A DNA stretch of 64,000 nucleotides from Podarcis melisellensis. Its lineage: Eukaryota. The translations under genes and the position numbers were made by a program. The stretch lies in the NCBI GenBank assembly GCA_964234715.1, contig OZ174288.1, one strand, 5' to 3'. Below, piece after piece: positions 1 to 64,000 of this stretch; positions within the stretch are counted from its first letter, which is position 1; every line of letters starts with the position of its first letter. Below the pieces are notes generated by a model. That model saw only the letters and a list, made by a program, of their open reading frames with translations. It searched no databases and was not told the DNA's origin.

Positions 1-2571
1 CACACGTGTTGTTTCCCAGGCCCTGTCCTTACCTGTGGTGCAGAGTCTCAAGTGGGGATCAGGAGGGGTGGCAGGGCAAAGGTAGGGCTTACTAAGTCGA
101 CTGGAGCACCTGTCAAGCAGCCAGTCTCTCATTGCAAGGAGCAGTGCTTGGCAAGCTAGCAGCTTCTTGGCCTCAAGCCTGCCTGCCCCTGCCCCACAGT
201 CAGTAGACAGGCAAGAGGACTCATCTCTCCTTGCAAATGTGCTCCAAAGGTGAGAGAAACAGCACCCATCCCATCCCATGCTTTATTCCCTAAACTCCTA
301 GTATAAACAGAAGGCAGGCGCTCTCTCAGTGAAGGGCCAATCCTGCAGGAAGTGTGGAGGGGCGTCCCTTACAAAAAATCATGCTGAGAGCCCTGAGGGG
401 TTAGGCCACTGGCAGGGAAAGCAGTAAGGGAGTTCTCAGGATGTGCCTCATGGGGTTTTATGCACCTCCAAAATAAAGGAATGGAAACTGGGGGCAGAGC
501 AACCGCCTTTGCACATTGAAAGGTCCCAGATTCAATCCCTGGGAACAGCTTAAGGGAAAAAAACAAAAAGGTCAGCTAACAGGCAGTGGAAAAGGTAGAA
601 CTGCAAAGTCATTTGAATCATTAACTGGAAGTATGACAGGACATAGGCAAGCATGCACAGATCCCACCCTTAAAAGAAATACAGCCAATTAAGAGAAAAA
701 ACGAAGCCCTAATTACAAACCATTCTGAAAGGACTTGTGCCAGCTTTATGAATGATTAATGCAATCTAATTCTGATTGCGGTCAATGAGAAATGAGAATC
801 TAAGAAGAACTCCTGGAAATGGAGTATGGAGTGGTTATGGTCCAAAATCTTTCAGGGGAGATACCACCAGGGATCGAGCCTGGGACCTTCTGTGTGTGAA
901 GCCTGAGCAGTGGTCCTCCATTGCCTTCCTTCTCAGTCAGCTTATTCAGAGCAGAGGAGGTCCCTCTGCAACCCACATCTGTGATAGACAACAGGTAGAT
1001 AATTCACACTTAAATGCAGTCTTCAGTTTGGCAGCTCCCTCCACAACTTTTAAATAACCAGGAATGAGTCTAAAGGGATTCTATATCCAGTTACTTCTTC
1101 AGTTTGACCCAATGTTTCATGTTCCAAAATTTAACAATAATTGATTTTTTTGTTAATGGACACAATCAATGTTTTGATTCTATAGGGCAGCATCCAGCAA
1201 AGTAGTGTGAGAATCTCTGGTTGTATCGCAGAGCTCCCTCCTCACTTTCTTCTCCCCATGCACCCCCTAAATCTGTTCCAGAATCCCTACCCCACTCTGA
1301 ACGGCATTAGGGGACAACACAGGCAGAGGGAGGGGAAGTTCCATTGCACAAACAGAACAATGGAACCACACGTAATCTCTCCTGCAGAGTCAAACCGCTG
1401 CATTGGCAGCTCTGAAGTGACCTTCCATGGAGCGCAAGCCTGGACAGTGCGTATGGAGGTCCTTATCTCCCAGGTGACACCCTCTTGGCCTTGCTGATGT
1501 GGTCCAAAGGAAAGCAAAACAATACATTTGGCACCAGCTTGGTTGCCAGAAGCAGGTGTATGAGGTGCTATTCTTTCTTTGTAGGGTTTACTCCTTTTCT
1601 TGTCCTGAAGATATCCCACAAGGCAGTGGAGGTTTAGGATCAGTGTCTTCCTTCTCCTTGGTAGGCTACCTTCCCAGGTTGACGAGCCACATCTGACCCT
1701 CACTCCCTCTACTACAGCATGTGCAGAAACCGCCTCCTGACTGTTGGACCCACTACTGGTCTCGTCTGCTCAATCCACTGGAGCCTGTCTTCGCATGCAG
1801 AGAAAGTCCCTAACTCATGGAGGGTTTGAGACCCATCGGTTACCCTCATCAAAAGGTGTAGATCTAGGCAGTGACAAAACCCTGAGTGTTACAAATGCAA
1901 CCAAGAACACCAGTGACACTATTAGGAAGCCAACTGCAAACTTTTGTTGCCTACAGCTTGGGGGTTTCCCACAGGGTTAGGGTTCGGTACCTGGTTGGCC
2001 ACTGTGAAAACAGGATGCTGGCTAGATCCAGTAGGCTCTTCTTACATTCTTATAGTAGATGCATATTATCTAGCCCAGTAAAACCCATACTCAAGAGGTA
2101 CTCCTGGATTCTTGGCTGTTTGTTCTGTAGAAGCCTGCCCCCCGCCCCCACCAATATGGGATGCTGCCCAGAAAGCGCTTGTCTGTCTCTCCTGATGTTG
2201 AACACAGCAGGTGCCTGGATTCTGAGGCCTGCCTTGGTGTAAAAAGCCCCCTGGGCCTTTCTCCTGAGCTGAAGACCCCGCTGGGGAGGCTCCTGACCAC
2301 ATCGTTTCCCCCCACTACTAGGCCAAACTCTGGCCCCTCCCATTAGCCAGGTCGCTTCCCTAATGGATCTTCCCTGCCCCCAGCTTGGCAAGGTCCCTGC
2401 AGAGGCAAGCCGTTAAGTGCAGCCTGGCCTAATGGCGCAGGGAGGTGCTTGATGGTACCCGGTAATGGATGCGGGAGCCAGGCAGCTCTGTGTGGTTTCT
2501 CTGCTTTCCCTCCCTAGGAGGAGACAGTCAGAGCTGCCTCAGCCTTCAACACTGCTGCCGCTGCCGGGAAG

Positions 2572-4260
2572 ATGCTGCTCTTGCCCTGCCTGCTGCTGCT
2601 GGCCTTTCTCAGGACAGGTACCTGCATCTGGTCTCCCTTCTCTCCCTTCCCCACCAGCCCAGTAGCCCCCCAGGAGCTCCAACTTGCCATGCCAAAACCT
2701 CACTTTGAAATTGCAGTCTCTATAGCCTCCCAGGGGCTTCTCAGCCCATGTGCAGATCTGCTTCGAGCAAGACTCTAATTCTTAGGGGCTTCAGGGCCAT
2801 CTTAGAGCTAAGTAAAAGCCCTGTTTGTAGGGTGCCACTTGCTCTGGGGTGTCCCATCAGCTGGAGGAAGGAATCAAGCCAGGATCCAAGCATGTTGACA
2901 AGGAATGATGGGCCTGTGTTTGTGTGCATGACAATTGGGAGTGCGTGTGTGAATGTGTTTGAGACAGAGAGTTAAGCTTGTGTTCATAGGCCAGTTTGCC
3001 TGCAAGTGCTCTGCTCAGTTTCCCAGTCAGTAGGAGGAAAACCTTTCCCAGCTCCTTGCATCTTGCAACCCAAGGACAACTTCACCAGACAGACCAAAAG
3101 TCTGCCTTGCCAATGCAGATCTGTCTGATCAGAACTGGGTACCCTCAAATCCCTTAGCACAGAACCAGTCACCTTCAGTCTTTACTGGGTTTGGCTTTAC
3201 TCTTTATGGGAAACAAATGTCCCTGGACCCTGGGTGCTGGTTGTTTGATCTGGCTCAGGGCAGGAAGTGGTTCTCCTCTAGCAGAAGTGGCTGCGACTTT
3301 GCAGCCTTAATTATTAGGATACTTTCCCTCGCTGTTCAGCCCGCTTCCACAGCACTGCCAACTACTCTATTGCCATGCGACGGAAGAGACGCTGAAACGG
3401 CAGTCCCTGGGCTCGCCTGCCCCCTCCCCGGGGTCCTCCTGTGTGGGCTTTCAGCAGGGCTGAAGCGGCAGTATCCTCCCCCCTCCCCGCAATTCTCCCG
3501 CGAGCCCCGGCAGGGAGGGCAGCCCCCCGAGCACCCCGCTTGTTCCAATCGCTTCCTCTTTCCAGCTGGTACCCAAAACGTGCACCTTTGCGAGGGCTAC
3601 CTGGACCCCGCCGGGTTCCACCACGCCGGCTTCTACTGCCCACGCCTCACCGACCCCCCGACCCACGCCTACTGCTGCCTGCCTGCCGCCTCTCGCCGCT
3701 TCAAGTCCTGCTGCCCACGGCCCGAATTTGAGAGACTCCGCGGCAATGCCTCGGCTTCTGCTCCGCCAGCCGCGCCCCGGTGAGATGCCCTTGTGGGGGG
3801 ACGGACGGAAGGGGCGGCGAGGGGGGTTGGGGGTTCCCCTCTGCCCCTCTTCCTCCCTCCCTTCCGTCTGAGCCCGCTTTCCCTCCACAGGAGCCCGCTG
3901 GGGCCGCTGCTGGGCGTGGGGCTCTACGGCTGCCTCGTCCTGGCCCTCATGACCGTCGACTTCCTTCACTTCTACCGCCTCCACCAGCGCAGCTTCCACC
4001 GCCTCCTCCACCGACGAATCCTCGGGAGGTGCCCCTGCAAGAAACAGGAAACCGGCAAGAAGGCACGCGGGGCGGGCGGGGCGGGAGGTGGAGCAGCTCC
4101 GCTCGCGGGCCGCCCGGTCTCTTCTCCGCTGGGCGCTCCAAGGGAGGCGCTGCCAGCACGTGGGTCGGCTAGGGAGCGGCTGTCGCGCTCGCGTGGCGTC
4201 ACTAGAGCGCGCCATGGAGGAGACGTCGGTGAGTGGGGTGGGCGGTGGGAGCCCAGCTGA
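2572..4260 (+). CDS. Shisa-like single-pass membrane protein (SHISAL1/KIAA1644-like paralog), 3 coding exons, 209 aa
   Basis: Exons 2572-2617 (MLLLPCLLLLAFLRT, AG|gtacct, phase 1), 3566-3779 (ttcctctttccag|, CG|gtgaga, phase 2) and 3891-4260 (ccctccacag|). Phases match at both junctions, total 630 nt. The ectodomain HLCEGYLDPAGFHHAGFYCPRLTD..YCC..FKSCC..EF and TM segment LLGVGLYGCLVLALMTVDFLHFY resemble recalled SHISAL1 motifs (CEPYTD..HFGFHCPRLSD..CC..FKYCC..EF; LLGVWIYG). An acceptor at 2516-2517 implies an upstream non-coding exon. Confidence 0.8.
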
Positions 4261-4480
4261 CCCCCAAACCGAATCGCTCATCCACCCCGCCCCTCTTATC
4301 TCCGCAGGTCCCGGAGCTCCGCCGGGAGGGCAACGAGCTCTTCCAGACAGGCCGCTATGAAGAGGCGCTGGCCGCCTACACCCGGGCCCTCAGCCTCTGC
4401 CCTGGGGATGGCGAGGAGCCCGACCCGCACCGCGCTGTCCTCCACCGCAACCGCGCCGCCTGCCACCTCAAGCTGGTGAG
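3400..4480. promoter_or_regulatory. CpG island spanning Shisa-like exons 2-3 and the UNC45A promoter/first exons
   Basis: Dense CG dinucleotides. GC boxes (ggggcgggcggggcggg, ~4069-4085) lie ~130 bp upstream of the UNC45A ATG. Confidence 0.7.
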
Positions 4481-7400
4481 TGGGGAAGTGAGGAAAGCGG
4501 GAGGGTTGCCCGAGTTATGGGAGCCCCCAAGGGGCATTGCCAGCCTGCCTACCTGCCGCTCACTTCTGCAGGAGGAGAAAAGCTGGACACTCTTGGGGAA
4601 AATTTAAGGGATTATTCCCACGTGTCTTTTCTTCTTAAAATTCTCAAGTGACGTAGCACGCATCAGAAGGTAGCAGGCATTGTGTGTGTGTGAGTTTCCC
4701 CCTAAATGGCCACAGAGCTTCCCTGTGCCCCCAGTGTCAACGTTTCTGTGCATCTCTCATTTTAACTATGCTGAGCCCCTTTAGGTGGACTTCTTTTCAC
4801 CCTGCTGCTCCTTAGAAGGTGAGGTGCCTTTATGCACAGTCAAGGGGAGCCCTCGGGGCATGGCTGTCTGGCTATGAGGTACTGAGAAGACAGTGGCGGA
4901 GAGGCCAGCCTGATGCCTTGCCTCCTCCTCCTCCTCCTCCTCCTCCTCCTCCTCCTCCTGTAACCTGTAGAGAATTTAGGATTTGACAGATGTCCCCCAG
5001 AAAGGTGGTCAGGGCTGTCATTTTCAGCCTGAGCTCCTCTTGAGTATTTTCTTTTACGCTCACTCTCCACTCCCTTATATCTCCTTTCACCAATGCCTCT
5101 CTGGCATTCTGCTTCTTTTGCAGGAGGACTATGTCCAGGCAGAACTGGATGCTTCTAAAGGTGAGCTGCAAGGGGTGGGGTGGGGGATTACGCTCCTTCC
5201 AGAAGTCTCTTTCTCTGCAGAAGCCTCTTTGCTGCCTCTTAATACTTTCTTGCCTGTTCACAGCCATAGAAGCTGATGGGCACGACGTGAAGAGCCTCTT
5301 CCGGCGCAGCCAAGCCCGGCAGAAACTGGGCCGCCTCGACCAGGCCCTCCTGGACCTGCAGAGGTGTGTGAGCCTGGAGCCCAAGAACAAGGCCTTCCAG
5401 GAGGCTCTGCGCAACCTTGGCAGCAGCATGCATGAGAAGGTAGGAGAAGCATCGGGGGGGGGGGGCGGAGTAGGGCATTTCCAGGGTAGGCACCTCCCTT
5501 GTGGGGCAGCCTAGCTCTCCACCCAGGAAGGATTCTCGGCTTCAGGTGTGTACTGGGCTTCTGAAGTATGACTGTGGGGTTTCTCACCAACTGCCTGTTT
5601 GCCTCAGATGACAGCCATGTCCCGCACAGACTCCAAAGTGGAGCAGATGTTTAAGTTGCTATTGGACCCTGAAGAAAAAGATCTGGACAAGAAACAAAAG
5701 GTACTCATCTAACCAGTAAGCGAGTGGGAGGTGTGATGTGCTCTGATGAAGAGCAACTTTGCGTGTGCTGCAACTGTACATATATGGGATGCAATTGTAG
5801 AATTAGGCAGTCTCCGGTTCTGTTTTCTATTTCAAAATGCAAGTTTTGTATTTCCAAAGTTGCCTGTAGGCAAAAGCCAGAGCGAGGGTTTCTGATGCCT
5901 GGATCAGGATACCTGAGGGAGGAAGGGAGGAGGACTTTGAGTCATTATACCGTAACTTCCTTTTCTGTGACTGACAAAACCAGAATATATTAGGGTGGTG
6001 CTTATTTTAATATGATCAGTCTCAGTCAAGAGTGATTCATTCTGTCTCATGGGATTTGTATACCGCCCTTCATCCAACAATCACAGGGCGGTTCATAACA
6101 TAAAGTCATGCTAATGTTGATGGGAGTTACAGTGCAGCAGCACCTGGGGGGACTCTGCAGGCTTCCCAGCTCTGCCCAATGAGGAGATCCCCACCACCAT
6201 GGCTCTTAGAGAAGCAAGGACAATGGAGTTATTATGGGCCAGAATCTCCAAACCTCTCCAGCTCTAAATTCTGGCTGTGCCCCTCCAACAACTGTGTGGC
6301 CTGATGGGGAGCGGTTAAAGCGAGCCCCTTTGTCCAGCTAACTGGCTCTTCTCCTGTCCAGGCAGCTCAGAATTTGATTGTTTTGGCTCGTGAGGAGCCT
6401 GGTGCTGAGAAGATTTTCCAGAACGACGGGGTGCGCCTCCTGCTCCAGCTGCTGGATACAGGTCGGGTGGACACGGTGCTAGCAGCTGTGCGAACCCTCA
6501 CTGGCCTTTGCAGTGGGCATCGTTCTCGGGTATGTCCACTTTTTAAGATGAAAGCTTCTTCACTCTTTTTTTTGGGGGGGGGGTTAACAGGTTCAGTCCG
6601 TTTGCTGACAGGTTATGTATAAAACACTCTCCAAAACCTGTTGCTTCAAGGGCACGCCACTACTCCGAGGGTGTGTGTGCCTGGAACTTGTCCCTGACCT
6701 TGTACTGCATCTTTGAAATGCCTCAGGAGGTCAGGGGCAAACCAAGTGATCTCTTCTGTCTCCCTACAGTACAGAGCCAGGGAGGGGCTGCAGACGCACT
6801 TGGGCTTTCTCTGCCTCTGCACCTGCTTATAGGTTGCCACCCCATTCTCCTGGCAGGCACAGAGTTGAGTTTTCGCCCATGTTTCAGGCTGGGGAAGGGG
6901 ATGGAATCACCCCTCTCTCTCTGCTCCTCCAGTGTTGAGAGGAAACCTTGGGCTTCCTATTTGCTGGAGTCTGGCTAACCACCAGTGATTCACAAAGAGT
7001 GCTCTCCAACAGTTCCTTCTCCAGTGACACGTGGGGTACTGCAGGGTTCTGTCCTGGGCCTGGTGTTGTTCAACCTCTTGGAATGGACACCCTCCAGGTG
7101 GTGGACTCTCCTTCATTGGAGGCTTTAAAGCAGAGTTTGGATGGGCACCTGTCAGGAATACTTTAGTTGTGATTCCTGCATTTCAGAGGGTTGAACTGGG
7201 TGCCTTCCAACCCTACAATTCTATGATCACCTACTGTGGCGGACAGAGAGCTAGCAAGACTGTTGAATCCTCAAGTAATGCATGCTGCAAGATAACCTAG
7301 ATATATAAACCAGTGAACTCTGTCTCCTTGGGTAAGTTTATGGGTCCCCAGAGTTCCTACTGACAAACCACAGTTACACTTGTGGAGTTGTCTACTAGGC

Positions 7401-10400
7401 AGGTATCCAGCTCTGCTCTGAGCGTTGTGGGGAAGGTAACTGGTTCTTGAGAGACAGGCCTAGATTCCTCCCCAAGTCTCAGTGGATGCTGCCCTTCTTT
7501 CAGACGGCAGTGATCCTGGCTGAGCTGGGGCCGCAGCGCCTCTTTGCTATCCTAGAGATGGAGGACGAGCAAGTCTCGCTGGCAACCTACAGCCTGCTGC
7601 AGGTTATGTTTGATGCCCTCAAGGAGGGGCTGCAGAGGGATGTGCGTGGCAAGGAGGAAGCTGTTGTCTTGGGTGAGTCTCTTGGGTGCCTCCCTGATGG
7701 GCTGAGCATCCACTTGGTGTCGTGCCAAGCTCATCTTCGTGCTGATACCTTGGGTGGAGCTGGGCTGTGAATGCTGGCCTGGAGCAGAGGAGGCTCAGAC
7801 CTCCTCCACTCTGATTCTGCTCCTGTAGATACATCCAAAGAGCTGAAATTGCTCCTCAAGCAGCTGCTGGAAGCCCTGACACGGGAGAGCATTTCCTCCT
7901 ATGGCCGGGACAGCATCCTCAACCTGCTGATCAGTGTGGTGCCCCGGAAGTCGCTGAAGGACCCCAACAACTGCCTGACCCTCTGGGTCATTGACCAGGG
8001 TACGTCTAGCCCATTCCCGAGCCCCTCCTCTTCCTGGCCTGGGTCACTTGCCAGCGCCAGTGAGCATGTCTGTCCTCGCTAGGTTTCAAGCAGATCCTGG
8101 AGGTGGGGGGCACAGTGAGCCACAGTCCTGGGGGCCTGCGGGTGACAGAGAACACCCTCATGAGCGCAGCCGTCCTCCTCAGCAAGCTCTATGGGGACCT
8201 GAAGTGCGATGGGGAGCGGGAGAATTTCCACCGGCTCTGCGAGGACTATGTCAGGTAGGTCTGTGACTGACTCGGGGGCCGCCCCCTGCTGCTTCTGAAA
8301 GGGGGTGCTGGGAAGGCATGGGGGGGCCAATGAAGTAGTGCAGAAGTGGTGGGGAGTGATGCTCAGCGCCTAGCTGCTGACAGACATTGAAAGCGTCACA
8401 ACAGCCCACCAGCTTGGCCAGAGACACCCAGTTACTGTAGTTCATGTACTGGTTGCTTCAAGACTGGATTACTGCAGTGCGCTCTATATGGGGCTTCCCT
8501 TGCACCTGATCTGGAAGCTGAAGCTAGCACAGAATGCTGCAGCTTGATTGCTGAAAGGAGCAAAAACTTGTCAGCATATAGCACCCATGCTCAGAGATCT
8601 GTACTGGTTGCTGATTTGCTACCGAGACAAGTTCAAAAGGTTACTATTAGTATGCAAAGCCCTTAATAATTTACCTGTGAGATTGCCTTAACCCAGATAT
8701 GCTCACTCGACCACTTCCATCTGCAGAATTGGCACTGTTCCAAGTGCCATATATTACCCGTTCTGCATTTATAAGAAATGGATCTTCTAGTGTGGCGATA
8801 TCAGGCAGGCGCCTTCATTCTACTCTTTGCGGCGTCTGCTGAAAACATTTTTGTGTAGTAAGCCTACCCATATATTTAAAACGCTGGTGTGTTTTTAGTT
8901 TATTGCTGGTTTTAATTTTTAGAATGTGTTGTTTGTACTAATAATCTTACTGTTTTATTCTTTTTATAAACTACTTTGAGGTTTTCTACAATCACGTGAT
9001 ATATAGATGTTATGAAATAAATACATAATAGTGGGTGGGAGGAGGACTTTTGCTGCCAGAAGGTGCCGTTGGTTGATCTCAGATTTGAGACTCCAGCCTT
9101 CTTTCTGGTGCAGAGCTTGGGGTTTCAGCTTTGGAATGTCTGTGGCAGCTTCCTGGCTTCTCCTGATGAGCTGCCTTTCTTTCACCTCCCAGGGGCTGGT
9201 TCCAGGACCACGGCGTCCCTGGGAAATTGCGGGCCATCCAGACGGCCTCCTGTCTCCTGCAAGGCCCCTCCGAGGCTGGGAACAGGGTGCTGGAGCTGAG
9301 TGGCATCATGGAGAGCATTCTGGCCTTGTGCGCCTCGTCGCAGGAGGCCGACCAGCTTGTGGCCGTGGAGGCCCTGATCCATGCTGCCGACAAGGCCAAG
9401 CGGGCCACCTTCATCACTGCCAATGGGGTGACACTACTGAAGGAGATCTACAAGCACAGCGAGCGCGACAGCATTCGCATCCGGGCCCTGGTGGTGAGCA
9501 AGAGGCAGCAGATCTTGGAGAAGGAGGGAGCCATTTTCTGGCTGCAGTGGGACCCCACACTGTTCCTCTTCCATCTTCCCAGATTGAAGGAAGTTCTGGG
9601 GTCAGGTGGCAACTGCGGCACATCACGGTTTCTCTTTCCAGGGCCTCTGCAAATTGGGCTCGGCGGGGGGCACAGATTTCAGCATGAAGCAGTTTGCGGA
9701 AGGCTCTACCCTGAAGCTGGCCAAGCAGTGCCGGAAGTGAGTGAGCGCTGCTTTCTTCCCCCATGTCCCAGGCGCTTTAGCCTCTTCTGTGCCACGTGAC
9801 TGCCTTCCCCTTTAGAAGGAGGTCAGGCTGCCTGTCCCTTTCTCAAAATTTTGGGGGCTGGTGGGAGCTGACAGATGACAAGAATGAGTCCCTCTGGCAG
9901 CTGCACAACAGACCATGCCCCACTGAAGCCTGGGGTGGTGGGGCTTCCTATGCTCCTTGCCCACTAGGGTCTCAGCTAGTAGAGGCACTAGGGATGGATC
10001 CTGATTCTCCTTCTCCTGCTTCCAGGTGGCTGTGCAATGAGGCCATTGATGCCGGCACCCGCTACTGGGCAGCTGAGGGACTGGCCTTCCTCTCCTTGGA
10101 TGCGGACGTTAAGGAGGAGCTCCTGGAGGACAAGGCTGCTCTGCAGGCTCTTTTCTGGCTGGCCAGGGTGAGGTCCTCTTCCAAAAGGGAGGGCAAAGTG
10201 GGTGGGTGGGAGGAATGGGCAGCTGGGCATGTCCAGAGGCTCTTATTGCCTCTGCCTTGTTTATGTTCAATTTCCCTTGCTTAGGAATAGCAACCCAGCT
10301 GTAGTATATGGTACCCAGTAATTTGTAGAATTGTAGAATTGGAAGAGGTCCCAAGGCTCATCTAGTCCAATCCCTGCAATGCAGGAATTACAGCTAAAAA

Positions 10401-13400
10401 TCCCTGACAGATGACCATGCAGCCTCTGCTAAAAAAACTTTCAGTGAAGCGAGAGTCCACCACCTTCCGAAAGAGTCTGTTCCATTGTCAAACAACTCTT
10501 ACCCTCAGAAGGTTCTTCCTAATGTTTAGTGGGAATCTTCTTTCTTGTCATTTGAATCCATTGGTTTGGGTTCCTACCACTGGAGCAGCAGAAACCCACC
10601 TTGCTTTGTCTTCTATGTGATAGCCCTTCATATATTTGAAGATTTAAGATGTAAAATGCTGTTCTGTAGCAAAATTTCCTGAGTCTCAGTGAAGTGTCTC
10701 CACTGTGCCACTTCAGATCCATAACTGGAGCTTCACATGATGAAATTCTTCCCCCACTTCAACAGCACCCAAGAAGAAAAGGATTCCTCCACATAGGAAA
10801 TGAGTGTTTCGAAGAACCCTTTGCCACAACACGCCTCTTCTCTGTGTGCGAATATCTTGTTTGTGCAGAAGCATTTTGGTTATATCCCCCGCAGTGGGCT
10901 CTGTACAGCCCAGAAACATGCTGGTTGCCTCTAGGAGGACCATCCCAGGGGGGTAGAGTTGGCCCACCCAGCCCCTTTAGGGCTTTCAAATCCAGACCAG
11001 GCTCTGGAGCAGGGGTTGGCAACTTCTGGCCTGTGAGCCAAACTTGGTCCAACATTTTGGGGAAGCCATGCCCAACCACCTGATGTTAGGTGGGGGGGGG
11101 TAAGGGGGGGCTTCAAAGGAAAACCTGAGAGATTAAAGGGGATTGCTCCTTTGCTCAGGCAAGGCTTGTTCCCAGCCTCTCATCAGCTGATCAGCCTTGC
11201 TCAAGTTGGCGGGAAAGTGGATTCCATTAAAGAAAAACTGCTCCTCCTAGCACTGCTCTTTCAACCTCCAGTTTCCAGAGGTTTCAAGAGCAGGGCAGGG
11301 CAGCTCCCAAAAAGCCTTTCACACAGCACCATGCTGTACTTTGAAGTCTAGGCAACTGAGGCTTTAAAGTGCAACATCACCATTATATCTGGTGATTGAC
11401 AGGTGGGTGGCCCCACCTACTTGCCCAACTCAGTTCGTCAGGGGTGCAGAGATATTAAGAGTTCACTTCTGATCAGCTTCTGGTGTTCTGTGGCAGGGCT
11501 GTCTTGTTCTGCATCAGCTGACGCTTCTGAATAGTACTCAAGGGCAGGCACACTTTACTTTGCCTGGTAGTAGCCTAGTCTTGAGGTAACAAATGCACAA
11601 GTGGTGGTCCCTGGTCCCAAAGAATCATGAAGATCCCGACTGACCACTTCTACCTCTTTGTCTTTGTTCCTGCCACCCATCTGCTCCCCAGTCAGAGAAC
11701 CGGAGCGTCCTCTTTGCGGTGGCCTCCACACTGGTGAATTGCACCAGCAGCTACGACCAAGAGGAGCCTGACCCCCAGATGGTGGAGCTCGCAAAGTACG
11801 CCAAGCAACACATCCCTGAGAAGCACCCAAAGGTGATAGAGGGGAGAGGAGTGCCCTGAGGGGGCCAGTGGAAGCCTTCTAGCAGGCTGGGGTGTGTGTG
11901 TGTGTGTGGCCAGGCCTGGCTCCCCTGCCCTCTGCAGGAATGGTTTTTGGGTAATGGGGAGTTGAGGTTGGAGTGGGAAGCTTTTAGAAGTTTGTGATGC
12001 AAAGACCACAATGATTGTGTGAGATGCTGGTGGATGGAGCAAGGAGGGCGAGAGGAGGTGGATAATAGACATCCCATGGCCTGTTCTCATCCTCTCTCTC
12101 CATCTCTTCCTGCCCAGGACAAGCCAGAGTTCGTGCGCCAACGTGTGAGGAAGTTGCTGGCCGCCGGTGTGGTGTCAGCGCTCACCTGCATGGTGAAGAG
12201 TGAAAGCCCCTCCCTGAGCCCCGCCTGCCGGGAGCTCATCTCCAGGTGAGGCCAGCAGGCCACAGGCCTTGACCCCAGCAGAGCTTTCATAGAAGGGAGG
12301 GGACCCAAAGTTTCATCATGCCCAACCCCTGCAATGCAGGTATTGCTGTTCACAGGTAAGTCCTCCAGACCTGCTACACAGAGGAGACATGCTGGCCTTT
12401 TTACCTGTGGGTTTCTGCTTAGCCAAAGAGCTCAGAAAATTAAGTCGAGCCAAGATGACGCCTTCCTGTAATCTCAAGTTGCTGTGGGGTGTGTGTGTGT
12501 AGACTTCTGGGTCCCACATTCAGTGCCTGCTATTGTGTGCTTCAGGGTGTTCCTGGCTGTCGTGGAAGACCCTGAGGACCGAGGGGCTGTGGTGGCTGCT
12601 GGAGGCGGGAAGGTGAGCCTCACACATGCATACACACCCTCTCCTGTTTGGCTTAGCCCTGCAACAGCACTGGGGCATCAAGGCTTTTTCACAGTCAAGC
12701 AGAATATGGATTTTATTCCACCACTAGGCACTCATCCCTCTGGCCCTGGAAGGCACTGAAATAGGGCAGACGAAGGCTGCGCAGGCCCTGGCTAAGATCA
12801 CCATCACCACCGCCCCCGAGATGGCTTTTCCGGGCGAACGGGTCAGTGTGGAGTGAGGGCAGCATCACAGCAAGGCAGTGGATGGGGTCGGGTTCCCCTT
12901 TCCTCTCCCCACCGCCCTGAGCCTTTTCTCTCTCCTCCTGCAGATCTACGAGGTGGTCCGGCCCCTGGTGGGCCTCCTGCACTTGAACCGCAGTGCCCTG
13001 CAGAATTTCGAAGGGCTGATGGCTCTCACCAACCTGGCGGGGACCAGTGAGCGGCTCCGGTAAGGCTGGAGAGGCAGGCAGGCTGGGTCCCAGCCCTGTC
13101 CTCTGGGAGGGTTACGTTCCTTGGAAGCAAGGGCCATTACCTTCTCCTGCTGGCTCCTCCTCCTGCAGGCAGAAGATTGTGAAGGAGAAGGCCGTGCCCA
13201 TGATCGAGGGCTACATGTTTGAGGAGCACGAAATGATCCGCTTGGCAGCCACTGAGTGTATGTGCAACATGGCGCTGAGCCCAGAGGTGAGCAGGGGTAC
13301 TGGGCCACCTGGCTGTGCTGGGGCCCCAGGAGGTTTATCTCCACTCACATGTCTCTTTTGGGCAGGTCGGGGAGCTGTTCCTGGTGGAGGGCAGTGACCG

Positions 13401-13938
13401 GCTCAAGCTGCTAGTCCTGTACAGCGGGGAGGACGACGAGAGGCTCCAGCGGGCAGCTTCAGGGACGCTGGCCGTCTTGACCTCGTTGCTGCCCCAGATC
13501 TGTTCCCGCATCCCTCAAGTGGTGAGTACCGCCTGGAGGTTGGGCTGAGCCCAGCAGCTGCCCACTGGGCATGGCAGGCCTTTGGAGGGTCTCCAGGAAC
13601 TGGGTGGATGCCAGGTTTCCTTCCTGCTTGCTAACTGACCTCTCACCCTCTTTCCCCAGACGACTCACTGGCTGGAGATCCTGCAGGCCCTGCTCCTCAG
13701 CCCTGGCACCGAGCTCCAGCACCGCGGGGTGGTGGTAGTGAGGAACATGGTGGCTGCTGACAAGGAGGTGGCCGAGAAGCTGATGGAGAGCGAGACCATG
13801 GAGATCCTGTCTGTTATGGCCAAGGCCAAGGACAAGCCCCAGATTGCCCAAGTGGCCCAGGAGTGCCTGGCGCAGGCTGTGGCTTATGGCTTGATCAAGC
13901 CCAACCCTCCTGCAGCTGCTGAGAAGGAGGAGGACTGA
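4214..13938 (+). CDS. UNC45A: Protein unc-45 homolog A (TPR + UCS myosin/Hsp90 co-chaperone), 20 coding exons, ~941 aa
   Basis: Kozak GCCATGG at 4214. Exons 4214-4228, 4308-4475, 5124-5160, 5264-5439, 5608-5700, 6362-6529, 7504-7672, 7829-7999, 8083-8254, 9193-9493, 9642-9736, 10026-10167, 11692-11832, 12118-12245, 12546-12612, 12728-12841, 12944-13059, 13169-13286, 13366-13521, 13660-13938. All GT-AG, sum 2826 nt. Motifs [61 protein letters not shown]. Confidence 0.97.
4921..4959. repeat. (CCT)n microsatellite, ~13 units, in UNC45A intron 2
   Basis: Read directly from the sequence. Confidence 0.95.
7090..7228 (+). mobile_element. CR1 LINE 3' fragment
   Basis: gtggtggactctccttcattggaggc...ccttccaaccctacaattctatgat, a typical CR1 3' end with ATTCTRTG tail. 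Confidence 0.7.
8440..9030 (+). mobile_element. L2-type LINE 3' fragment
   Basis: Degenerate RT C-terminus (agactggattactgc..gctctatatggggcttccc..cagaatgctgcagc), an AT-rich 3' UTR and an aaataaata tail. Confidence 0.65.
10326..10643 (-). mobile_element. CR1 LINE 3' fragment
   Basis: tagaattgtagaattggaag..tctagtccaatccctgcaatgcaggaat..ttcttcctaatgtttag, the reverse complement of the element at 7090. Confidence 0.75.
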
Positions 13939-14819
13939 GAGCTGCCCCTTCCCGACCTGCTTGGGCACACTGCGCTGTCGCTGCTGCTGGGCACGGGCAC
14001 AAGGGCACAAGAGGGAGGGGGCTTGGGGCTGCTGGGACCAGGGGAGTGAGCCACAGCGATTGCCGCTGGCACCCTTCAGAGCCACAAGGGCTGGTGCCAC
14101 CATTTTGTGGCACAGAAGGCAGCTCCAGGGGCTGTTCTGCAGCCTCTTGGTGCTCTTAGCTGTCTCTCACCTGGAGGAGGGTGTCGCTGGGCTGCTGCTG
14201 CCACACACCTTGGCAGCGCTGATGGTGACAGGTGGTGGGCTCCCCAACTACCCCTAGGCTTGGGGGTCACGGAGCTGCTTGTGCTGCATGGCTGCCTTTT
14301 TAAAAATTTCCTGCTGCTGGAAATCACAGCCTTCCTGTCCCTCTGGAGCTGCTCCTTCATGGTCTGAGGCTGCAGCTCCTGAGGCCTCCTCCCCTCCCTT
14401 GGGGTAGGAAGAAACTGCCTTACTGACAATCCATTCCTCTTGCCCTGTGTGGCAAACAGGACCACCGTTTATTGTAAGCAAAGATGATGTGGGAAAGAAT
14501 GTAAACTGTATGAAAAGATTATGGGAAACTATACAGATGACTTTTTCGGTAAATCTGATTTCGTGTGTTTCTCAATATTGCATTGATCGAATGGGGAGGG
14601 GACTGAACAACTAGGCTGTATGTAAATTGAGGGGACGGGACCCATCCCCATTTAGGGATATGTCTGAGCTCCAGAGTGACTCAGGCAGAGGGAGATGATG
14701 ATCAGACCCCTTCCCACTTGGACCAACCTCCCTTCCACAAGGAAGAACAACCAAGCCCGTGTCCTATGGTGTTGCTGGGTCCAGGAGCGAAGGCTGAAGC
14801 CCCCTCCCTCCTCTTTTAC

Positions 14820-14825
14820 ATTAAA
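14820..14825 (+). terminator. Candidate UNC45A polyadenylation signal (ATTAAA)
   Basis: First hexamer variant I noticed downstream of the stop at 13938. Confidence 0.4.
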
Positions 14826-15050
14826 CTCTTGAAAGCAACCACTCACTTGCCATGTACTAATAGATGGCATACTTTTGAGGGTTTTAAACTCTCCCTCCTC
14901 ATTTTACTTTTAAAAACCAAGTGGGGGTGGGACAGGGGCTTTGCAGCACATTCATAATCCAGGCTAGATCCCTTTGCACTTTAAAACTGGGCCTGGAGCT
15001 GGTTCTAGGTGTCATGGCATGAACTGTCATTTGCAGGAAAGAGTAAGATA

Positions 15051-15274
15051 CAGTGGTTGCAGACATAATCCGTGACGGAGGCATCCTGAAGCGCCGCATC
15101 TGCACAGGCGCTGGCACGATTTGGCACTTCTGTGCATTTGCAAAGCGTGGTTTAGCGCTTTGCATGCATGAGCGGCAAAACCCGGAAGTAACCCGTTCCA
15201 GTACTTCCAGGTTTCCTGCGGTCCGCAACCCAAAAACACATAACCTAAAGCGTCCGTAACATGAGGTATGACTG
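15051..15274. mobile_element. Tc1/mariner-Tigger-type MITE, left end partly deleted
   Basis: TA|cagt at the left end and catgaggtatgactg|TA at the right end, consistent with a TA target duplication. Confidence 0.55.
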
Positions 15275-16483
15275 TAAAGGCCTCATATCACCTCATGCGT
15301 TGGGGAAAGAAAAATTGAGATTTTAGTTTTCAACCCTTGAGAGAGCCGTGGACTGATTTGATGTGGGTGCAACAGGGGTTGCTGTCAGGTTAAGTTTCTC
15401 AGGTGATCTGGAGGGTCTGCTATCCCACAGAGGTTTTTGAAACTGCAAAAGAATGAAGAATCCTTCAAACTCCTTTGCGAAGAAAGCCACAGAAGTGCTC
15501 CTGGCTCTCTCCACTGGCTCTTTTCTTCACTAGCAATACCATCAGCAGTAGCTGGGCAGAGGTACTTCAACCCCCGCCCCCTCTCCTGCCAAAGCAGCGC
15601 CTTTTGCCAACCAGGGTATGGGGACCTGGTTTCAGGCTTGCCCTGGTTTTCTATGGTCCATCTTCACCAGCTGCTTGGCAGTAGTAGGAGCATCATAATA
15701 GTTCCTCTCTGCTCCTGGCTTGAATTATTTAGGATATTCTCTCCACAGCTTCATTCAAGGTAACACATGTAACACAAGCATCGAGCTGTTTCTCTGGTAA
15801 GGGGCAGGGAAGAAAAGCCTTGAGTGATTTTAAAAGCAGAGTTAATGTGCACTCTTAGGCTTGCCTACTGAGCAGGAAGCCCAAGGGGACATAACCCAGG
15901 TAATTATCGCAAGGACTGTAGCCTTATGTTGAGGAGTTCCTTCTACCACTCTCTCAGCTTCATTGTACTGGGGGGGGGGCAGTTACTGTGCTCCTGTGTG
16001 CCTGCCCTTGGGGCAACCTGGATTGCTTGTAGCTTATGACAGATGTGAAGGAACAACCATTACCTTCTAAGAAGCACTGTAAGTCCAGTACTGCCCCAGT
16101 TCACTGCCTCAGGCACCTACGAGGCTAAGCTGTTCCTTGTTCCAGGTCAGATTTTGTGAATCTTTGGCAGAAGTAAGGTTCCTTCAGTTTAATTCTATTA
16201 AAAGTTGTCATCATGGTATCTTGTGCCCAGGGCGTTCCACAAGTTAGCTGGAAGACAAATCCCAAAAGCTCATTTTCTGATTTGTCCTGCATTCTGAATA
16301 TTGGTGGAGAAACAACTATACTTTGCAGGATGATGTTAAAACCTATGCTTGCCTGCCTATTTCTGAGGCCTCAGCCTACATCAAATGCTGCAAATGAGGA
16401 ACTTCCCTCAGCACTCTTGCCACAACTTCTTCTGTTTTCGGGGGTGGGAAGCAAGGGGGATTCTTCCAGTTGATTCCTCAGAG

Positions 16484-16580
16484 CAGGGGTGCCAACTTGA
16501 ATAAAATATTGGGCGGGCCAGGCAAGCCTCGCCACACAATCGATCACATGATGCAGTGCACGCACACCATTTGAATGGCA
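16484..16580. mobile_element. hAT-like MITE terminal fragment
   Basis: Begins CAGGGGTGCCAACTTG, a hAT-type terminus, and is cut off by the foldback element. Confidence 0.45.
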
Positions 16581-16581
16581 G

Positions 16582-17820
16582 TAGTGGGACTGGGTTAAAG
16601 GTGGATCTACACGGATCCTGCACTTTTAAAAAAACAACTCCAACAAATGCAGTGTCAAAGCACATCTGGAAGGCACGCATACAGACTGGACTATAACAAA
16701 GGTGGATCCAACACTTTGCCACACTGCAGCACCACAAAAACATGGATCCGAGGCATGGATCCTCATGAATTCTTATGATGTTTATATTGAAACAAAATAA
16801 AACTACCATGATACTCTAAACCACATCTTAGTCTGTAGGCAGAACTAAAAAAATCACGCATACACTGTTTCGTGGTGCTGCAATGGCACAAAATCATGGT
16901 TAAAAACCACAGATCCTCAAGGATCCTTATGCTTTTTGCACTAGATCAGCCTGAAGTCACTATCAGATAAAATATCATGGCCATGGGCACAGCATGCACC
17001 CTAAAAATCATGGATCCACGGCTTCCTGGCGACACAGGCCCAAAAACGTTTTGAAGCACGGATCCTCATGCTTTTTGTATTGGGCCACCCCTAACTCACC
17101 ATCAAATCACACATCATAGCCAGGGGCACAGCCTGCACCACAAAAAACTCGGATCCACGGCTTCCTGGCCATACCATGGCCCAAAAATATGGTTTCGAAG
17201 CATGGATCCTCATGCTTTTTGCATTGGGTCACCCCAAACACACCGTCAAATTACACATCATGCCCATGGAAGCCGTGGATCCGAGTTTTTTGTGGAGCAG
17301 GCTGTGCCCCTGGCTATGTGATTTGATGGTGAGTTTGGAGTGACCCAATGCAAAAAGCATGACTCTGCATGAGGGTACACATCATGCCCATGGAAGCTGT
17401 GGATCCGAGGTTTTTGTGCTGCAGGCTGTGCCCCTGGCTATGATATGTGATTTGAAGATGAGTTTGAGGTGGCCCAATGCAAAAAGCGTGCGTATCTATG
17501 AGGATCCGTGCTTCGAAACCACGTTTTTGGGCCATATTATGGCCAGGAAGCTGTGGATCCGAGTTTTTTGTGGTGCATGCTGTGCCCATGGCCATGATGT
17601 TTGATCTGATGGTGGCTTCGGGCTGATCTAGTGCAAAAATCATGAGGATCCGTATTTTTAACCATGTTTTTGCACCATAGTGGCCCCACGAAACAGTGGA
17701 TGCGTGATTTTTTTTGGTTCTGCCTACAGACATGGTCTACAGTATCATGGTGGTTTTATTTAATTTGAATGAAAAAATCATATGAATTCTGGATCCGCCT
17801 TTTATCCAGTCCCGGCCCTA
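16582..17820. mobile_element. Foldback/palindromic non-autonomous DNA element built from ~140-bp GGATCC-containing subrepeats
   Basis: Imperfect terminal inverted repeats (gggactgggttaaaggtggatc / gatccgccttttatccagtccc). Inner inverted arms ~16766-17255 and ~17265-17789. About 15 GGATCC sites. Confidence 0.7.
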
Positions 17821-17993
17821 GCCATCAACTTTGAGCGGAAAGAGCAAGTTGTTTTCGGGGGGGGGAGGGTAGCGGGACACCGGAGCGGCCAAGGCAGCCT
17901 CCGCCAGAGCCAGGGAAAGGGTGGAAACTGCCGACATAGGCGCCTCTTGTCCCCGACCCGCCGCAAGAGGCGCTCGCCTTCCGGGCGGCGGAG

Positions 17994-20900
17994 ATGGCGG
18001 AGGGAGCTCGGGGAAGCGGCGGCGGTGGCTGGTTCCAGTTCGGCTTCTGCTTCGGGAAGGCGACGGAAGCCGGGCTGGAAGTGGCGCCGCTGCTGGTCGG
18101 GGGCGAGGCCGGGCCAGTGCGCTGCGTGAGGCCGAGCTGGAGCTTCTCCGGGATCGTCCGCGCCGGCGGTGAGAGGCACCCACCAGAGTCCCAGGGCCAT
18201 GCATGGTTCACGCTTCCCCACCCCTTTTTCTTAGGCTGAGCAGGAGCGGAGAACCGCGCGCTCCAAGGCATATAGAAGGGACAGACTAAGGGGTCCCGAC
18301 CGTGGGGGAGATGCTGCTCTGCATCCCCCATCGACAACCCCAAACTCCTCCCCTGCTTGCTGGGGCTGCGGGAGATGCAAGCCCACGACGCCAGGCAGGT
18401 CACAGGAGCCCCATCCCGTCGATAGAGGAGAGCGGGAAGTTTCTCCAGGAGCCTTGATGGTGGCCCCAAGCCGCCTTTCTAGGTTGCTGCCTGATCGTCC
18501 CTGGCGGGGGGTAGGGTGGTTCCTCCTTTTCTGTGGCCCCGATATTCTTTCTTTGCCTCCTGCTCCGCTTGGACTGAGAGCTCCAATCCGCCCCCCTCGC
18601 CCCGTCTTGCCTTCTGCCTCCCGCAGGGTCCCCCCCGGTGCTGTTGCAAGGCGCGGTGTGCGCTGCGCTGCCCGAGGACTGCCGGGACGTGCTGCCGTCG
18701 GAGACGCACGTGCTGGTGCTGCGGGAGGCGGCGGTGGAGAGCTGGCGGGTGGAGGGTTCGGCCCTGGTCCTGGAAGGAGAGCCGGCGTGGAGGTGCGAGA
18801 TCCTCCCTGAGGAAGCAGCGACCGTAGGTAGGTGGGTGTGCGGGCAGAAGCGCCGCCCTGAAAGAAGAGGAAGCTGTTGCTGCACCCCAGGATATCCCTT
18901 CTGCCCCTAACCCTCTTTCTCTTCTGCCCCAGAGCTGCCCCTGGTGCCTGGCGGGTACGTGGCCCCTCGGCCTCCTTTCTTCACCCCTCTGCCCTCCACC
19001 TTGCAGGCTCGCAAGCTGGCCCTGGGCTATGAGCATGCGATGCTGCTGAACACAGAGGGGGCCCTCTTCTCCTGGGGAGGCGGCAGGTGAGTCTGGCGCA
19101 GGTGAGGACGACCTCCCACAGGAGGCAGTGATGGCTGGCAGCTTTAAAGGAGGATTGGGCAACTTCATGGAGGAGAAGGCTCACAATGACTGCTATTCAT
19201 GATGGCTATGCTCTGCCTCCCTAGTTACTGGAAGCCAGTAGAGGAAGGGGAGAGGTGCTCTTCGGCTCAGATCCTGCTTGTGGGTTTCCACAGGCATCTG
19301 GTTGGCCAATATGAGAACAGGATGTTGGACTAGAATGGTCATTGGCCAGATCCAGCAGGTCTCTTCTTAGGTTCTTACCTGGTGCCAGGTGGGCTTCTGC
19401 ATTGGGGGGGGGGGAGCATGGTGGCTACTCCTCCTCCTGTCTTTTCTTCCCAGGCATGGGCAGTTGGGCCATGGGGAGCTGGAGAGCAGGACAGAGCCCC
19501 AGCTGGTGGAAGCCTTGTACGGGGTGCCCATGGTGGATGTGGCGGCAGGAGGATGGCATTCAGCTGGCATTAGTGGTAAGGAGGCAGGAGGGCATGGTCT
19601 GTAGTGGCCCATCTTAAGCAATGACTAGCTAGGGATTCCAGCACCCCAAAATAGACTTGCTGTTGCTTTTTTATGTTGGTAATAACAATAGCAACAAAAA
19701 TATCAACAGAATTGTTGATGCCAACCTTTTGAGGCTTGTTGATGTGGTGTCAGGGGTTAACTGGGCTCCTACTCCTTGAACAGAGGCAGGGACCCTGTGG
19801 CTGTCCAAATATTTTTGTTGGACCTCCTCCCTCAATGGCCAAGGCTGACTTAAGACCACCAATCAGCCACTGCCACTGCTTAAAGTTCATGGGGGGTTGA
19901 AAGATGCGTCTCCTACAGAAGTGAAGTTTTCTTCACAGCTGTTAAAGATACTGCTAACAGTTACCTCCTTTGCCCTTATTTACTTTTTCTTAATCTTTCT
20001 TAAAAGTTATAAACCCAAAAATATAAAGATGGGGGTGAGGCTTCTGCTACAACCCTTCCCATTCCCATCGCTTTCAAATAATAAACTCCCCTCTCTCTGC
20101 GTGGGAAGCCAAATCCCTCATAGGGCCAGAATCAGCTTTCGCTGGAGAATACATTTCGCCAGCCCTATGAGGCCTCTTCCTTGGGAAAAAGGCTACGTTG
20201 GTCCTGGACTGAGCTCCTAGCTGCTCTCTTTCTCGCTCTCTGCCAGAAGCAGGTGATTTGTACGTCTGGGGCTGGAACGAGACGGGACAACTTGCCCTAC
20301 CTTCCAAATCTGTGGCTGAGAGTAGAGCCACCACGGCAGAGGTGAAGAGAGGTGAGGCCACTTCTGGGACAGAGCTAGATGCTATTTTGGCAAACTTGGC
20401 CCAGGGCAAACATACACTATACCCTGTGGCTGTTGCTGGGGAATGAGTTGACTTTGGCAGTTTTATTTACCCTATACTGGGTTGTTTCTAGGGGACACCG
20501 AGTTGAGCTTGACAGAGCAGGAGGCAGCAAAAGGACCCTGCAAGGCTGCATTCATTTCGATCCAAGCCTTCCCTGCTTTGCTGGATATGCCAGATGGGGC
20601 AGATGTCTGTAAGATCAGCTGTGGTTCACGACACACCGCTGCTGTGACATGTAAGAGGACGCTGGGTTCGTCTTTCAGTGAGGGGAGCACAGGGACAGCA
20701 GGATGAAGGCTTCACTGCCCAGTACCTGAAAAATATCCTGGGGCTGTTGCTGTCTGCCTGAGCCTCATTTGTGGAAGGGGAAACATCCAAGAGTGAAGGA
20801 CAAACAAGCGTAAAATGTGTGTGACGTCTAACACAGTTTATGTGTAAGGATGTCCAGCAGCCCTCCCAAAACTCCCAAAAGGTTTTTCCTTTTCCATTGT

Positions 20901-21267
20901 TTCTTGGATCTGCCCCATTCCCCCAAAGAGGTGCTCAACTGTTATCCTTCAACAACCTCAGTTAAACACAGGTCATCCTTGTATTTCAGGTACAGGAGAG
21001 CTCTACACCTGGGGCTGGGGTAAGTAAGCTGGGGGGTGGATTATAGCTGCCCTTAGGGTTAGTACTCCGTATTCTCTTCCTGCTCCAAGGGCAAACTGGT
21101 GCCAATAGCTCTTCTTGGTTGCAGGTAAATATGGCCAACTGGGGCATGGGCAGACAGCCAGCTCTGATGAGGCAAAGAGGGTGTCCTGCTTTGTGGACTG
21201 GGGTCTACGTGTAGTAGACGTGGTATGTGGACCATGGACTACCTATGTACATGCTGTGGCCCGATAA
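17994..21267 (+). CDS. RCCD1: RCC1 domain-containing protein 1, 8 coding exons, ~362 aa
   Basis: Exons 17994-18168, 18627-18827, 18933-19086, 19454-19575, 20247-20351, 20492-20650, 20990-21019, 21125-21267, sum 1089 nt. N-terminal [15 protein letters not shown] and RCC1 repeats ([53 protein letters not shown]). Syntenic with UNC45A and PRC1. Confidence 0.95.
19120..19380 (+). mobile_element. CR1-type LINE 3' fragment
   Basis: cccacaggaggcagtgatggc..ctttaaaggaggattgggcaacttcatggagg..gatccagcaggtctcttcttaggttctta. Related copies lie near 50590-50860 (-) and 62230-62430 (+). Confidence 0.6.
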
Positions 21268-21609
21268 CAGCTGAGATGGAGGGCAAGAATCCAGAAACCT
21301 TTGGGAAGACAGCATGAACAGGACCTACTCCTACTGCCATTCCAGTCCAATGCTCCACTGTCTGAGTTGAGGCTCAATCTGACTTTATCCAAGTCTCAGA
21401 TCAGGGGTAGTGGCTTCTTCTTATCCTCCTTCCACCTGCCTTCCAGTAACAGCTACTTCAATGGACAACACAAGGGCAACTTTAGATAAAAGAGGGAGCT
21501 GTTTTTGCACCTCCAAGAACACCACAGAGACAGAGTTATACAGAGCATATTTTATGTAGCGCTAAATTGCCATGATGGACAAAACAGATGTTGGAACAGT
21601 CATTTTGTG

Positions 21610-21837
21610 AATAAAGCTGTTGCTGCCACTGTCATCCTTATTAGCCTGCAACACAGTCATGGTTCTTCGGGCAAGAAGCCAGATGCCAGGTAGCAGGACA
21701 TTGCGGTAGAAGTGGAGCAGAGTTAGACTGCTCTCCTCAGCTAAGAGCCCTCATCAGAACAATACAATTGATTAGTCATTATACAGAACAGCAGATAAAC
21801 AAGATGTGAACATACTGCCATACAAATAAATAATAAA
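21610..21837 (+). terminator. Candidate RCCD1 polyadenylation signals
   Basis: AATAAA at 21610-21615, 21825-21830 and 21832-21837, downstream of the stop at 21267. Confidence 0.55.
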
Positions 21838-22424
21838 AGGACACTGTAGTGAAAACAAGGTGCAAATCTAGCCACGATGATGGGGAGGGTGAGGGTGGTT
21901 GGCAGAAGCCTCTCCTCCTCCTTCCCCATCCCCATGAGGAAGCCAGGACTAGCCCAGCTCAAAGGCAGCAGCAAGAAGTCAGCCCCGTCCCATTTGTCAT
22001 AACTAAAGGTGAGCTGTGCTTCTCTCCAGTGGAACAAGACCTCTGGAGCAAGCATGGGGACACGTCCTAAAAAGCCCCAGGACCTGATCACTTTTTCCTA
22101 CTGCAAGCAAGTTTAGGGGCTGCCTGCTTTCCCTCCCCACTTCTGTTGCAACTACTCCCTCTCTCCCAAAAGCAACCGCATAAGCACCAAGAAGGGCAGT
22201 AAAGATTCTGTCCGCATTAACAGGATGGACGGAGTGCTGCCACTGTGGACTCTCTTGCACCCTTTGCCTAGCAGAGGGCAGGAGCGAATGTTCCAGAGGC
22301 TTGCAAGAGGATAGGTTGGGGTGGGCCAGGATCCCTCTTCCCTTGCTGCTGGAACCCTAGACTAGACAGCAAGTTGTGCACTAGAGTAGGCTTACTTATA
22401 AGAAACCCTTTGCAACATTTACAT

Positions 22425-22430
22425 TTTATT
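22425..22430 (-). terminator. Candidate PRC1 polyadenylation signal
   Basis: tttatt (AATAAA on minus) ~200 bp after the stop. Confidence 0.55.
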
Positions 22431-22633
22431 CTTTTTAATATACAAAAAAATTGTTTAAAAAAAATCATTGTGGTAAAAACAAGGAACAAATAGTTAAAAG
22501 TGGCCCTGCCTCCATTGCCACGGGCAACAGAGCCAAGCAGGGAGGCAAACGGCTTTGCCTAACCCCAGGAGGGAAGTCCAGTGGTGCCAGTTCCTTTGGC
22601 TACCTTCCTTTGCCGCTGTGTACAAGCTCCCCG

Positions 22634-25600
22634 TCAGCTCTCAGCATTGGAAACCGTGGAGTTAAGGATGCGGGATTTGAAGTCAGATCTGGAAGCCTTT
22701 GAAAGTTCTTGCTGTGAAAAGATAAATTCTATGTGATGTAACTGAGCAAGCTGGATCAAAGAGCAGTGGACACCCTCTTGTGAGTGTGGAAGTCCCAGCC
22801 CAGGGCAGAAGGGAAGGGAAGGTGTACCAACACTACACAACCCAAGGAAACCTTCCCACTGACACCAAGCTCCGTGCAGGTATATTGCAGGCAAACACAT
22901 GCAAGGGGAATAAAGAGGTGCTTAACCCCTTTCCAAATGTCCCCCTCCCAGTGTCCAGGTACACTCTTTCCCTCCCCACTTCTCTATGCTTGTTCATGCC
23001 CCTCCCCAAAGCTGCTTTCCATTCCAGAAAACGCATACATGGGGCTAGGACTTTATTACATAGGCTCACATGCAACCTGAGTTTATCCATAAAGTGCCAC
23101 CGCAAGCCAGGTGTGGGGTCAGGTGCCGTCCATGTTTGAGACCAACCAAGCAGAGTAGAGTGAACGGCTGGCTTGTTGCATTAGGAGGTTGGCTCAGCTA
23201 GGGAGGGGGTGCTCTTGGGAAGGAAAATGTGAAATGATTACCGTTGTACTGCATGCTTCATTACAGTTCAAGGGTAGCTCACAGCATCCTGGGTGGCCTG
23301 TGGCTCCCCAAGGGAATGAGTGGGGCAGGCAAGGGCAGTTGGCAGCCCAGTTGCTGAGAGTGGTGGCTGTCAGGTTAGAGGCGTTGAGAGAAGAGGGAAA
23401 TTACCGCAAACTCTGAATAGGTGCTGGCAACAGAGTTAATGCTGCAGGTGCTCTGGGCAGGGGCTGCAGGGGTGCACCCACCGCTCAGAACTGTTCTGTT
23501 GAGCTGAGCGACGTTCTCCTTGTTGTGTTCCATGGGTCCTGGGCGAGGGGACTTAGGGGCCATGCGGCTGGGAGTCCGGACAGGCTGCGGAGGCAGAGGG
23601 GAGCAGCACTGGAGGTTAGAGCTTTTGACAACAAGCTTCCGGGAGCTCTGCAGAGAAGCAACACAGAAAAGGTTACTGAGCAACCAGGAACCAGTAAGCC
23701 ACAGGGGTGGCTGGGGGACAACACAGAACAACATTCTATGAGGGCACTGCATTCTTCTGACTGGGCATAAAAGTGGCAACAGAACTTTTGCTGAAGTGTT
23801 AGGAAGATGGCCTCTTTTCTACTTGCAGTACCCGCTGCTTAAGAGGATGGTTGGGAGGAATAAATGTATGTTGCCTAAATAATGTTTTACAAAGCTAGTA
23901 ATAAACATTAACACTTTTTAAAAAGTAAGTTTTCTTGCACTTCAGTAAACCATGAGGTTGCCCCCAGCCCTTGCTGATAATTTCCCTGTTGGGTCCATGC
24001 GTAACTATAAAAAAGATTTGCACCCAGGACTGAATGTTGGAAACAGAAAGAATTTAGATACCAGCAGCTGCTGCTTACTTTTCCTCCAGAGAGTGCTGGG
24101 TGGGGTGTTGGGGAGTGGAACAGAGAGCCCCCAAATGCTGAACGGATGGTGCTGTTCGGGGTAGCTGTGGTGTTAAGCTGCAAGAAAAAACCATGAGTTA
24201 ACACAAGTGCGTTCTCCCTAACTCCAGGTGGCAAAAGCACTCTTTTTCCACCCCAAGCACCTAGCAATAAAACATCTCTTCACAGTGGAGCTGCAGCACT
24301 TTTTTTTTTTTAATACCCTCTCCAACCCTATCAAATATTGGAAGGGTGTGTGGATGCATATTAAGAGCAAGCAGAACTGTGCATAACGCTCTGGATGTGG
24401 CTGTACCATAGAATTTTATTTTTTTTTAATAAAAGAAAATATTGTGCAAAAGGTCAGGTTATAGCTATGCTATTTATTATTACATCATCTCCTGAGGAGT
24501 ATACCTTGCTAGACTATCAATCAGTAAACATACTGTAGTTCTGCAGAAATTTATTAGGTTTGCCTCCTTTCCTCTTGTGTGAGCTTTGTGATTCACAAAT
24601 CTTTGCTTTTTATCTCAGCTATTCCTGGAATTTCCGGGTTCTTGTAGCCACTGTGAGGGATTCTCAATTCACTTTGGCTCCTTAGGCATTTTTTCCTTGG
24701 TCAATGAAAATCATTTGGTTTTATTGTACTAATGCTTACATTTCCAGCATTTATATTTCATTGCTAATTTGTACACCACTTTTCTACATTACTGTACAAT
24801 CGAAATGCTCAACAAAAGCCACACTGCCATCCCATAACTATTTCAAGAATAACTAAAAAAAACCACCAAAATTCATAATTCATTGCAAATGTCGTACTAG
24901 GGAAAAAACAAACAAACAAACAAACAAAGTGCCCCTTCTGCATGAAGCATCACATGGCAACACGGACCTTCCGCACTTTGCTGGGTGTGATGAAGCCCAA
25001 GCCCCGTCTCTTGTTGGGGGTCCGCGGGGTGCTGCCATACATCATCTCCTCCTCAATCTGGCGAGACTTCTTGAGTTGCTGGAAGAAAAAGGAATTGGGG
25101 TGGTTGGTATCCACAGAAGCCCCAGAAGGGGATGGTGAGCGAGTTAGATTAGCCACAAAAAGGGAAGGCAGCAAGAAGTCCTTCATGTCAGGCTACAAGA
25201 CTGGTGTGACTGAAGTCCTCTGCAGACATCTTCTCTTCAGCCTACCTACCCACTGCCAGAGGGGTACTGATGACGCCTGCTCAGGTTGCCCAAGATAGCC
25301 CAGCAGCTAATTTTAAGCTTCAAATTACTGGGTGGTTCTCACAGCAGCATGTGTCAGCTTTGGGGCCATTGCTCCAAAGTATATCCCCCTCTCCCCTGTA
25401 CTTCAGACACACAAAGCAAGGCCTCAAACACCCAGTGCAGATGGTTCAGCTCATTCCCATCCTTTGGAGACCTTGGCCAAGGTGATCTCAGTCACCAGCC
25501 AGAGAAGAGAAAAAGGAGTCCATTTTTCAGACTAAAGCAAGGACAAAGGGGTCCTTGTTAAGTGATGCGGAAATGGAAGCTGCTTGAGGGCTCTTAGCTG

Positions 25601-28600
25601 GTTCACTCACTCGCTCCTGCTTTTCCTTCTCCTTCTCCATGTGGTGGAGCTGCCATTGCTCTGCCACATACTCCATGAAGCGCTGCCCATTCACCAGGAA
25701 GGCCTGCTCCTGCTCCTGCTCCCAGAGCTCCACACGCCCCTTTAGCTCCTCCTCCAGCTGCAACGAGAGACAACTGGCTTCAGCTAAGCTACACAACCAG
25801 GGTGCAAAGCAAACAGCAGGCTGGTTGGGCCTTCTGCCTCAGTCCCTCCCAAGGACAGAAAGGGCCACATGCCTTTGGAAGAGTCTTCTGAAGTTTCGCT
25901 CGCAGCTTCTCCTCTTTCAGAAGGTTACCCCCTCGGTTGGTGAAGCGGCTGGGGTCCGTCGCCTTCCTCTGAAAAGGGAGAAGTTGGGAAATGGGCTGGC
26001 CTCTTGTGCTTGGGAAGCCACCCTAGGCTGGCCCTCAGTGGCTCTTCCCGCCTGGGCCAGCACCAGACATCTGACCACCTGTGTGGCTTCTGGCTGTACC
26101 TCAAGCTCCTGGAAGAGGCGCCAGTTCTTCTCCCACTTGTGGATGGATTCAAACAACTCTTGATGCCTTTCGTAGCACTGCTTTAACCGGGAAACTTCCT
26201 CTTCATGCTGCTGCAGCAGCTCTTCAGTGAAGTCATCTGGGAAGGAGGGGGGGAAAACAGGATACCCAGTAGGAAGAGGCCACAGCCAATCAATCAATCA
26301 ATCTATACTCAGCAGCAACAGCTGGGGAGGGGTCTACTTGCTCACCTTCATAGTAGGGGTAGAAGGCTCGCCTCTGCTCCTCCCCATAAAAACACTTGTC
26401 CCAGTAGTCTGCCAGCTCAGCCCGGGTGGCCTCCACCACATTTCTGATGTTCTGAAACTTCAGCTCTTGCAAGCGATCCACTTCCAGTTTCAGCTAGACG
26501 GGGAAGAGCAAAGGGTCAACACACACCTTGATGGCACTGACCCCCTCTCCCCTCCTGTGTGCACCACAGCACATGAGGGGGGCTCTCTCATGGTGCAATG
26601 GGATTCGGAGCAGGCAGAGGAAGGTTTGAAACATCTCCCCTTTGATCCTGAGCGCAACTGCCCAACAAGAAGCACCCCTTCTCCCTGTTGGCTTGGCACA
26701 GGAACCACTGCTGCTGGTCCGAGGCCTCGGGCCTTTAGTATTCCTTACAGCATCCATGATGGCGGCTTTGGCTCCCACCATGTAGGGGGCAAAGGCTTCC
26801 CTTTCCTCCGCAGGCACCTGCAGCCGCTCCCACAGCACCCGAATCCTGGAACGCAGCTCTTGGCACAAGGCTTCCTTCTGAGCTCTCCTGCTCTCGAGCT
26901 AGGGACAGAAAGGCCAGTCTGAGCCAAACTAAAGCAGCAGAAGAGATGGGATGTCACAGGCAAGGCCCCCCAGATCCTTCTCCCAGACCCCACCCTCTGA
27001 CCTGCTGCAAGAGATCCTTCAGGGCGGCAATGTTGTCCTCCGAGAGACAGAAGGCGTCCTCCTCCTCACACACGACATCTCGCTCAAAGCTGGTGTCTGG
27101 GGTGTGCTCCAGCTCCTCCATGCACAGGATGATCTGCCTCTTGGTGTCAAGGAACTCCTTCTGCCGGCGCTCCTGGAGGAGCAGGACAAAGCAGGACATT
27201 ACCCATTTAGCCCCAGCCTCAGCCTCCCCACCTTTGCTCACGCACACACAAAGTGTGCCCACCTTTTCAGTTGCTAGTCCTGCCAAGTGGCGCCGGAAGT
27301 GGTCCAGCTCCGCCAGGCTGGGCACAGCCTCACTGTCAATGTCATAGGGAGCTGTGCAAAGCAGGTCGCACATCTCCCGGTCTCGCTCCTGCAGCACCTT
27401 CAGCTCCTGCTTCCTCTCCCGCTTTTGCTTCAGCATTACTTCCACACGGGTGCGCAGGTCCTTCTCTAGCTGCAGGATGGTGGTTTCCTCGTCCTCCTGT
27501 GAGAAAAACAGTTCCCCTGAGCTCAGCAGGACCACCCTCTAAGAGATGGCGTCTGAGCCACATTCGCCAGCCCACAGCCTCACCTCAAAAGGAGCCAATT
27601 GCAGCTCCTTGCAGAGGATCACCAATTCCTTGCGACACACTGCAATGCTCTTCAGGAGACGCTCTTTGAGGTTCTCCTCCTCCGCAATCATCATGTCCAG
27701 CAAGCCCTGGTGGCACAAGAGCAAGCAGCATTGAACCCAGAGCAAGCAAGGACACTACAGCAGCTACAGAGCCCAGTCAGTTTAATCTAGGAAACCCCCT
27801 CCCCTGGTGCTTGCAGCTCCATATCAGTAGAGCATGTCAGAGGCCCCCGCTGATCATTCCCAAGAAAGCCCTGCACATGTTGGCTTGTTTTTCGTGATGA
27901 TCATGCACAAGTCCTTCACCAAAAAGAAACTGTTAGGACAGGGGCCAAAAATAAAATTGCCTATATTGCAACATCTTCATACAAATGTGGTACAGCTGAA
28001 CTTGGACTGTGAGGTTGTTTTGGTTCCTGCATCTTAGAAAAACTGTAGAGAAAAGGGCAACCAAAATGATCAAGGTGCTGAAGCAACTCCCTTGTGAGGA
28101 AAGATTACAGCATTTTGCTCCCAAGCTGACCAAGTGTTTTTCTGCAAGGAGGAAGGAGGTGAAAAAACCTTCCCATTGTCTCAGGAATTATGTAATTACC
28201 ATCTCAAAGGAATGGCCAGACTACCAGGAAAGGCAATCAGATAAGGCATTATCAGATACAGTGGTGCCCCGCAAGACGAACGCCTCGCAAGACGAAAAAC
28301 CCGCTAGACGAAAGGGTTTTCTGTTTTGGAGGTGCTTCGCTAAACAAATTTCTCTATGGGGTTGCTTCGCAAGACGAAAAAATCTTGCGAGTTCCCGAGG
28401 GTTTTTTCCCCACTTTTTTTCCTGCTTTTCCTAAGCTGCTAAGCCTCTTAACAGCTGATCCGCTGATAAGCCGCTTCTCAGCTGATTGCTAAAAGCCGCT
28501 AGACCGCTAATAGCGCTAATCCGCTAAGCTGTCAATGGGCTTGCTTCGCAAGACGAAAAAACCAAAACCGCTAGACGAAGAGAATCGCGGAACGGATTCT

Positions 28601-30521
28601 TTTCGTCTTGCGAGGCACCACTGTAAACTGGCAGAACAGCATTCAAATCTCTGTTGTAGACCACCTTTTCTGTGATGTAGGTATGATGTATGGAGGGATA
28701 GTTTTGAGCTCCAGGGCAGGGAATTTCAAAATGACTATATAAGGCCTTGCGCACCATTGTTTGAGGTCCTCCTCCTCTCTCCTGCTTGTGAGGGGAGCAC
28801 CCTGCTGCAACAGCTTTAATAAAGATCAGGCTTACTAGCTGCTTTGCTTCTCAATATTCTCTGGTTGGCCTCTTATTTTCTCCTACCAATGGAGAACCTA
28901 CAAAGGACTCTATAAGGGCTCTTGTGTACCCCATAAGGGAATAAGGGCAGATTTTGTTTACAATATAGTAGTAGGAAATTACACATGGTGTGGAGAAAGC
29001 AGACAGTGATAACCAAACAGGTCATCCAATGAAGCTGAATGTAGGGAGATTCAAGACAAAGAGAAGGAAAATTGTTCATGCAGCACAGTTAAATTGCGGA
29101 ATTCGCTCCCACAGGAGGCAGTGAGGCTACTATAGGATGAGAAGGGCCACAGTTCTGGTAGAACACCTGCTTTACATTCAGGTGTTCAATCCTTGGTATC
29201 TCCAGGTAGGGCTGGGAAACCGGAAACCTTGAAGAGTTGTTGCCAGTGAATAATGCTGAGCTAGATGGACCAAAGTACTAAGGCACTTTCCTGTGTTCTG
29301 CTGCATGGCAAGATGGGCTTTTGGTCTAATCCAGTCACAGGTTCATCTTACAGGTCTTGACCTTGAACCGTGAAGCCAGGTGAGCCTCGTCTATTCTCTG
29401 TTCCCCCCACCCAGACTGCTTAATGATTTTTCCACCTTCGGTAGCAATTGTAATGCTCTATTGTCAGATGCTGTATGATTTTATTCCGCGGTTTATTCTG
29501 CTCTGAGATGAAGGGTGGTATACAAACAAACAAACAGATAGATAGCAATACAACAAAATACGAAGAACACAAACTAATGAAACAAGCAATTAAATTATGG
29601 TTAAAAATCGATATGAACAGCTAAAGTCGACATGCCACAGTGACCTGAATAAAGAGCCTCTGACCAGTTTGGGAGCCCCTGCTCCAAAACAGCATTTTTC
29701 AATTTTCAATCTCCAGATATTTTTGGACCTACAGCTGCCACCAGCCTCTCTGACCACTAGCTAAGCTAACTGAGGAGAGTGGAAGTTGTAGCCCAGCAGC
29801 CTCTGGTTGAGCAGTGCAATGGGGAACAGGGATGGCGTGTCTCATTTAGTCACTTGAGGCAAAATGGAAAATGCCACCCTGCCCCGCTGCCTCCAGCTGC
29901 AGTGCCCCGCCCTGCCACTCTGGGGCTATGAGGCAGCCTCACCCTGCCTAATATCTATGCCAGCCCTGGTAGGAAAGGACCATGTCAGCTCAGTGACAGT
30001 GCACCTGCTTTTGTCTGCAGAAAGTCCAACCCCCAGGTCAGGCTCCGAGAAGACCCTGTCTGAAACCCTGGGCAGCCATTGCTGCCAATGTTGGGGGAGA
30101 TGGGCCACTGCTCTGAGTCAGCATAAGGCATCCCATGGCCTCGCCCTTGCTCAGCTGGCAGGATCTCTCGGCCCTGCTCACCTTGACGTGCTTCTTCACC
30201 ACTTCGGTGCGCTGCAGGCGCTGGTCCTCGGGGATGCCGATTTCCTCCCAGATGTCGCGCAGCTGGAACAGCGCCTGGTTCAGGCAGGCCACCGACTCGC
30301 TGGCCAAAACCTCGCTGCGAGAGAGGGAAGGTAGTCCGTCAGGGGCGGAAAAGGAACCCTCCCCATGACCGACCAGCCACCTGGGAAGAGAGCGACGCTC
30401 CGGGGCAGAGGCCGCTCCTGGCTCGCAGCGAGGCGACTGCGGAGTTACACCGGACGGGCAGCCGCCTGCGAACCAGAGAGCGCCCCCTACTTCGTCCTCC
30501 AAATGCCCACCTCTTCCTCAT
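22634..30521 (-). CDS. PRC1: Protein regulator of cytokinesis 1 (MAP65/Ase1 family), 14 coding exons, ~605 aa
   Basis: Exons (high to low) 30511-30521, 30182-30314, 27584-27706, 27263-27496, 27002-27172, 26749-26898, 26346-26493, 26100-26236, 25873-25968 (GC donor), 25611-25757, 24968-25078, 24079-24177, 23405-23584, 22634-22711, sum 1818 nt. Motifs MRKSEVLA..IGIPEDQRLQRTEVVKKH, DPSRFTNRGGNLLKEEK, YGSTPRTPNKRR, SINSVASTYSEFA, ELSKASRSD. Confidence 0.96.
24907..24928. repeat. (CAAA)n microsatellite in a PRC1 intron
   Basis: Read directly from the sequence. Confidence 0.85.
28117..28962 (+). mobile_element. Solo LTR (ERV-like), probably 5' truncated
   Basis: TATATAA at 28736-28742, AATAAA at 28818-28823 and a terminal ..TTTACA at 28962 give U3-R-U5 spacing. 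It sits inside the CR1. Confidence 0.55.
28259..28623. mobile_element. Tigger/pogo-type MITE with intact TIRs
   Basis: TA|CAGTGGTGCCCCGCAAGACGAA ... TTCGTCTTGCGAGGCACCACTG|TA, with internal cgcaagacgaa subrepeats and CpGs retained. Confidence 0.88.
29138..29300 (+). mobile_element. tRNA-derived squamate SINE (Squam3-like), degenerate
   Basis: A/B-box-like head (tggtagaacacctgcttt..gttcaatcc) followed by ctccaggtagggctggga..gagctagatggacc. Similar copies at ~38450-38590 (+), 41305-41450 (-), 46425-46545 (-) and 55510-55650 (-). Confidence 0.55.
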
Positions 30522-30659
30522 GGCCGCGGGTATCCGCCAAGGCCAGCCAGCCCACTTCTCTCCCTCTTGTTCTCTCCCTCGCTGCTGCTGCTGCCACAGC
30601 CGCTGCTTATTCGGCTCCGCGTCGCTCAACTCCGCTAGCCGTTGCGTCTCCGCCTAGAA

Positions 30660-30780
30660 TTCAAACTCTACCCCGCCGCCCCCTGATTGGCTTCCGTATA
30701 AGGCGCCGCCACGCCCCCAACTGCCAGACTGACGACACCTCCCTGGCGTTTATTCCGTCCGGGAGTTCGTTCTGCCCAAT
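30660..30780 (-). promoter_or_regulatory. PRC1 G2/M promoter: CHR element, GC-rich CDE-like sequence and CCAAT boxes
   Basis: Minus strand reads CCAATcagggGGCGGcggggtagagTTTGAA, with the CHR at 30660-30665 and CCAAT at 30686-30690. A second CCAAT lies at 30776-30780 (+). This sits ~140 bp upstream of the PRC1 ATG in a CpG island and matches the known DREAM/MuvB + NF-Y architecture of late cell-cycle genes. Confidence 0.75.
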
Positions 30781-31306
30781 GAGAGGGAAGCGCTGTTTTC
30801 ACTGTAGCCTATCGGAGGGTAGAAGGAAGGAACGTAACACTTGCCCAAGTCCGGTGCTTGGCGCGAGGCGAATCTCAATGCGTCAAGCATCTCCTCTGAC
30901 ATAGCGCTGCGGAGGAGGAGCCGGCTCTGTCCTGCGGAGCATGGATTGGAGTGGGGACCCGCCCACCGGCTTTTCCAGCCCCTGCTTTAAAAGTAGTGTG
31001 GGGGCCGGCCGGAGCGGGTCCTCCCTCTGCAAAACTGGGCCGGGGATTACCCGGAATGCGCACTGATTTTGCTGGAGGGGACGGGGACGGGTGCCACCCA
31101 CCCATCCCCTCTTCTCTGCCCAGGCCAGGGGGAGGGGAAGAAAACGGCAACGGCCAGGCGATTGCAGCCAGCACGGAGGGAGCAGTTGCCATAGCCCCGG
31201 GATCCCTTTCGTGGGCCATGGAGGCAAATGGGGCGCTTCCCCACACCCTCAGGCTACCCCCCTACCTGTCTGCCTCCTTCCTGACGACCAGAGGGTGGTT
31301 CTAGCC

Positions 31307-31442
31307 CAGGCTTCCTCAACCCCGGCCCTCCAGATGTTTTGAGACAACAATTCCCATCATCCCTGACCACTGGTCCTGCTAGCTAGGGATCATGGGAGTT
31401 GTAGGCCAAAAACATCTGCAGGGTCGAGGTTAAGGAAGCCTG
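31307..31442. mobile_element. hAT-type MITE (136 bp)
   Basis: TIR CAGGCTTCCTCAACC / GGTTAAGGAAGCCTG with an 8-bp TSD ttctagcc (31299-31306) / ttgtagcc (31443-31450). More decayed relatives lie near 29680-29800, 48160-48275 and 60865-61000. Confidence 0.85.
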
Positions 31443-33378
31443 TTGTAGCCTGTCAGTCCTAGAGTGCCAGTGTGCTTTAGTGGTTGGAGGTTAAGTCTCC
31501 GCTCAGCCATGGTCTAACCTACCTCGCAGGGTTGTTCTGAGGGTAAAATGGAGAAGCGGGTAGAAGCACACACACTGTCTTGATATCATTGGAAGAAGAA
31601 AGATGGGATAGAAATGTAATCAATAAAAGAAAAATTGGCTCTGGTTCTACCTACTTGGTCTTCCTGCCAGTCCCAGTGGGCACCAACCACCAGAGTTTTG
31701 CATTGCCCAGCATTCTTGACAAAGGCACTCTTTCCCCTTCAGGGGGTCTTGAGTGCTTGCCCACAAGGCTGCACATCTCTTCTGCCAAAGGACCAAAGTC
31801 TATGCTGTGCTGTTCCTCCCAAAAATGGTGTGACTTGCACTCCTGTTTGCTTGCACAGCGGATGGCAGGCACTACCACCATTGCCATAGGAAGGGGATGC
31901 TGGAGTGCCATTGCTGTGTATGCCAAAGAGGGAAGATAGTCCTGGGGCTGCCACCCTCCATGGGGTGTCATGACTGGCAGCTGATGCTTGGTGGGCACTG
32001 CCAGTATTGCTATCCTTTTTGTTTTTGGTGCATTTCCTTCCGAGGGTTGTGTTTGTTCCACCTGAGCCCCCCTCCCCCATGACTGTAGGATCTGGCTGCC
32101 AGCCATTCTCTCCACTCCTTGCTGTAGCTTGTGTATTGGATTACTCACCTTCCTTCCCAAGGGAAAAATATCCACACCTTGTCTGAGTAGGCAGCTTCTC
32201 CTGCAGCAAAGAAAGTCGAGAAAGCAAGCAGATAGAGGAAAGTGCTGCTGTGTGTTGCCCAGAAGCAGAAAGCGTTTTTTGACATACTGTCCTAAGGTCT
32301 CATTTGGCCAAAGGTCTGAATGGCCTATGACTCTTATCTTCCACAATACACCAGCAGACATGAGCTTTCTTTGCACCATTATGCACAGTTGTTTTGTACG
32401 GTGACAGTTTCTCTTATCCCTTCTGCCTCTTCTAAACAGTGTGTGTGTTTGGGGGGTTCCTCTTTTTCCTCCTCTTTTATTATTACCTGTCCTTCACCCT
32501 GAGGTCCCAGCATAGGTTACAGCATTAACAATATTAAAAAAACAATATAAAACAACTTACAACCATAAAATTAAGGTGCACCCTAAAAAGACACCTCAAA
32601 TGTCAAAAGCTAGGACAAAGAAGTGCATCTTCACCATTATCCAAAAGCTGTACAATGAAGGCACTGGATGCACCTCTGTAGGGAGTTCTACAGCTTAGAG
32701 ACTGTTGCAGAGAAGGCCCTCTTCTGGGCTGCCCCCCCTCCACCTTTGACAGTGGAGGAACTACCAAGAGGGCCTCCACTGCCCCCAAGACAGTCTGCAG
32801 GGAAGGAGGTGGAATTTCAGATATTTGGGAACCTCCCTTCTCTGTTGCTTTTTCACTCTTATGCTTTTATGTCTTGATCTACGGTATTTTGTTTGGAGTT
32901 TTTATTTTTATATATCCCCTAGCCACAACACTTTTACTAAAAAACAGGATATAAAACCTTAGTAATAAATGTAAATATTTGTGTAGAGCTGTCATTTTGG
33001 CAACTGCAGCTCAGTTTTCTTTTGGATCTTGCACAGACCCTGAGGCTGAAAGAAGCTCTTTTTTGTTGAGGGGAGAGGGTCTGCAATGGCTTCCTCTTCT
33101 CTCCTGTGTGCTGAGGTAGTCTCCCTGGGGGCCAGGGCCCTTCCCAGCTCCCACTTCAAAGCTGGCTTTGTGCCACTCCCCTACAGCTACAGCAGCCTGC
33201 CTTCCCTTCCCCTGCTTCTTGGTTGGCTTCACTGATCTGTTGGCAGAAGCTCCAAAGCACCTTAAACCGGGTAGCCCATGACAAAAGAAGCAGTTTCCCT
33301 GCTAGCACACTTTCCCCATATTGACACGGAGGGAGAAAGAAGAAAGAGCAGGTGCTCAGACCAGTTACCAGACACATC

Positions 33379-33384
33379 TTTATT
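33379..33384 (-). terminator. Candidate VPS33B polyadenylation signal
   Basis: tttatt ~420 bp after the stop. Confidence 0.55.
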
Positions 33385-33800
33385 GCACTGCTCGAACTGG
33401 CAGGAGTCACATTTGCAGGTGACCACCTCTCCCTGCATACTCCCAGTGCTATGGCAGGCCAGGGGGAGTCGCAGTGGAAGGGGGCAGTGGAAGGCCAAGT
33501 GTCTCCAGGGTGGGTGAAGGAAAGGCCCTCTCACTGGACAGGAGGCAGCCCAAAGTTCAAAGCAGTGGAGAGTCAAGCTCCTGAAAGAACAGCCCGTTGC
33601 CTGCCATGGGCGGGCTGAGCAAGAAGGAAGAGATGTCCAAGCCCAGATTTCTTGCTGGGTAGAGAAACAACTCGCCAGCTGCCGGCCTACAGGGGAGACT
33701 TTCCAGTGGGGAGACGTTCCAGGTAGCATTGCTGCAATATCCGAGGGCTGCTGCAGCTGCTTGAAGTATGCCCATCGCCCATGCCTTGCTGCAAAAGCTC

Positions 33801-36800
33801 TTATGCCCTTGTCTCTATCATTGATTCCAGCAGTCGGGCACTGTTGGTGATGGCTGTCGTCAGGAAGATGAACCTGATCCCTGCAAAAAGGGGAGCCAGA
33901 GAATGAAATTGCAAAAGGCAAACCAGGCTGCCTGGAGTCTGGTGAGAACAAAAGCCTCCACTGGCTTGCTCTAAGAGAGGCAAAAATAGCTAAATTCAAA
34001 GCCTTGAAAATATGTTAATTTAGGAAGCTTGCATGTGTTTGCGTTATCTGCATAATTTATTAAGCAATGTATGACAAGGAGCTATAAGAGAGGCCTCTCC
34101 AGCTTCTGATCGCTTTTTCAAACTTCATAAGTGCTAGATTCTTGCTTTCCTCTTACATTTAAAATCGTTAAAAAAAATATGTGTTATGCCAAACAAACAG
34201 TTGTCTGGGATCATAAACCAGGGCAGGCCCACTGCCAGTTCCCAAGCCGCTGCTGCCTCTGGCTCAGGGATTGCTTTTACCTCTTTCTCTGCCAAGGAAG
34301 CGAAGAGCTGAGATCTCAGAGAAGGTGCAGCCACCTAAGAAGATGGCCAGAACGATGCGCTGGGAGTCCCAGGCAGGATTCTCCTCTGCAGTGGTATCTG
34401 CAAGGAGAAAAGAGGAGGATGCAGCTGGTCTCCCTCAGTTTAATTCCAAGGAAATGCTTAAGCTCCAGACAGGCATGAACACACAACTGAAGCAGGTGTG
34501 TTTGTGTGTGTTAGTGTTATATATCAGGGAGGGCTGGGGGAAAAACTCTGCCTCAATCCCCAGAGAGCTGCTGTCACTCAGTGTCCAAGATGGTATGAAG
34601 CACCTTCCTCACTTAAACTCTGGTGCTTGATAATGTTCGTGTTTTACAAAAATGTGTTAACCACCTTGGCTAGTTTTTTCAAAAAGTCAAGAAGGCATGC
34701 TGCATTTTTTAAAAATAATGAGTATAATGTCTACCACTCCAGAGATACAACAGAGGGAATGTACACAACTTCCTGTACTGCTCAGGCTATGGCGAATCCC
34801 CACACCACTCCATGCCCAGAGGACGTATGTTATCACATGTGGGTGAAATGATAACGAGAGAATACCCCATGGGGTGAAAGAGCATTGACAGCGCATGTTG
34901 GTGCTGCCCACACTTTGCTCCCAGCCACTGACCTGCCACAGAAAATTCATTTCCCCCGAGGAGCCGCACCACCTCTTCCAGGCCCAGCCAGCTCTTGCGC
35001 TCCAGCACCTGCATGAGGCAGCCAAGATGGCACCAGAGTCAGCAGAAGCCACAATAAGGGACATGGGAACTGGGGCCTCTCATGGGAGGCTGGCCAGGGC
35101 CACAAGGGAAGGGCGTGTGTGGTTTGCACCTGCTCTATCAACTTGCAGCTCAGGGGGATGTAGGCACCGCTGAAGACGTACGCCATGTCCCGGGGCACTT
35201 TCAGGTTGTACTCGCCATCCACACGGGGGATCTGGAGAAGGGGGAGAGATTTGTCTTATCAGGATGCCTGTTGCCCCACGCTGACCTTACGGCTCCAACC
35301 CCCCCCCCCCCCCACATGGCACTCACTAGTCCCAGCTTCTTGCTGATGCCTCGGAAATTGCTCTTCCTGGCCAGTGAGTTGAAGGCATCCGAGAGCTTCC
35401 CTGGAAGAGGAGGGCAAAAGGAAGCAGGTCATTGGGGCCAACAAGGTTTCAAGGAGCACTGAGCTCTTGTCTGCTCTGCTGAGGAGCTGCTCCTTCCTGG
35501 TTCATCAGGATGCCCCTCCACAGGCCACACGGAGGCTCCAAAAGGAAACTGCTGCTGCAGGATGCTGTACCTGCCGCTCTGTCTGTCACCAGCTTGCTGA
35601 CTTTGTTCTCCACGGCTGTCAGCGTCTCCCCTGGCACCTGCTCTGTCAGGAGCCCCAGGTGCTTCAGGTTATGGAAGGTCAGCAAATGCTCTGGTCCATA
35701 GCTCTAGAAGGGAGGGGTGGGGGGAGATGAGCATCAGGGCAGAGGCATTGCTGAGGATGCTCTGTCCCAAGAAGAGGAGGACTGCAGGGGATCACAACAA
35801 AAGGGACCATGAGGCCAGTAGGACCAACACCAGCCAGGAGGAACTGCACAGCTACAGAGGCTCAGGGAAGCCAGTTCCCCTCTCTTCCTGCCCAAAGGAG
35901 AGCTGCTCCCTTCCTGCCTCACCTGGAGGTACTGGGTTTTCAGGGAGCGATAGTCCTTGGGGGCGAACCCTGGAGCAACCAGAAGAAAGGAGAGGTGAAT
36001 GCGCTGCAGCACACCCCTGCACGCTCCCATGGCTCCCCTCCTGCTGCAGCAGAGCACCCACCGTTCTCCGTGATGGACAGCAGGCACAGCATGCGCAGAC
36101 TCTCAAGGGGGGAGACCTGCAAGGAGGGAGAGAGAAATTGTAACTTTTTGTACAATTATATCTTCTGAAAAGCTAACCATGTACTAGTGGGGACTATGTT
36201 ACTGAATAACAGTGAACTGAAACCCTTCTTTTTAGGGGAGTGGATTTCTGCTTCTGATTACATGGTCTGGTGAACCCAGACACCAATTGAGGTCAGTGCT
36301 TGCATTTTCTCCGCAGCCCGGGCCTCTCCCTTACCTGTCGGTCAATGTGCTCTTCAATGAAGCTGATGCTGTCGCGGAGGTCAAACCCTTCCAGGAGGGC
36401 TGCAAAGGCAAGTGGGTTGGGGGGCAGGGAGAGCAGAATCAGCCCATTCTTTCTAACTCTACTAGAGAGTTTCAGTATGCTCCCCCTCCCCTCAAAAAAA
36501 TCCCTTTGCTTCCCAGCAGCATATCTTGCAACAGCCATGCTCAGAGGCGCTTGTAAACCTTCTGGGTTAGAAAGCACAAACTGTTCCATAAGAATCCATC
36601 AGTTGAGGCTGAGGAACTCTCTTAACTGTACCGGTTTTGAAACAGAAAGGAGCCCTGAGATTGGAAAGCATGGGGGTTCTTCCCTCCCCCCCCCCGATCA
36701 CCCCATTGTGTCTCTCTCTTGTCTTCCAGTCTAACTCCCCAAATTCAGCACCTGACTATTATCATCAAGTTCAACCGCTATAGGTCTTCAACTGCAATAA

Positions 36801-39800
36801 GTAAATTCTTGAATGTTTAGTGGTCCAAATCTTGAGTGTAGCAAGCATGGAATTTCAGTTGAGGGGAGAGAAATAGCAACGAGAACATCAAAGGCACTGA
36901 GGGCTTTTGGTTTTGTTCCAAAACTCAGGAGGCAGTGAGATATTCTAGAAGCCCGAAAAGATGTAAAATCAGCTTCCTGGCTTCTTCAGTGATCCAGATG
37001 CCATTTGTCAGAGGCATCAACATCTACTGAGCACCTGGATTTTTACATGCCTGAAAATGTGGCTCTTAGGGCTCAGGAAGCTAGATTGAGTGGGGAAAGG
37101 TCAGAATCTCACCATGCTCTGTCTTCAGCAGCTCCTGGAAATCTTGCTTGGTTTTTTTCTTCATGATGGACTCGCATGCACCAATATCTGCAGGCACAAA
37201 GAAGACTCTTGAACTAGGGCAGCACTAATCAAGGGAAGCACTGACCCAGAGGAAAAGACAAATCACAAGCTGTTGCTGACAGGGGATGGAGTTTACAGCA
37301 CTGCAGGGGTGCAGAGCACTCTTCCCACCCTCTCTCCTTGTGCCACTTCAACCCCATTGTTCTTCTGCTCTCCATGGGCAAAAGGCAGCATGTGGCTCAT
37401 GGGCTACAGGTTCCCCACCCCAGAACGAGGCCACCGGGCCAGGTCTGTAGAAGGAAGTCAGTGATGACACTCTGCTGCTCCTAGCTCCACCATTTGATGC
37501 TGTTGCCCCAGGAGGGAGAGGATGAGACCTACGGAGACTCAGCAGGCGATGCTCTTGCTTCAAGCCTTTCAGCTCCTGGGAGACAAAGTTCTTCATCTGC
37601 TTGATGTCCATCCCTCGCCGTCGCTGCAAAGGGAGAACACTTCTTGCATCCTGAGGCATCCAGGAATCCTACCCGCCCCCCACTGCCCCTCTCCGCTTAT
37701 CCCACTCACGTCATACTGCGCCTGCAGGTTCCGGGCCTTCTGGCTCAGGAAACCAAAGACACTGGAGAAGTGCTCGTTGCGGATCTGGCTGAAGACCTGC
37801 AGAGAGAGGCAAGTAGGGTGGCCAGATAGCACCTAGCTCCCCCCACCCCCATTTAGGCCAACCCTCAGCTCACAGCACCAGTGCTCCCACCACTCGCCCC
37901 CACAACAGGGCAGCACCTTCTGCTGCTATCGAGAGGCCTTAAATTCCCTGACCAAGCCTGCCTTCAGGAGAAGGGAAGGCAGACACTCACCTTGTCCTGA
38001 GCATTTAGCAGGACTTTGATGCTCCGATCGGAGGAGGTGACATCTGGGCCAAAGTCAACACTCCCTGCAGAAAGTAAATTCACCAGGGTGCTCACTTGAC
38101 AGGACACCTGGCCTGCGAGCAGCCTCTGCCCCCAAGTGTCAGCTGATCAATGACCATTCTGGGAGGCAGGCAGGCCCTCCTGACCTCTGGAGAGGTAGCA
38201 GGTGGGGAAGCAGCCCCACCCCAGGAATGGAAACTTACCACACTTGATGCGGAAGGTATCGTCCACCAGGCCTTCGTACACAACCTGGGAACAAAGGGCT
38301 GTGACATAATCCACATCTGAAAAGAGAGCCAGGAGAGGGATGGGATGGGCAGGAGGCAGAAAGGAGTATCAGAACCAAAGGAGACACCTCCTGGGAGGAG
38401 AGGGGGTGTACACCCTGGGCTTCTTCCCCACCCACACCCATAAGAGGGAAGGGCCATCCTAGGCAGAGAAACTGCCTTGCATGCAGAGGGTCTCAGGTTC
38501 AATGGCATCTCCAGGTAAGAGCTGGGAGAGAGACACTGCCTGAAACACTGAATAGCTGCCCCTAGAGGTAGGTGGACCTAAGATCTGAATTCACTGAAGA
38601 TGGGGTCCCACATCCAGGAGATCTGTTTTGTTTTACAGCATTTCATGCATCTCAGCTTAGCAAAAATAGCTGCGCTTGCTTGAATTACACAGATGAATGC
38701 TTAGGCTCTTTCAGAAACTTCTAGTCATGACCATGGGCCAGGACTCCAGGCATGACACCAGGCCCCATCTGCCCGTCTAACAGAACCTACTTCTCATGCC
38801 CTTACCTCTGTCCACCAGAAATACATGACCAATCTCTGGCTTCCGGCCCACACTGTCAACGTCGCTTTCCTCCACCACTTCGCGCCAGAGTTCATGGACC
38901 ATCTGGGAGAAGATCAGACCTGCCCATCAGCCCAACCAGTGTAGCTGGGAGGGGGCCCCATCAAGGAGGCAGGAATCCTGCCTCTGACTCCAACAGCCCC
39001 GTTTAAGTGACTTGGAAAAATCCAGCTGCTTGCTTGTCCTGCACTAACTTTGCTATGATATGATATGATAGGATATGATTCTAAGGTCTTGGAAACATCT
39101 GTACTGTATTCAGAGCTCTTTCTGCTATATGGTCAATACATGCCCACCCCATCTTACCTAGATACTTTCTACTCTCTGGACCAGACCCCTCTCACATTCT
39201 TTCAGCTGATCCTCCTGTACCAACAAGGCCCCACCTTAGCACACCGGCCAATTCCATAGGTCCTGCTGAATGGTCCATAGAGAGAGTTCATCAGTTGCAA
39301 GGCCTGGGCCACGGTGCTGATCCAGCGCTGGTCTCCTTCCTACTGGGGCACAAGAGAAGGAAGCTGTGATTGACACAAGAGGGTGGAAATGGAAGTTGTG
39401 CCTAAAATTATTGAGCTGGTACTTGCTGTGTGACACTGAGGCAAACGAGGGGGAGGAGGGCAGTGTGAATAGATAGGGACATTGCAGGAGTCAATACTGA
39501 CCAGGAAATAGTCACGGAAGAATTCCGGGAGCTCCATGCTGATGATGTCATCGTCCAAAGGGAGTAAGTAGAAGGACCACTCGTCCCAGGTCACGTCTGC
39601 CGAGAAACCAGGACAACACAAGGGGGATTTTGCCGTTGACCCATGATACAACCTCTCCACTGCCTTAAATTAGCTGCTTAGAGTAACTCAGGTGATTGGC
39701 CAGAGGTGTTTTTTTAATTTTATTTTAAATGTAGCAATATTACTTATTCATTCATTCTTCTTATACCCAACCCTTCCTCCTGGTGTTGCCCCAATCATCT

Positions 39801-42493
39801 TAAAACATGATCAAAATACCTTAAAAGATGAAAAACTAACCACAAATTAATACAATACAGATCAATCTCATACACGGAACAATGAATATTCCATTTGGCA
39901 TATTCAGACCGCAATCTTATGCCATTTAACTGGAAGTTAGCCTTATGAAACACAGTGCGTCTTACTTTTGAGTAAGCATGATCAGGACAGCATTGCTCAA
40001 AGTTTCTGAGCTTGGGGAAGGGGATGCCAGGGAGCCAATCACCAGCTGAACTGCTGCTTGCCTCAAGTACAGCCCCATCCCCACCCGCTGACTTTGATCC
40101 TGATGTCCTGCCAAGCAAAATCTCTGTTCTCCGTCTCTGAAACTCACCCCCATAGATCCCCTCTTCTTCCAGCACCATCTCACACGTGTAGAACTGGAAA
40201 GGGTTGGAGAAGACAATCAGCTCCAGGCAGCCTTGGGAACAAGCAGTCTAAGTGTCCCTAGAACCCCCTTCTACTGAGAAAATCTGAAGAGACTCCTCCA
40301 AGGGCAGAGGAGGGTGTTTTACAGGCACAACTAATTTTAGCTTCTAAACTGTTGCAGAGAGTGAAATTGGTGGTGGCTAAATTGAAACATGTTAAGCTCA
40401 ACCAAACGTCTGGGGGCTTGGGAGATAAAAGAGACCCCCCTAATTCTACACCCACATACCACCCACTGCCCAGACTACACAGGAAGCTGCCTTATAACAA
40501 ATCAGAACATTGGTTCATCTAGCTCAGTATTGCCCACAAATCAATGCATCTTAGAGCTGGGCAGCCCAGGCAGCAGCCACAGCCTAGACTGGGAAATGCC
40601 ATCCAGCCAGAGGGACCAGCCAGCCAGCAGCACTTCAGAAGGTCCACACATCACATCATTGCTGAGCTACCCCTGGACTACTTGGAAGGCAAGTCCCAAG
40701 AAACCCAACCCTACAACTCCTGGCTACAAGAGACTCGCCTTCTGGGGACTGAAGATAATCTTGTACTTGCGGGTCCGGCCAGCTGCCTTATCGGCGTTTA
40801 CTATGTCTAGAGAAAAAAAATGAGTCAAGGAGCAGGCGAGGCTGGCCAAACCCTTTCTAGGCAATCCAGCTGTCCACATTTTTTTATATAGAATATTTTT
40901 AATTTAATCTCAAAGCAGCTTTGCAACAGGTTGTAATAATACAGAACACCCCATGAACTTGCACAAAGACCCCTTAGTCCCATACTCTTGCAGCTTGGGG
41001 TGTGTGGTAGAAATACCTGTTGAGATAGATGCAGGTAGGCAGACTGCCAAGAACCAGGAGAAGAGACAGGCTGAAACCCACTCCCCAATTACCCAGCATG
41101 CCCCTGAATTCTGGTAGCAGCCTGAAACATTACCATAGGCAGGGTAGATAAGACTTCTGCTCTGACCTAGTCATGATACCCTTCTTCCATAATTCCTCAG
41201 GGCACTGCTACAATCAGACCACTACACAGTTCATATCCCTTTCAGAGTGCTCAGCACAGACTGTCCATACTGGGACCTCCTGCTAAGCCTGGGAGCTAGT
41301 AAGCAGCTTTGGTCCATTTAGTTCAGTATTTTCTACACTGACTGGCAGCAGTTCTCCAAGGTTTGAGGCAGGGAGACATTCCCAGCCCTACATGGAGATT
41401 GAACCTGGAACTTTCGGCATGCAAAGCAGATCTACCACTGACAACTGCCATTACTGCTCCTCCCTCAGGCCAGCACATGCAAACCACCAACTTACCTGCC
41501 ACGTACTTCATGTTCCTGATCCGTGGCCGCACCAAAAAGCACAATCTTGGGAGAAAGAAACAAAACAGACAACGTGAAAGGAGTAGTCTTGGAAACAGCT
41601 CTGCTCTGTCTGCTTTTGTCCCATGGCTCAGGGATGGAGAAGCATTGCCCTTCCCTGGCAAGCAGAAAAGAGGCAGGCAGGCAACCCCATGCAGCAGACT
41701 CAGTCAGCCCTGGCCAAACAGGGCAGACCTCCTGCCACACACTTACTGATCACTGGTACTGTGGGCTGGTTTATTCTCCACTTTGTAAAGTTTGTCCACT
41801 TCATGTTGCTGCAAAGAGAGATGGAAGCAGAGAGTGATCAGCTCCACCTCCTGCACAGCACCCCTGCTTCTTGAGGGTGGTGGTGGGGATGACTCCCTTT
41901 TCCTCTTTCCCCATTTCCTCTGATTTATGCAGCAACGAAATTGGACAGAAGTTGCCAGTAGGCACAGCTCAAGTGGGATCCTCCAAGTTCAATTCCTCAT
42001 CCCAGCATCCTCACGTCAGTCTCCCCGCCCCTTGCCCTTTTCTCCTAGGTGAGCTTTTGTGCCTTCAGCAGCTGCCTTAAAGCCCGGGCAGTCACAACAC
42101 GGGAAGCCTTCCCACCGCTGTCCGTACTACACCCCTAAACGGGGGCGGGAGCGAGAAGCTGCACCTGCCGAATTTCTGCCTGCCTGAAGGAGCAGGAAGA
42201 GGGAGCAAGCGGGGAGCTCCTCGCGCACCTTGAGGATGGAGACGTTGGCGATGCGGTCGAGAGGGCTCATCAGGTCGGCCTCGATGAACAGATCTTTCTT
42301 GCCGGGGAGCTGCAGGGTGAGGGAGAAAGAGGCGAAGCGTCATTGCCAGGCAAGGGCCGAGGGGAGCAGCTTTCGCCCCAGTACCCGCCCATCCCACCTG
42401 CTCCAGCAAGTAGACCAGCTGGTCCCGCGCGAGGCGCTTCAGAAGACTGAAGTCCGGCAGCTCCGGGGCGTCGCGGTGGCCGGGGGATGCCAT
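33801..42493 (-). CDS. VPS33B: Vacuolar protein sorting 33B (Sec1/Munc18 family), 23 coding exons, 617 aa
   Basis: Exons 42398-42493, 42229-42309, 41747-41808, 41496-41545, 40739-40806 (GC donor), 40148-40193, 39502-39596, 39235-39339, 38806-38902, 38239-38316, 37991-38064, 37710-37796, 37533-37623, 37113-37187, 36335-36399, 36062-36116, 35923-35969, 35571-35703, 35327-35400, 35130-35231, 34933-35008, 34281-34397, 33801-33880, sum 1854 nt. Motifs [68 protein letters not shown]. Confidence 0.97.
41305..41450 (-). mobile_element. tRNA-derived squamate SINE (Squam3-like)
   Basis: ttggtccatttagttcagtatt..ctgactggcagcag..gattgaacctggaac..gcatgcaaagcaga, the reverse complement of the 29138 family. 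Confidence 0.6.
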
Positions 42494-42730
42494 GGCTGGC
42501 AGGGTAGGACGTCGCCCTTCCTTCCCGGAACCCTCCACAGCGAACGCTGTTGCTGCCGGGACAGCCCGGAAGTGGACCTGCTGCCATGAGAACGCGGCCC
42601 AGCCAGCTTCCGTTCGCGCCCTCGTCCGTTCTTGTTATTGTTCCGACTCCCCATTTCCTCGTTGAGGTGGTGGAGAAACTTCTCATTGGCTGCCCGATGA
42701 AGCTGGGAGGGCAGAGCCAGCCGCCGCCGC
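42480..42730 (-). promoter_or_regulatory. VPS33B CpG-island promoter with ETS and CCAAT motifs
   Basis: CCGGAAGT at 42566-42573 and ATTGG at ~42685-42689. CpG rich and immediately upstream of the ATG at 42493. Confidence 0.55.
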
Positions 42731-43180
42731 ATTTGTTTCCCTGCTAAGAGGAACGCTACTTGCCTCCCTCGCAGCAGGCTGCTTCGGTGCATACTGCCCC
42801 ATCCCCGGGAGAGGAGGGCTGGCCCCCAAAACCCTGCCAACTCCCTTCCTAGGCGAACGTTCACTTCCCGGAGATCTCTCCCCTCCTTGGTCCCAAAGCA
42901 AACTGTGACCACACTTGGGGCAGTTTCCTTTTCCAACGTTGTCAGGGCAGCCACTTCATTGCTGCATTAATGCCTGGTCAGCTCCATGAGCCCAAGGAGA
43001 AAAGCATTATCATCCAAGAAACTTTGTTTTGGTGATTTATACCAGGGGCAGCACTCCCACCCACCCCATCCTTGAAGCTGGAAACCCTCCCTCTACTCCT
43101 CAGATAGCCAGGGAACCAACCCACCTCCTTGCAAGTTTTATAGACTGATGCCAATGCGGAGTCACAAATTGCTCAAGGCT

Positions 43181-43186
43181 TTTATT
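43181..43186 (-). terminator. Candidate HDDC3 polyadenylation signal
   Basis: tttatt ~600 bp after the stop. Confidence 0.5.
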
Positions 43187-43789
43187 GAGAACCACTCTCA
43201 ACATACATGCTTTTGCTATCCAGCCAAGCAAGGTGGGTGGGTGAGATAAGTAAGATCCTGGGAACGGAGACACTCCATTATGCTCCAGAAACCATAGTTC
43301 AATGTGATCTTCTGTAGATGCCCATAATGAGCTGAGAGAAGATGCTGTGCTTGAACTGCAGGTGTGAGTGTTCTTTGTAGTCCTGCCCTCCAAAGGTGCT
43401 GCAATAGCCAGGCCACGTGGGGAAAGGAGTAGGCCAAGTGGTACCCTTAGGTTGCCTTCTTCTTTATTTGCAGAGACTGGGGGTGGGGGGGGGCAGAGAA
43501 GGAAGTGAGCTACTGTCATCCTCTCCCCTTGTATGCTGTAACGTCTACACTTGTTCCAGAGGATGGATAAGGCATCTGGCGAGGTTGCCTTGTTTCCAGC
43601 ATACTTTCAGAGTATTACAAATATATGTAGAGGGCATCACTTTACACTGAGAGTACCTAGTGAGGCAGGATAAGAGTAAGTGGGACTGCAGACAAATTGG
43701 CGAAATTCTTCTCCATTTTTTACCTAGTAGCTCAGCAAGGTTTGTGGCCTCCTTTCGCTTCCAGTGGATTTGGCTGCAGCTTAGCCATG

Positions 43790-45320
43790 TCACTCAGGTA
43801 GCCCTCTGGCTTTAAACAGCAGCCACAATTTTTCCTCCAACACTGGGTTTGTCCCACGCAAGCCCGTCACTACCTTCGAAGCCCAGTGGAAGTACTCCTG
43901 GACTCGGTTCTCGGACCAGCCTGGCCAAAGAGAGACAAACCCACAAGTCAGAAATTCACACTTGCATCCATACACAAACCTGACTACTGCTTTGCCACAC
44001 ACTGTGACAGCTGGACTTGCTTTGCTACTTTAAGGAGGGGATCAGAGCTGCTCAAGAAGTGGGGTGGAGACTGTGTGATCTGCCTGACCTGTTCCAAAAC
44101 AGCACTGATGTCTACTAGCTAAACCTGTTCTCATAGGTGCTTGACTCTTCAGCTGACAGCAGTGCTCACCAGAGACTAATTTGGGAAAAGCTACATGACT
44201 TTGATATTTGAACTCATTTTTGTGTGTGGCCAAAACTGTGAAGCATAGGAAGGTTTTGTATCATGTTTTGTCCAAGCTCAATATTTTAAAATGCTGTACT
44301 GTATCCTGCCCCCACCAGATTATAGATATAGAGCAGAAGTCTTAACAAATTAGTTATTGAGCTCCTGTTCTGTAACACAGAAAAGGACAGCAAGGACCCT
44401 GCCATCCCATGCCAGCTACTCCTCCTCCTTTCAGAAGGGCTACTCAGGGTGGCTGGCCAGAGACGGACCTTGGGGTGTGCAGCGGTTGAGATCTCGCAGG
44501 TTGTACAGCTTGTCTGCCAGTTTCACCAGCTTGGCCTCTCGGCTGCTCTGAGCAGCTTGTTCAATCTGCAGCCGCTTGCGCTCCTTCTTGACCAAAGTCT
44601 TGTCATCCGTCACTTCCTCCACAATTCGCCGCACTTCCTCCCCAAAGTGCTCCTCGATCTCTGAGAAGGTGGTGTCTGTGTCTTCAACAGTGTCATGGAG
44701 GAGAGCAGCCTGGAAATAGGAGGTTCTTGATGCTCAGTTTCTAAAAGACTTTGATCCCCAACACCCTGCCCTCTTCTTTGAAGTACTTCTCTGCAGGAAT
44801 GCAAGGCCATTCACACATGCTTAATGGCATACTTATTATGAGTTTTCCAGGCTAAGCCTTGCCACGCTGTGCTTGGAAGCTTTAAACTAGGACAGGGAAA
44901 ATATCAGCGAGGGAGAGGGGGTGCCCTTACCTGCAGTATTGCAATTTCCGTTATTCCAGCTTCCTGTGCCAATATCTGGGCTACACCTGTGGGGGGTGTT
45001 AGACAGAGGGGCAGTACTTAGCTTCTAAAAGGAATAATAAAATTGTAGAAATGGAAGGGATCCCGAGGGCCATCTAGTCCAACCCCCTGCAATGCAGGAA
45101 TGTCAACTAATGCATCCACGACAGATGACGAGCTGAAAGTGAAGCCCCCGTCCCCACTGCATTCGGAAGAAAGCACACACTGCACATGCTCAGGAGACTG
45201 CTCACCGATGGGGTGGTTGATGTACGGCGTGCCTTCTGGATCTTTGCGCCGCTGCGCCGCGTGCTTCCGGGCCGCGAAGTCCGCGGCGTCCAGTAGGCGC
45301 ACCGCGTCCGGGGCACTCAT
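43790..45320 (-). CDS. HDDC3: HD domain-containing protein 3 / MESH1 (ppGpp/NADPH phosphatase), 4 coding exons, 180 aa
   Basis: Exons 45206-45320, 44931-44986, 44469-44709, 43790-43920, sum 543 nt. Motifs [66 protein letters not shown]. Confidence 0.96.
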
Positions 45321-46273
45321 GGCCACCGCCGGGGAAACGGTTGCTCTCCCCGGATGCAAAGCGCAGGCGGCCTAATGCCTAAGAGCACGCGGGGCGGGCA
45401 GTTGCTCCGGTAGCCCGTTTGCAAAGGCGATGGAGGGAGGGCGGTGGGCTGGTTTGGCGGGGAAGGGAAAGGGCTGCCAACGGGATGGAAAGGTTCCTTC
45501 CGGGTTCTTTTACCGCCGCCCCCTCCGCAGGGGTGGAAATGAGACGCAGAGGAAACTGTGGCATTAGCTGGACAATTGATCTCCCCCACCGCTCTCAACC
45601 AAATGGTAGCAGCCAGGAAAGGACTATTAAATCCAATACGTACAGTACTTCGACCTAGGCAGGGAAATCCAAGTTTAGTTGTTTGAAAAGGGGCGTGCAG
45701 ATTGAAGGGGGTTTGTGCAAACTTGACTGCAGCAGCACGCGGCCGTTTTCGCAATTAAGATCATCCCCAACTGCTCCCCTATCTTTAAGCAGCTCTGTTT
45801 CTCTATGCACCTGGGAAATGAGCTGGGGAGGGTAGCATTGAGGATAAATCACCCTACTCTCCGTGTTGCTATCAAGTACACAACCTAGATTAAACCAGAA
45901 TTTCCATTAAAAAACACAATCACCATCATGTATACTTGGAGCCTCGGGGTTGTTAAATGTGGCTTTAAAATGCTGTGGTGGACCATAACCACTGCTCCAC
46001 ATTCCCTTTCAGCTGAGGGTGTTTTGAATGCCCTGCAAAAGGCCTGGACTCCAAAGGCCAGTCTTCCCCAAACCTTTGTCTTGGCTTCCTACAGTAATGG
46101 GTCTTTTATTGACTCAGCCTGCAGCCACACTGTTCTTTTGTCCTGTACAAAGTGTAAAACGAACAAAGGCATTACAGAAACAGGGCAATATGTGCAGCTT
46201 TAGCCTTGCTTGTATGTTTGGGTCATGCTATTCAACGGATGGACATAAGGCTGACTGATACTGACAAGACTAG

Positions 46274-46402
46274 TTGAAACAAAATAAAAAAAAATCCATG
46301 CACATGAAAGCAATAACTAACTTAGTTGGTCTCTAAGGTGCTACTGGAAGGATTTTTTTTATTTTGTTTCGACTACGGCAGACCAACACAGCTACCTATC
46401 TG
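46274..46402. mobile_element. Short retroelement fragment (Penelope-like terminus) with 12-bp TSD
   Basis: tgacaagactag is duplicated at 46262-46273 and 46403-46414. An internal inverted segment pairs 46274-46297 with 46350-46372. The family assignment is from recall only. Confidence 0.6.
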
Positions 46403-46655
46403 TGACAAGACTAGGTTCATCTAGCAGGTAGCATCTCCAACAGGCAGCCACTTTTCCAGATCTCTGGCAAAATGTATTTCCCCTTTAGAGATACAGGAGA
46501 CTGCATGCAAAGCAACCTCTGCTGTTCTGCTACCAGCTGGTGGCCCATCCCATCTTGAAAGTAATGAGGGTACCTGGAGGTTCTGCAGCACAAGTTCACT
46601 GGAATGAATAAAAGGGCAGAGCCCTTTCACAGACCCGACTGCAATAAAGCCTCAG

Positions 46656-46975
46656 AGGTAAAGGTAAAGGGACCCCTGACCGTTAAGTCCAGTCACAGAC
46701 GACTCTGGAGTTGTGGCGCTCATCTCGATTTACTGGCCGAGGAGCCGGCATTTGTCTGCAGACAGCTTCTGGGTCATGTGGCCAGCACGCCAAGCCGCTT
46801 CTGATGAACCAGAGCAGCGCATGGAAACACCGTTTACCTTCCCGCCGGAACGGTACCTATTTATCTACTTGCACTTTGACGTGCTTTCGAACTGCTAGGT
46901 TGGCAGGAGCAGAGACCGAGCAACGGGAGCTCACCCCTAGACTCTGGTTTAGGCCACAGCACCACCCGCGTTCCT
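46656..46975 (-). mobile_element. Sauria SINE
   Basis: aggtaaaggtaaagggacccctgacc tail, tttaccttcccgccgga..cggtacctatttatctacttgcac..gctttcgaactgctaggttggcaggagc core, and TSD caataaa(g/a)cctca at 46642-46654 / 46978-46990. Confidence 0.9.
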
Positions 46976-47711
46976 TACAATAAAACCTCAACCCCCACCC
47001 AATTAAAGGGAAAATAGCCCCTCCTTGCTGCTTTATATAAGAATGCAGTTAACTGCATATTTGTAGAATAAAACAGAAGCATTAACTTGAAATATTTAAG
47101 TATTTTATTAAATAAGGATTTGAGGGTAGAAAAAGCTGTAAGAAATGCTTGGATAACAGAAAAAACTTTTGAGCTGAGACTGTCTCATATCTTTATTGCT
47201 TATAATTCACTCATGAACTTGGAAAGTGTAAATTTATTTTCCTGCTTCCACTTCCATGCGACAGAAGTAGAAAAGACTTTTTATGTAGCATATTGGTATC
47301 CCATTCTTTCCTGTCCCATGAAGTCTTCCTAAGAGCAATGCCAATTCCACAAAGGTGAGCCTTGCCCAGTATAGCTTACTTTCTTTTCCTGGGTTTTTCA
47401 GCCTCACTCATCTTCTTCTCTGCTCTGAGGGCAGAGGGAAGCAAAGACCATCATGTGCTTCCCATTCACCAGACACATGAAGTGGAGCACCCCCCAGCTT
47501 GGCTTCACCTCCTATTGATTAGAATGGGAACTCTGAAACCTCAACTTTAGCAACTCATAAGAGTATTCCACCAAGCCGGCAAACGGGAGACCCCTCTGCC
47601 TGTAGCACAATCTTTTACATTCTGTAAAAAAACAACAGAAAATTGAGGTTTTGAAGGGTAGAGCACGCTCACATCTTCACTCCTCTTACCCTACAGATAC
47701 TGTATTGCACT

Positions 47712-47717
47712 TTTATT
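47712..47717 (-). terminator. Candidate NGRN polyadenylation signal
   Basis: tttatt ~1.3 kb after the stop. Confidence 0.4.
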
Positions 47718-48991
47718 GCTCATCCCAAATCACTGATAAGAGGATCACAAAGTCATTTCCGTCTGACAGCAGGTACTTCATGTACCTCACACAGGAATTC
47801 CCTCATGCTCAGGATGAATTGGTTTGGGCTTGTTTGACATGGCAGACAGGAACACAGAATATGGATCCCTCCTATTAGGCTGAGAAGAATTTTATCCATC
47901 AAAATCCTTTTAATTCCTTGTGCTGTGTCCTGCCACCAATCCTGCCCAGGCAACATTATTTTCATAATCTGAAGGGCCAAACTGTCACCAAGGAGCAGGG
48001 CAGGAGTGTTCTGGCATCCAAATGAGGCCTCAAGGCAAGAGCACAGCTTTCACCCAGCTCCAAATAATCAGAGGGAGAGGGCAGGCAAGGCACTTCCAAG
48101 CACTGGGCTACCCTTTCATGCACCAGCCACGAGACAGACATTCAAGAAGGGTCTAAGCTAGCCCAGCCTGGTACCCTCCAGATATTTTGGACTATAGCTC
48201 CCATCAGCTGTGCTGGCTGGGGCCAATGGGAATTATAGTCCTGAACACCAGGAGGGTAGCAGGTTAGGAGGAGCTGAGTGCCCAGGTTAGCTGGGCAGTT
48301 TGCTAAGAATTACTTCTCTGGCCCCTGCAAAAAAATCAAACAACAACCTACCAACTTCTACACTAAAAGAGTAAGTGAGCTTCCCCAACCTGCTTTTCAT
48401 AGTAGGTGGCTGGGGCTTCCTCTCAAGAAGGGGTAACAGGCATCTGAGGAACTTTAAGAAACCCAAGCTATTAATCCCTTCCGAAATGCTTTCAGAAAGG
48501 CATGGAGGCTTATCATCATGCACTTGCTTTCATAGGCCTGGGAGACCTTGCTGCTGTTGCTGCAGTCACTACTGCTGAGTCCCTGCTCTTTCTGAGTCTT
48601 TCATCTGCATGTGTCCAAGGGAAATTCTAACCACCTGCATCACAGCACTTTGTAAAGGCGAATCTCACCAGGACCCTTTATATAGCCTAGTGTCCACCTC
48701 TCAATGCTTGATGATTCTGCTCTGAGCAGACAGAAAAAGCCTAGGCCCCTTGTACTGCAGGAAGCAGAGTTCTCCTAGCTGCCTGGGAGCAGAATCTGAG
48801 CAGGAAGTCCCCTGAAGGGCCAGCTTTTGACTCTAGTGAGGAGGGGCCCTACAACACTTTCCACCACAATAGGACCCCACCCCCTTTTTAGGAGCTGGAT
48901 GTGGCCATTTTAGCTACAGGGACAATCCAGACAAGGTATTGCCCTTGACATGCAAAAAGAGGCCAGCCTGCCTTCCAGCACTGCCAGATGC

Positions 48992-49993
48992 TCAGGCCTG
49001 CTGGGTTTGGGGAAGCCTGTAGAGGAAGTTCCCATCGCTGTCGAAGAACTCTCGGCCCTTCTGCACGACTTTCAGCTGGGACTCCCAGGTGCCCTCAGCT
49101 ACCATTGCTTCCAGCTCCGCTGGGCTCGGGCCCCGCCAACCCTGACCTTCCTCCTCCTCCTCCTCTTCTTCCTCCTGTTGCTGCTGCCGCTGCTTCGCCG
49201 GCGCAGAGGGGCCCGCACGTGCCGCCTTGGGGGCGACTGACCGGGAGAGTGCCGCTGCAGCGCTGGGGGCGGGCAGTAGACGGCCGGCGGCCTCGGTGGC
49301 CACGATGATCCTGGGGCGGGCGATGCTTTCGGGGGTCGAGGCCACAGCGGCGGCGGCCTTGGCGTCTTGCTTAGCTCTCCGCTCCGGTGAAGGGCAGAAG
49401 CGGCTCCGGAGGACTCGAAGGACGACGCCGGGTTCCACCTGGAAGCTCCGCGCCAGGCGGGAGACGGGCCACTCCTCCGGCAGCTCCTGGCTCAGGTACC
49501 TGGCGCAAAAAGGAGACAGAGAAGTTGCAGGGGCGCGTTGGAGAAGCGTCGCCCGCGCCCCGCTTGGGGCGGAGAGAGAGACGCGTCTCGTCGCGAGCTG
49601 CCGTCGGGGCTCCCCTTCCTCCGCCGCCGCCGCCGCTGCCACCTTCCCCGCGGTCGACCTCCCTGGCCTCCGCTCTTACCGGATCTGCTCCATGGCCTGG
49701 CGGGTCAAGGTGCGCTCAGGGGGCCCGCGCGGTTCCATCAGCCTCTGCATTTTTCGCAGGCGGATCGCCTTCTCCTGGCGCTTCAGCAACCTGTTGGGGG
49801 GGGGGGGGAGAGATGAGCGTCTCGGGCAGGGGAGCTCCTGGGCCAGGCAGGGGAGCTGCCGAGGGATCGGGCCCTACCTCTCCACCTCCTGCTCCACCTC
49901 CGGTTGCTCCTCGGGCAGTTTGCCTTCTGCCTCTCTCGCCGCCAGCCGAGCAGCCACCCGCCGCAGACCCACCAAGCGTCCAGACCCGGCCAT
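48992..49993 (-). CDS. NGRN: Neugrin (mitoribosome assembly factor), 3 coding exons, 244 aa
   Basis: Exons 49878-49993, 49680-49790, 48992-49499, sum 735 nt. Motifs KAIRLRKMQRLMEPRGPPERTLTRQAMEQIRYL, EEWPVSRLA..F.V..VLRVLRSRF, KVVQKGREFFDSDGNFLYR. Confidence 0.94.
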
Positions 49994-50994
49994 AGTCGCT
50001 CAGAGGAAAGACTGGCGAGGCCGCGCCGCCCAGGAGCACGTGGGGGCGGGCTCTTCCGGAAGGAGGGCGCGCGCAATCCGGAACGGGCGCCACAGAGGCC
50101 GAGTTTATCCCATCTGAGTTTCAGTAGGAAAAGCGCGCCTCGGAGGTAATGGCCTGATGAGGAATCCCTGTGGCTCAGTGTTGTCTACACAGACTGGCAG
50201 CGGCTCTTCAGGAGAGTCTTTCGCTGAATGCAACTGCATGCAAACTGAATAAACTACCCCTAAAATAAGGTGCATCCCGTTTCCCCCCTGTAAACCTTGT
50301 GGGCCCGGAGGCTTATGCTTTCCACCCCACCCAGGAGGCCAGCCCTGGGTGGGGTAGGGTCTGCCACAGTTTGCTGCTCCACTGCCTACACCCATGGCCC
50401 CCTTTGCATCCCTTTCACTGAAATTCAAGTATGATGACGGGCAAAGAACAATGGAACTCTTTGTATTCCTCTGCCTCTTTGAAGAGCTTGCTGGATCTAC
50501 CCACCATCCTGTTCCCACAGTGGCAAAAACAGATGCCTTCATGGTAAACCTGCAAGATGGATCTGAGCTCAAGAGCCCTCGCCCCTCCTGTGGCTTCAGC
50601 AGTTGGTATTCAGAAGCATTGCTGCCTCCAACTATGGCTGCAGAGCATAGGCACTGTGGCTAGTAGCCATCGATAGTACTCTCCTCCATGAATTTGTCTA
50701 ATCCTCTTTTAAAGCCATCAAATTCAGTGGCAATCAGTGCTTCCTGCGGGAGGGAGTTCCATAGTTTTAACTCTGCTGGACATCCTTTTATCTTCCAACA
50801 TTCAGCTTCATTGGATGTCTGCAAGCTCTAGTGCTATGAGAGAGGGATAAAAACTCTTTTTTTGGGGGGGGGGGAGTAAGGAAGTCCCTGTTCCTGCTCC
50901 CAGCAAAGTGGGTAGCTGCTGGGAGAACAAGATGCTGTGCTTTGTGAGTCAAAGGAGAGAGAGAGAGACCCCAGATTGTATAACCGTATAAAAC

Positions 50995-51000
50995 TTTAAT
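50995..51000 (-). terminator. Candidate TTLL13 polyadenylation signal (ATTAAA)
   Basis: tttaat ~420 bp after the stop at 51418. Confidence 0.45.
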
Positions 51001-51417
51001 ACAAAGTCGGTTACAAAAGAAACTCCGTTCCCAGCTCATAGTGCTCTTCAGGATTGGGACCTGGCCTTTGGCAGGCTGACTAGCATTGGCGGCAGGGGAG
51101 TTAGCATGGAGGAAGTGGGGGCACGACCAAAGATGTCTAATACTGTTATTAGAATTTGTTGCTGCTGCTTTGGAGTGGGGAAAGGGGGAAATAAATTTGG
51201 CATGGAGGAGTAGGTTGGCAAGGGGCTCCTGGACAACTGCCTGGCTGGGGTGGATGTGTTGTGCCCAGGGCCATGGCACCAGGCCACTGCTGCTGCTGCC
51301 ACTGCCTCCACAGGGCAGGGGCTTCACCTCCTCTACTGCCCCTCTTGGCACAGGCCGCAGCAGCAAAGTCCCCCAGCTCTTCTGGCTCCTGGATTGCTGT
51401 TCCGCCAAGAGGTCAAG

Positions 51418-54400
51418 TCAAGTGCCTTTCCTGGGGGAGGAGAAAGACAAGGAGATCATGAGGAAGTTTGACTGGAGGACCTTCTTAGCAGGGTCCATCC
51501 TGCTGCTGCCTGAGAGGACCTAGGATGAGGAGGCTACCTGGGCTGGTTGAGATGCAGAGTGGCCATGTTGCTGGAGCGGTGTGGGCTGGTGCGTCGGATG
51601 AGCGGAGCAGACGCAGAATTGATGGCCAGTCCGTGCAGATCAGTGCGGTTTAGCGGAGCTGCCGCAGAGGGGAAGGGAAAGCTGCTGTACATGTGGCTGG
51701 TAGCTTTGCCACCGTGCGACAGGCAGTTCAGGGAACCGGAGCTCATGTACAGGGGCCGCTTGCTTGCAGGGCTGCCTGAAAGAGGAGGAGGAGAGAAGCA
51801 TGGGTGGCCGGGCTCCATGCCTGTAGGGCAAGCAACATGCTGGGGGAGGGAGGAGGAGGTGGTGGTGCTGAAGAAGACCGCCTGTGCTCCCTGCTCCTCA
51901 GTGGTCTGGCTGCCCCTTGGCACCACTGCTGGACACACCTGCCAAGATACTTGCTTGCCCTGTCTCCACTGCAGGCTGTGGCCCTCATGTTGCCCCTGTT
52001 CCTGAGTCTTGGGGTTCCTGAGCACGCAGACAGGGAAAGGTTACATTTCCTGGTGTCTCAACCCTCCTGCTGCTGCTGGCAGTGGTCGTGGAGCAACTGG
52101 GGCAGCACCAGAGGACCACAAGGCTCTCACCCACAATACTCACCGACTTCCAGCTTGTTCTTGGCGCTGCCAAACCGGCGCCCTCCTGCCTTCAGCATCC
52201 GGGCCAGAGAACCCGGCTCGCCCACCATGGCCGCACCCAACCAGCTCATGTTCTTGGGGGGCTGGATGTGGAGCTGCGGCTTGAAGTGTGTGGAATAGGA
52301 CTCATGGGAAGACGAGCCCAAGCCCGACAGGGCACCCAAAATGGTTGGGATGAAGCCTTGGTTTCCCAGTAGTTGGACACGGGCTGTGGGCTGCTGCTGC
52401 ATGATCTGCTGGCCCAGCTCCTGGACGGAGCCCCCTAGGAGGGAGAGGGGGACGAGGGTCATCAGATTCTGTGGCTCTCGGTTATTAAACATATCCTGGA
52501 GAAAGTGAGGCTGGAAGAAAAAAGCAGCAGGGTGAGGCTTGGAAAGGGGACCCTACAGGAGTCACCTGTGGCTGCTGTCAGGTTTTGAGGTGTCCCCCTC
52601 CCACACTGACCGCTTCTTTACAAAGACCCACATAGCACATCCAAAGGGAATGGCAGGCATCCACTCCCCATTGGTCATGTTCCCCCAAACCAGCCATTAA
52701 ACATTTCCGTAGCCTTGGTAAGGCACAACAGTTGGCCCTTTGAGACTAGTCAGAAGGATTTCTGCTTTGCAGGCAGAGAACAAAGCCAGAGAGCAAGGCA
52801 GGCTGATTGCAAGGCAGGAGCAGGAACCCAGCTCCCTCCAGAGCCAGGGAACAATGTTTGTTCCAACCCTCCTCCTTTGCTGGAGAGAGATCTCCTCCAA
52901 GACTTTCCACCCAGTGTGCGTTTTGGGATCTGGAAACAGCACCTGCATACCTGGCTTTCTGAGATGTTAATGTGTGGCCTCTGGACCTCCACAGGCTTGG
53001 GTTCCGTGTTGCGGAGCAGGCGTGTCAGCTGGTCAACGATGCCCAGCCCTCGGATGAGGTTCTCCCTCCGTAGGAGGGCTTTGACCCTCTCCACTTCCTC
53101 TTCCTCCACAATGGCCTGGGGGGTCATGCTGTCATATGGTATGGAGGATATCTAGGGAAAAAGGCAGCCTGGGTCAGACTTGAGAAGAGGAGCTGGGCTC
53201 ATTTTAGATATTTAGATCCTCAACAGCTCACCAAGCAGCTTACAGAAAACAAAACAACACACCTGCTCCTCCACATAAGAAGCAAAACCAGATCTAATTC
53301 GGCTGAGGACGCTGTGTTCCAGCTTTAGCCCCCAGATCTTGTTTTGCCCTGCAGCTTGTATCCCACAGAGCCCTCTGGCCAGCTCCTCTGCAGCCATGCC
53401 AGACAAAGCACAAGGCCCGCCCTTATCGCCAGGTCTGGCGGGACTCAGGCTCTTTCAAGCTCCAGGTTGCCAAAAGGCAAACAATGACCCTTCTGCAACT
53501 GCACTGCATGTGGAAAGGCACTGGCTCCCTCAGAACTGCAAACTCAGTTCCAGCAAAAAGAGGCCGCTTGCATTTATGGCTGAATATATGGGGGCAATAG
53601 CTATGGAAAGGAGCAGGGAGGCTGGGGTGGGACTATGGGATCTCTCACTTCTCCCTGGGGCAGGCAGAAGATTTAAACCATGCAAGTTTTTTAAAAAGAA
53701 ACATTCACCAGGCTCCTAAAGTAGAATAGCTCCATCTCTAGGTGCAGCAGCTGGCCTTGAAAGTCCTTCCTCCTCCCTGGTGTTAGAAGAGGGAGGGACT
53801 CAAGAGCTGCTCCTCACTCCCCCATGAGGTACCTTTGGGTTCCAGGTTTTGCTGTGGCTGTAGGCTATGCGAGTTAGGGCTGGCTTTCCCTTCCCCTTCT
53901 CCCCTGCTGACTCCCCCTGCAAGTTCTCCTTCACATCCCTCTTCTTCTTCGCAGCTGTACTCTCCCTCTGCTCCTGCTTCTGGCGAATCTCCTCCAGCTG
54001 TTGCCTGACAGAAGACACAAGACATTGTGTGTGGGTGTGTCATCCTTTTGCATGTCCATGTGTGTGTACATGCAAGGACTAGGCCTAGCTCAGCCTGCCC
54101 TGTGATGAATGGCTTCCCCTTGCCCTACCTGGCACACTCTTCCCTGGCCTTGGAGGCCACAGTCTCTTGGAAGAGGGATCCACTGTGCTTGAAGAAGGGG
54201 TTGTACTTCTCTGTGCCCCGTGATGGGAAGATCTTTCGGTAGCCCCCCAGGTGGCTGCTCTCATACTTCTCGGCCTGGGCCAACCAGGCGGCCTGACTGC
54301 TCTCCAACTGCTCCCGCCTGCAGATTGAGAGAGTTCAGGCTGGGGCCCCGGCAGCAGAGAAATCCTAGGTTCTGCCAGGGAGGGAGAGACTAATGGGCAC

Positions 54401-57400
54401 TGCTGTCCTCTGCGTCCCCCTTGGCCTCCCCTGTCACTGGTACCCAAACCACTTTCCTCCCTCTCTTCCCCCTGCTCCCCCACCTTGTCTGCATGTGGTG
54501 TTGCACAGCTTCTGCCAAGGCAACCAATGATCCACATGCCAGGATCCAGGACTCCTGCACTGCCACATGGCCCATTACAGGACCATAGAAATAAAGGCAA
54601 ACCCATCTGATTGGCTCCTTGCTCCATTTTCTCCCCTCCCTCGTGGTGGTTGGAGGCTAACGTGCAACCTGACAAGGCTGCAGGGACTGGGTGTTGGGCA
54701 TCTCTGAAGGCAAAGCCAGGAAAAGCTGCTTCTGGGGGAGAAGGAGGCAGCATGGCCAGGGCAAGGGAGGCACTTAGTACAGCCACAGTCAGGCTGGGCC
54801 CCTCTCAGGGTTACCTGGCTTCTCGGGGCGGCTGGTGGGCTTGGAGGAGGCGCTCCTTCACCCGCCGCTTGTCCTCTTCTAGCACCTTCTTCTTGTCACA
54901 AGCACGCAGGTTGATAAGATTGATGGCATCGCAGAGCAGGGCATCTTTCACTTCACGGTCCAGGCGGGAGTCAGTGGTGAAGCTGGGGGAGTGGTTGACC
55001 TGGAGGGGAAATAGCAATGGGGAAGGGCCTGGGTTTTACATGCAGCTTCCTTACAAGATGGCCACTCTGGGATCTGGTTTGACCCATGAGACTTCAGGAC
55101 CTCCACTCCTTCTAGGATAGAGGCATCTATTCTGATGCTTATTTTTTCCCAAGAAATAGTTTGCAGTTTTTTGTATACAGTTGCAGCTAGTCAAGTAGGG
55201 GGTAGCAAGACACTGCAGCAGTAAGGATTACAGTGGGTGCTTCAGGGAGATGGAAAATGTTCCCCAGGAGCCTGAAGTGGTTGGACTGGGAATGAATGAC
55301 AGGCTGGCATACCTTGGAGGGCGCGGGGAGAAGTTTGATATTTACAGCCAATCAGGACTGACAATTTTAAATCAGATCTGGAAGCATCCCGACTCAGTCT
55401 CATGTGCCTGTTTGTGTTACTATTGTCTGAAGATAACCACCCCACCTCACCTCTGACTTCCAAGGTATTTGTAGACATCTTTCCTGCTTCTTTCAAGATA
55501 CAAAAGAGTAGACCCTTGGTCCATCTAACTCAATACTGTCTACGCTGACTGGCAGCAGCTCTCCAGGGTTTCAGGCAGGAGTCTCTCTCTCAACCCTACT
55601 TTGATTGAACCTGGGACCTGCTTGCATCTACCATCTACCACTGAGTGATGGAGACTAGCTGGATCAGGGAGAAGGAACTATCAAGGAAGAGGCTGAGACT
55701 CTCCCCAGACTTCGTTGGGATCAAGAACAAAAGAGTGTTGAAGAGGGGGCTGAGAGTGTTCTTGGGATTAGAATCACAGAATTGCAAAGATGGAAGGGTC
55801 TTGCTGCAGAGAAGCAGTGCAGGCTCCCGTTGGGAATTCTGCTTCAGAAGGACAACAGCACCCCACATACCTCCAAGAGCCAAGGCTTGAGCTTCCTGTC
55901 CAGGAGGATGTCGAAGCCCAGAATCTCGAAGCAAGCGCAGCCCGATATGTGGTTGGGGAAGCAGGTGCGGTAATTGTGCTTCAGCACTGGGTGGGCAGCA
56001 ATGAGGGTCTTGATGATGATGTCCTCAATGTCCCGCCACAGCTCGGCCGTGTCATAGCTGTGCTCCCGCATCCAGCTGTTCAGTGTGGACAGCTTCCTAT
56101 GGGGATGAAAATGGGCTGCAGGGATGTCAAGGCCAGACTCTGCTCCTGAGGATGGCCAAACCCCAAACTCTGATCCCCACATCCACAAAGAAAGGGGCTC
56201 AGCAGGACAACCAGGACAGTCCCCTTTCGGCAGGGCATATTTCCAAACAAGCATTAAGACCCTTCCTGCCTTCAGCCATGTTTTTTAGTTGAAGATGCTA
56301 CCAGAGATTGAACATGGGATCTTCTCCATATACAATGTGCCCCCTCTACCCCTCCTCCATAATACAGATGGCCTGAGTGACCTTGGATAAGTTTCTGGCT
56401 AAGAGGAAACCTGAACCCGTGCATTGTCCCCCACCCTGCACTGTCCTTCTAGCTTGCATTGCTTCCAGCTGCCTCTGCCCATCTAAGCAGTCACTTTAGC
56501 AGAAGGCAGCTTCCCCCAAGCAGAAAGCCCAGCTCTGCTCCTGCAGGGGGCTTGGCAAGGAAAATACCTCTTGCTGCCTGTATTGTCATCACGCACAAAG
56601 TTCTCGTTATGCTTGTTGATGGCGTAGTTCGTCAGGTGCATACATATGTCTTCCTGCAAGAGAGACAGTGGGAGGGTTTACTGTCCACACCTGGAGGCCC
56701 ATTCCCCTCCTGCCTAGGTTCCCTGGACCAACAGCATCCATCAGTCCTGCCTGAGCAGTGCAAGAACCCTCTTGCCCTCTTGCCCCCATGCCTCAGTGCT
56801 GCCTGTCATGGGATGCAAGGAGGGCAGTTCATTTCCTTGACAGCATCTCTCAAGCAAGACTCCATTGAATGGATCTGGGTTGATCTTTCACTTGCAAAGT
56901 GCCACAGGGACACTACATCCATCCACCCCCTCTTGGAGAGCTCCCAGAAATCACATCAGGCACCACAACAGCTTATTATTCTACAACGCAAATGCCAGTT
57001 CCTGGGAAACATCCCTTCTTTACCAGGTTGCTGCTGCTGGGCTCGATGTACCTCATGGTGGCAAAGCGGGCCAGCCCCTCCTCATAGACAAAGATCTTCA
57101 GTGGGTCGCAGGAGGTGACCAGGACATAGATGCGCATGTCAAACTTGAAGCCATCAATGAGGAAGGGCTGCAGAGAGAGGGGTGGGTCTGTGATTGGCGG
57201 TCAGGGCCAGACAGCCAGTAAGCTCAGGAGTCCAGCTAGGCTAAGAGGGCAGGAGCTGTGCATTTAGGCAAAGGGAGGCCATTCTCTCTTGGTGTCCACC
57301 AGGCCCACCTTGGCAATGTACTGCTGGCAGATCATGTGCTCGCCGTGCTTGATCTCTTTGGGATTGCGTGTGATGAAGATGCCCCGTCCTTGGCAGCCGC

Positions 57401-59974
57401 TATCTGGCTTGCAGATGTAAGTCCTGTTCTTTCTCATGCGCCCATAGGCTTGGAAGTCCCCATAGCTATAAAGGGACAACACAGAAGCTGGCATATGGAA
57501 GATTCCACAAAGGGTGCCCTCTCTCAAGCCAGTGGCAGGAATTGTTCATCTGAATGAGGATACATGTGTGTGCTCCAGAACTGGCATAGGATGACTAAGT
57601 GATAGAAGCCCCTCCCCAACAGTGGCCCACTGCTTGCCCTTCCCCCAGCATCACCACTTGGATCAGAGTCCCTTCACTCACTCAGCTGGCAGGCACCAGG
57701 TGCGTGGGAAGATGCTGTACTCCTTGGGAAAGAGCTTAAGCATGCGGTTGAGGTTGCGGGCAAGCAGGTCCTTGCGGCAGATCTCTGCCATGCCTGGGAA
57801 GTGGTTGATTTTCTGAAAATAGAGCAGGGACAGGGGAAGAGAATCACCAGCATCTGGAAAGGAGTGTTGCTGTTTATTTAGGGTATTTTTTATGCCACCT
57901 TCCAATATCCATTTTAATGTAGAAACTGCCTGGGGAATTTTCTTGTAGGATTCCCTAGAAAGCTTCCATATTAAAACTGAGTACAACCAATCATAAAAAC
58001 CAACACCTTGAATTGAACTCAGAAATACACAGGAACCAGTGCAGCAGATGCAGATGGCAGGATATTTTGCAAGTGGTTGGTTTATTTTTATTTATTTATT
58101 AAATCTATATGCCACCTTGCATCTGAAAATCTCAGGACAGTTCACAACATAAATGTTGACAATCTAGCTGCTGTGTTCTGCACCAAGCAAAGGTTCCAAG
58201 TAAAGGGAGCCCGTCTAACAATGCTTTGCCATTGGCAGTCTAATTTGTGGCTAAGCAGTGTCTGTCTAGGAGGGGTTGCAGCCAGACCTTGCCCACCACC
58301 CTCCCCTTGTGATAATTTGGATCAGAGCACGGCAGTGGAGTGCACACAGGAATGCCCTCCTGGTAGTGGCAAAGCCATGGAAGAGCCAAGGCTTAATCAG
58401 ACAGATGCATGGGCAGCTGCCCCTCCCCAAATCAATAAAAATCAATAGCCAACTGAAGTTCTGCTCCCACTAATGAACATCCTGGCTATGCCCATGGGGA
58501 AATGTGTTGATTGACTGCTCCCAGGGGCTTCCCCCAGCAGAGGGGCACAAGCCACTCAAGTCCCAGAACTGCCTGAGGCAGCATAAGAGATCAAAAGTGC
58601 TGTAACATGTCAGAGACTAGCTACCTCCCTTCCTGACTCCAACGTGCCTGCCAGCCACAGCTCCCTCCCCTCTGGCTCTGCTCCAGCTACCTGAAACCTC
58701 TTCATTTCCATGACACGCTCCAGGGAGACCGAGCAATCAGTCCAGCAAACGGTCCACTCCTCGTCCTCCCCCACTTCTTTCAAACCACAGCGTCGAGCAG
58801 CACGCCTAACTGCAGCAAAAGAAAGAGGGCCGTATGGATCCAAGAGGCACTGGAACCCCTCTGGTTATTGCTGGTGGCAGCGGGAGTGCAGCAACCATCT
58901 GAGCAGCAGGAGTCACCCCTTTGGCAGGTGGGGGGGGAAGCAACCCTCCAAAACAAAAGTGACCCTGGGAACTTCTATCCTAATGCAGGTACCTCACAGG
59001 TCCCCATGCCCAACCAATTCAGAAGCTGCCTGGAGTCACCCTGCTTGCTGTTGGTTCCTTCCCCTGTGAATGGCATAAAGCCAGTCCAAGAGACCAAGCA
59101 ATAACCAGGGTCCATGAAAAAAAAAATTAATGAAAAGGAAGTTAATTAGATAAACTGACTAAAGGGTTGCTAAAGAATTTTGGAATAAGGATGCAGCGAA
59201 AGGGAGGTATGGGGAAGTCGATATATGTTCAATGTTGTGTTTGTTTTTGTTTTGTGATGTGTCTGTTTTTTATTATGTGTTTGAAAAATTAATAAAAATT
59301 TTATTAAACAATAACCAGGGTCCATGTGATGATGCTCTCAGGGTACAGGAGAAAGCCACCAAGAAGCAACCCTAACTTACCACTCTCATATTTGCAGCTG
59401 GCGAGGTTGATGGACAGCAGCCTGGAATTGAGATGGAACAGTGGCTCAGCGGCTGGAGAGAGCAAACTTTGAGCTGACAAGCAGCGGCTGCTGGGAGGGG
59501 AAATGCCTATGGAAACATGGGGCCAACCCACCAGGCCGTGGGGAACAGAACACAATGACTTGGGGGGGGGGGCGAAGTAGAGAACTGGGATTCCAACAGC
59601 GGCGGTGTCTGCACTCCTAAGTGCGAATGGAAATTGCATAGCTTGCCCCGAAGAGATTCACAAGGGGGAAACCCGGAAGTGGCCCACCTGTGTTTCTTCT
59701 TCTTCTTCCTTCTTGCCTCTTCCAGCTCACATTCTTCTGCCAGTTGCTCCTCCAAATCGATCAGGGAGACCCCCGGCTGGTCACTCTTCTGCCCTGGTGG
59801 CTTAGTGCCTTTGTGCCCTTGGCCCTGGGTTCGCTGCTTATCCTTGTTTTCTGCATCCAGCCTCTTAAGGCATTCATTGGCAGACTCATCTGACAGGCCC
59901 CCTTCGTCATCCTCATCTTCGTCTTCATCAGTTTCATTCTCAGACTCACTGCTTTCGTCTGTATTGATCTTCAT
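51418..59974 (-). CDS. TTLL13: Tubulin polyglutamylase TTLL13, ~15 coding exons, ~866 aa (N- and C-terminal exons less certain)
   Basis: Exons 59688-59974, 59381-59421, 58691-58809, 57682-57812, 57309-57465, 57024-57167, 56568-56653, 55871-56096, 54815-54999, 54129-54317, 53833-54004, 52951-53151, 52144-52510, 51538-51820, 51418-51430, sum 2601 nt. TTL domain motifs [87 protein letters not shown]. Position between GDPGP1 and NGRN favours TTLL13 over TTLL6. Confidence 0.9.
55510..55650 (-). mobile_element. tRNA-derived squamate SINE (Squam3-like)
   Basis: ttggtccatctaactcaatactgtctacgctgactggcagcagctctccagggtttcaggcagg..gattgaacctgggacc. Confidence 0.6.
59117..59308 (+). mobile_element. 5'-truncated LINE 3' end (L1/Tx1-like) with 18-bp TSD
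   Basis: caataaccagggtccatg is perfectly duplicated at 59099-59116 and 59309-59326. The AT-rich insert has AATAAA at 59291-59296. Confidence 0.75.
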
Positions 59975-61299
59975 TCTCTCAGGCACTCTTGCAAAAGAGC
60001 ACAGGGAAGAAGGGTTGTCAGCAGAGCCGGCCACTCTGACATTTCTTACTAGCTACTGATAATCCAAAGCAAACTTGTCTTCTTTATAATGCTCCTTTGT
60101 ATTGTGGCATTTTAATGCTTTTGTTTTACTGGAATGTTAATTATTTGTAAGCTGCCCAGGGATGTTCCTGAATGTGGGGTATAGGTAAATTTTAAAATGG
60201 TAGCACTATCTTTATGGATTTCTTCCAAGCCTCTTCAGCCATCTAGGACATCCTCCCTTCCTCTAAAACTTCCAGCCAAAATGCCTCATAATGAATCAGA
60301 ATGGCAGGTCCACTTTCATATTAATACCTGCTCTGACTCTCCAGATTCTAAAACTGAAGCATTTCTAAATCCACATTTTACTTGCAGTTGATTCAGTTTA
60401 CCAGCAGAGCTCATTACCCACAAATTACTGGAGAGGCTTGGATTATGCAGTTTAGCAGCCAAAGACAGAGGAGGTGCCCTGCCTGAAGACTGGGACATCA
60501 AGAGACACTGAACAAGAAGGGGACAGGGAGAGGGCAGCTTGGAGAGGTTGGACAGCCAAACCCTACAGCAAAGTATGGCAGGGAGTGGCGCAAATTTGTG
60601 CTGGCCTTAGCAGTATTAATCATGGATTGAGCAGTACTGTACTAGTATATTATTCATTGTTTATTTACTATATATCCAGGCTGTCAGGATCATAGGGTTG
60701 TTTACAATATTCATCTTAAACAAAAGTAAAGGATAGTAACTAAATCAAAAGAATACAACCAAAGAATTAAAATATTATTTCTGTAGTCAACTCTGCACTT
60801 CCAATTTCAGCACTCCTTGCTCTCCTTGCAAAGGCTTGGGGGGGGGGGGGAGAGAAGGAAAGCATTAAGGCAGTCTTCCCCAACTATCCTCCCTCCAAAA
60901 TGTATTGGATGACAACTCCCATCAGCCCCAACCAGTATGGTCAATGGTCAGGGATTATGGAAGTCATAAAACAGTCTGTAGGGCACCAGATAGGGGAAGA
61001 CAGCCTCCAGGAGAGGAACCCATACTTAAGTGACCTGCATGTCTGCAAAAGGGGAAGAGCAGTGTGCCACAGAGAGAAGCTCTGGGGAAGCGGACCTTGG
61101 GGAGAGGAGGGGCAGGGGACCCTCTGTAGCCCTCCAGATGTTGCTCGACAAATACCAACAGGCGGCATGTAAGCCAAGAATGGGTGGGAGCTGTTCCCAG
61201 CTACACCTGCAGGGTACCAGCGACCCCATCTTTGGCAGCCTTAGCCAGCCTGGCGCCGCCCTCCAGGTGTTTGGGCCTGCGAGGACCTCTAGTGGTTCC

Positions 61300-61990
61300 G
61301 GCTGCGGTTCTGGGCTCCGAGGCGCCAGGCTGGCCGGGGTTGCTTTGGGGTCTGACCGGTTCACATCCACACACTGCCTCGGCGTGGAGGACAGCACAAA
61401 AGCGGCCTCAGGTTCACCCTGCGAGGAGGAGGGTCCTCGACGGCCCCCTTCCGCAGGGACGAGAGGAGTCACCGGGGGCGGGAGAGGGGTCGGCGGGGCA
61501 CCTTCGAGGCTTCCCGGGCCGGAGAGACCCCAGGGCTGCGCCGCCACCGGCAGGCCTGTGGGCTCTTTCGCCCCACCGCCACTCATTCCTCCTGGCGACT
61601 CCTTACCGGCCCCGCGGCTTCCCCCGGGGCGGCGGCGGCGCCTGGGCCTCGGGCTGCCTCGGGCCCTGACGCGGTCACCATGCCGACAGCGGGCCCCGCC
61701 CCCTCGGGCGGACGCGGACGAAGGGGCGGGGCCGAAGCGCACGACCATAAAGGGCGGTTCGAAGGATGGAGCGCCGCTTCCTTCTACTGCGCTTCTGCAT
61801 TTCGTCATCGCCTGTCGACCTCCTCTTTGTGACGTGAGGCGGGATCTCGCTCGCTGTTGGCCTGCGTTGTGATTCGATTTACATGGACCATCAAGCCGCG
61901 CTTCTCGGATTTGCTCATTCCTATTGGACGTCTCTTCCCTGACATGGCGGTGGGGAGAGAGAGAGGGAGTGTGGAAGCGGATATCCGGTC
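61300..61990 (-). promoter_or_regulatory. CpG island; probable TTLL13 promoter and first exon (donor CCG|gtaagg at 61607/61606)
   Basis: CpG rich with GC boxes, a TGACGT CRE-like motif at ~61830-61835, ATTGG at ~61923 and a strong minus-strand donor. Confidence 0.55.
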
Positions 61991-63176
61991 TCGGAGATTC
62001 CTGTTTAGAGTCCTTGCTGCCTGTGACAGCATTAGAAAGCCAATGAGCAGCCTCTCTCCTCTCTTCTTCCTTTGTGTTTATCTGGACATTATTTGACCTT
62101 GTTTTTAAAAAGCGTCATTAAATAAATACATAGATGTAAAATAAAAAGGTGGCCCTGAAAGAAACCGAAATCACCTCTATCATGCCAAAGTGTGCAAGTT
62201 TTAGAGTTATCCAAAACTTCTTCACGGAAAGGACCATTAATGGCTACTAGCCACGATGGCTTTTCCCTGCCTTCACAGGCGAAGGAAGCAATGCTTCTGA
62301 CTACTAGTTTCTGAAAGCAACAAGAAGGGATAGTGCTGTTCTTGTGCCTAAATCCTACTTGATGGTTCAGCTAGGATGTTAGACTAGATGGGCCATTGGC
62401 CTGATCCAGTAGGTTCTTATGTTCTTAATAGGAGGTGTATTGAGCAAATAAATACCACCAGAGCTGCAGGACTTGTTATTCAGGGGTGGCTCAGGCAATA
62501 CTAGGGCATTTTTGTAAAGACAAGATCTCTACAACCAGTGCCCAAGGCTCATGCTTATCCCACGCTGGCTTTCAGTAGCATGGCATTGTATACAACCCTA
62601 CTTTTTTGCAACAGTTTGTTTATATATGAAGATGTCAAATTAAGGATGTGCCCAATTAGATCCTTGGCCCATCTGGCTCAGTATTGTCTACACTGACAGG
62701 GGCTCTAACTGGGAATGCTTAGGGATCACACATACTCAGTTTAGCACTCAAACAATGCAGAGCAGGATTCCTAGTCCAAGCCCAGGCAGCATCTCCCAGT
62801 GGGGCCGGCAAAGATTCCTACCTGGTACCTTAGAGATCTCACACCTGACATTGTAGACCAGAGGTAACAAGCGTGGTGCCCACCTAGATGTGGACTTTGA
62901 TTCCCTTAATTGGTTATGTTGGCAACTCCTGGGGTGCACAATACTGAGCTAAATGGTCTGATTCCGTGTAAGCACTTTAAGGAAAGCAAATATTGTGTTA
63001 CAGCTTGTGAGTCAAAAGAACAAAGGCGGGAATTCAGTTGAATTTATGCTTTAATGACCAGCAATTTTGCATGTCCTCCTACCATGGTATTTGTGGGTAA
63101 ACAAGGTCTCTCTCCCCTCCTTACTGAACCGGCACACATTAGCAGAATTTCCAGAAGCACAACCATCCCTGTGACA

Positions 63177-64000
63177 TCACTCTTTGAGGAGGGCCACCAG
63201 CTCACACTGGAGCTGGGAAAACAGAGAGTCTGGGAGGAGACATTTCTGAAGGGTGTGAATGGCCAGTGCTTCTGTGAGACTCTCAAAATCTTGGGCAGTT
63301 TTGATGGGCAGGTGCCCTGCCAACTCGCAGAGAGCCACATTGAATGCAGACTCTTCTTTGGTACCAAAACAGGATTTCCTGGCCCAGACTATGATCCGGA
63401 TTCCAGGTCGGGCTCCTGAGTGGACGGGCCCCTCTGGTTTAGCACCCCTGGTTATGAACAGGTTGTGAGCGATCTCCTTCTTTACCAGATAGTTGGTGAC
63501 CTGGCAAACACGCTCTGCCAGCTCCTCTAACTGCTGCCCCTCACTATAGAAGACGAAGCAGGGAACTGGGACCTCCTGCAGCAGATAGAAGTTTGCTTCG
63601 GGCAGGAGAGGCTCACAGGAGGCTGATTCAACCAGCAGCTCCCAGTTCAAGTAAAAGCCATGCAGGTGCAAGTGGTTGACCGAGGCAAACGCCCCAAGGC
63701 TGTTGAAACCCACACGGAAGCCAGGGTGGCCACTGAGGAGGACAGCATCCAGGCCAAAGCAGATGACCTGTGGGGTGAGGATCTGTGGCAATGAGAGTGT
63801 GTGATCAGGGATGAGAAGGACGTGCCCAAACTCCAAAGGGCTGACATTGATCACGACAAGGACAAAGGCAGAGCCAGGCGGAAACTGAGCGCCCGCAAAG
63901 CAGGGCCTGGAGGACGTCTGGCCCCTAGACATGCCAAAGAGAATCTCCTCAGGCCGGATTTTGCTGAAGTTGAACTGCTGGGGGTCAAATCTCTGCTGGA
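63177..64000 (-). CDS. GDPGP1: GDP-D-glucose phosphorylase 1 (VTC2-like, HIT family), 3' part; start lies beyond the window end
   Basis: Uninterrupted reading frame from the window edge ([20 protein letters not shown]) to the stop at 63177. Motifs [56 protein letters not shown]. Syntenic with TTLL13. Confidence 0.94.

Follow-up and report, generated by a model that had tools for sequence, protein, structure and literature searches.

Human SHISAL1 (KIAA1644) is located on chromosome 22. The Shisa1-9 proteins have a single-pass type I layout and take part in Wnt/FGF or AMPA-receptor regulation. In eutherians, true SHISAL1 adjoins RTL6/PRR5, and the chicken SHISAL1-PRR5 region was taken in the same preprint (bioRxiv 10.1101/2021.12.29.474483). 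Studies of the Shisa family count only SHISAL1, SHISAL2A and SHISAL2B as Shisa-like genes (e.g., PMC10531659). SHISAL2A and SHISAL2B (FAM159A/B) are small single-pass Shisa-like proteins of unknown function; they were described with eight conserved cysteines and were proposed to be transmembrane adaptors (PMC9655893). In our study, a further gene of this kind was found at positions 2572-4260, on the plus strand, of a stretch of Podarcis melisellensis DNA of 64,000 nucleotides (the window). The gene is quite probably intact and orthologous to an ancient Shisa-like gene that is sister to SHISAL1, and it would encode the membrane protein and have the adaptor role that are proposed below.

An earlier reading made from the letters alone (the sequence-only reading) had joined three pieces at GT-AG splice sites, with intron phases of 1 and then 2, into a product of 209 amino acids, and direct reading of the window agreed with this model (Table 1). 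The coding exons sum to 46 + 214 + 370 = 630 nt, which corresponds to 209 codons and a stop codon. The ATG at 2572 (plus strand) lies in the context GGGAAGATGC, and the donor GT of exon 1 is at 2618. The second intron contains an in-frame TGA at 3781-3783. The codon that is split before the transmembrane helix is common to the window, the vole and the cat. In L003, a Logan contig that is the nearest relative of the window, the counterpart of intron 1 is only ~75 in-frame nt.

Table 1. Features of the Shisa-like gene and of the start of UNC45A in the window.
Feature	Position	Length (nt)	Strand	Details
Conserved proximal promoter and 5' leader	2339-2571		+	TAATGG motifs at 2340 (minus strand), 2360 and 2429
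Coding exon 1 / signal peptide	2572-2617	46	+	MLLLPCLLLLAFLRT and first base of the next codon; donor CAG/GTACCT
Intron 1	2618-3565	948	+	Phase 1; GT..AG ends
Coding exon 2 / Shisa cysteine-rich ectodomain	3566-3779	214	+	Acceptor ...CTCTTTCCAG/; donor CCG/GTGAGA
Intron 2	3780-3890	111	+	Phase 2; GTGAGA..CACAG ends
Coding exon 3	3891-4260	370	+	Acceptor ...CCCTCCACAG/; stop TGA 4258-4260
Conserved part of exon 3 (stalk, transmembrane helix, basic juxtamembrane part)	3891-4035		+	Aligns with all orthologs
Non-conserved low-complexity ORF end	~4036-4260		+	Extends across the CpG-island promoter of UNC45A, its start codon and its first donor
UNC45A coding exon 1 (MEETS)	4214-4228		+	Frame differs from the Shisa-like ORF; donor GT 4229
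UNC45A exon 2 (TPR)	4308-4474		+	Pfam TPR_1, TPR_2; downstream neighbour that fixes the synteny

The gene had been assigned to the Shisa family, SHISAL1 (KIAA1644) type, and the assignment was borne out by profile, homology and fold searches. Exon 2 matched Pfam Shisa_N (PF13908) with 23.1 bits (cutoff 22, E = 7.7e-5), and an exhaustive HMMER search of 1.84 billion representative proteins returned 89 relatives of it (top E = 8e-17). The exon 3 piece aligned to the transmembrane region of these relatives. The family profile matched the solved N-domain of Shisa-3 (PDB 5m0w) with E = 2.7e-6. The same structure was the top Foldseek match in the PDB of an AF2 model of exon 2 of moderate confidence (pLDDT 70), with probability 1.00, TM 0.53/0.58, rmsd 2.3 A and E = 0.08, exon 2 being 31% identical to it over 48 columns; the runners-up had E above 1.9. 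The six Cys and the F..CPRL motif were invariant in 52 sequences, true SHISAL1 among them, the invariant columns being C8, F22, C24, P25, R26, L27, C36, C37, C48, and C49.

The exon 2 product contained the SHISAL1-type pattern C-x15-C-x11-CC-x10-CC with G-F-x-C-P-R-L. The likeness of the window gene to SHISAL1 extended to the signal peptide, the six-Cys ectodomain with G-F-x-CPRL, the N-glycan site and the transmembrane helix with Asp, the identity over the exon 2 core being ~43-45%. SHISAL1 contains the motifs AHFRVCEPY..GFHCPRLSDNKT..FKYCCNETEF and LxGVWIYGF, whereas the window gene contains NVHLCEGY..GFYCPRLTDPP..FKSCCPRPEF and LLGVGLYG. SHISAL2A and SHISAL2B, which resemble the window gene in being small, single-pass and Shisa-like, differ from it in having eight conserved Cys instead of six, and they were not recovered in protein searches with the window gene's exons. 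The type I layout of Shisa1-9 is common to the window gene, whereas its cytoplasmic part is much shorter and its tail is without their proline-rich PPxY region; neither PPxY nor LPxY was found in the exon 3 translation. The proline-rich PY region was weak or absent also in the SHISAL1-type relatives examined. There is no evidence for the window gene of either of the roles known for Shisa1-9.

The relation to SHISAL1 was examined with a tree of 41 rows made from the exon 2 piece. The piece of the window was placed inside a starred amniote clade (100/99), and the window's clade had members from fish to mammals. True SHISAL1, represented by opossum, mole-rat, teleosts and sawfish, formed a separate starred clade (100/98). 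Exon 2 scored 58-82 bits against its own clade and 50-52 bits against true SHISAL1; for exon 3 the scores were 32-59 and 26-28 bits, respectively. With separate clades, lower scores in both exons and another locus, the window gene did not behave as an ortholog of the PRR5-linked SHISAL1 proper. From the tree and the bit scores of both exons, the gene is a sister paralog of SHISAL1 (KIAA1644), as the earlier reading had proposed, and not a relocated SHISAL1. It is hardly credible that the genome's only SHISAL1 was translocated beside UNC45A, which would make the gene an ortholog rather than a paralog. The NCBI label "protein shisa-like-1" of clade members would fit such a move, and the evidence from the Podarcis genome is the 64,000-nt window. 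However, true SHISAL1 stands in its own starred clade while exon 2 of the window goes with the fish-to-mammal clade, true SHISAL1 scores lower in both exons, and the position next to UNC45A is ancestral, not derived, so that a translocation is already contradicted by the present data.

In the window and in five named species, the gene immediately precedes UNC45A on the same strand. The order was MAN2A2+/HDDC3-/gene+/UNC45A+ in the vole (Microtus ochrogaster, XP_026640037.1), HDDC3-/gene+/UNC45A+ in the cat (Felis catus, P0159), MAN2A2+/gene+/UNC45A+/RCCD1+ in Rhea (Rhea pennata, XP_062439974.1), MAN2A2+/gene+/UNC45A+ in Mauremys (Mauremys reevesii, P0097) and MAN2A-/gene+/UNC45+ in the sturgeon (Acipenser ruthenus, P0014). 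L003 had the same gene layout. The elasmobranch entries had no neighbours within 10 kb and were hence uninformative for synteny. On these gene orders, the position of the gene immediately upstream of UNC45A, in the same orientation, dates back to the last ancestor shared by ray-finned fish and tetrapods, or earlier. The UNC45A-linked orthologs were 50-58% identical to the window in exon 2 and 52-60% in the transmembrane region, and the promoter was common to the window, turtle and Rhea orthologs. The C-terminal tail of the window is unrelated to the tails of the orthologs, and it alone overlaps the UNC45A start codon. In mammalian orthologs, HLCQT stands where the window has HLCEGY, and the residues preceding the last CC pair are missing.

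The sequence-only reading knew of no such gene at this locus in mammals and proposed that mammals had lost what reptiles retained; this view does not hold, as the locus is not empty in mammals. The vole and the cat carry the gene beside UNC45A, on the same strand and with three coding exons as in the window. Predicted orthologs were found in ~25 mammals, including hamster, squirrel, rabbit, shrew, mole, whales, reindeer, panda, elephant, sloth, pangolin, colugo, and tarsier. The impression of a loss probably arose because human, mouse and rat had no entry among 111 protein matches. Eleven predicted mammal-like proteins from Logan/ENA (P0020, P0023, P0024, P0036, P0177, P0178, and P0182-P0186) could be primate or human. 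The capuchin entry (P0181) had damaged motifs, and this copy looks decayed.

The topology of the protein was read from Kyte-Doolittle hydropathy and exon order, with the exons analysed separately. The leader, the C-C-CC-CC ectodomain, the NAS sequon, the single transmembrane helix and RCPCKK, all named in the earlier reading, were found in the exon translations. The leader of exon 1 was hydrophobic (Kyte-Doolittle 2.17), and L003 encodes MLLWFLLLPPAFLRP at the same position. The ectodomain of exon 2 contained the Cys pattern together with the GFYCPRL motif and the sequon. Exon 3 contained a single hydrophobic span, LGVGLYGCLVLALMTVDFL (Kyte-Doolittle 1.98), followed by RCPCKK and a Gly/Ala/Arg-rich tail. 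By hydropathy, the order is that of a type I protein, i.e., signal peptide, ectodomain and one transmembrane helix. The Asp of the helix (..LMTVDFLHFYR..) was nearly invariant, its column being at least 90% conserved. RCPCKK had also been suggested as a possible palmitoylation motif; turtles share one of its Cys (HRCP), amphibians and mammals neither, and the idea was dropped because the motif was not conserved.

Conservation of exon 3 was limited to ~3891-4035 and did not extend to the tail at ~4036-4260. The conserved part was 77-80% identical to turtle and Rhea by blastn (3879-4009). The last ~75 codons of the ORF were without codon periodicity (GC by codon position 0.78/0.78/0.68), positions 4036-4260 gave no blastn alignment with turtle or bird, and the position of the ORF stop varied between species. 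The Gly/Ala/Arg-rich C-terminal tail is a run-on of the ORF through the GC-rich UNC45A promoter to a chance stop and not a conserved functional part.

Conservation was found from the promoter onwards. By blastn, positions 2339-2618 of the window aligned with 994-1239 of L003. In an alignment of the window, L003, Rhea and Mauremys, the promoter blocks TAATGGC, GTGGTTT, GCTGCC, and GGAAGATGC were invariant, and the start-codon context was invariant in the four sauropsids. Exon 2 was 74-79% identical to turtle and Rhea by blastn. Against these two species, blastn aligned two of the Shisa-like exons and those of UNC45A but nothing else; intron 1 gave no alignment with turtle or bird.

The dN/dS against Mauremys was 0.35 (109 codons, chi-square 13.5). 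The values of 0.70 against L003 and 0.77 against Rhea were not significantly below 1; they were rejected as measures of constraint, since a shared GC3 bias probably depresses dS. Lizard-bird and lizard-turtle divergence times are equal, and the lizard-bird dS of 0.41 was less than half of the lizard-turtle dS of 0.92; convergent GC3 is therefore indicated. We attribute the high dN/dS against L003 and Rhea to this shared bias, and constraint may also have been relaxed in squamates. The end branches of the window (0.57) and L003 (1.57) were long against a median of 0.2.

These long branches in both squamate-like rows, together with the dN/dS of 0.70 against the nearest relative, would also be expected of a decaying or recently inactivated copy (a unitary pseudogene), the frame of which stays open as stops are rare at 70% GC. 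Open frames come cheaply at such a GC content, the tail of the ORF is not coding-like, and the capuchin copy is an example that the gene can decay. In addition, the protein searches returned no annotated protein from a squamate, and the Shisa-like exons were without RNA support in contigs of a related species. Such a decay is nevertheless quite unlikely. Every invariant residue of the family is present in the window (the six Cys, F..CPRL and the Asp of the helix), all four splice sites and the start codon with its context are intact in the window, and no frameshift was found against any ortholog. The GC by codon position in the transmembrane part (0.70/0.40/0.91) has the coding pattern of GC3 0.91 against GC2 0.40, the promoter block is conserved, and the dN/dS against turtle is low.

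The RNA sample consisted of contigs from four runs of a related species, and such contigs cannot show absence. Low-depth unspliced contigs were found over 2001-3453; there was no contig coverage over 3503-4170, and the junctions 2617/3566 and 3779/3891 were unseen, which in these contigs is not a proof of absence. A spliced UNC45A contig of a related species began at 4219, and the joints of UNC45A contigs were 4474>5123, 5158>5262, 5437>5606, and 5698>6360. The TPR matches and the UNC45-central domain at 9227-9796 confirmed that the neighbour is UNC45A. No AATAAA or ATTAAA was found from the Shisa-like ATG to 9016, which counts against the preferred reading of an independent gene.

Instead of forming a gene of their own, the Shisa-like exons could belong to the 5' part of long UNC45A transcripts, in a two-cistron or read-through unit with the 3' end of UNC45A. 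We regard this as unlikely, although it is compatible with the coding reading, and the two confidences are not mutually exclusive. The Shisa-like ORF overlaps the UNC45A ATG by 47 nt, and between the stop and this ATG lie 18 nt in L003, 198 nt in the cat and 222 nt in the vole. The interval from the stop to UNC45A is without a canonical poly(A) hexamer in the window, L003, cat, vole, and Rhea, and in an owl model (P0004, XP_026711825.1) Shisa-like exons are fused to sequence of UNC45A exon 3. However, the owl fusion may be an artefact, as Gnomon fusion models often are. The UNC45A contigs of the related species begin at 4219 and 4307, and none extends back into Shisa-like exon 3. Splicing of the 4228 donor to UNC45A exon 2 would give an early stop in the Shisa frame. 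The gaps of turtle and sturgeon measure 1.7-3.9 kb and contain poly(A) hexamers, because of which the coupling of the two genes is not ancestral. In the amniotes with a tiny gap (the window reptile, L003, cat and vole), the last exon might have merged with the UNC45A promoter into a conserved, obligately coupled transcription unit, a suggestion that we consider unlikely. If true, a membrane adaptor and a myosin chaperone would be coupled by read-through or by interference at a shared promoter.

On the preferred reading of an intact coding gene, the product would be a small type I membrane protein whose exon 1 signal peptide is cleaved, as suggested by sequence, alignment and fold. Exon 2 would form a Shisa-fold ectodomain of ~70 residues with three disulfides and one N-glycan at the conserved sequon. 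Exon 3 would provide a single transmembrane helix, in which the nearly invariant Asp lies close to the cytoplasmic side, followed by a short, basic juxtamembrane segment. By analogy with the Shisa family, the UNC45A-linked protein is most likely a non-enzymatic transmembrane adaptor or auxiliary subunit, in which the cysteine-rich domain and the polar helix would bind another membrane protein and thereby alter the maturation, trafficking or turnover of this partner.

NCBI and automatic labels such as "protein shisa-like-1" or "-1a" were found for members from birds, turtles, amphibians, fish and many mammals. The protein searches yielded no entry from a squamate or a crocodilian, so the gene appears to be unannotated in Podarcis. 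A word-index search with the exon 2 and exon 3 ORFs gave no match, and there is hence no close annotated protein in that collection. The gene had been called uncharacterised, which is fair, since no paper treating the UNC45A-linked paralog was found. The gene is old and was never formally named. That human, mouse and rat copies did not turn up would explain why it is without a name and functional data.

The labels "shisa-like-1" and "-1a" in databases cover two different ancient genes, the PRR5-linked one and the UNC45A-linked one. The window adds a protein-coding gene that was seemingly overlooked by squamate annotation pipelines, likely because of its extreme GC content, its small exons and its overlap with the UNC45A CpG island. 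The tight packing with UNC45A on the same strand makes the locus a natural case for the study of transcriptional interference and read-through. For vertebrates as a whole, an unnamed gene sister to SHISAL1 may be the fourth of the Shisa-like kind; its absence or decay in human, mouse and rat, if real, would have let it escape naming.

The Shisa-like gene of the window was found to contain three coding exons, joined in phases 1 and 2 into 209 codons as read from the sequence. The three-piece structure proposed in the sequence-only reading was present, with splice sites and phases as described there. The exons were translated singly, and every search likewise took a single exon or a natural ORF as its query. 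Exon-wise translation gave a hydrophobic leader, an ectodomain containing C-C-CC-CC, GFYCPRL and a NAS sequon, a single hydrophobic span (LGVGLYGCLVLALMTVDFL) and, 3' of this span, RCPCKK followed by a low-complexity tail. RCPCKK had been taken for a possible palmitoylation motif; it was not conserved among relatives. An antisense ORF of 276 aa, in sequence of 70% GC, extends over Shisa-like exons 2-3 as well as the UNC45A start; base composition most likely produced it as an artefact.

Coordinates of features at the Shisa-like and UNC45A loci of the window
Feature	Position	Strand	Remarks
Shisa-like exon 1	2572-2617	+	46 nt; donor CAG/GTACCT
Shisa-like exon 2	3566-3779	+	214 nt; acceptor CTCTTTCCAG/; donor CCG/GTGAGA
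Shisa-like exon 3	3891-4260	+	370 nt; acceptor CCCTCCACAG/; stop TGA 4258-4260
Antisense ORF	3451-4281	-	276 aa
UNC45A TPR exons	4308-4474, 5262-5437		domain matches
Purine/pyrimidine tract	4914-4966		simple sequence
UNC45A micro-exon	5123-5158		36 nt
UNC45-central	9227-9796		domain match

Exon 2 encodes a Shisa-family domain and is not a chance resemblance, which bears out the family identity claimed earlier. The exon 2 piece scored 23.1 bits against Pfam Shisa_N (cutoff 22). When 1.84 billion representatives were scanned exhaustively with HMMER, it had 89 matches, the best with E = 8e-17 and 61% identity. The family profile matched 5m0w, the solved structure of the mouse Shisa-3 N-domain, with E = 2.7e-6. 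The same structure was by far the best PDB match of an AlphaFold model of exon 2 (52-row alignment input, pLDDT 70), with probability 1.00, TM 0.53/0.58 and rmsd 2.3 A over 48 columns; the following matches had E > 1.9. The six cysteines and F..CPRL were invariant in the 52-sequence alignment, the N-x-S site was conserved, and the Asp of the single transmembrane helix was at least 90% conserved.

The relatives of exon 2 were split into two groups. True SHISAL1, with the signature AHFRVCEPY..GFHCPRLSDNKT, was represented by opossum, mole-rat, teleosts and sawfish at ~43-45% identity to exon 2. The second, UNC45A-linked group showed 45-61% identity and matched exon 3 too; its NCBI labels were "protein shisa-like-1", "shisa-like-1a" or "uncharacterized". 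A maximum-likelihood tree of exon 2 relatives (41 rows) paired the window with its nearest relative, the Logan contig L003 (90/73), and placed the two within a starred amniote clade that also comprised mammals, birds and turtles (100/99); true SHISAL1, hagfish and two elasmobranch rows formed a separate starred clade (100/98). Fish and mammals occur in both clades, so that, under any rooting, the duplication predates the divergence of ray-finned fish from tetrapods. The blastp scores of each exon accorded with the tree, being 58-82 bits (exon 2) and 32-59 bits (exon 3) to the second group and 50-52 and 26-28 bits to SHISAL1.

The gene order was MAN2A2+ / HDDC3- / gene+ / UNC45A+ in prairie vole, HDDC3- / gene+ / UNC45A+ in cat, MAN2A2+ / gene+ / UNC45A+ / RCCD1+ in Rhea, MAN2A2+ / gene+ / UNC45A+ in the turtle Mauremys and MAN2A- / gene+ / UNC45+ in sturgeon; neighbours were out of reach at one frog locus and two elasmobranch loci. 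The downstream neighbour in the window was likewise UNC45A, which was spliced in RNA contigs of a related species. Eutherian SHISAL1 adjoins RTL6 and PRR5, and the chicken SHISAL1-PRR5 region was used in the same study (bioRxiv 10.1101/2021.12.29.474483). The proposal of a separate paralog was therefore correct, being supported by the tree, the blastp scores and the two distinct linkages, and that of its absence from this locus in mammals was wrong, as the vole and cat copies lie 5' of UNC45A.

The second group had 111 members in the profile search, including many from birds, turtles and amphibians (frogs, salamanders, caecilians), as well as bichir, sturgeon, gar, eel, salmonids and one shark. 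About 25 were mammals, contrary to the supposed mammalian loss, among them hamster, vole, squirrel, chinchilla, gopher, rabbit, shrew, mole, hedgehog, cat, panda, raccoon dog, warthog, alpaca, reindeer, goat, whales, dolphin, elephant, sloth, pangolin, colugo and tarsier. The 111 matches included no row from squamates, crocodilians, human, mouse or rat. In the capuchin model P0181 (Sapajus apella) the motifs were damaged (CPVS, SCY) and the transmembrane region was frameshifted. This broken copy, and the missing human, mouse and rat rows despite intact predictions in cricetid rodents and tarsier, hint that anthropoid primates and murid rodents lost the gene independently. Two database models were chimeric: in owl P0004 (Athene cunicularia) the Shisa-like exons are followed by sequence of UNC45A exon 3 (LEDYAKAETDASK), and MetaClust P0006 holds IFKKGSRGDPGNYRP, which we take to resemble LINE reverse transcriptase.

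When window 1-6600 was compared with the turtle and Rhea loci by blastn, only Shisa-like exons 2 (3572-3737, 74-79%) and 3 (3879-4009, 77-80%) and the UNC45A exons aligned; introns and spacers did not. Vole and cat contained the same three coding exons, with a split codon just 5' of the transmembrane helix, and tblastn with eleven relatives found no frameshifts in the window copy. The proximal promoter and start codon were conserved across the window, L003, Rhea and Mauremys, with the invariant blocks TAATGGC (one copy), GTGGTTT, GCTGCC and GGAAGATGC. Repeated (C)TAATGG homeodomain-type motifs were present in the promoter, three in the window (2340-2470) and four in L003 (995-1111); sites of this element also occurred in L002 (~9899) and L005 (~9950). 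The L003 locus (run SRR32478113; positions 1193-1320 and 1779-1965) was compact and extremely GC-rich throughout: Shisa-like intron 1 was reduced to ~75 in-frame nt, leaving exons 1 and 2 in a single ORF (P0013), and UNC45A exons 1 and 2 were likewise fused.

Constraint was indicated by a Nei-Gojobori dN/dS of 0.35 against Mauremys (109 codons; chi-square 13.5); the ratios against L003 (0.70) and Rhea (0.77) were both non-significant. Shared GC3 bias depresses dS in the latter two pairs, as judged from a window-bird dS (0.41) less than half the window-turtle dS (0.92) at equal divergence time, but the gene may be under relaxed constraint in squamates. In the transmembrane part GC3 was 0.91 against a GC2 of 0.40.

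RNA contigs of a related species covered 2001-3453 unspliced at depth 3-10, a span that takes in the spacer, exon 1 of the Shisa-like gene and the greater part of its intron 1. They could derive from carried-over genomic DNA, from nascent RNA or from a transcript that is not annotated. Low-depth contigs diverged from the window upstream of ~2003, and repeat-like pieces piled up at 2003-2057. The contigs left 3503-4170 bare, with no Shisa-like junction; such contigs cannot show absence, and the GC content of the region is 65-72%.

Conservation of the Shisa-like ORF ended near 4035 (..HRRILGRCP), and its last ~75 codons were without codon periodicity. The ORF end crosses the UNC45A CpG island, ATG (4214, in a different frame) and first donor (4229). 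The gap from Shisa-like stop codon to UNC45A ATG, taken species by species, was -47 nt (an overlap) in this window, 18 nt in L003, 198 nt in cat, 222 nt in vole, 1651 nt in Rhea, 1683 nt in sturgeon and 3851 nt in Mauremys. No AATAAA or ATTAAA was found from the Shisa-like ATG to 9016 in the window, or from stop to UNC45A in L003, cat, vole and Rhea. Shisa-like transcripts could read through into UNC45A, but this is unsupported. The UNC45A contigs of a related species begin at 4219 and, in X8, at 4307, and the Shisa frame would meet an early stop in UNC45A exon 2. Contig X5 (depth 92, 4219-4474) ran unbroken through UNC45A exon 1, intron 1 (4229-4307) and exon 2, which suggests intron retention or a start site within intron 1. 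Two runs of this species held contigs with the joints 4474>5123 and 5158>5262, which support an UNC45A micro-exon. A simple tract nearby would encode poly-Pro in one direction and poly-Gly or poly-Arg in the opposite one; it was passed over as a repeat in the RNA comparison.

The maturation of Wnt and FGF receptors is a target of Shisa1-3, and AMPA receptors are a target of Shisa6-9. By analogy with this family, the Shisa-like protein would have no enzymatic activity and would serve as a type I transmembrane adaptor or an auxiliary subunit that binds another membrane protein. Its tail in the window contained no PY motif, therefore recruitment of a NEDD4-type ligase is not suggested.

In many vertebrates the Shisa-like family and the UNC45A-linked paralog are already on record as automatic predictions, and the window copy is apparently an unannotated member of the latter. 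Our literature search found no paper on this paralog, and a recent survey of the Shisa family (PMC10531659) named, for human and mouse, no Shisa-like genes beyond 1, 2a and 2b. A useful by-product of our study is that one database name was found to cover two ancient genes, SHISAL1 and the UNC45A-linked paralog.

Follow-up and report, generated by a model that had tools for sequence, protein, structure and literature searches.

The 64,000-nt window analysed here, from the lizard Podarcis melisellensis (assembly GCA_964234715.1, contig OZ174288.1), carries a Shisa-like gene and, directly downstream of it on the same strand, the chaperone gene UNC45A. The Shisa-like gene model, read from the sequence and rebuilt by script, comprises three plus-strand exons at 2572–2617, 3566–3779, and 3891–4260, with GT/AG junctions throughout; the exons were searched one by one and joined only for translation. 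The joined coding sequence of 630 nt specifies 209 codons and a TGA at 4258–4260, the first in-frame stop. The coding part of exon 1 (2572–2617) consists of the ATG and a signal-peptide-like MLLLPCLLLLAFLRT, followed by a donor GT at 2618, and this start region aligns with the annotated start of the python protein. Exon 2 (3566–3779) encodes a cysteine-rich Shisa_N domain with an N-x-S glycosylation site. Exon 3, preceded by an AG at 3889–3890, has two dissimilar parts. The first (3891–3981) specifies a transmembrane helix (~3907–3972) and a juxtamembrane HFYRL, and can be aligned to snakes, birds, and turtles. The second (3982–4260) encodes an apparently unconstrained cytoplasmic tail of 92 codons plus the TGA, and the same DNA also serves as the CpG-island promoter of UNC45A, its exon 1, and the start of its intron 1.

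The identity of the upstream gene was established mainly through exon 2. Against the Pfam family PF13908 (Shisa_N), this exon scored 23.1 bits, barely above the gathering cut-off of 22, and its translation is 55–61% identical to bird and turtle proteins listed by NCBI under the name “protein shisa-like-1” or “shisa-like-1a”. The signal peptide and the single transmembrane helix after the domain were seen directly in the translation, and the transmembrane segment aligns with that of the orthologues. Lizard and python have in common all six cysteines, the HLCEGY, CPRL, YCC, and KSCCPRP motifs, and the N-x-S site. More distant shisa-like members occur in sturgeon, bichir, coelacanth, rays, frogs, salamanders, a caecilian, a vole, a pangolin, and whales. 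Turtles have several annotated shisa-like isoforms, some of which skip the transmembrane exon, and a gene model of the fin whale fuses the shisa-like gene with UNC45A.

Conservation extends to the putative promoter and 5′ sequence of this gene (2339–2571). Over the ~240 nt upstream of the ATG, the lizard and three snakes have a mean column identity of 77%, and three TAATGG motifs (2361–2366, 2430–2435, and 2463–2468) are invariant in all four. The CpG observed/expected ratio is 0.33 or less, so this promoter has no CpG island. Taken together, the Shisa_N domain, the syntenic shisa-like-1(a) orthologues, and the promoter shared by lizard and snakes argue that the upstream gene is a real and conserved Shisa-like gene. 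It looks functional in squamates, its expression in the lizard being a prediction. Databases hold few traces of it in this group. Searches of protein collections, by words and exhaustively among representatives, found no annotated protein with the Shisa-like exons from the lizard genome or from other lizards, and no non-snake squamate was among the matches of either search. The only annotated squamate model is that of the python, and the protein collection contained no spliced Shisa-like transcript contigs. Literature searches on UNC45A together with shisa, or on shisal1a, returned nothing relevant to the gene pair.

The downstream gene is clearly recognizable as UNC45A, with exon-by-exon matches over 4314–14026 to the PF11701 (UNC45-central) gene of the zebra finch, its N-terminal TPR preceding the UNC45-central and ARM exons. 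Its ATG lies at 4214 in a strong context (GCGCCATGG), and the coding part of exon 1 (4214–4228) specifies the peptide MEETS before the donor TCG|GTGAGT. This mini-exon, ATGGAGGAG...gtgag, is the annotated UNC45A coding start in the zebra finch and recurs in a contig from a second bird (L005). Intron 1 is only 79 nt long (4229–4307), running from the donor GTGAGT to the acceptor CCGCAG|GTC at 4307|4308. Exon 2 (4308–4475) encodes the first TPR (TPR_2, 38 bits) and matches the zebra finch UNC45A.

Core promoter motifs of UNC45A extend over 4070–4201 and comprise GC boxes (4070–4084 and 4110–4115), an E-box CACGTG (4157–4162), and a CRE half-site CGTCA (4197–4201), all on the plus strand and all within the Shisa-like ORF. 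The arrangement is shared by the lizard, three snakes, and two birds, in which, counted from the UNC45A ATG, the E-box lies at −57 to −84 and a full or half CRE site at −17 to −39, with GC boxes nearby. The CpG observed/expected ratio rises to 0.64–0.95 over 3601–4400. The conserved core promoter of UNC45A in squamates, as predicted from these motifs, thus lies within Shisa-like coding sequence.

The two genes meet still more closely at their coding sequences. The last Shisa-like coding exon spans the UNC45A core promoter and start codon together with the first 32 nt of intron 1, and its stop lies 44 nt beyond the UNC45A ATG. If the colinear exon 3 is transcribed, the 15 nt of 4214–4228 are exonic in both genes, with UNC45A read in frame +1 relative to the Shisa frame. 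Were position 4228 instead spliced to 4308, the Shisa frame would stop at 4358–4360, 115 nt upstream of the junction at 4475. A preliminary description had claimed that the Shisa-like ORF runs through the promoter and start exon of UNC45A, that its last exon contains the GC boxes and the ATG in a different frame, that its stop lies inside intron 1 and leaves a dual-coding stretch, and that the alternative splice would move the stop to 4358–4360. Rebuilding the model, mapping the motifs, and repeating the translations reproduced each of these statements base for base.

Comparison with other vertebrates places this overlap at one end of a graded series. The gene order (MAN2A2 or HDDC3) > shisa-like > UNC45A > RCCD1 is a recurrent one, the two middle genes lying on the same strand, and the shisa-like gene is directly upstream of UNC45A in the zebra finch, the second bird, a tortoise, the olive python, and the prairie vole, as in the lizard. 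Measured from the end of the Shisa-like stop codon to the UNC45A ATG, the gap is ~3.4 kb in the tortoise, where an AATAAA follows the stop by 87 nt; 866 nt in the zebra finch, mostly tandem repeat; 357 nt in the second bird; 222 nt in the vole; 17 nt in three snakes (the python locus L012 and the Logan contigs L003 and L013); and −47 nt, an overlap, in P. melisellensis. Mammal-like Logan contigs L009–L011 and protein P0076 (98 contigs) were left out of the comparison as being possibly of human origin. For the python, the NCBI annotation includes both coding sequences and places the Shisa-like stop 17 nt before the UNC45A ATG. This distribution suggests that the close adjacency is old and that the tandem pair is ancient in amniotes, and complete loss of the spacer appears to be squamate-wide on the basis of one lizard and three snakes. 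Coding-on-coding overlap was seen only in this lizard lineage, the snakes stopping before the ATG. The preliminary description had considered that an earlier conserved stop in other lizards would make the overlap either a lineage-specific readthrough or an assembly indel, and would refute its reading; the stop positions, compared within squamates between the lizard and the three snakes, point that way.

Whether the overlapping tail matters as protein was judged from its composition and its evolution. The tail (3982–4257, 92 codons) is 72% G+C, and a stop-free run of its length would arise by chance in 18% of sequences given the base composition and in 29% after dinucleotide shuffling. The opposite strand of the region has a 276-aa ORF of its own (3451–4281). 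The open frame as a sign of selection was ruled out by this chance expectation and by the antisense ORF. Across the three codon positions, moreover, GC content gives a coding signature in the transmembrane part (0.73/0.37/0.97) and is flat in the tail (0.75/0.70/0.72); the values for exon 2 are 0.66/0.63/0.79. The translation of exon 3 (122 aa) had zero matches when used as a protein query. At the DNA level, exon 3 of the lizard aligns well with that of snakes over the ~90 nt of the transmembrane helix and not at all beyond it, and past the helix the bird and turtle proteins (149 to 327 aa) vary in length and have no conserved columns. The three snakes offer a closer comparison. In the transmembrane part, their differences fall 4/2/16 by codon position, with 15 synonymous and 6 non-synonymous codon changes; in the tail they fall 13/9/6, with 4 synonymous and 20 non-synonymous changes. 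The snake tail also contains two indels, both multiples of three, which could weakly hint at constraint on the frame, although their location in GCC-like triplet-repeat runs makes them ambiguous. Overall, the failure of lizard and snake tails to align, the 4:20 ratio in snakes, the flat GC profile, and the openness expected by chance combine to show a tail with no sign of protein-level constraint. The two alternative C-termini that the preliminary description had envisaged are, by the same evidence, unlikely to be functional.

The position of the stop depends on ~270 nt of this 72% GC sequence being without indel errors. It is conceivable that a one-base indel in the GC-rich tail, either in the assembly or as a real frameshift, or else the decay of a silent gene, has produced the ORF artefactually or by a recent lesion, and that the true or ancestral stop preceded the UNC45A ATG. 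The TAG at 4170–4172 in the neighbouring frame, 42 nt before the ATG and thus at a snake-like position, would be a suitable candidate, the region is 70–73% GC with runs of G and C, and the exon is absent from annotated lizard proteins. Against this, exons 1 and 2 and the transmembrane part are intact, no cysteine, glycosylation site, or splice site having been lost, and the gene has kept its conserved promoter. An earlier stop, moreover, would still leave the UNC45A promoter inside a coding exon, as in snakes. We regard an artefact or recent lesion as quite improbable, the least probable of the explanations weighed here.

A second consideration is how far Shisa-like transcripts extend. On the predicted gene model, a productive Shisa-like mRNA must reach at least 4260, since the UNC45A promoter and start codon sit inside its coding exon, and on its way into intron 1 has to pass the UNC45A promoter, the presumed transcription start region of that gene, and its exon 1. 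Snake transcripts would have to cross the promoter as well, as 17 nt are too short for a 3′ UTR with a poly(A) signal in addition to a promoter. Transcript overlap is thus well supported by the comparative anatomy of the predicted genes. Poly(A) signals have less to say. A hexamer scan found no AATAAA or ATTAAA between 3701 and 9016, in agreement with the earlier claim that none follows the stop until 9016, and 13 common hexamer variants are all absent from 4040–5671. In the python, no canonical signal is present for 3.6 kb. The absence of AATAAA was nevertheless rejected as proof of run-on transcription, as neither AATAAA nor ATTAAA occurs in 16.7 kb of the zebra finch locus even though MAN2A2 and UNC45A must end there (zebra finch UNC45A probably uses ACTAAA). 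In GC-rich sauropsid DNA, the absence of a hexamer is weak evidence.

The same GC-rich bird genes, ending at this locus without canonical hexamers, lend some plausibility to another outcome, in which the real Shisa-like mRNA ends differently from the model. Exon 3 might contain a donor that splices to an unrecognised terminal exon, or hexamer-independent cleavage might take place just after 4260, which would leave a short overlap with UNC45A or give the protein another C-terminus. The turtle isoforms, with and without the transmembrane exon, are in keeping with such flexibility. The python annotation, on the other hand, shows a colinear exon 3 with a stop 17 nt before the UNC45A ATG, and inspection by eye of 3982–4213 revealed no obvious strong donor, the only one being the UNC45A donor at 4229. 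A different ending of this kind is accordingly rated as improbable, if slightly less so than the artefact or lesion discussed above.

The explanation that we favour, and consider reasonably probable, is that an ancient tandem pair has had its spacer collapse in squamates, and that the overlap came about through crowding, as a by-product, rather than by design as a two-gene unit. A tissue-type Shisa-like-1a gene would be the upstream partner and UNC45A, which encodes a housekeeping chaperone, the same-strand partner downstream. Conservation of the Shisa-like protein (over its signal peptide, Shisa_N domain, and transmembrane helix) would end at ~3981, and past that point the ribosome would read the core promoter DNA of the UNC45A CpG island until it met the first in-frame stop. 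Since the tail appears free to vary as protein, the stop may drift. In snakes a TGACG motif 17 nt upstream of the ATG supplies the TGA; the lizard, which does not have this stop, would use the TGA in UNC45A intron 1. Both the 15 nt of dual coding and the pair of possible C-termini would then be incidental consequences of an unconstrained tail.

Under this scenario of crowding, polymerase starting at the Shisa-like promoter would have to pass the UNC45A promoter and first exon, and transcription probably continues well into UNC45A before the 3′ end is formed, given that no usual poly(A) hexamer occurs before 5672. The 3′ end could arise inside UNC45A through hexamer-independent cleavage in an early intron or through splicing into UNC45A exons. 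The latter route would generate NMD-prone transcripts with the stop at 4358–4360, which satisfies the NMD distance rule (a stop >50–55 nt before a junction) only given splicing on into UNC45A. As for UNC45A protein, it would be made from transcripts of the gene’s own promoter and not from a bicistronic mRNA. The spliced upstream part that precedes 4214 contains the Shisa ATG and two more ATGs, and reinitiation after a 209-codon ORF that ends 3′ of the second gene’s ATG is unexpected under standard scanning rules. Translation of UNC45A from a Shisa-like mRNA is thus unlikely, because the 209-codon ORF both precedes and overlaps its start codon.

The preliminary description had read the same anatomy as a coupled or bicistronic unit, in which the mRNAs of the upstream gene run on through UNC45A. 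Part of that reading stands, in that a Shisa-like mRNA must cross the UNC45A promoter and the same crowding is found in three snakes. The functional part, a coupled unit, finds no support in the evolutionary signal. In its full form, such a unit would be under selection, with run-on mRNAs that are bicistronic or regulated by NMD, two meaningful C-termini, and interference that tunes UNC45A. Several features of the locus would suit it: transcript overlap is forced, the tight spacing has been kept in snakes, birds, and the vole, the 1.4 kb after the stop is free of usual poly(A) hexamers, and the alternative stop, by its 115 nt, fits the NMD distance rule. Neither the tail nor the position of the stop is conserved, however, and the tortoise, with a normal AATAAA and a 3.4-kb spacer, indicates that coupling is needed by neither gene. 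Together with the scanning rules, which do not anticipate reinitiation after so long an ORF, these observations make a selected coupled unit unlikely, though a shade less so than a transcript that ends differently.

The closest known counterpart is the olive python, Liasis olivaceus (GCA_030867105.1, locus L012), which has the same MAN2A2 > shisa-like > UNC45A order, the same strand, and the same exon plan, with the E-box, GC box, and ETS motifs of UNC45A likewise inside the last Shisa-like coding exon. The two species differ in where the Shisa-like frame closes: 17 nt 5′ of the ATG after a tail of ~30 residues in the python, and 44 nt 3′ of it, in intron 1, after a tail of ~95 residues in the lizard. 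They also differ in UNC45A itself, intron 1 having been lost in snakes and being present in the lizard. At the level of the protein family, the predicted product resembles other members of the Shisa/SHISAL1 family (PF13908) in its signal peptide, Cys-rich domain, single transmembrane helix, and variable Pro/Gly/Arg-rich tail. It corresponds to the “shisa-like-1(a)” paralogue that adjoins UNC45A, and no PPxY or PDZ-binding motif is visible in its tail.

Beyond squamates, two kinds of gene arrangement invite comparison. Read-through, conjoined, or tandem-chimeric pairs of vertebrates, and tandem overlaps on one strand, consist of same-strand neighbours without a terminator between them, and their transcripts are often NMD substrates. 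The lizard pair, known from the genes alone, is similar in that transcription can continue into the second gene, and is unusual in that the coding sequence of the first gene covers the core promoter and start codon of the second. In bicistronic vertebrate loci such as GDF1-CERS1, SNURF-SNRPN, and MFRP-C1QTNF5, both ORFs have been demonstrated on a single mRNA, and there is no overlap with a separate conserved promoter. The lizard genes share with these pairs an upstream and a downstream ORF on one strand at a very short distance, but UNC45A has retained a conserved CpG-island promoter of its own, and translation from a bicistronic mRNA is unlikely. The arrangement is therefore best described as a rather extreme new example of tandem same-strand overlap, or of a read-through-prone pair, and does not by itself constitute a new mechanism.

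The locus nevertheless offers a clean natural example of intergenic DNA vanishing between same-strand vertebrate genes, in which a protein tail becomes “free text” supplied by the neighbouring promoter and a stop codon wanders over the start of the next gene. It has a practical consequence for annotation, the Shisa-like gene being missing from lizard protein sets, and it is useful for interpreting sequence with a dual use, coding as well as regulatory. Tandem transcriptional interference at a CpG-island promoter might also be tested at this locus. It is tempting to go further and to suggest, although this is a speculative and rather doubtful extension, that in all squamates the UNC45A core promoter doubles as code for the Shisa-like tail, without a terminator, and that Shisa-like transcription transiently occludes it. 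If true, obligatory dual use of promoter and coding sequence, together with tandem transcriptional interference, would be lineage-wide in squamates, and the coding overlap of the lizard would be its extreme.

Mammals possess the Shisa-like gene, where it is named 'shisa-like-1a' in the vole and pangolin and 'shisa-like-1' in the gray whale. In the fetched prairie vole locus (L014:2896-7355), the gene is flanked by HDDC3, on the opposite strand, and by UNC45A, the ATG of which lies 222 nt downstream of the Shisa-like gene; these 222 nt lack a canonical poly(A) hexamer. A gene model of 993 aa from the fin whale, Balaenoptera physalus (P0175), has the Shisa-like protein and UNC45A fused in frame; the fusion is probably an annotation artefact arising from tight spacing, and the model shows that the two genes are likewise side by side in cetaceans.

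Upstream of the Shisa-like ATG, the region at window 2339-2571 shows 77% conservation when this lizard is compared with three snakes, and three homeodomain-type TAATGG motifs, at 2361, 2430, and 2463, are invariant among all four. Together, this conservation and the invariant motifs suggest that the region is a tissue-specific promoter that is not within a CpG island. A 276-aa ORF on the minus strand (window 3451-4281), spanning Shisa-like exons 2 and 3 and the UNC45A promoter, is taken not as a gene but as a composition artefact of DNA that is 70% GC.

The annotated intron 1 of the python Shisa-like gene is ~87 nt long, a length divisible by three, and the frame would thus survive intron retention. 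In contigs from two further snakes (L003:1193-1510 and L013:481-825, compared with python L012:6001-6345), the ORF that begins at the Shisa-like ATG stays open and in frame across the short intron 1 region and on into exon 2. UNC45A intron 1 has been lost in snakes (L012:6662-6826, L003:1779-1965, and L013:1089-1265), where the start codon and the first TPR share a single exon, and the N-terminus is MAA..., not MEE....

In the zebra finch, GC-rich tandem repeats, with units including GGGGCTAAGTACGGGGGGACACTCG... and GTCCCTGTCCCGGG..., fill both the spacer that separates the Shisa-like gene from UNC45A and intron 1 of UNC45A (L002:8760-9400 and 9600-10040), and neither AATAAA nor ATTAAA occurs across the entire 16.7 kb locus.

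Finally, three turtle Shisa-like proteins (P0002, P0014, and P0018) are annotated isoforms without the transmembrane exon; if translated, isoforms skipping this exon would yield a secreted or soluble version of the Shisa-like protein.
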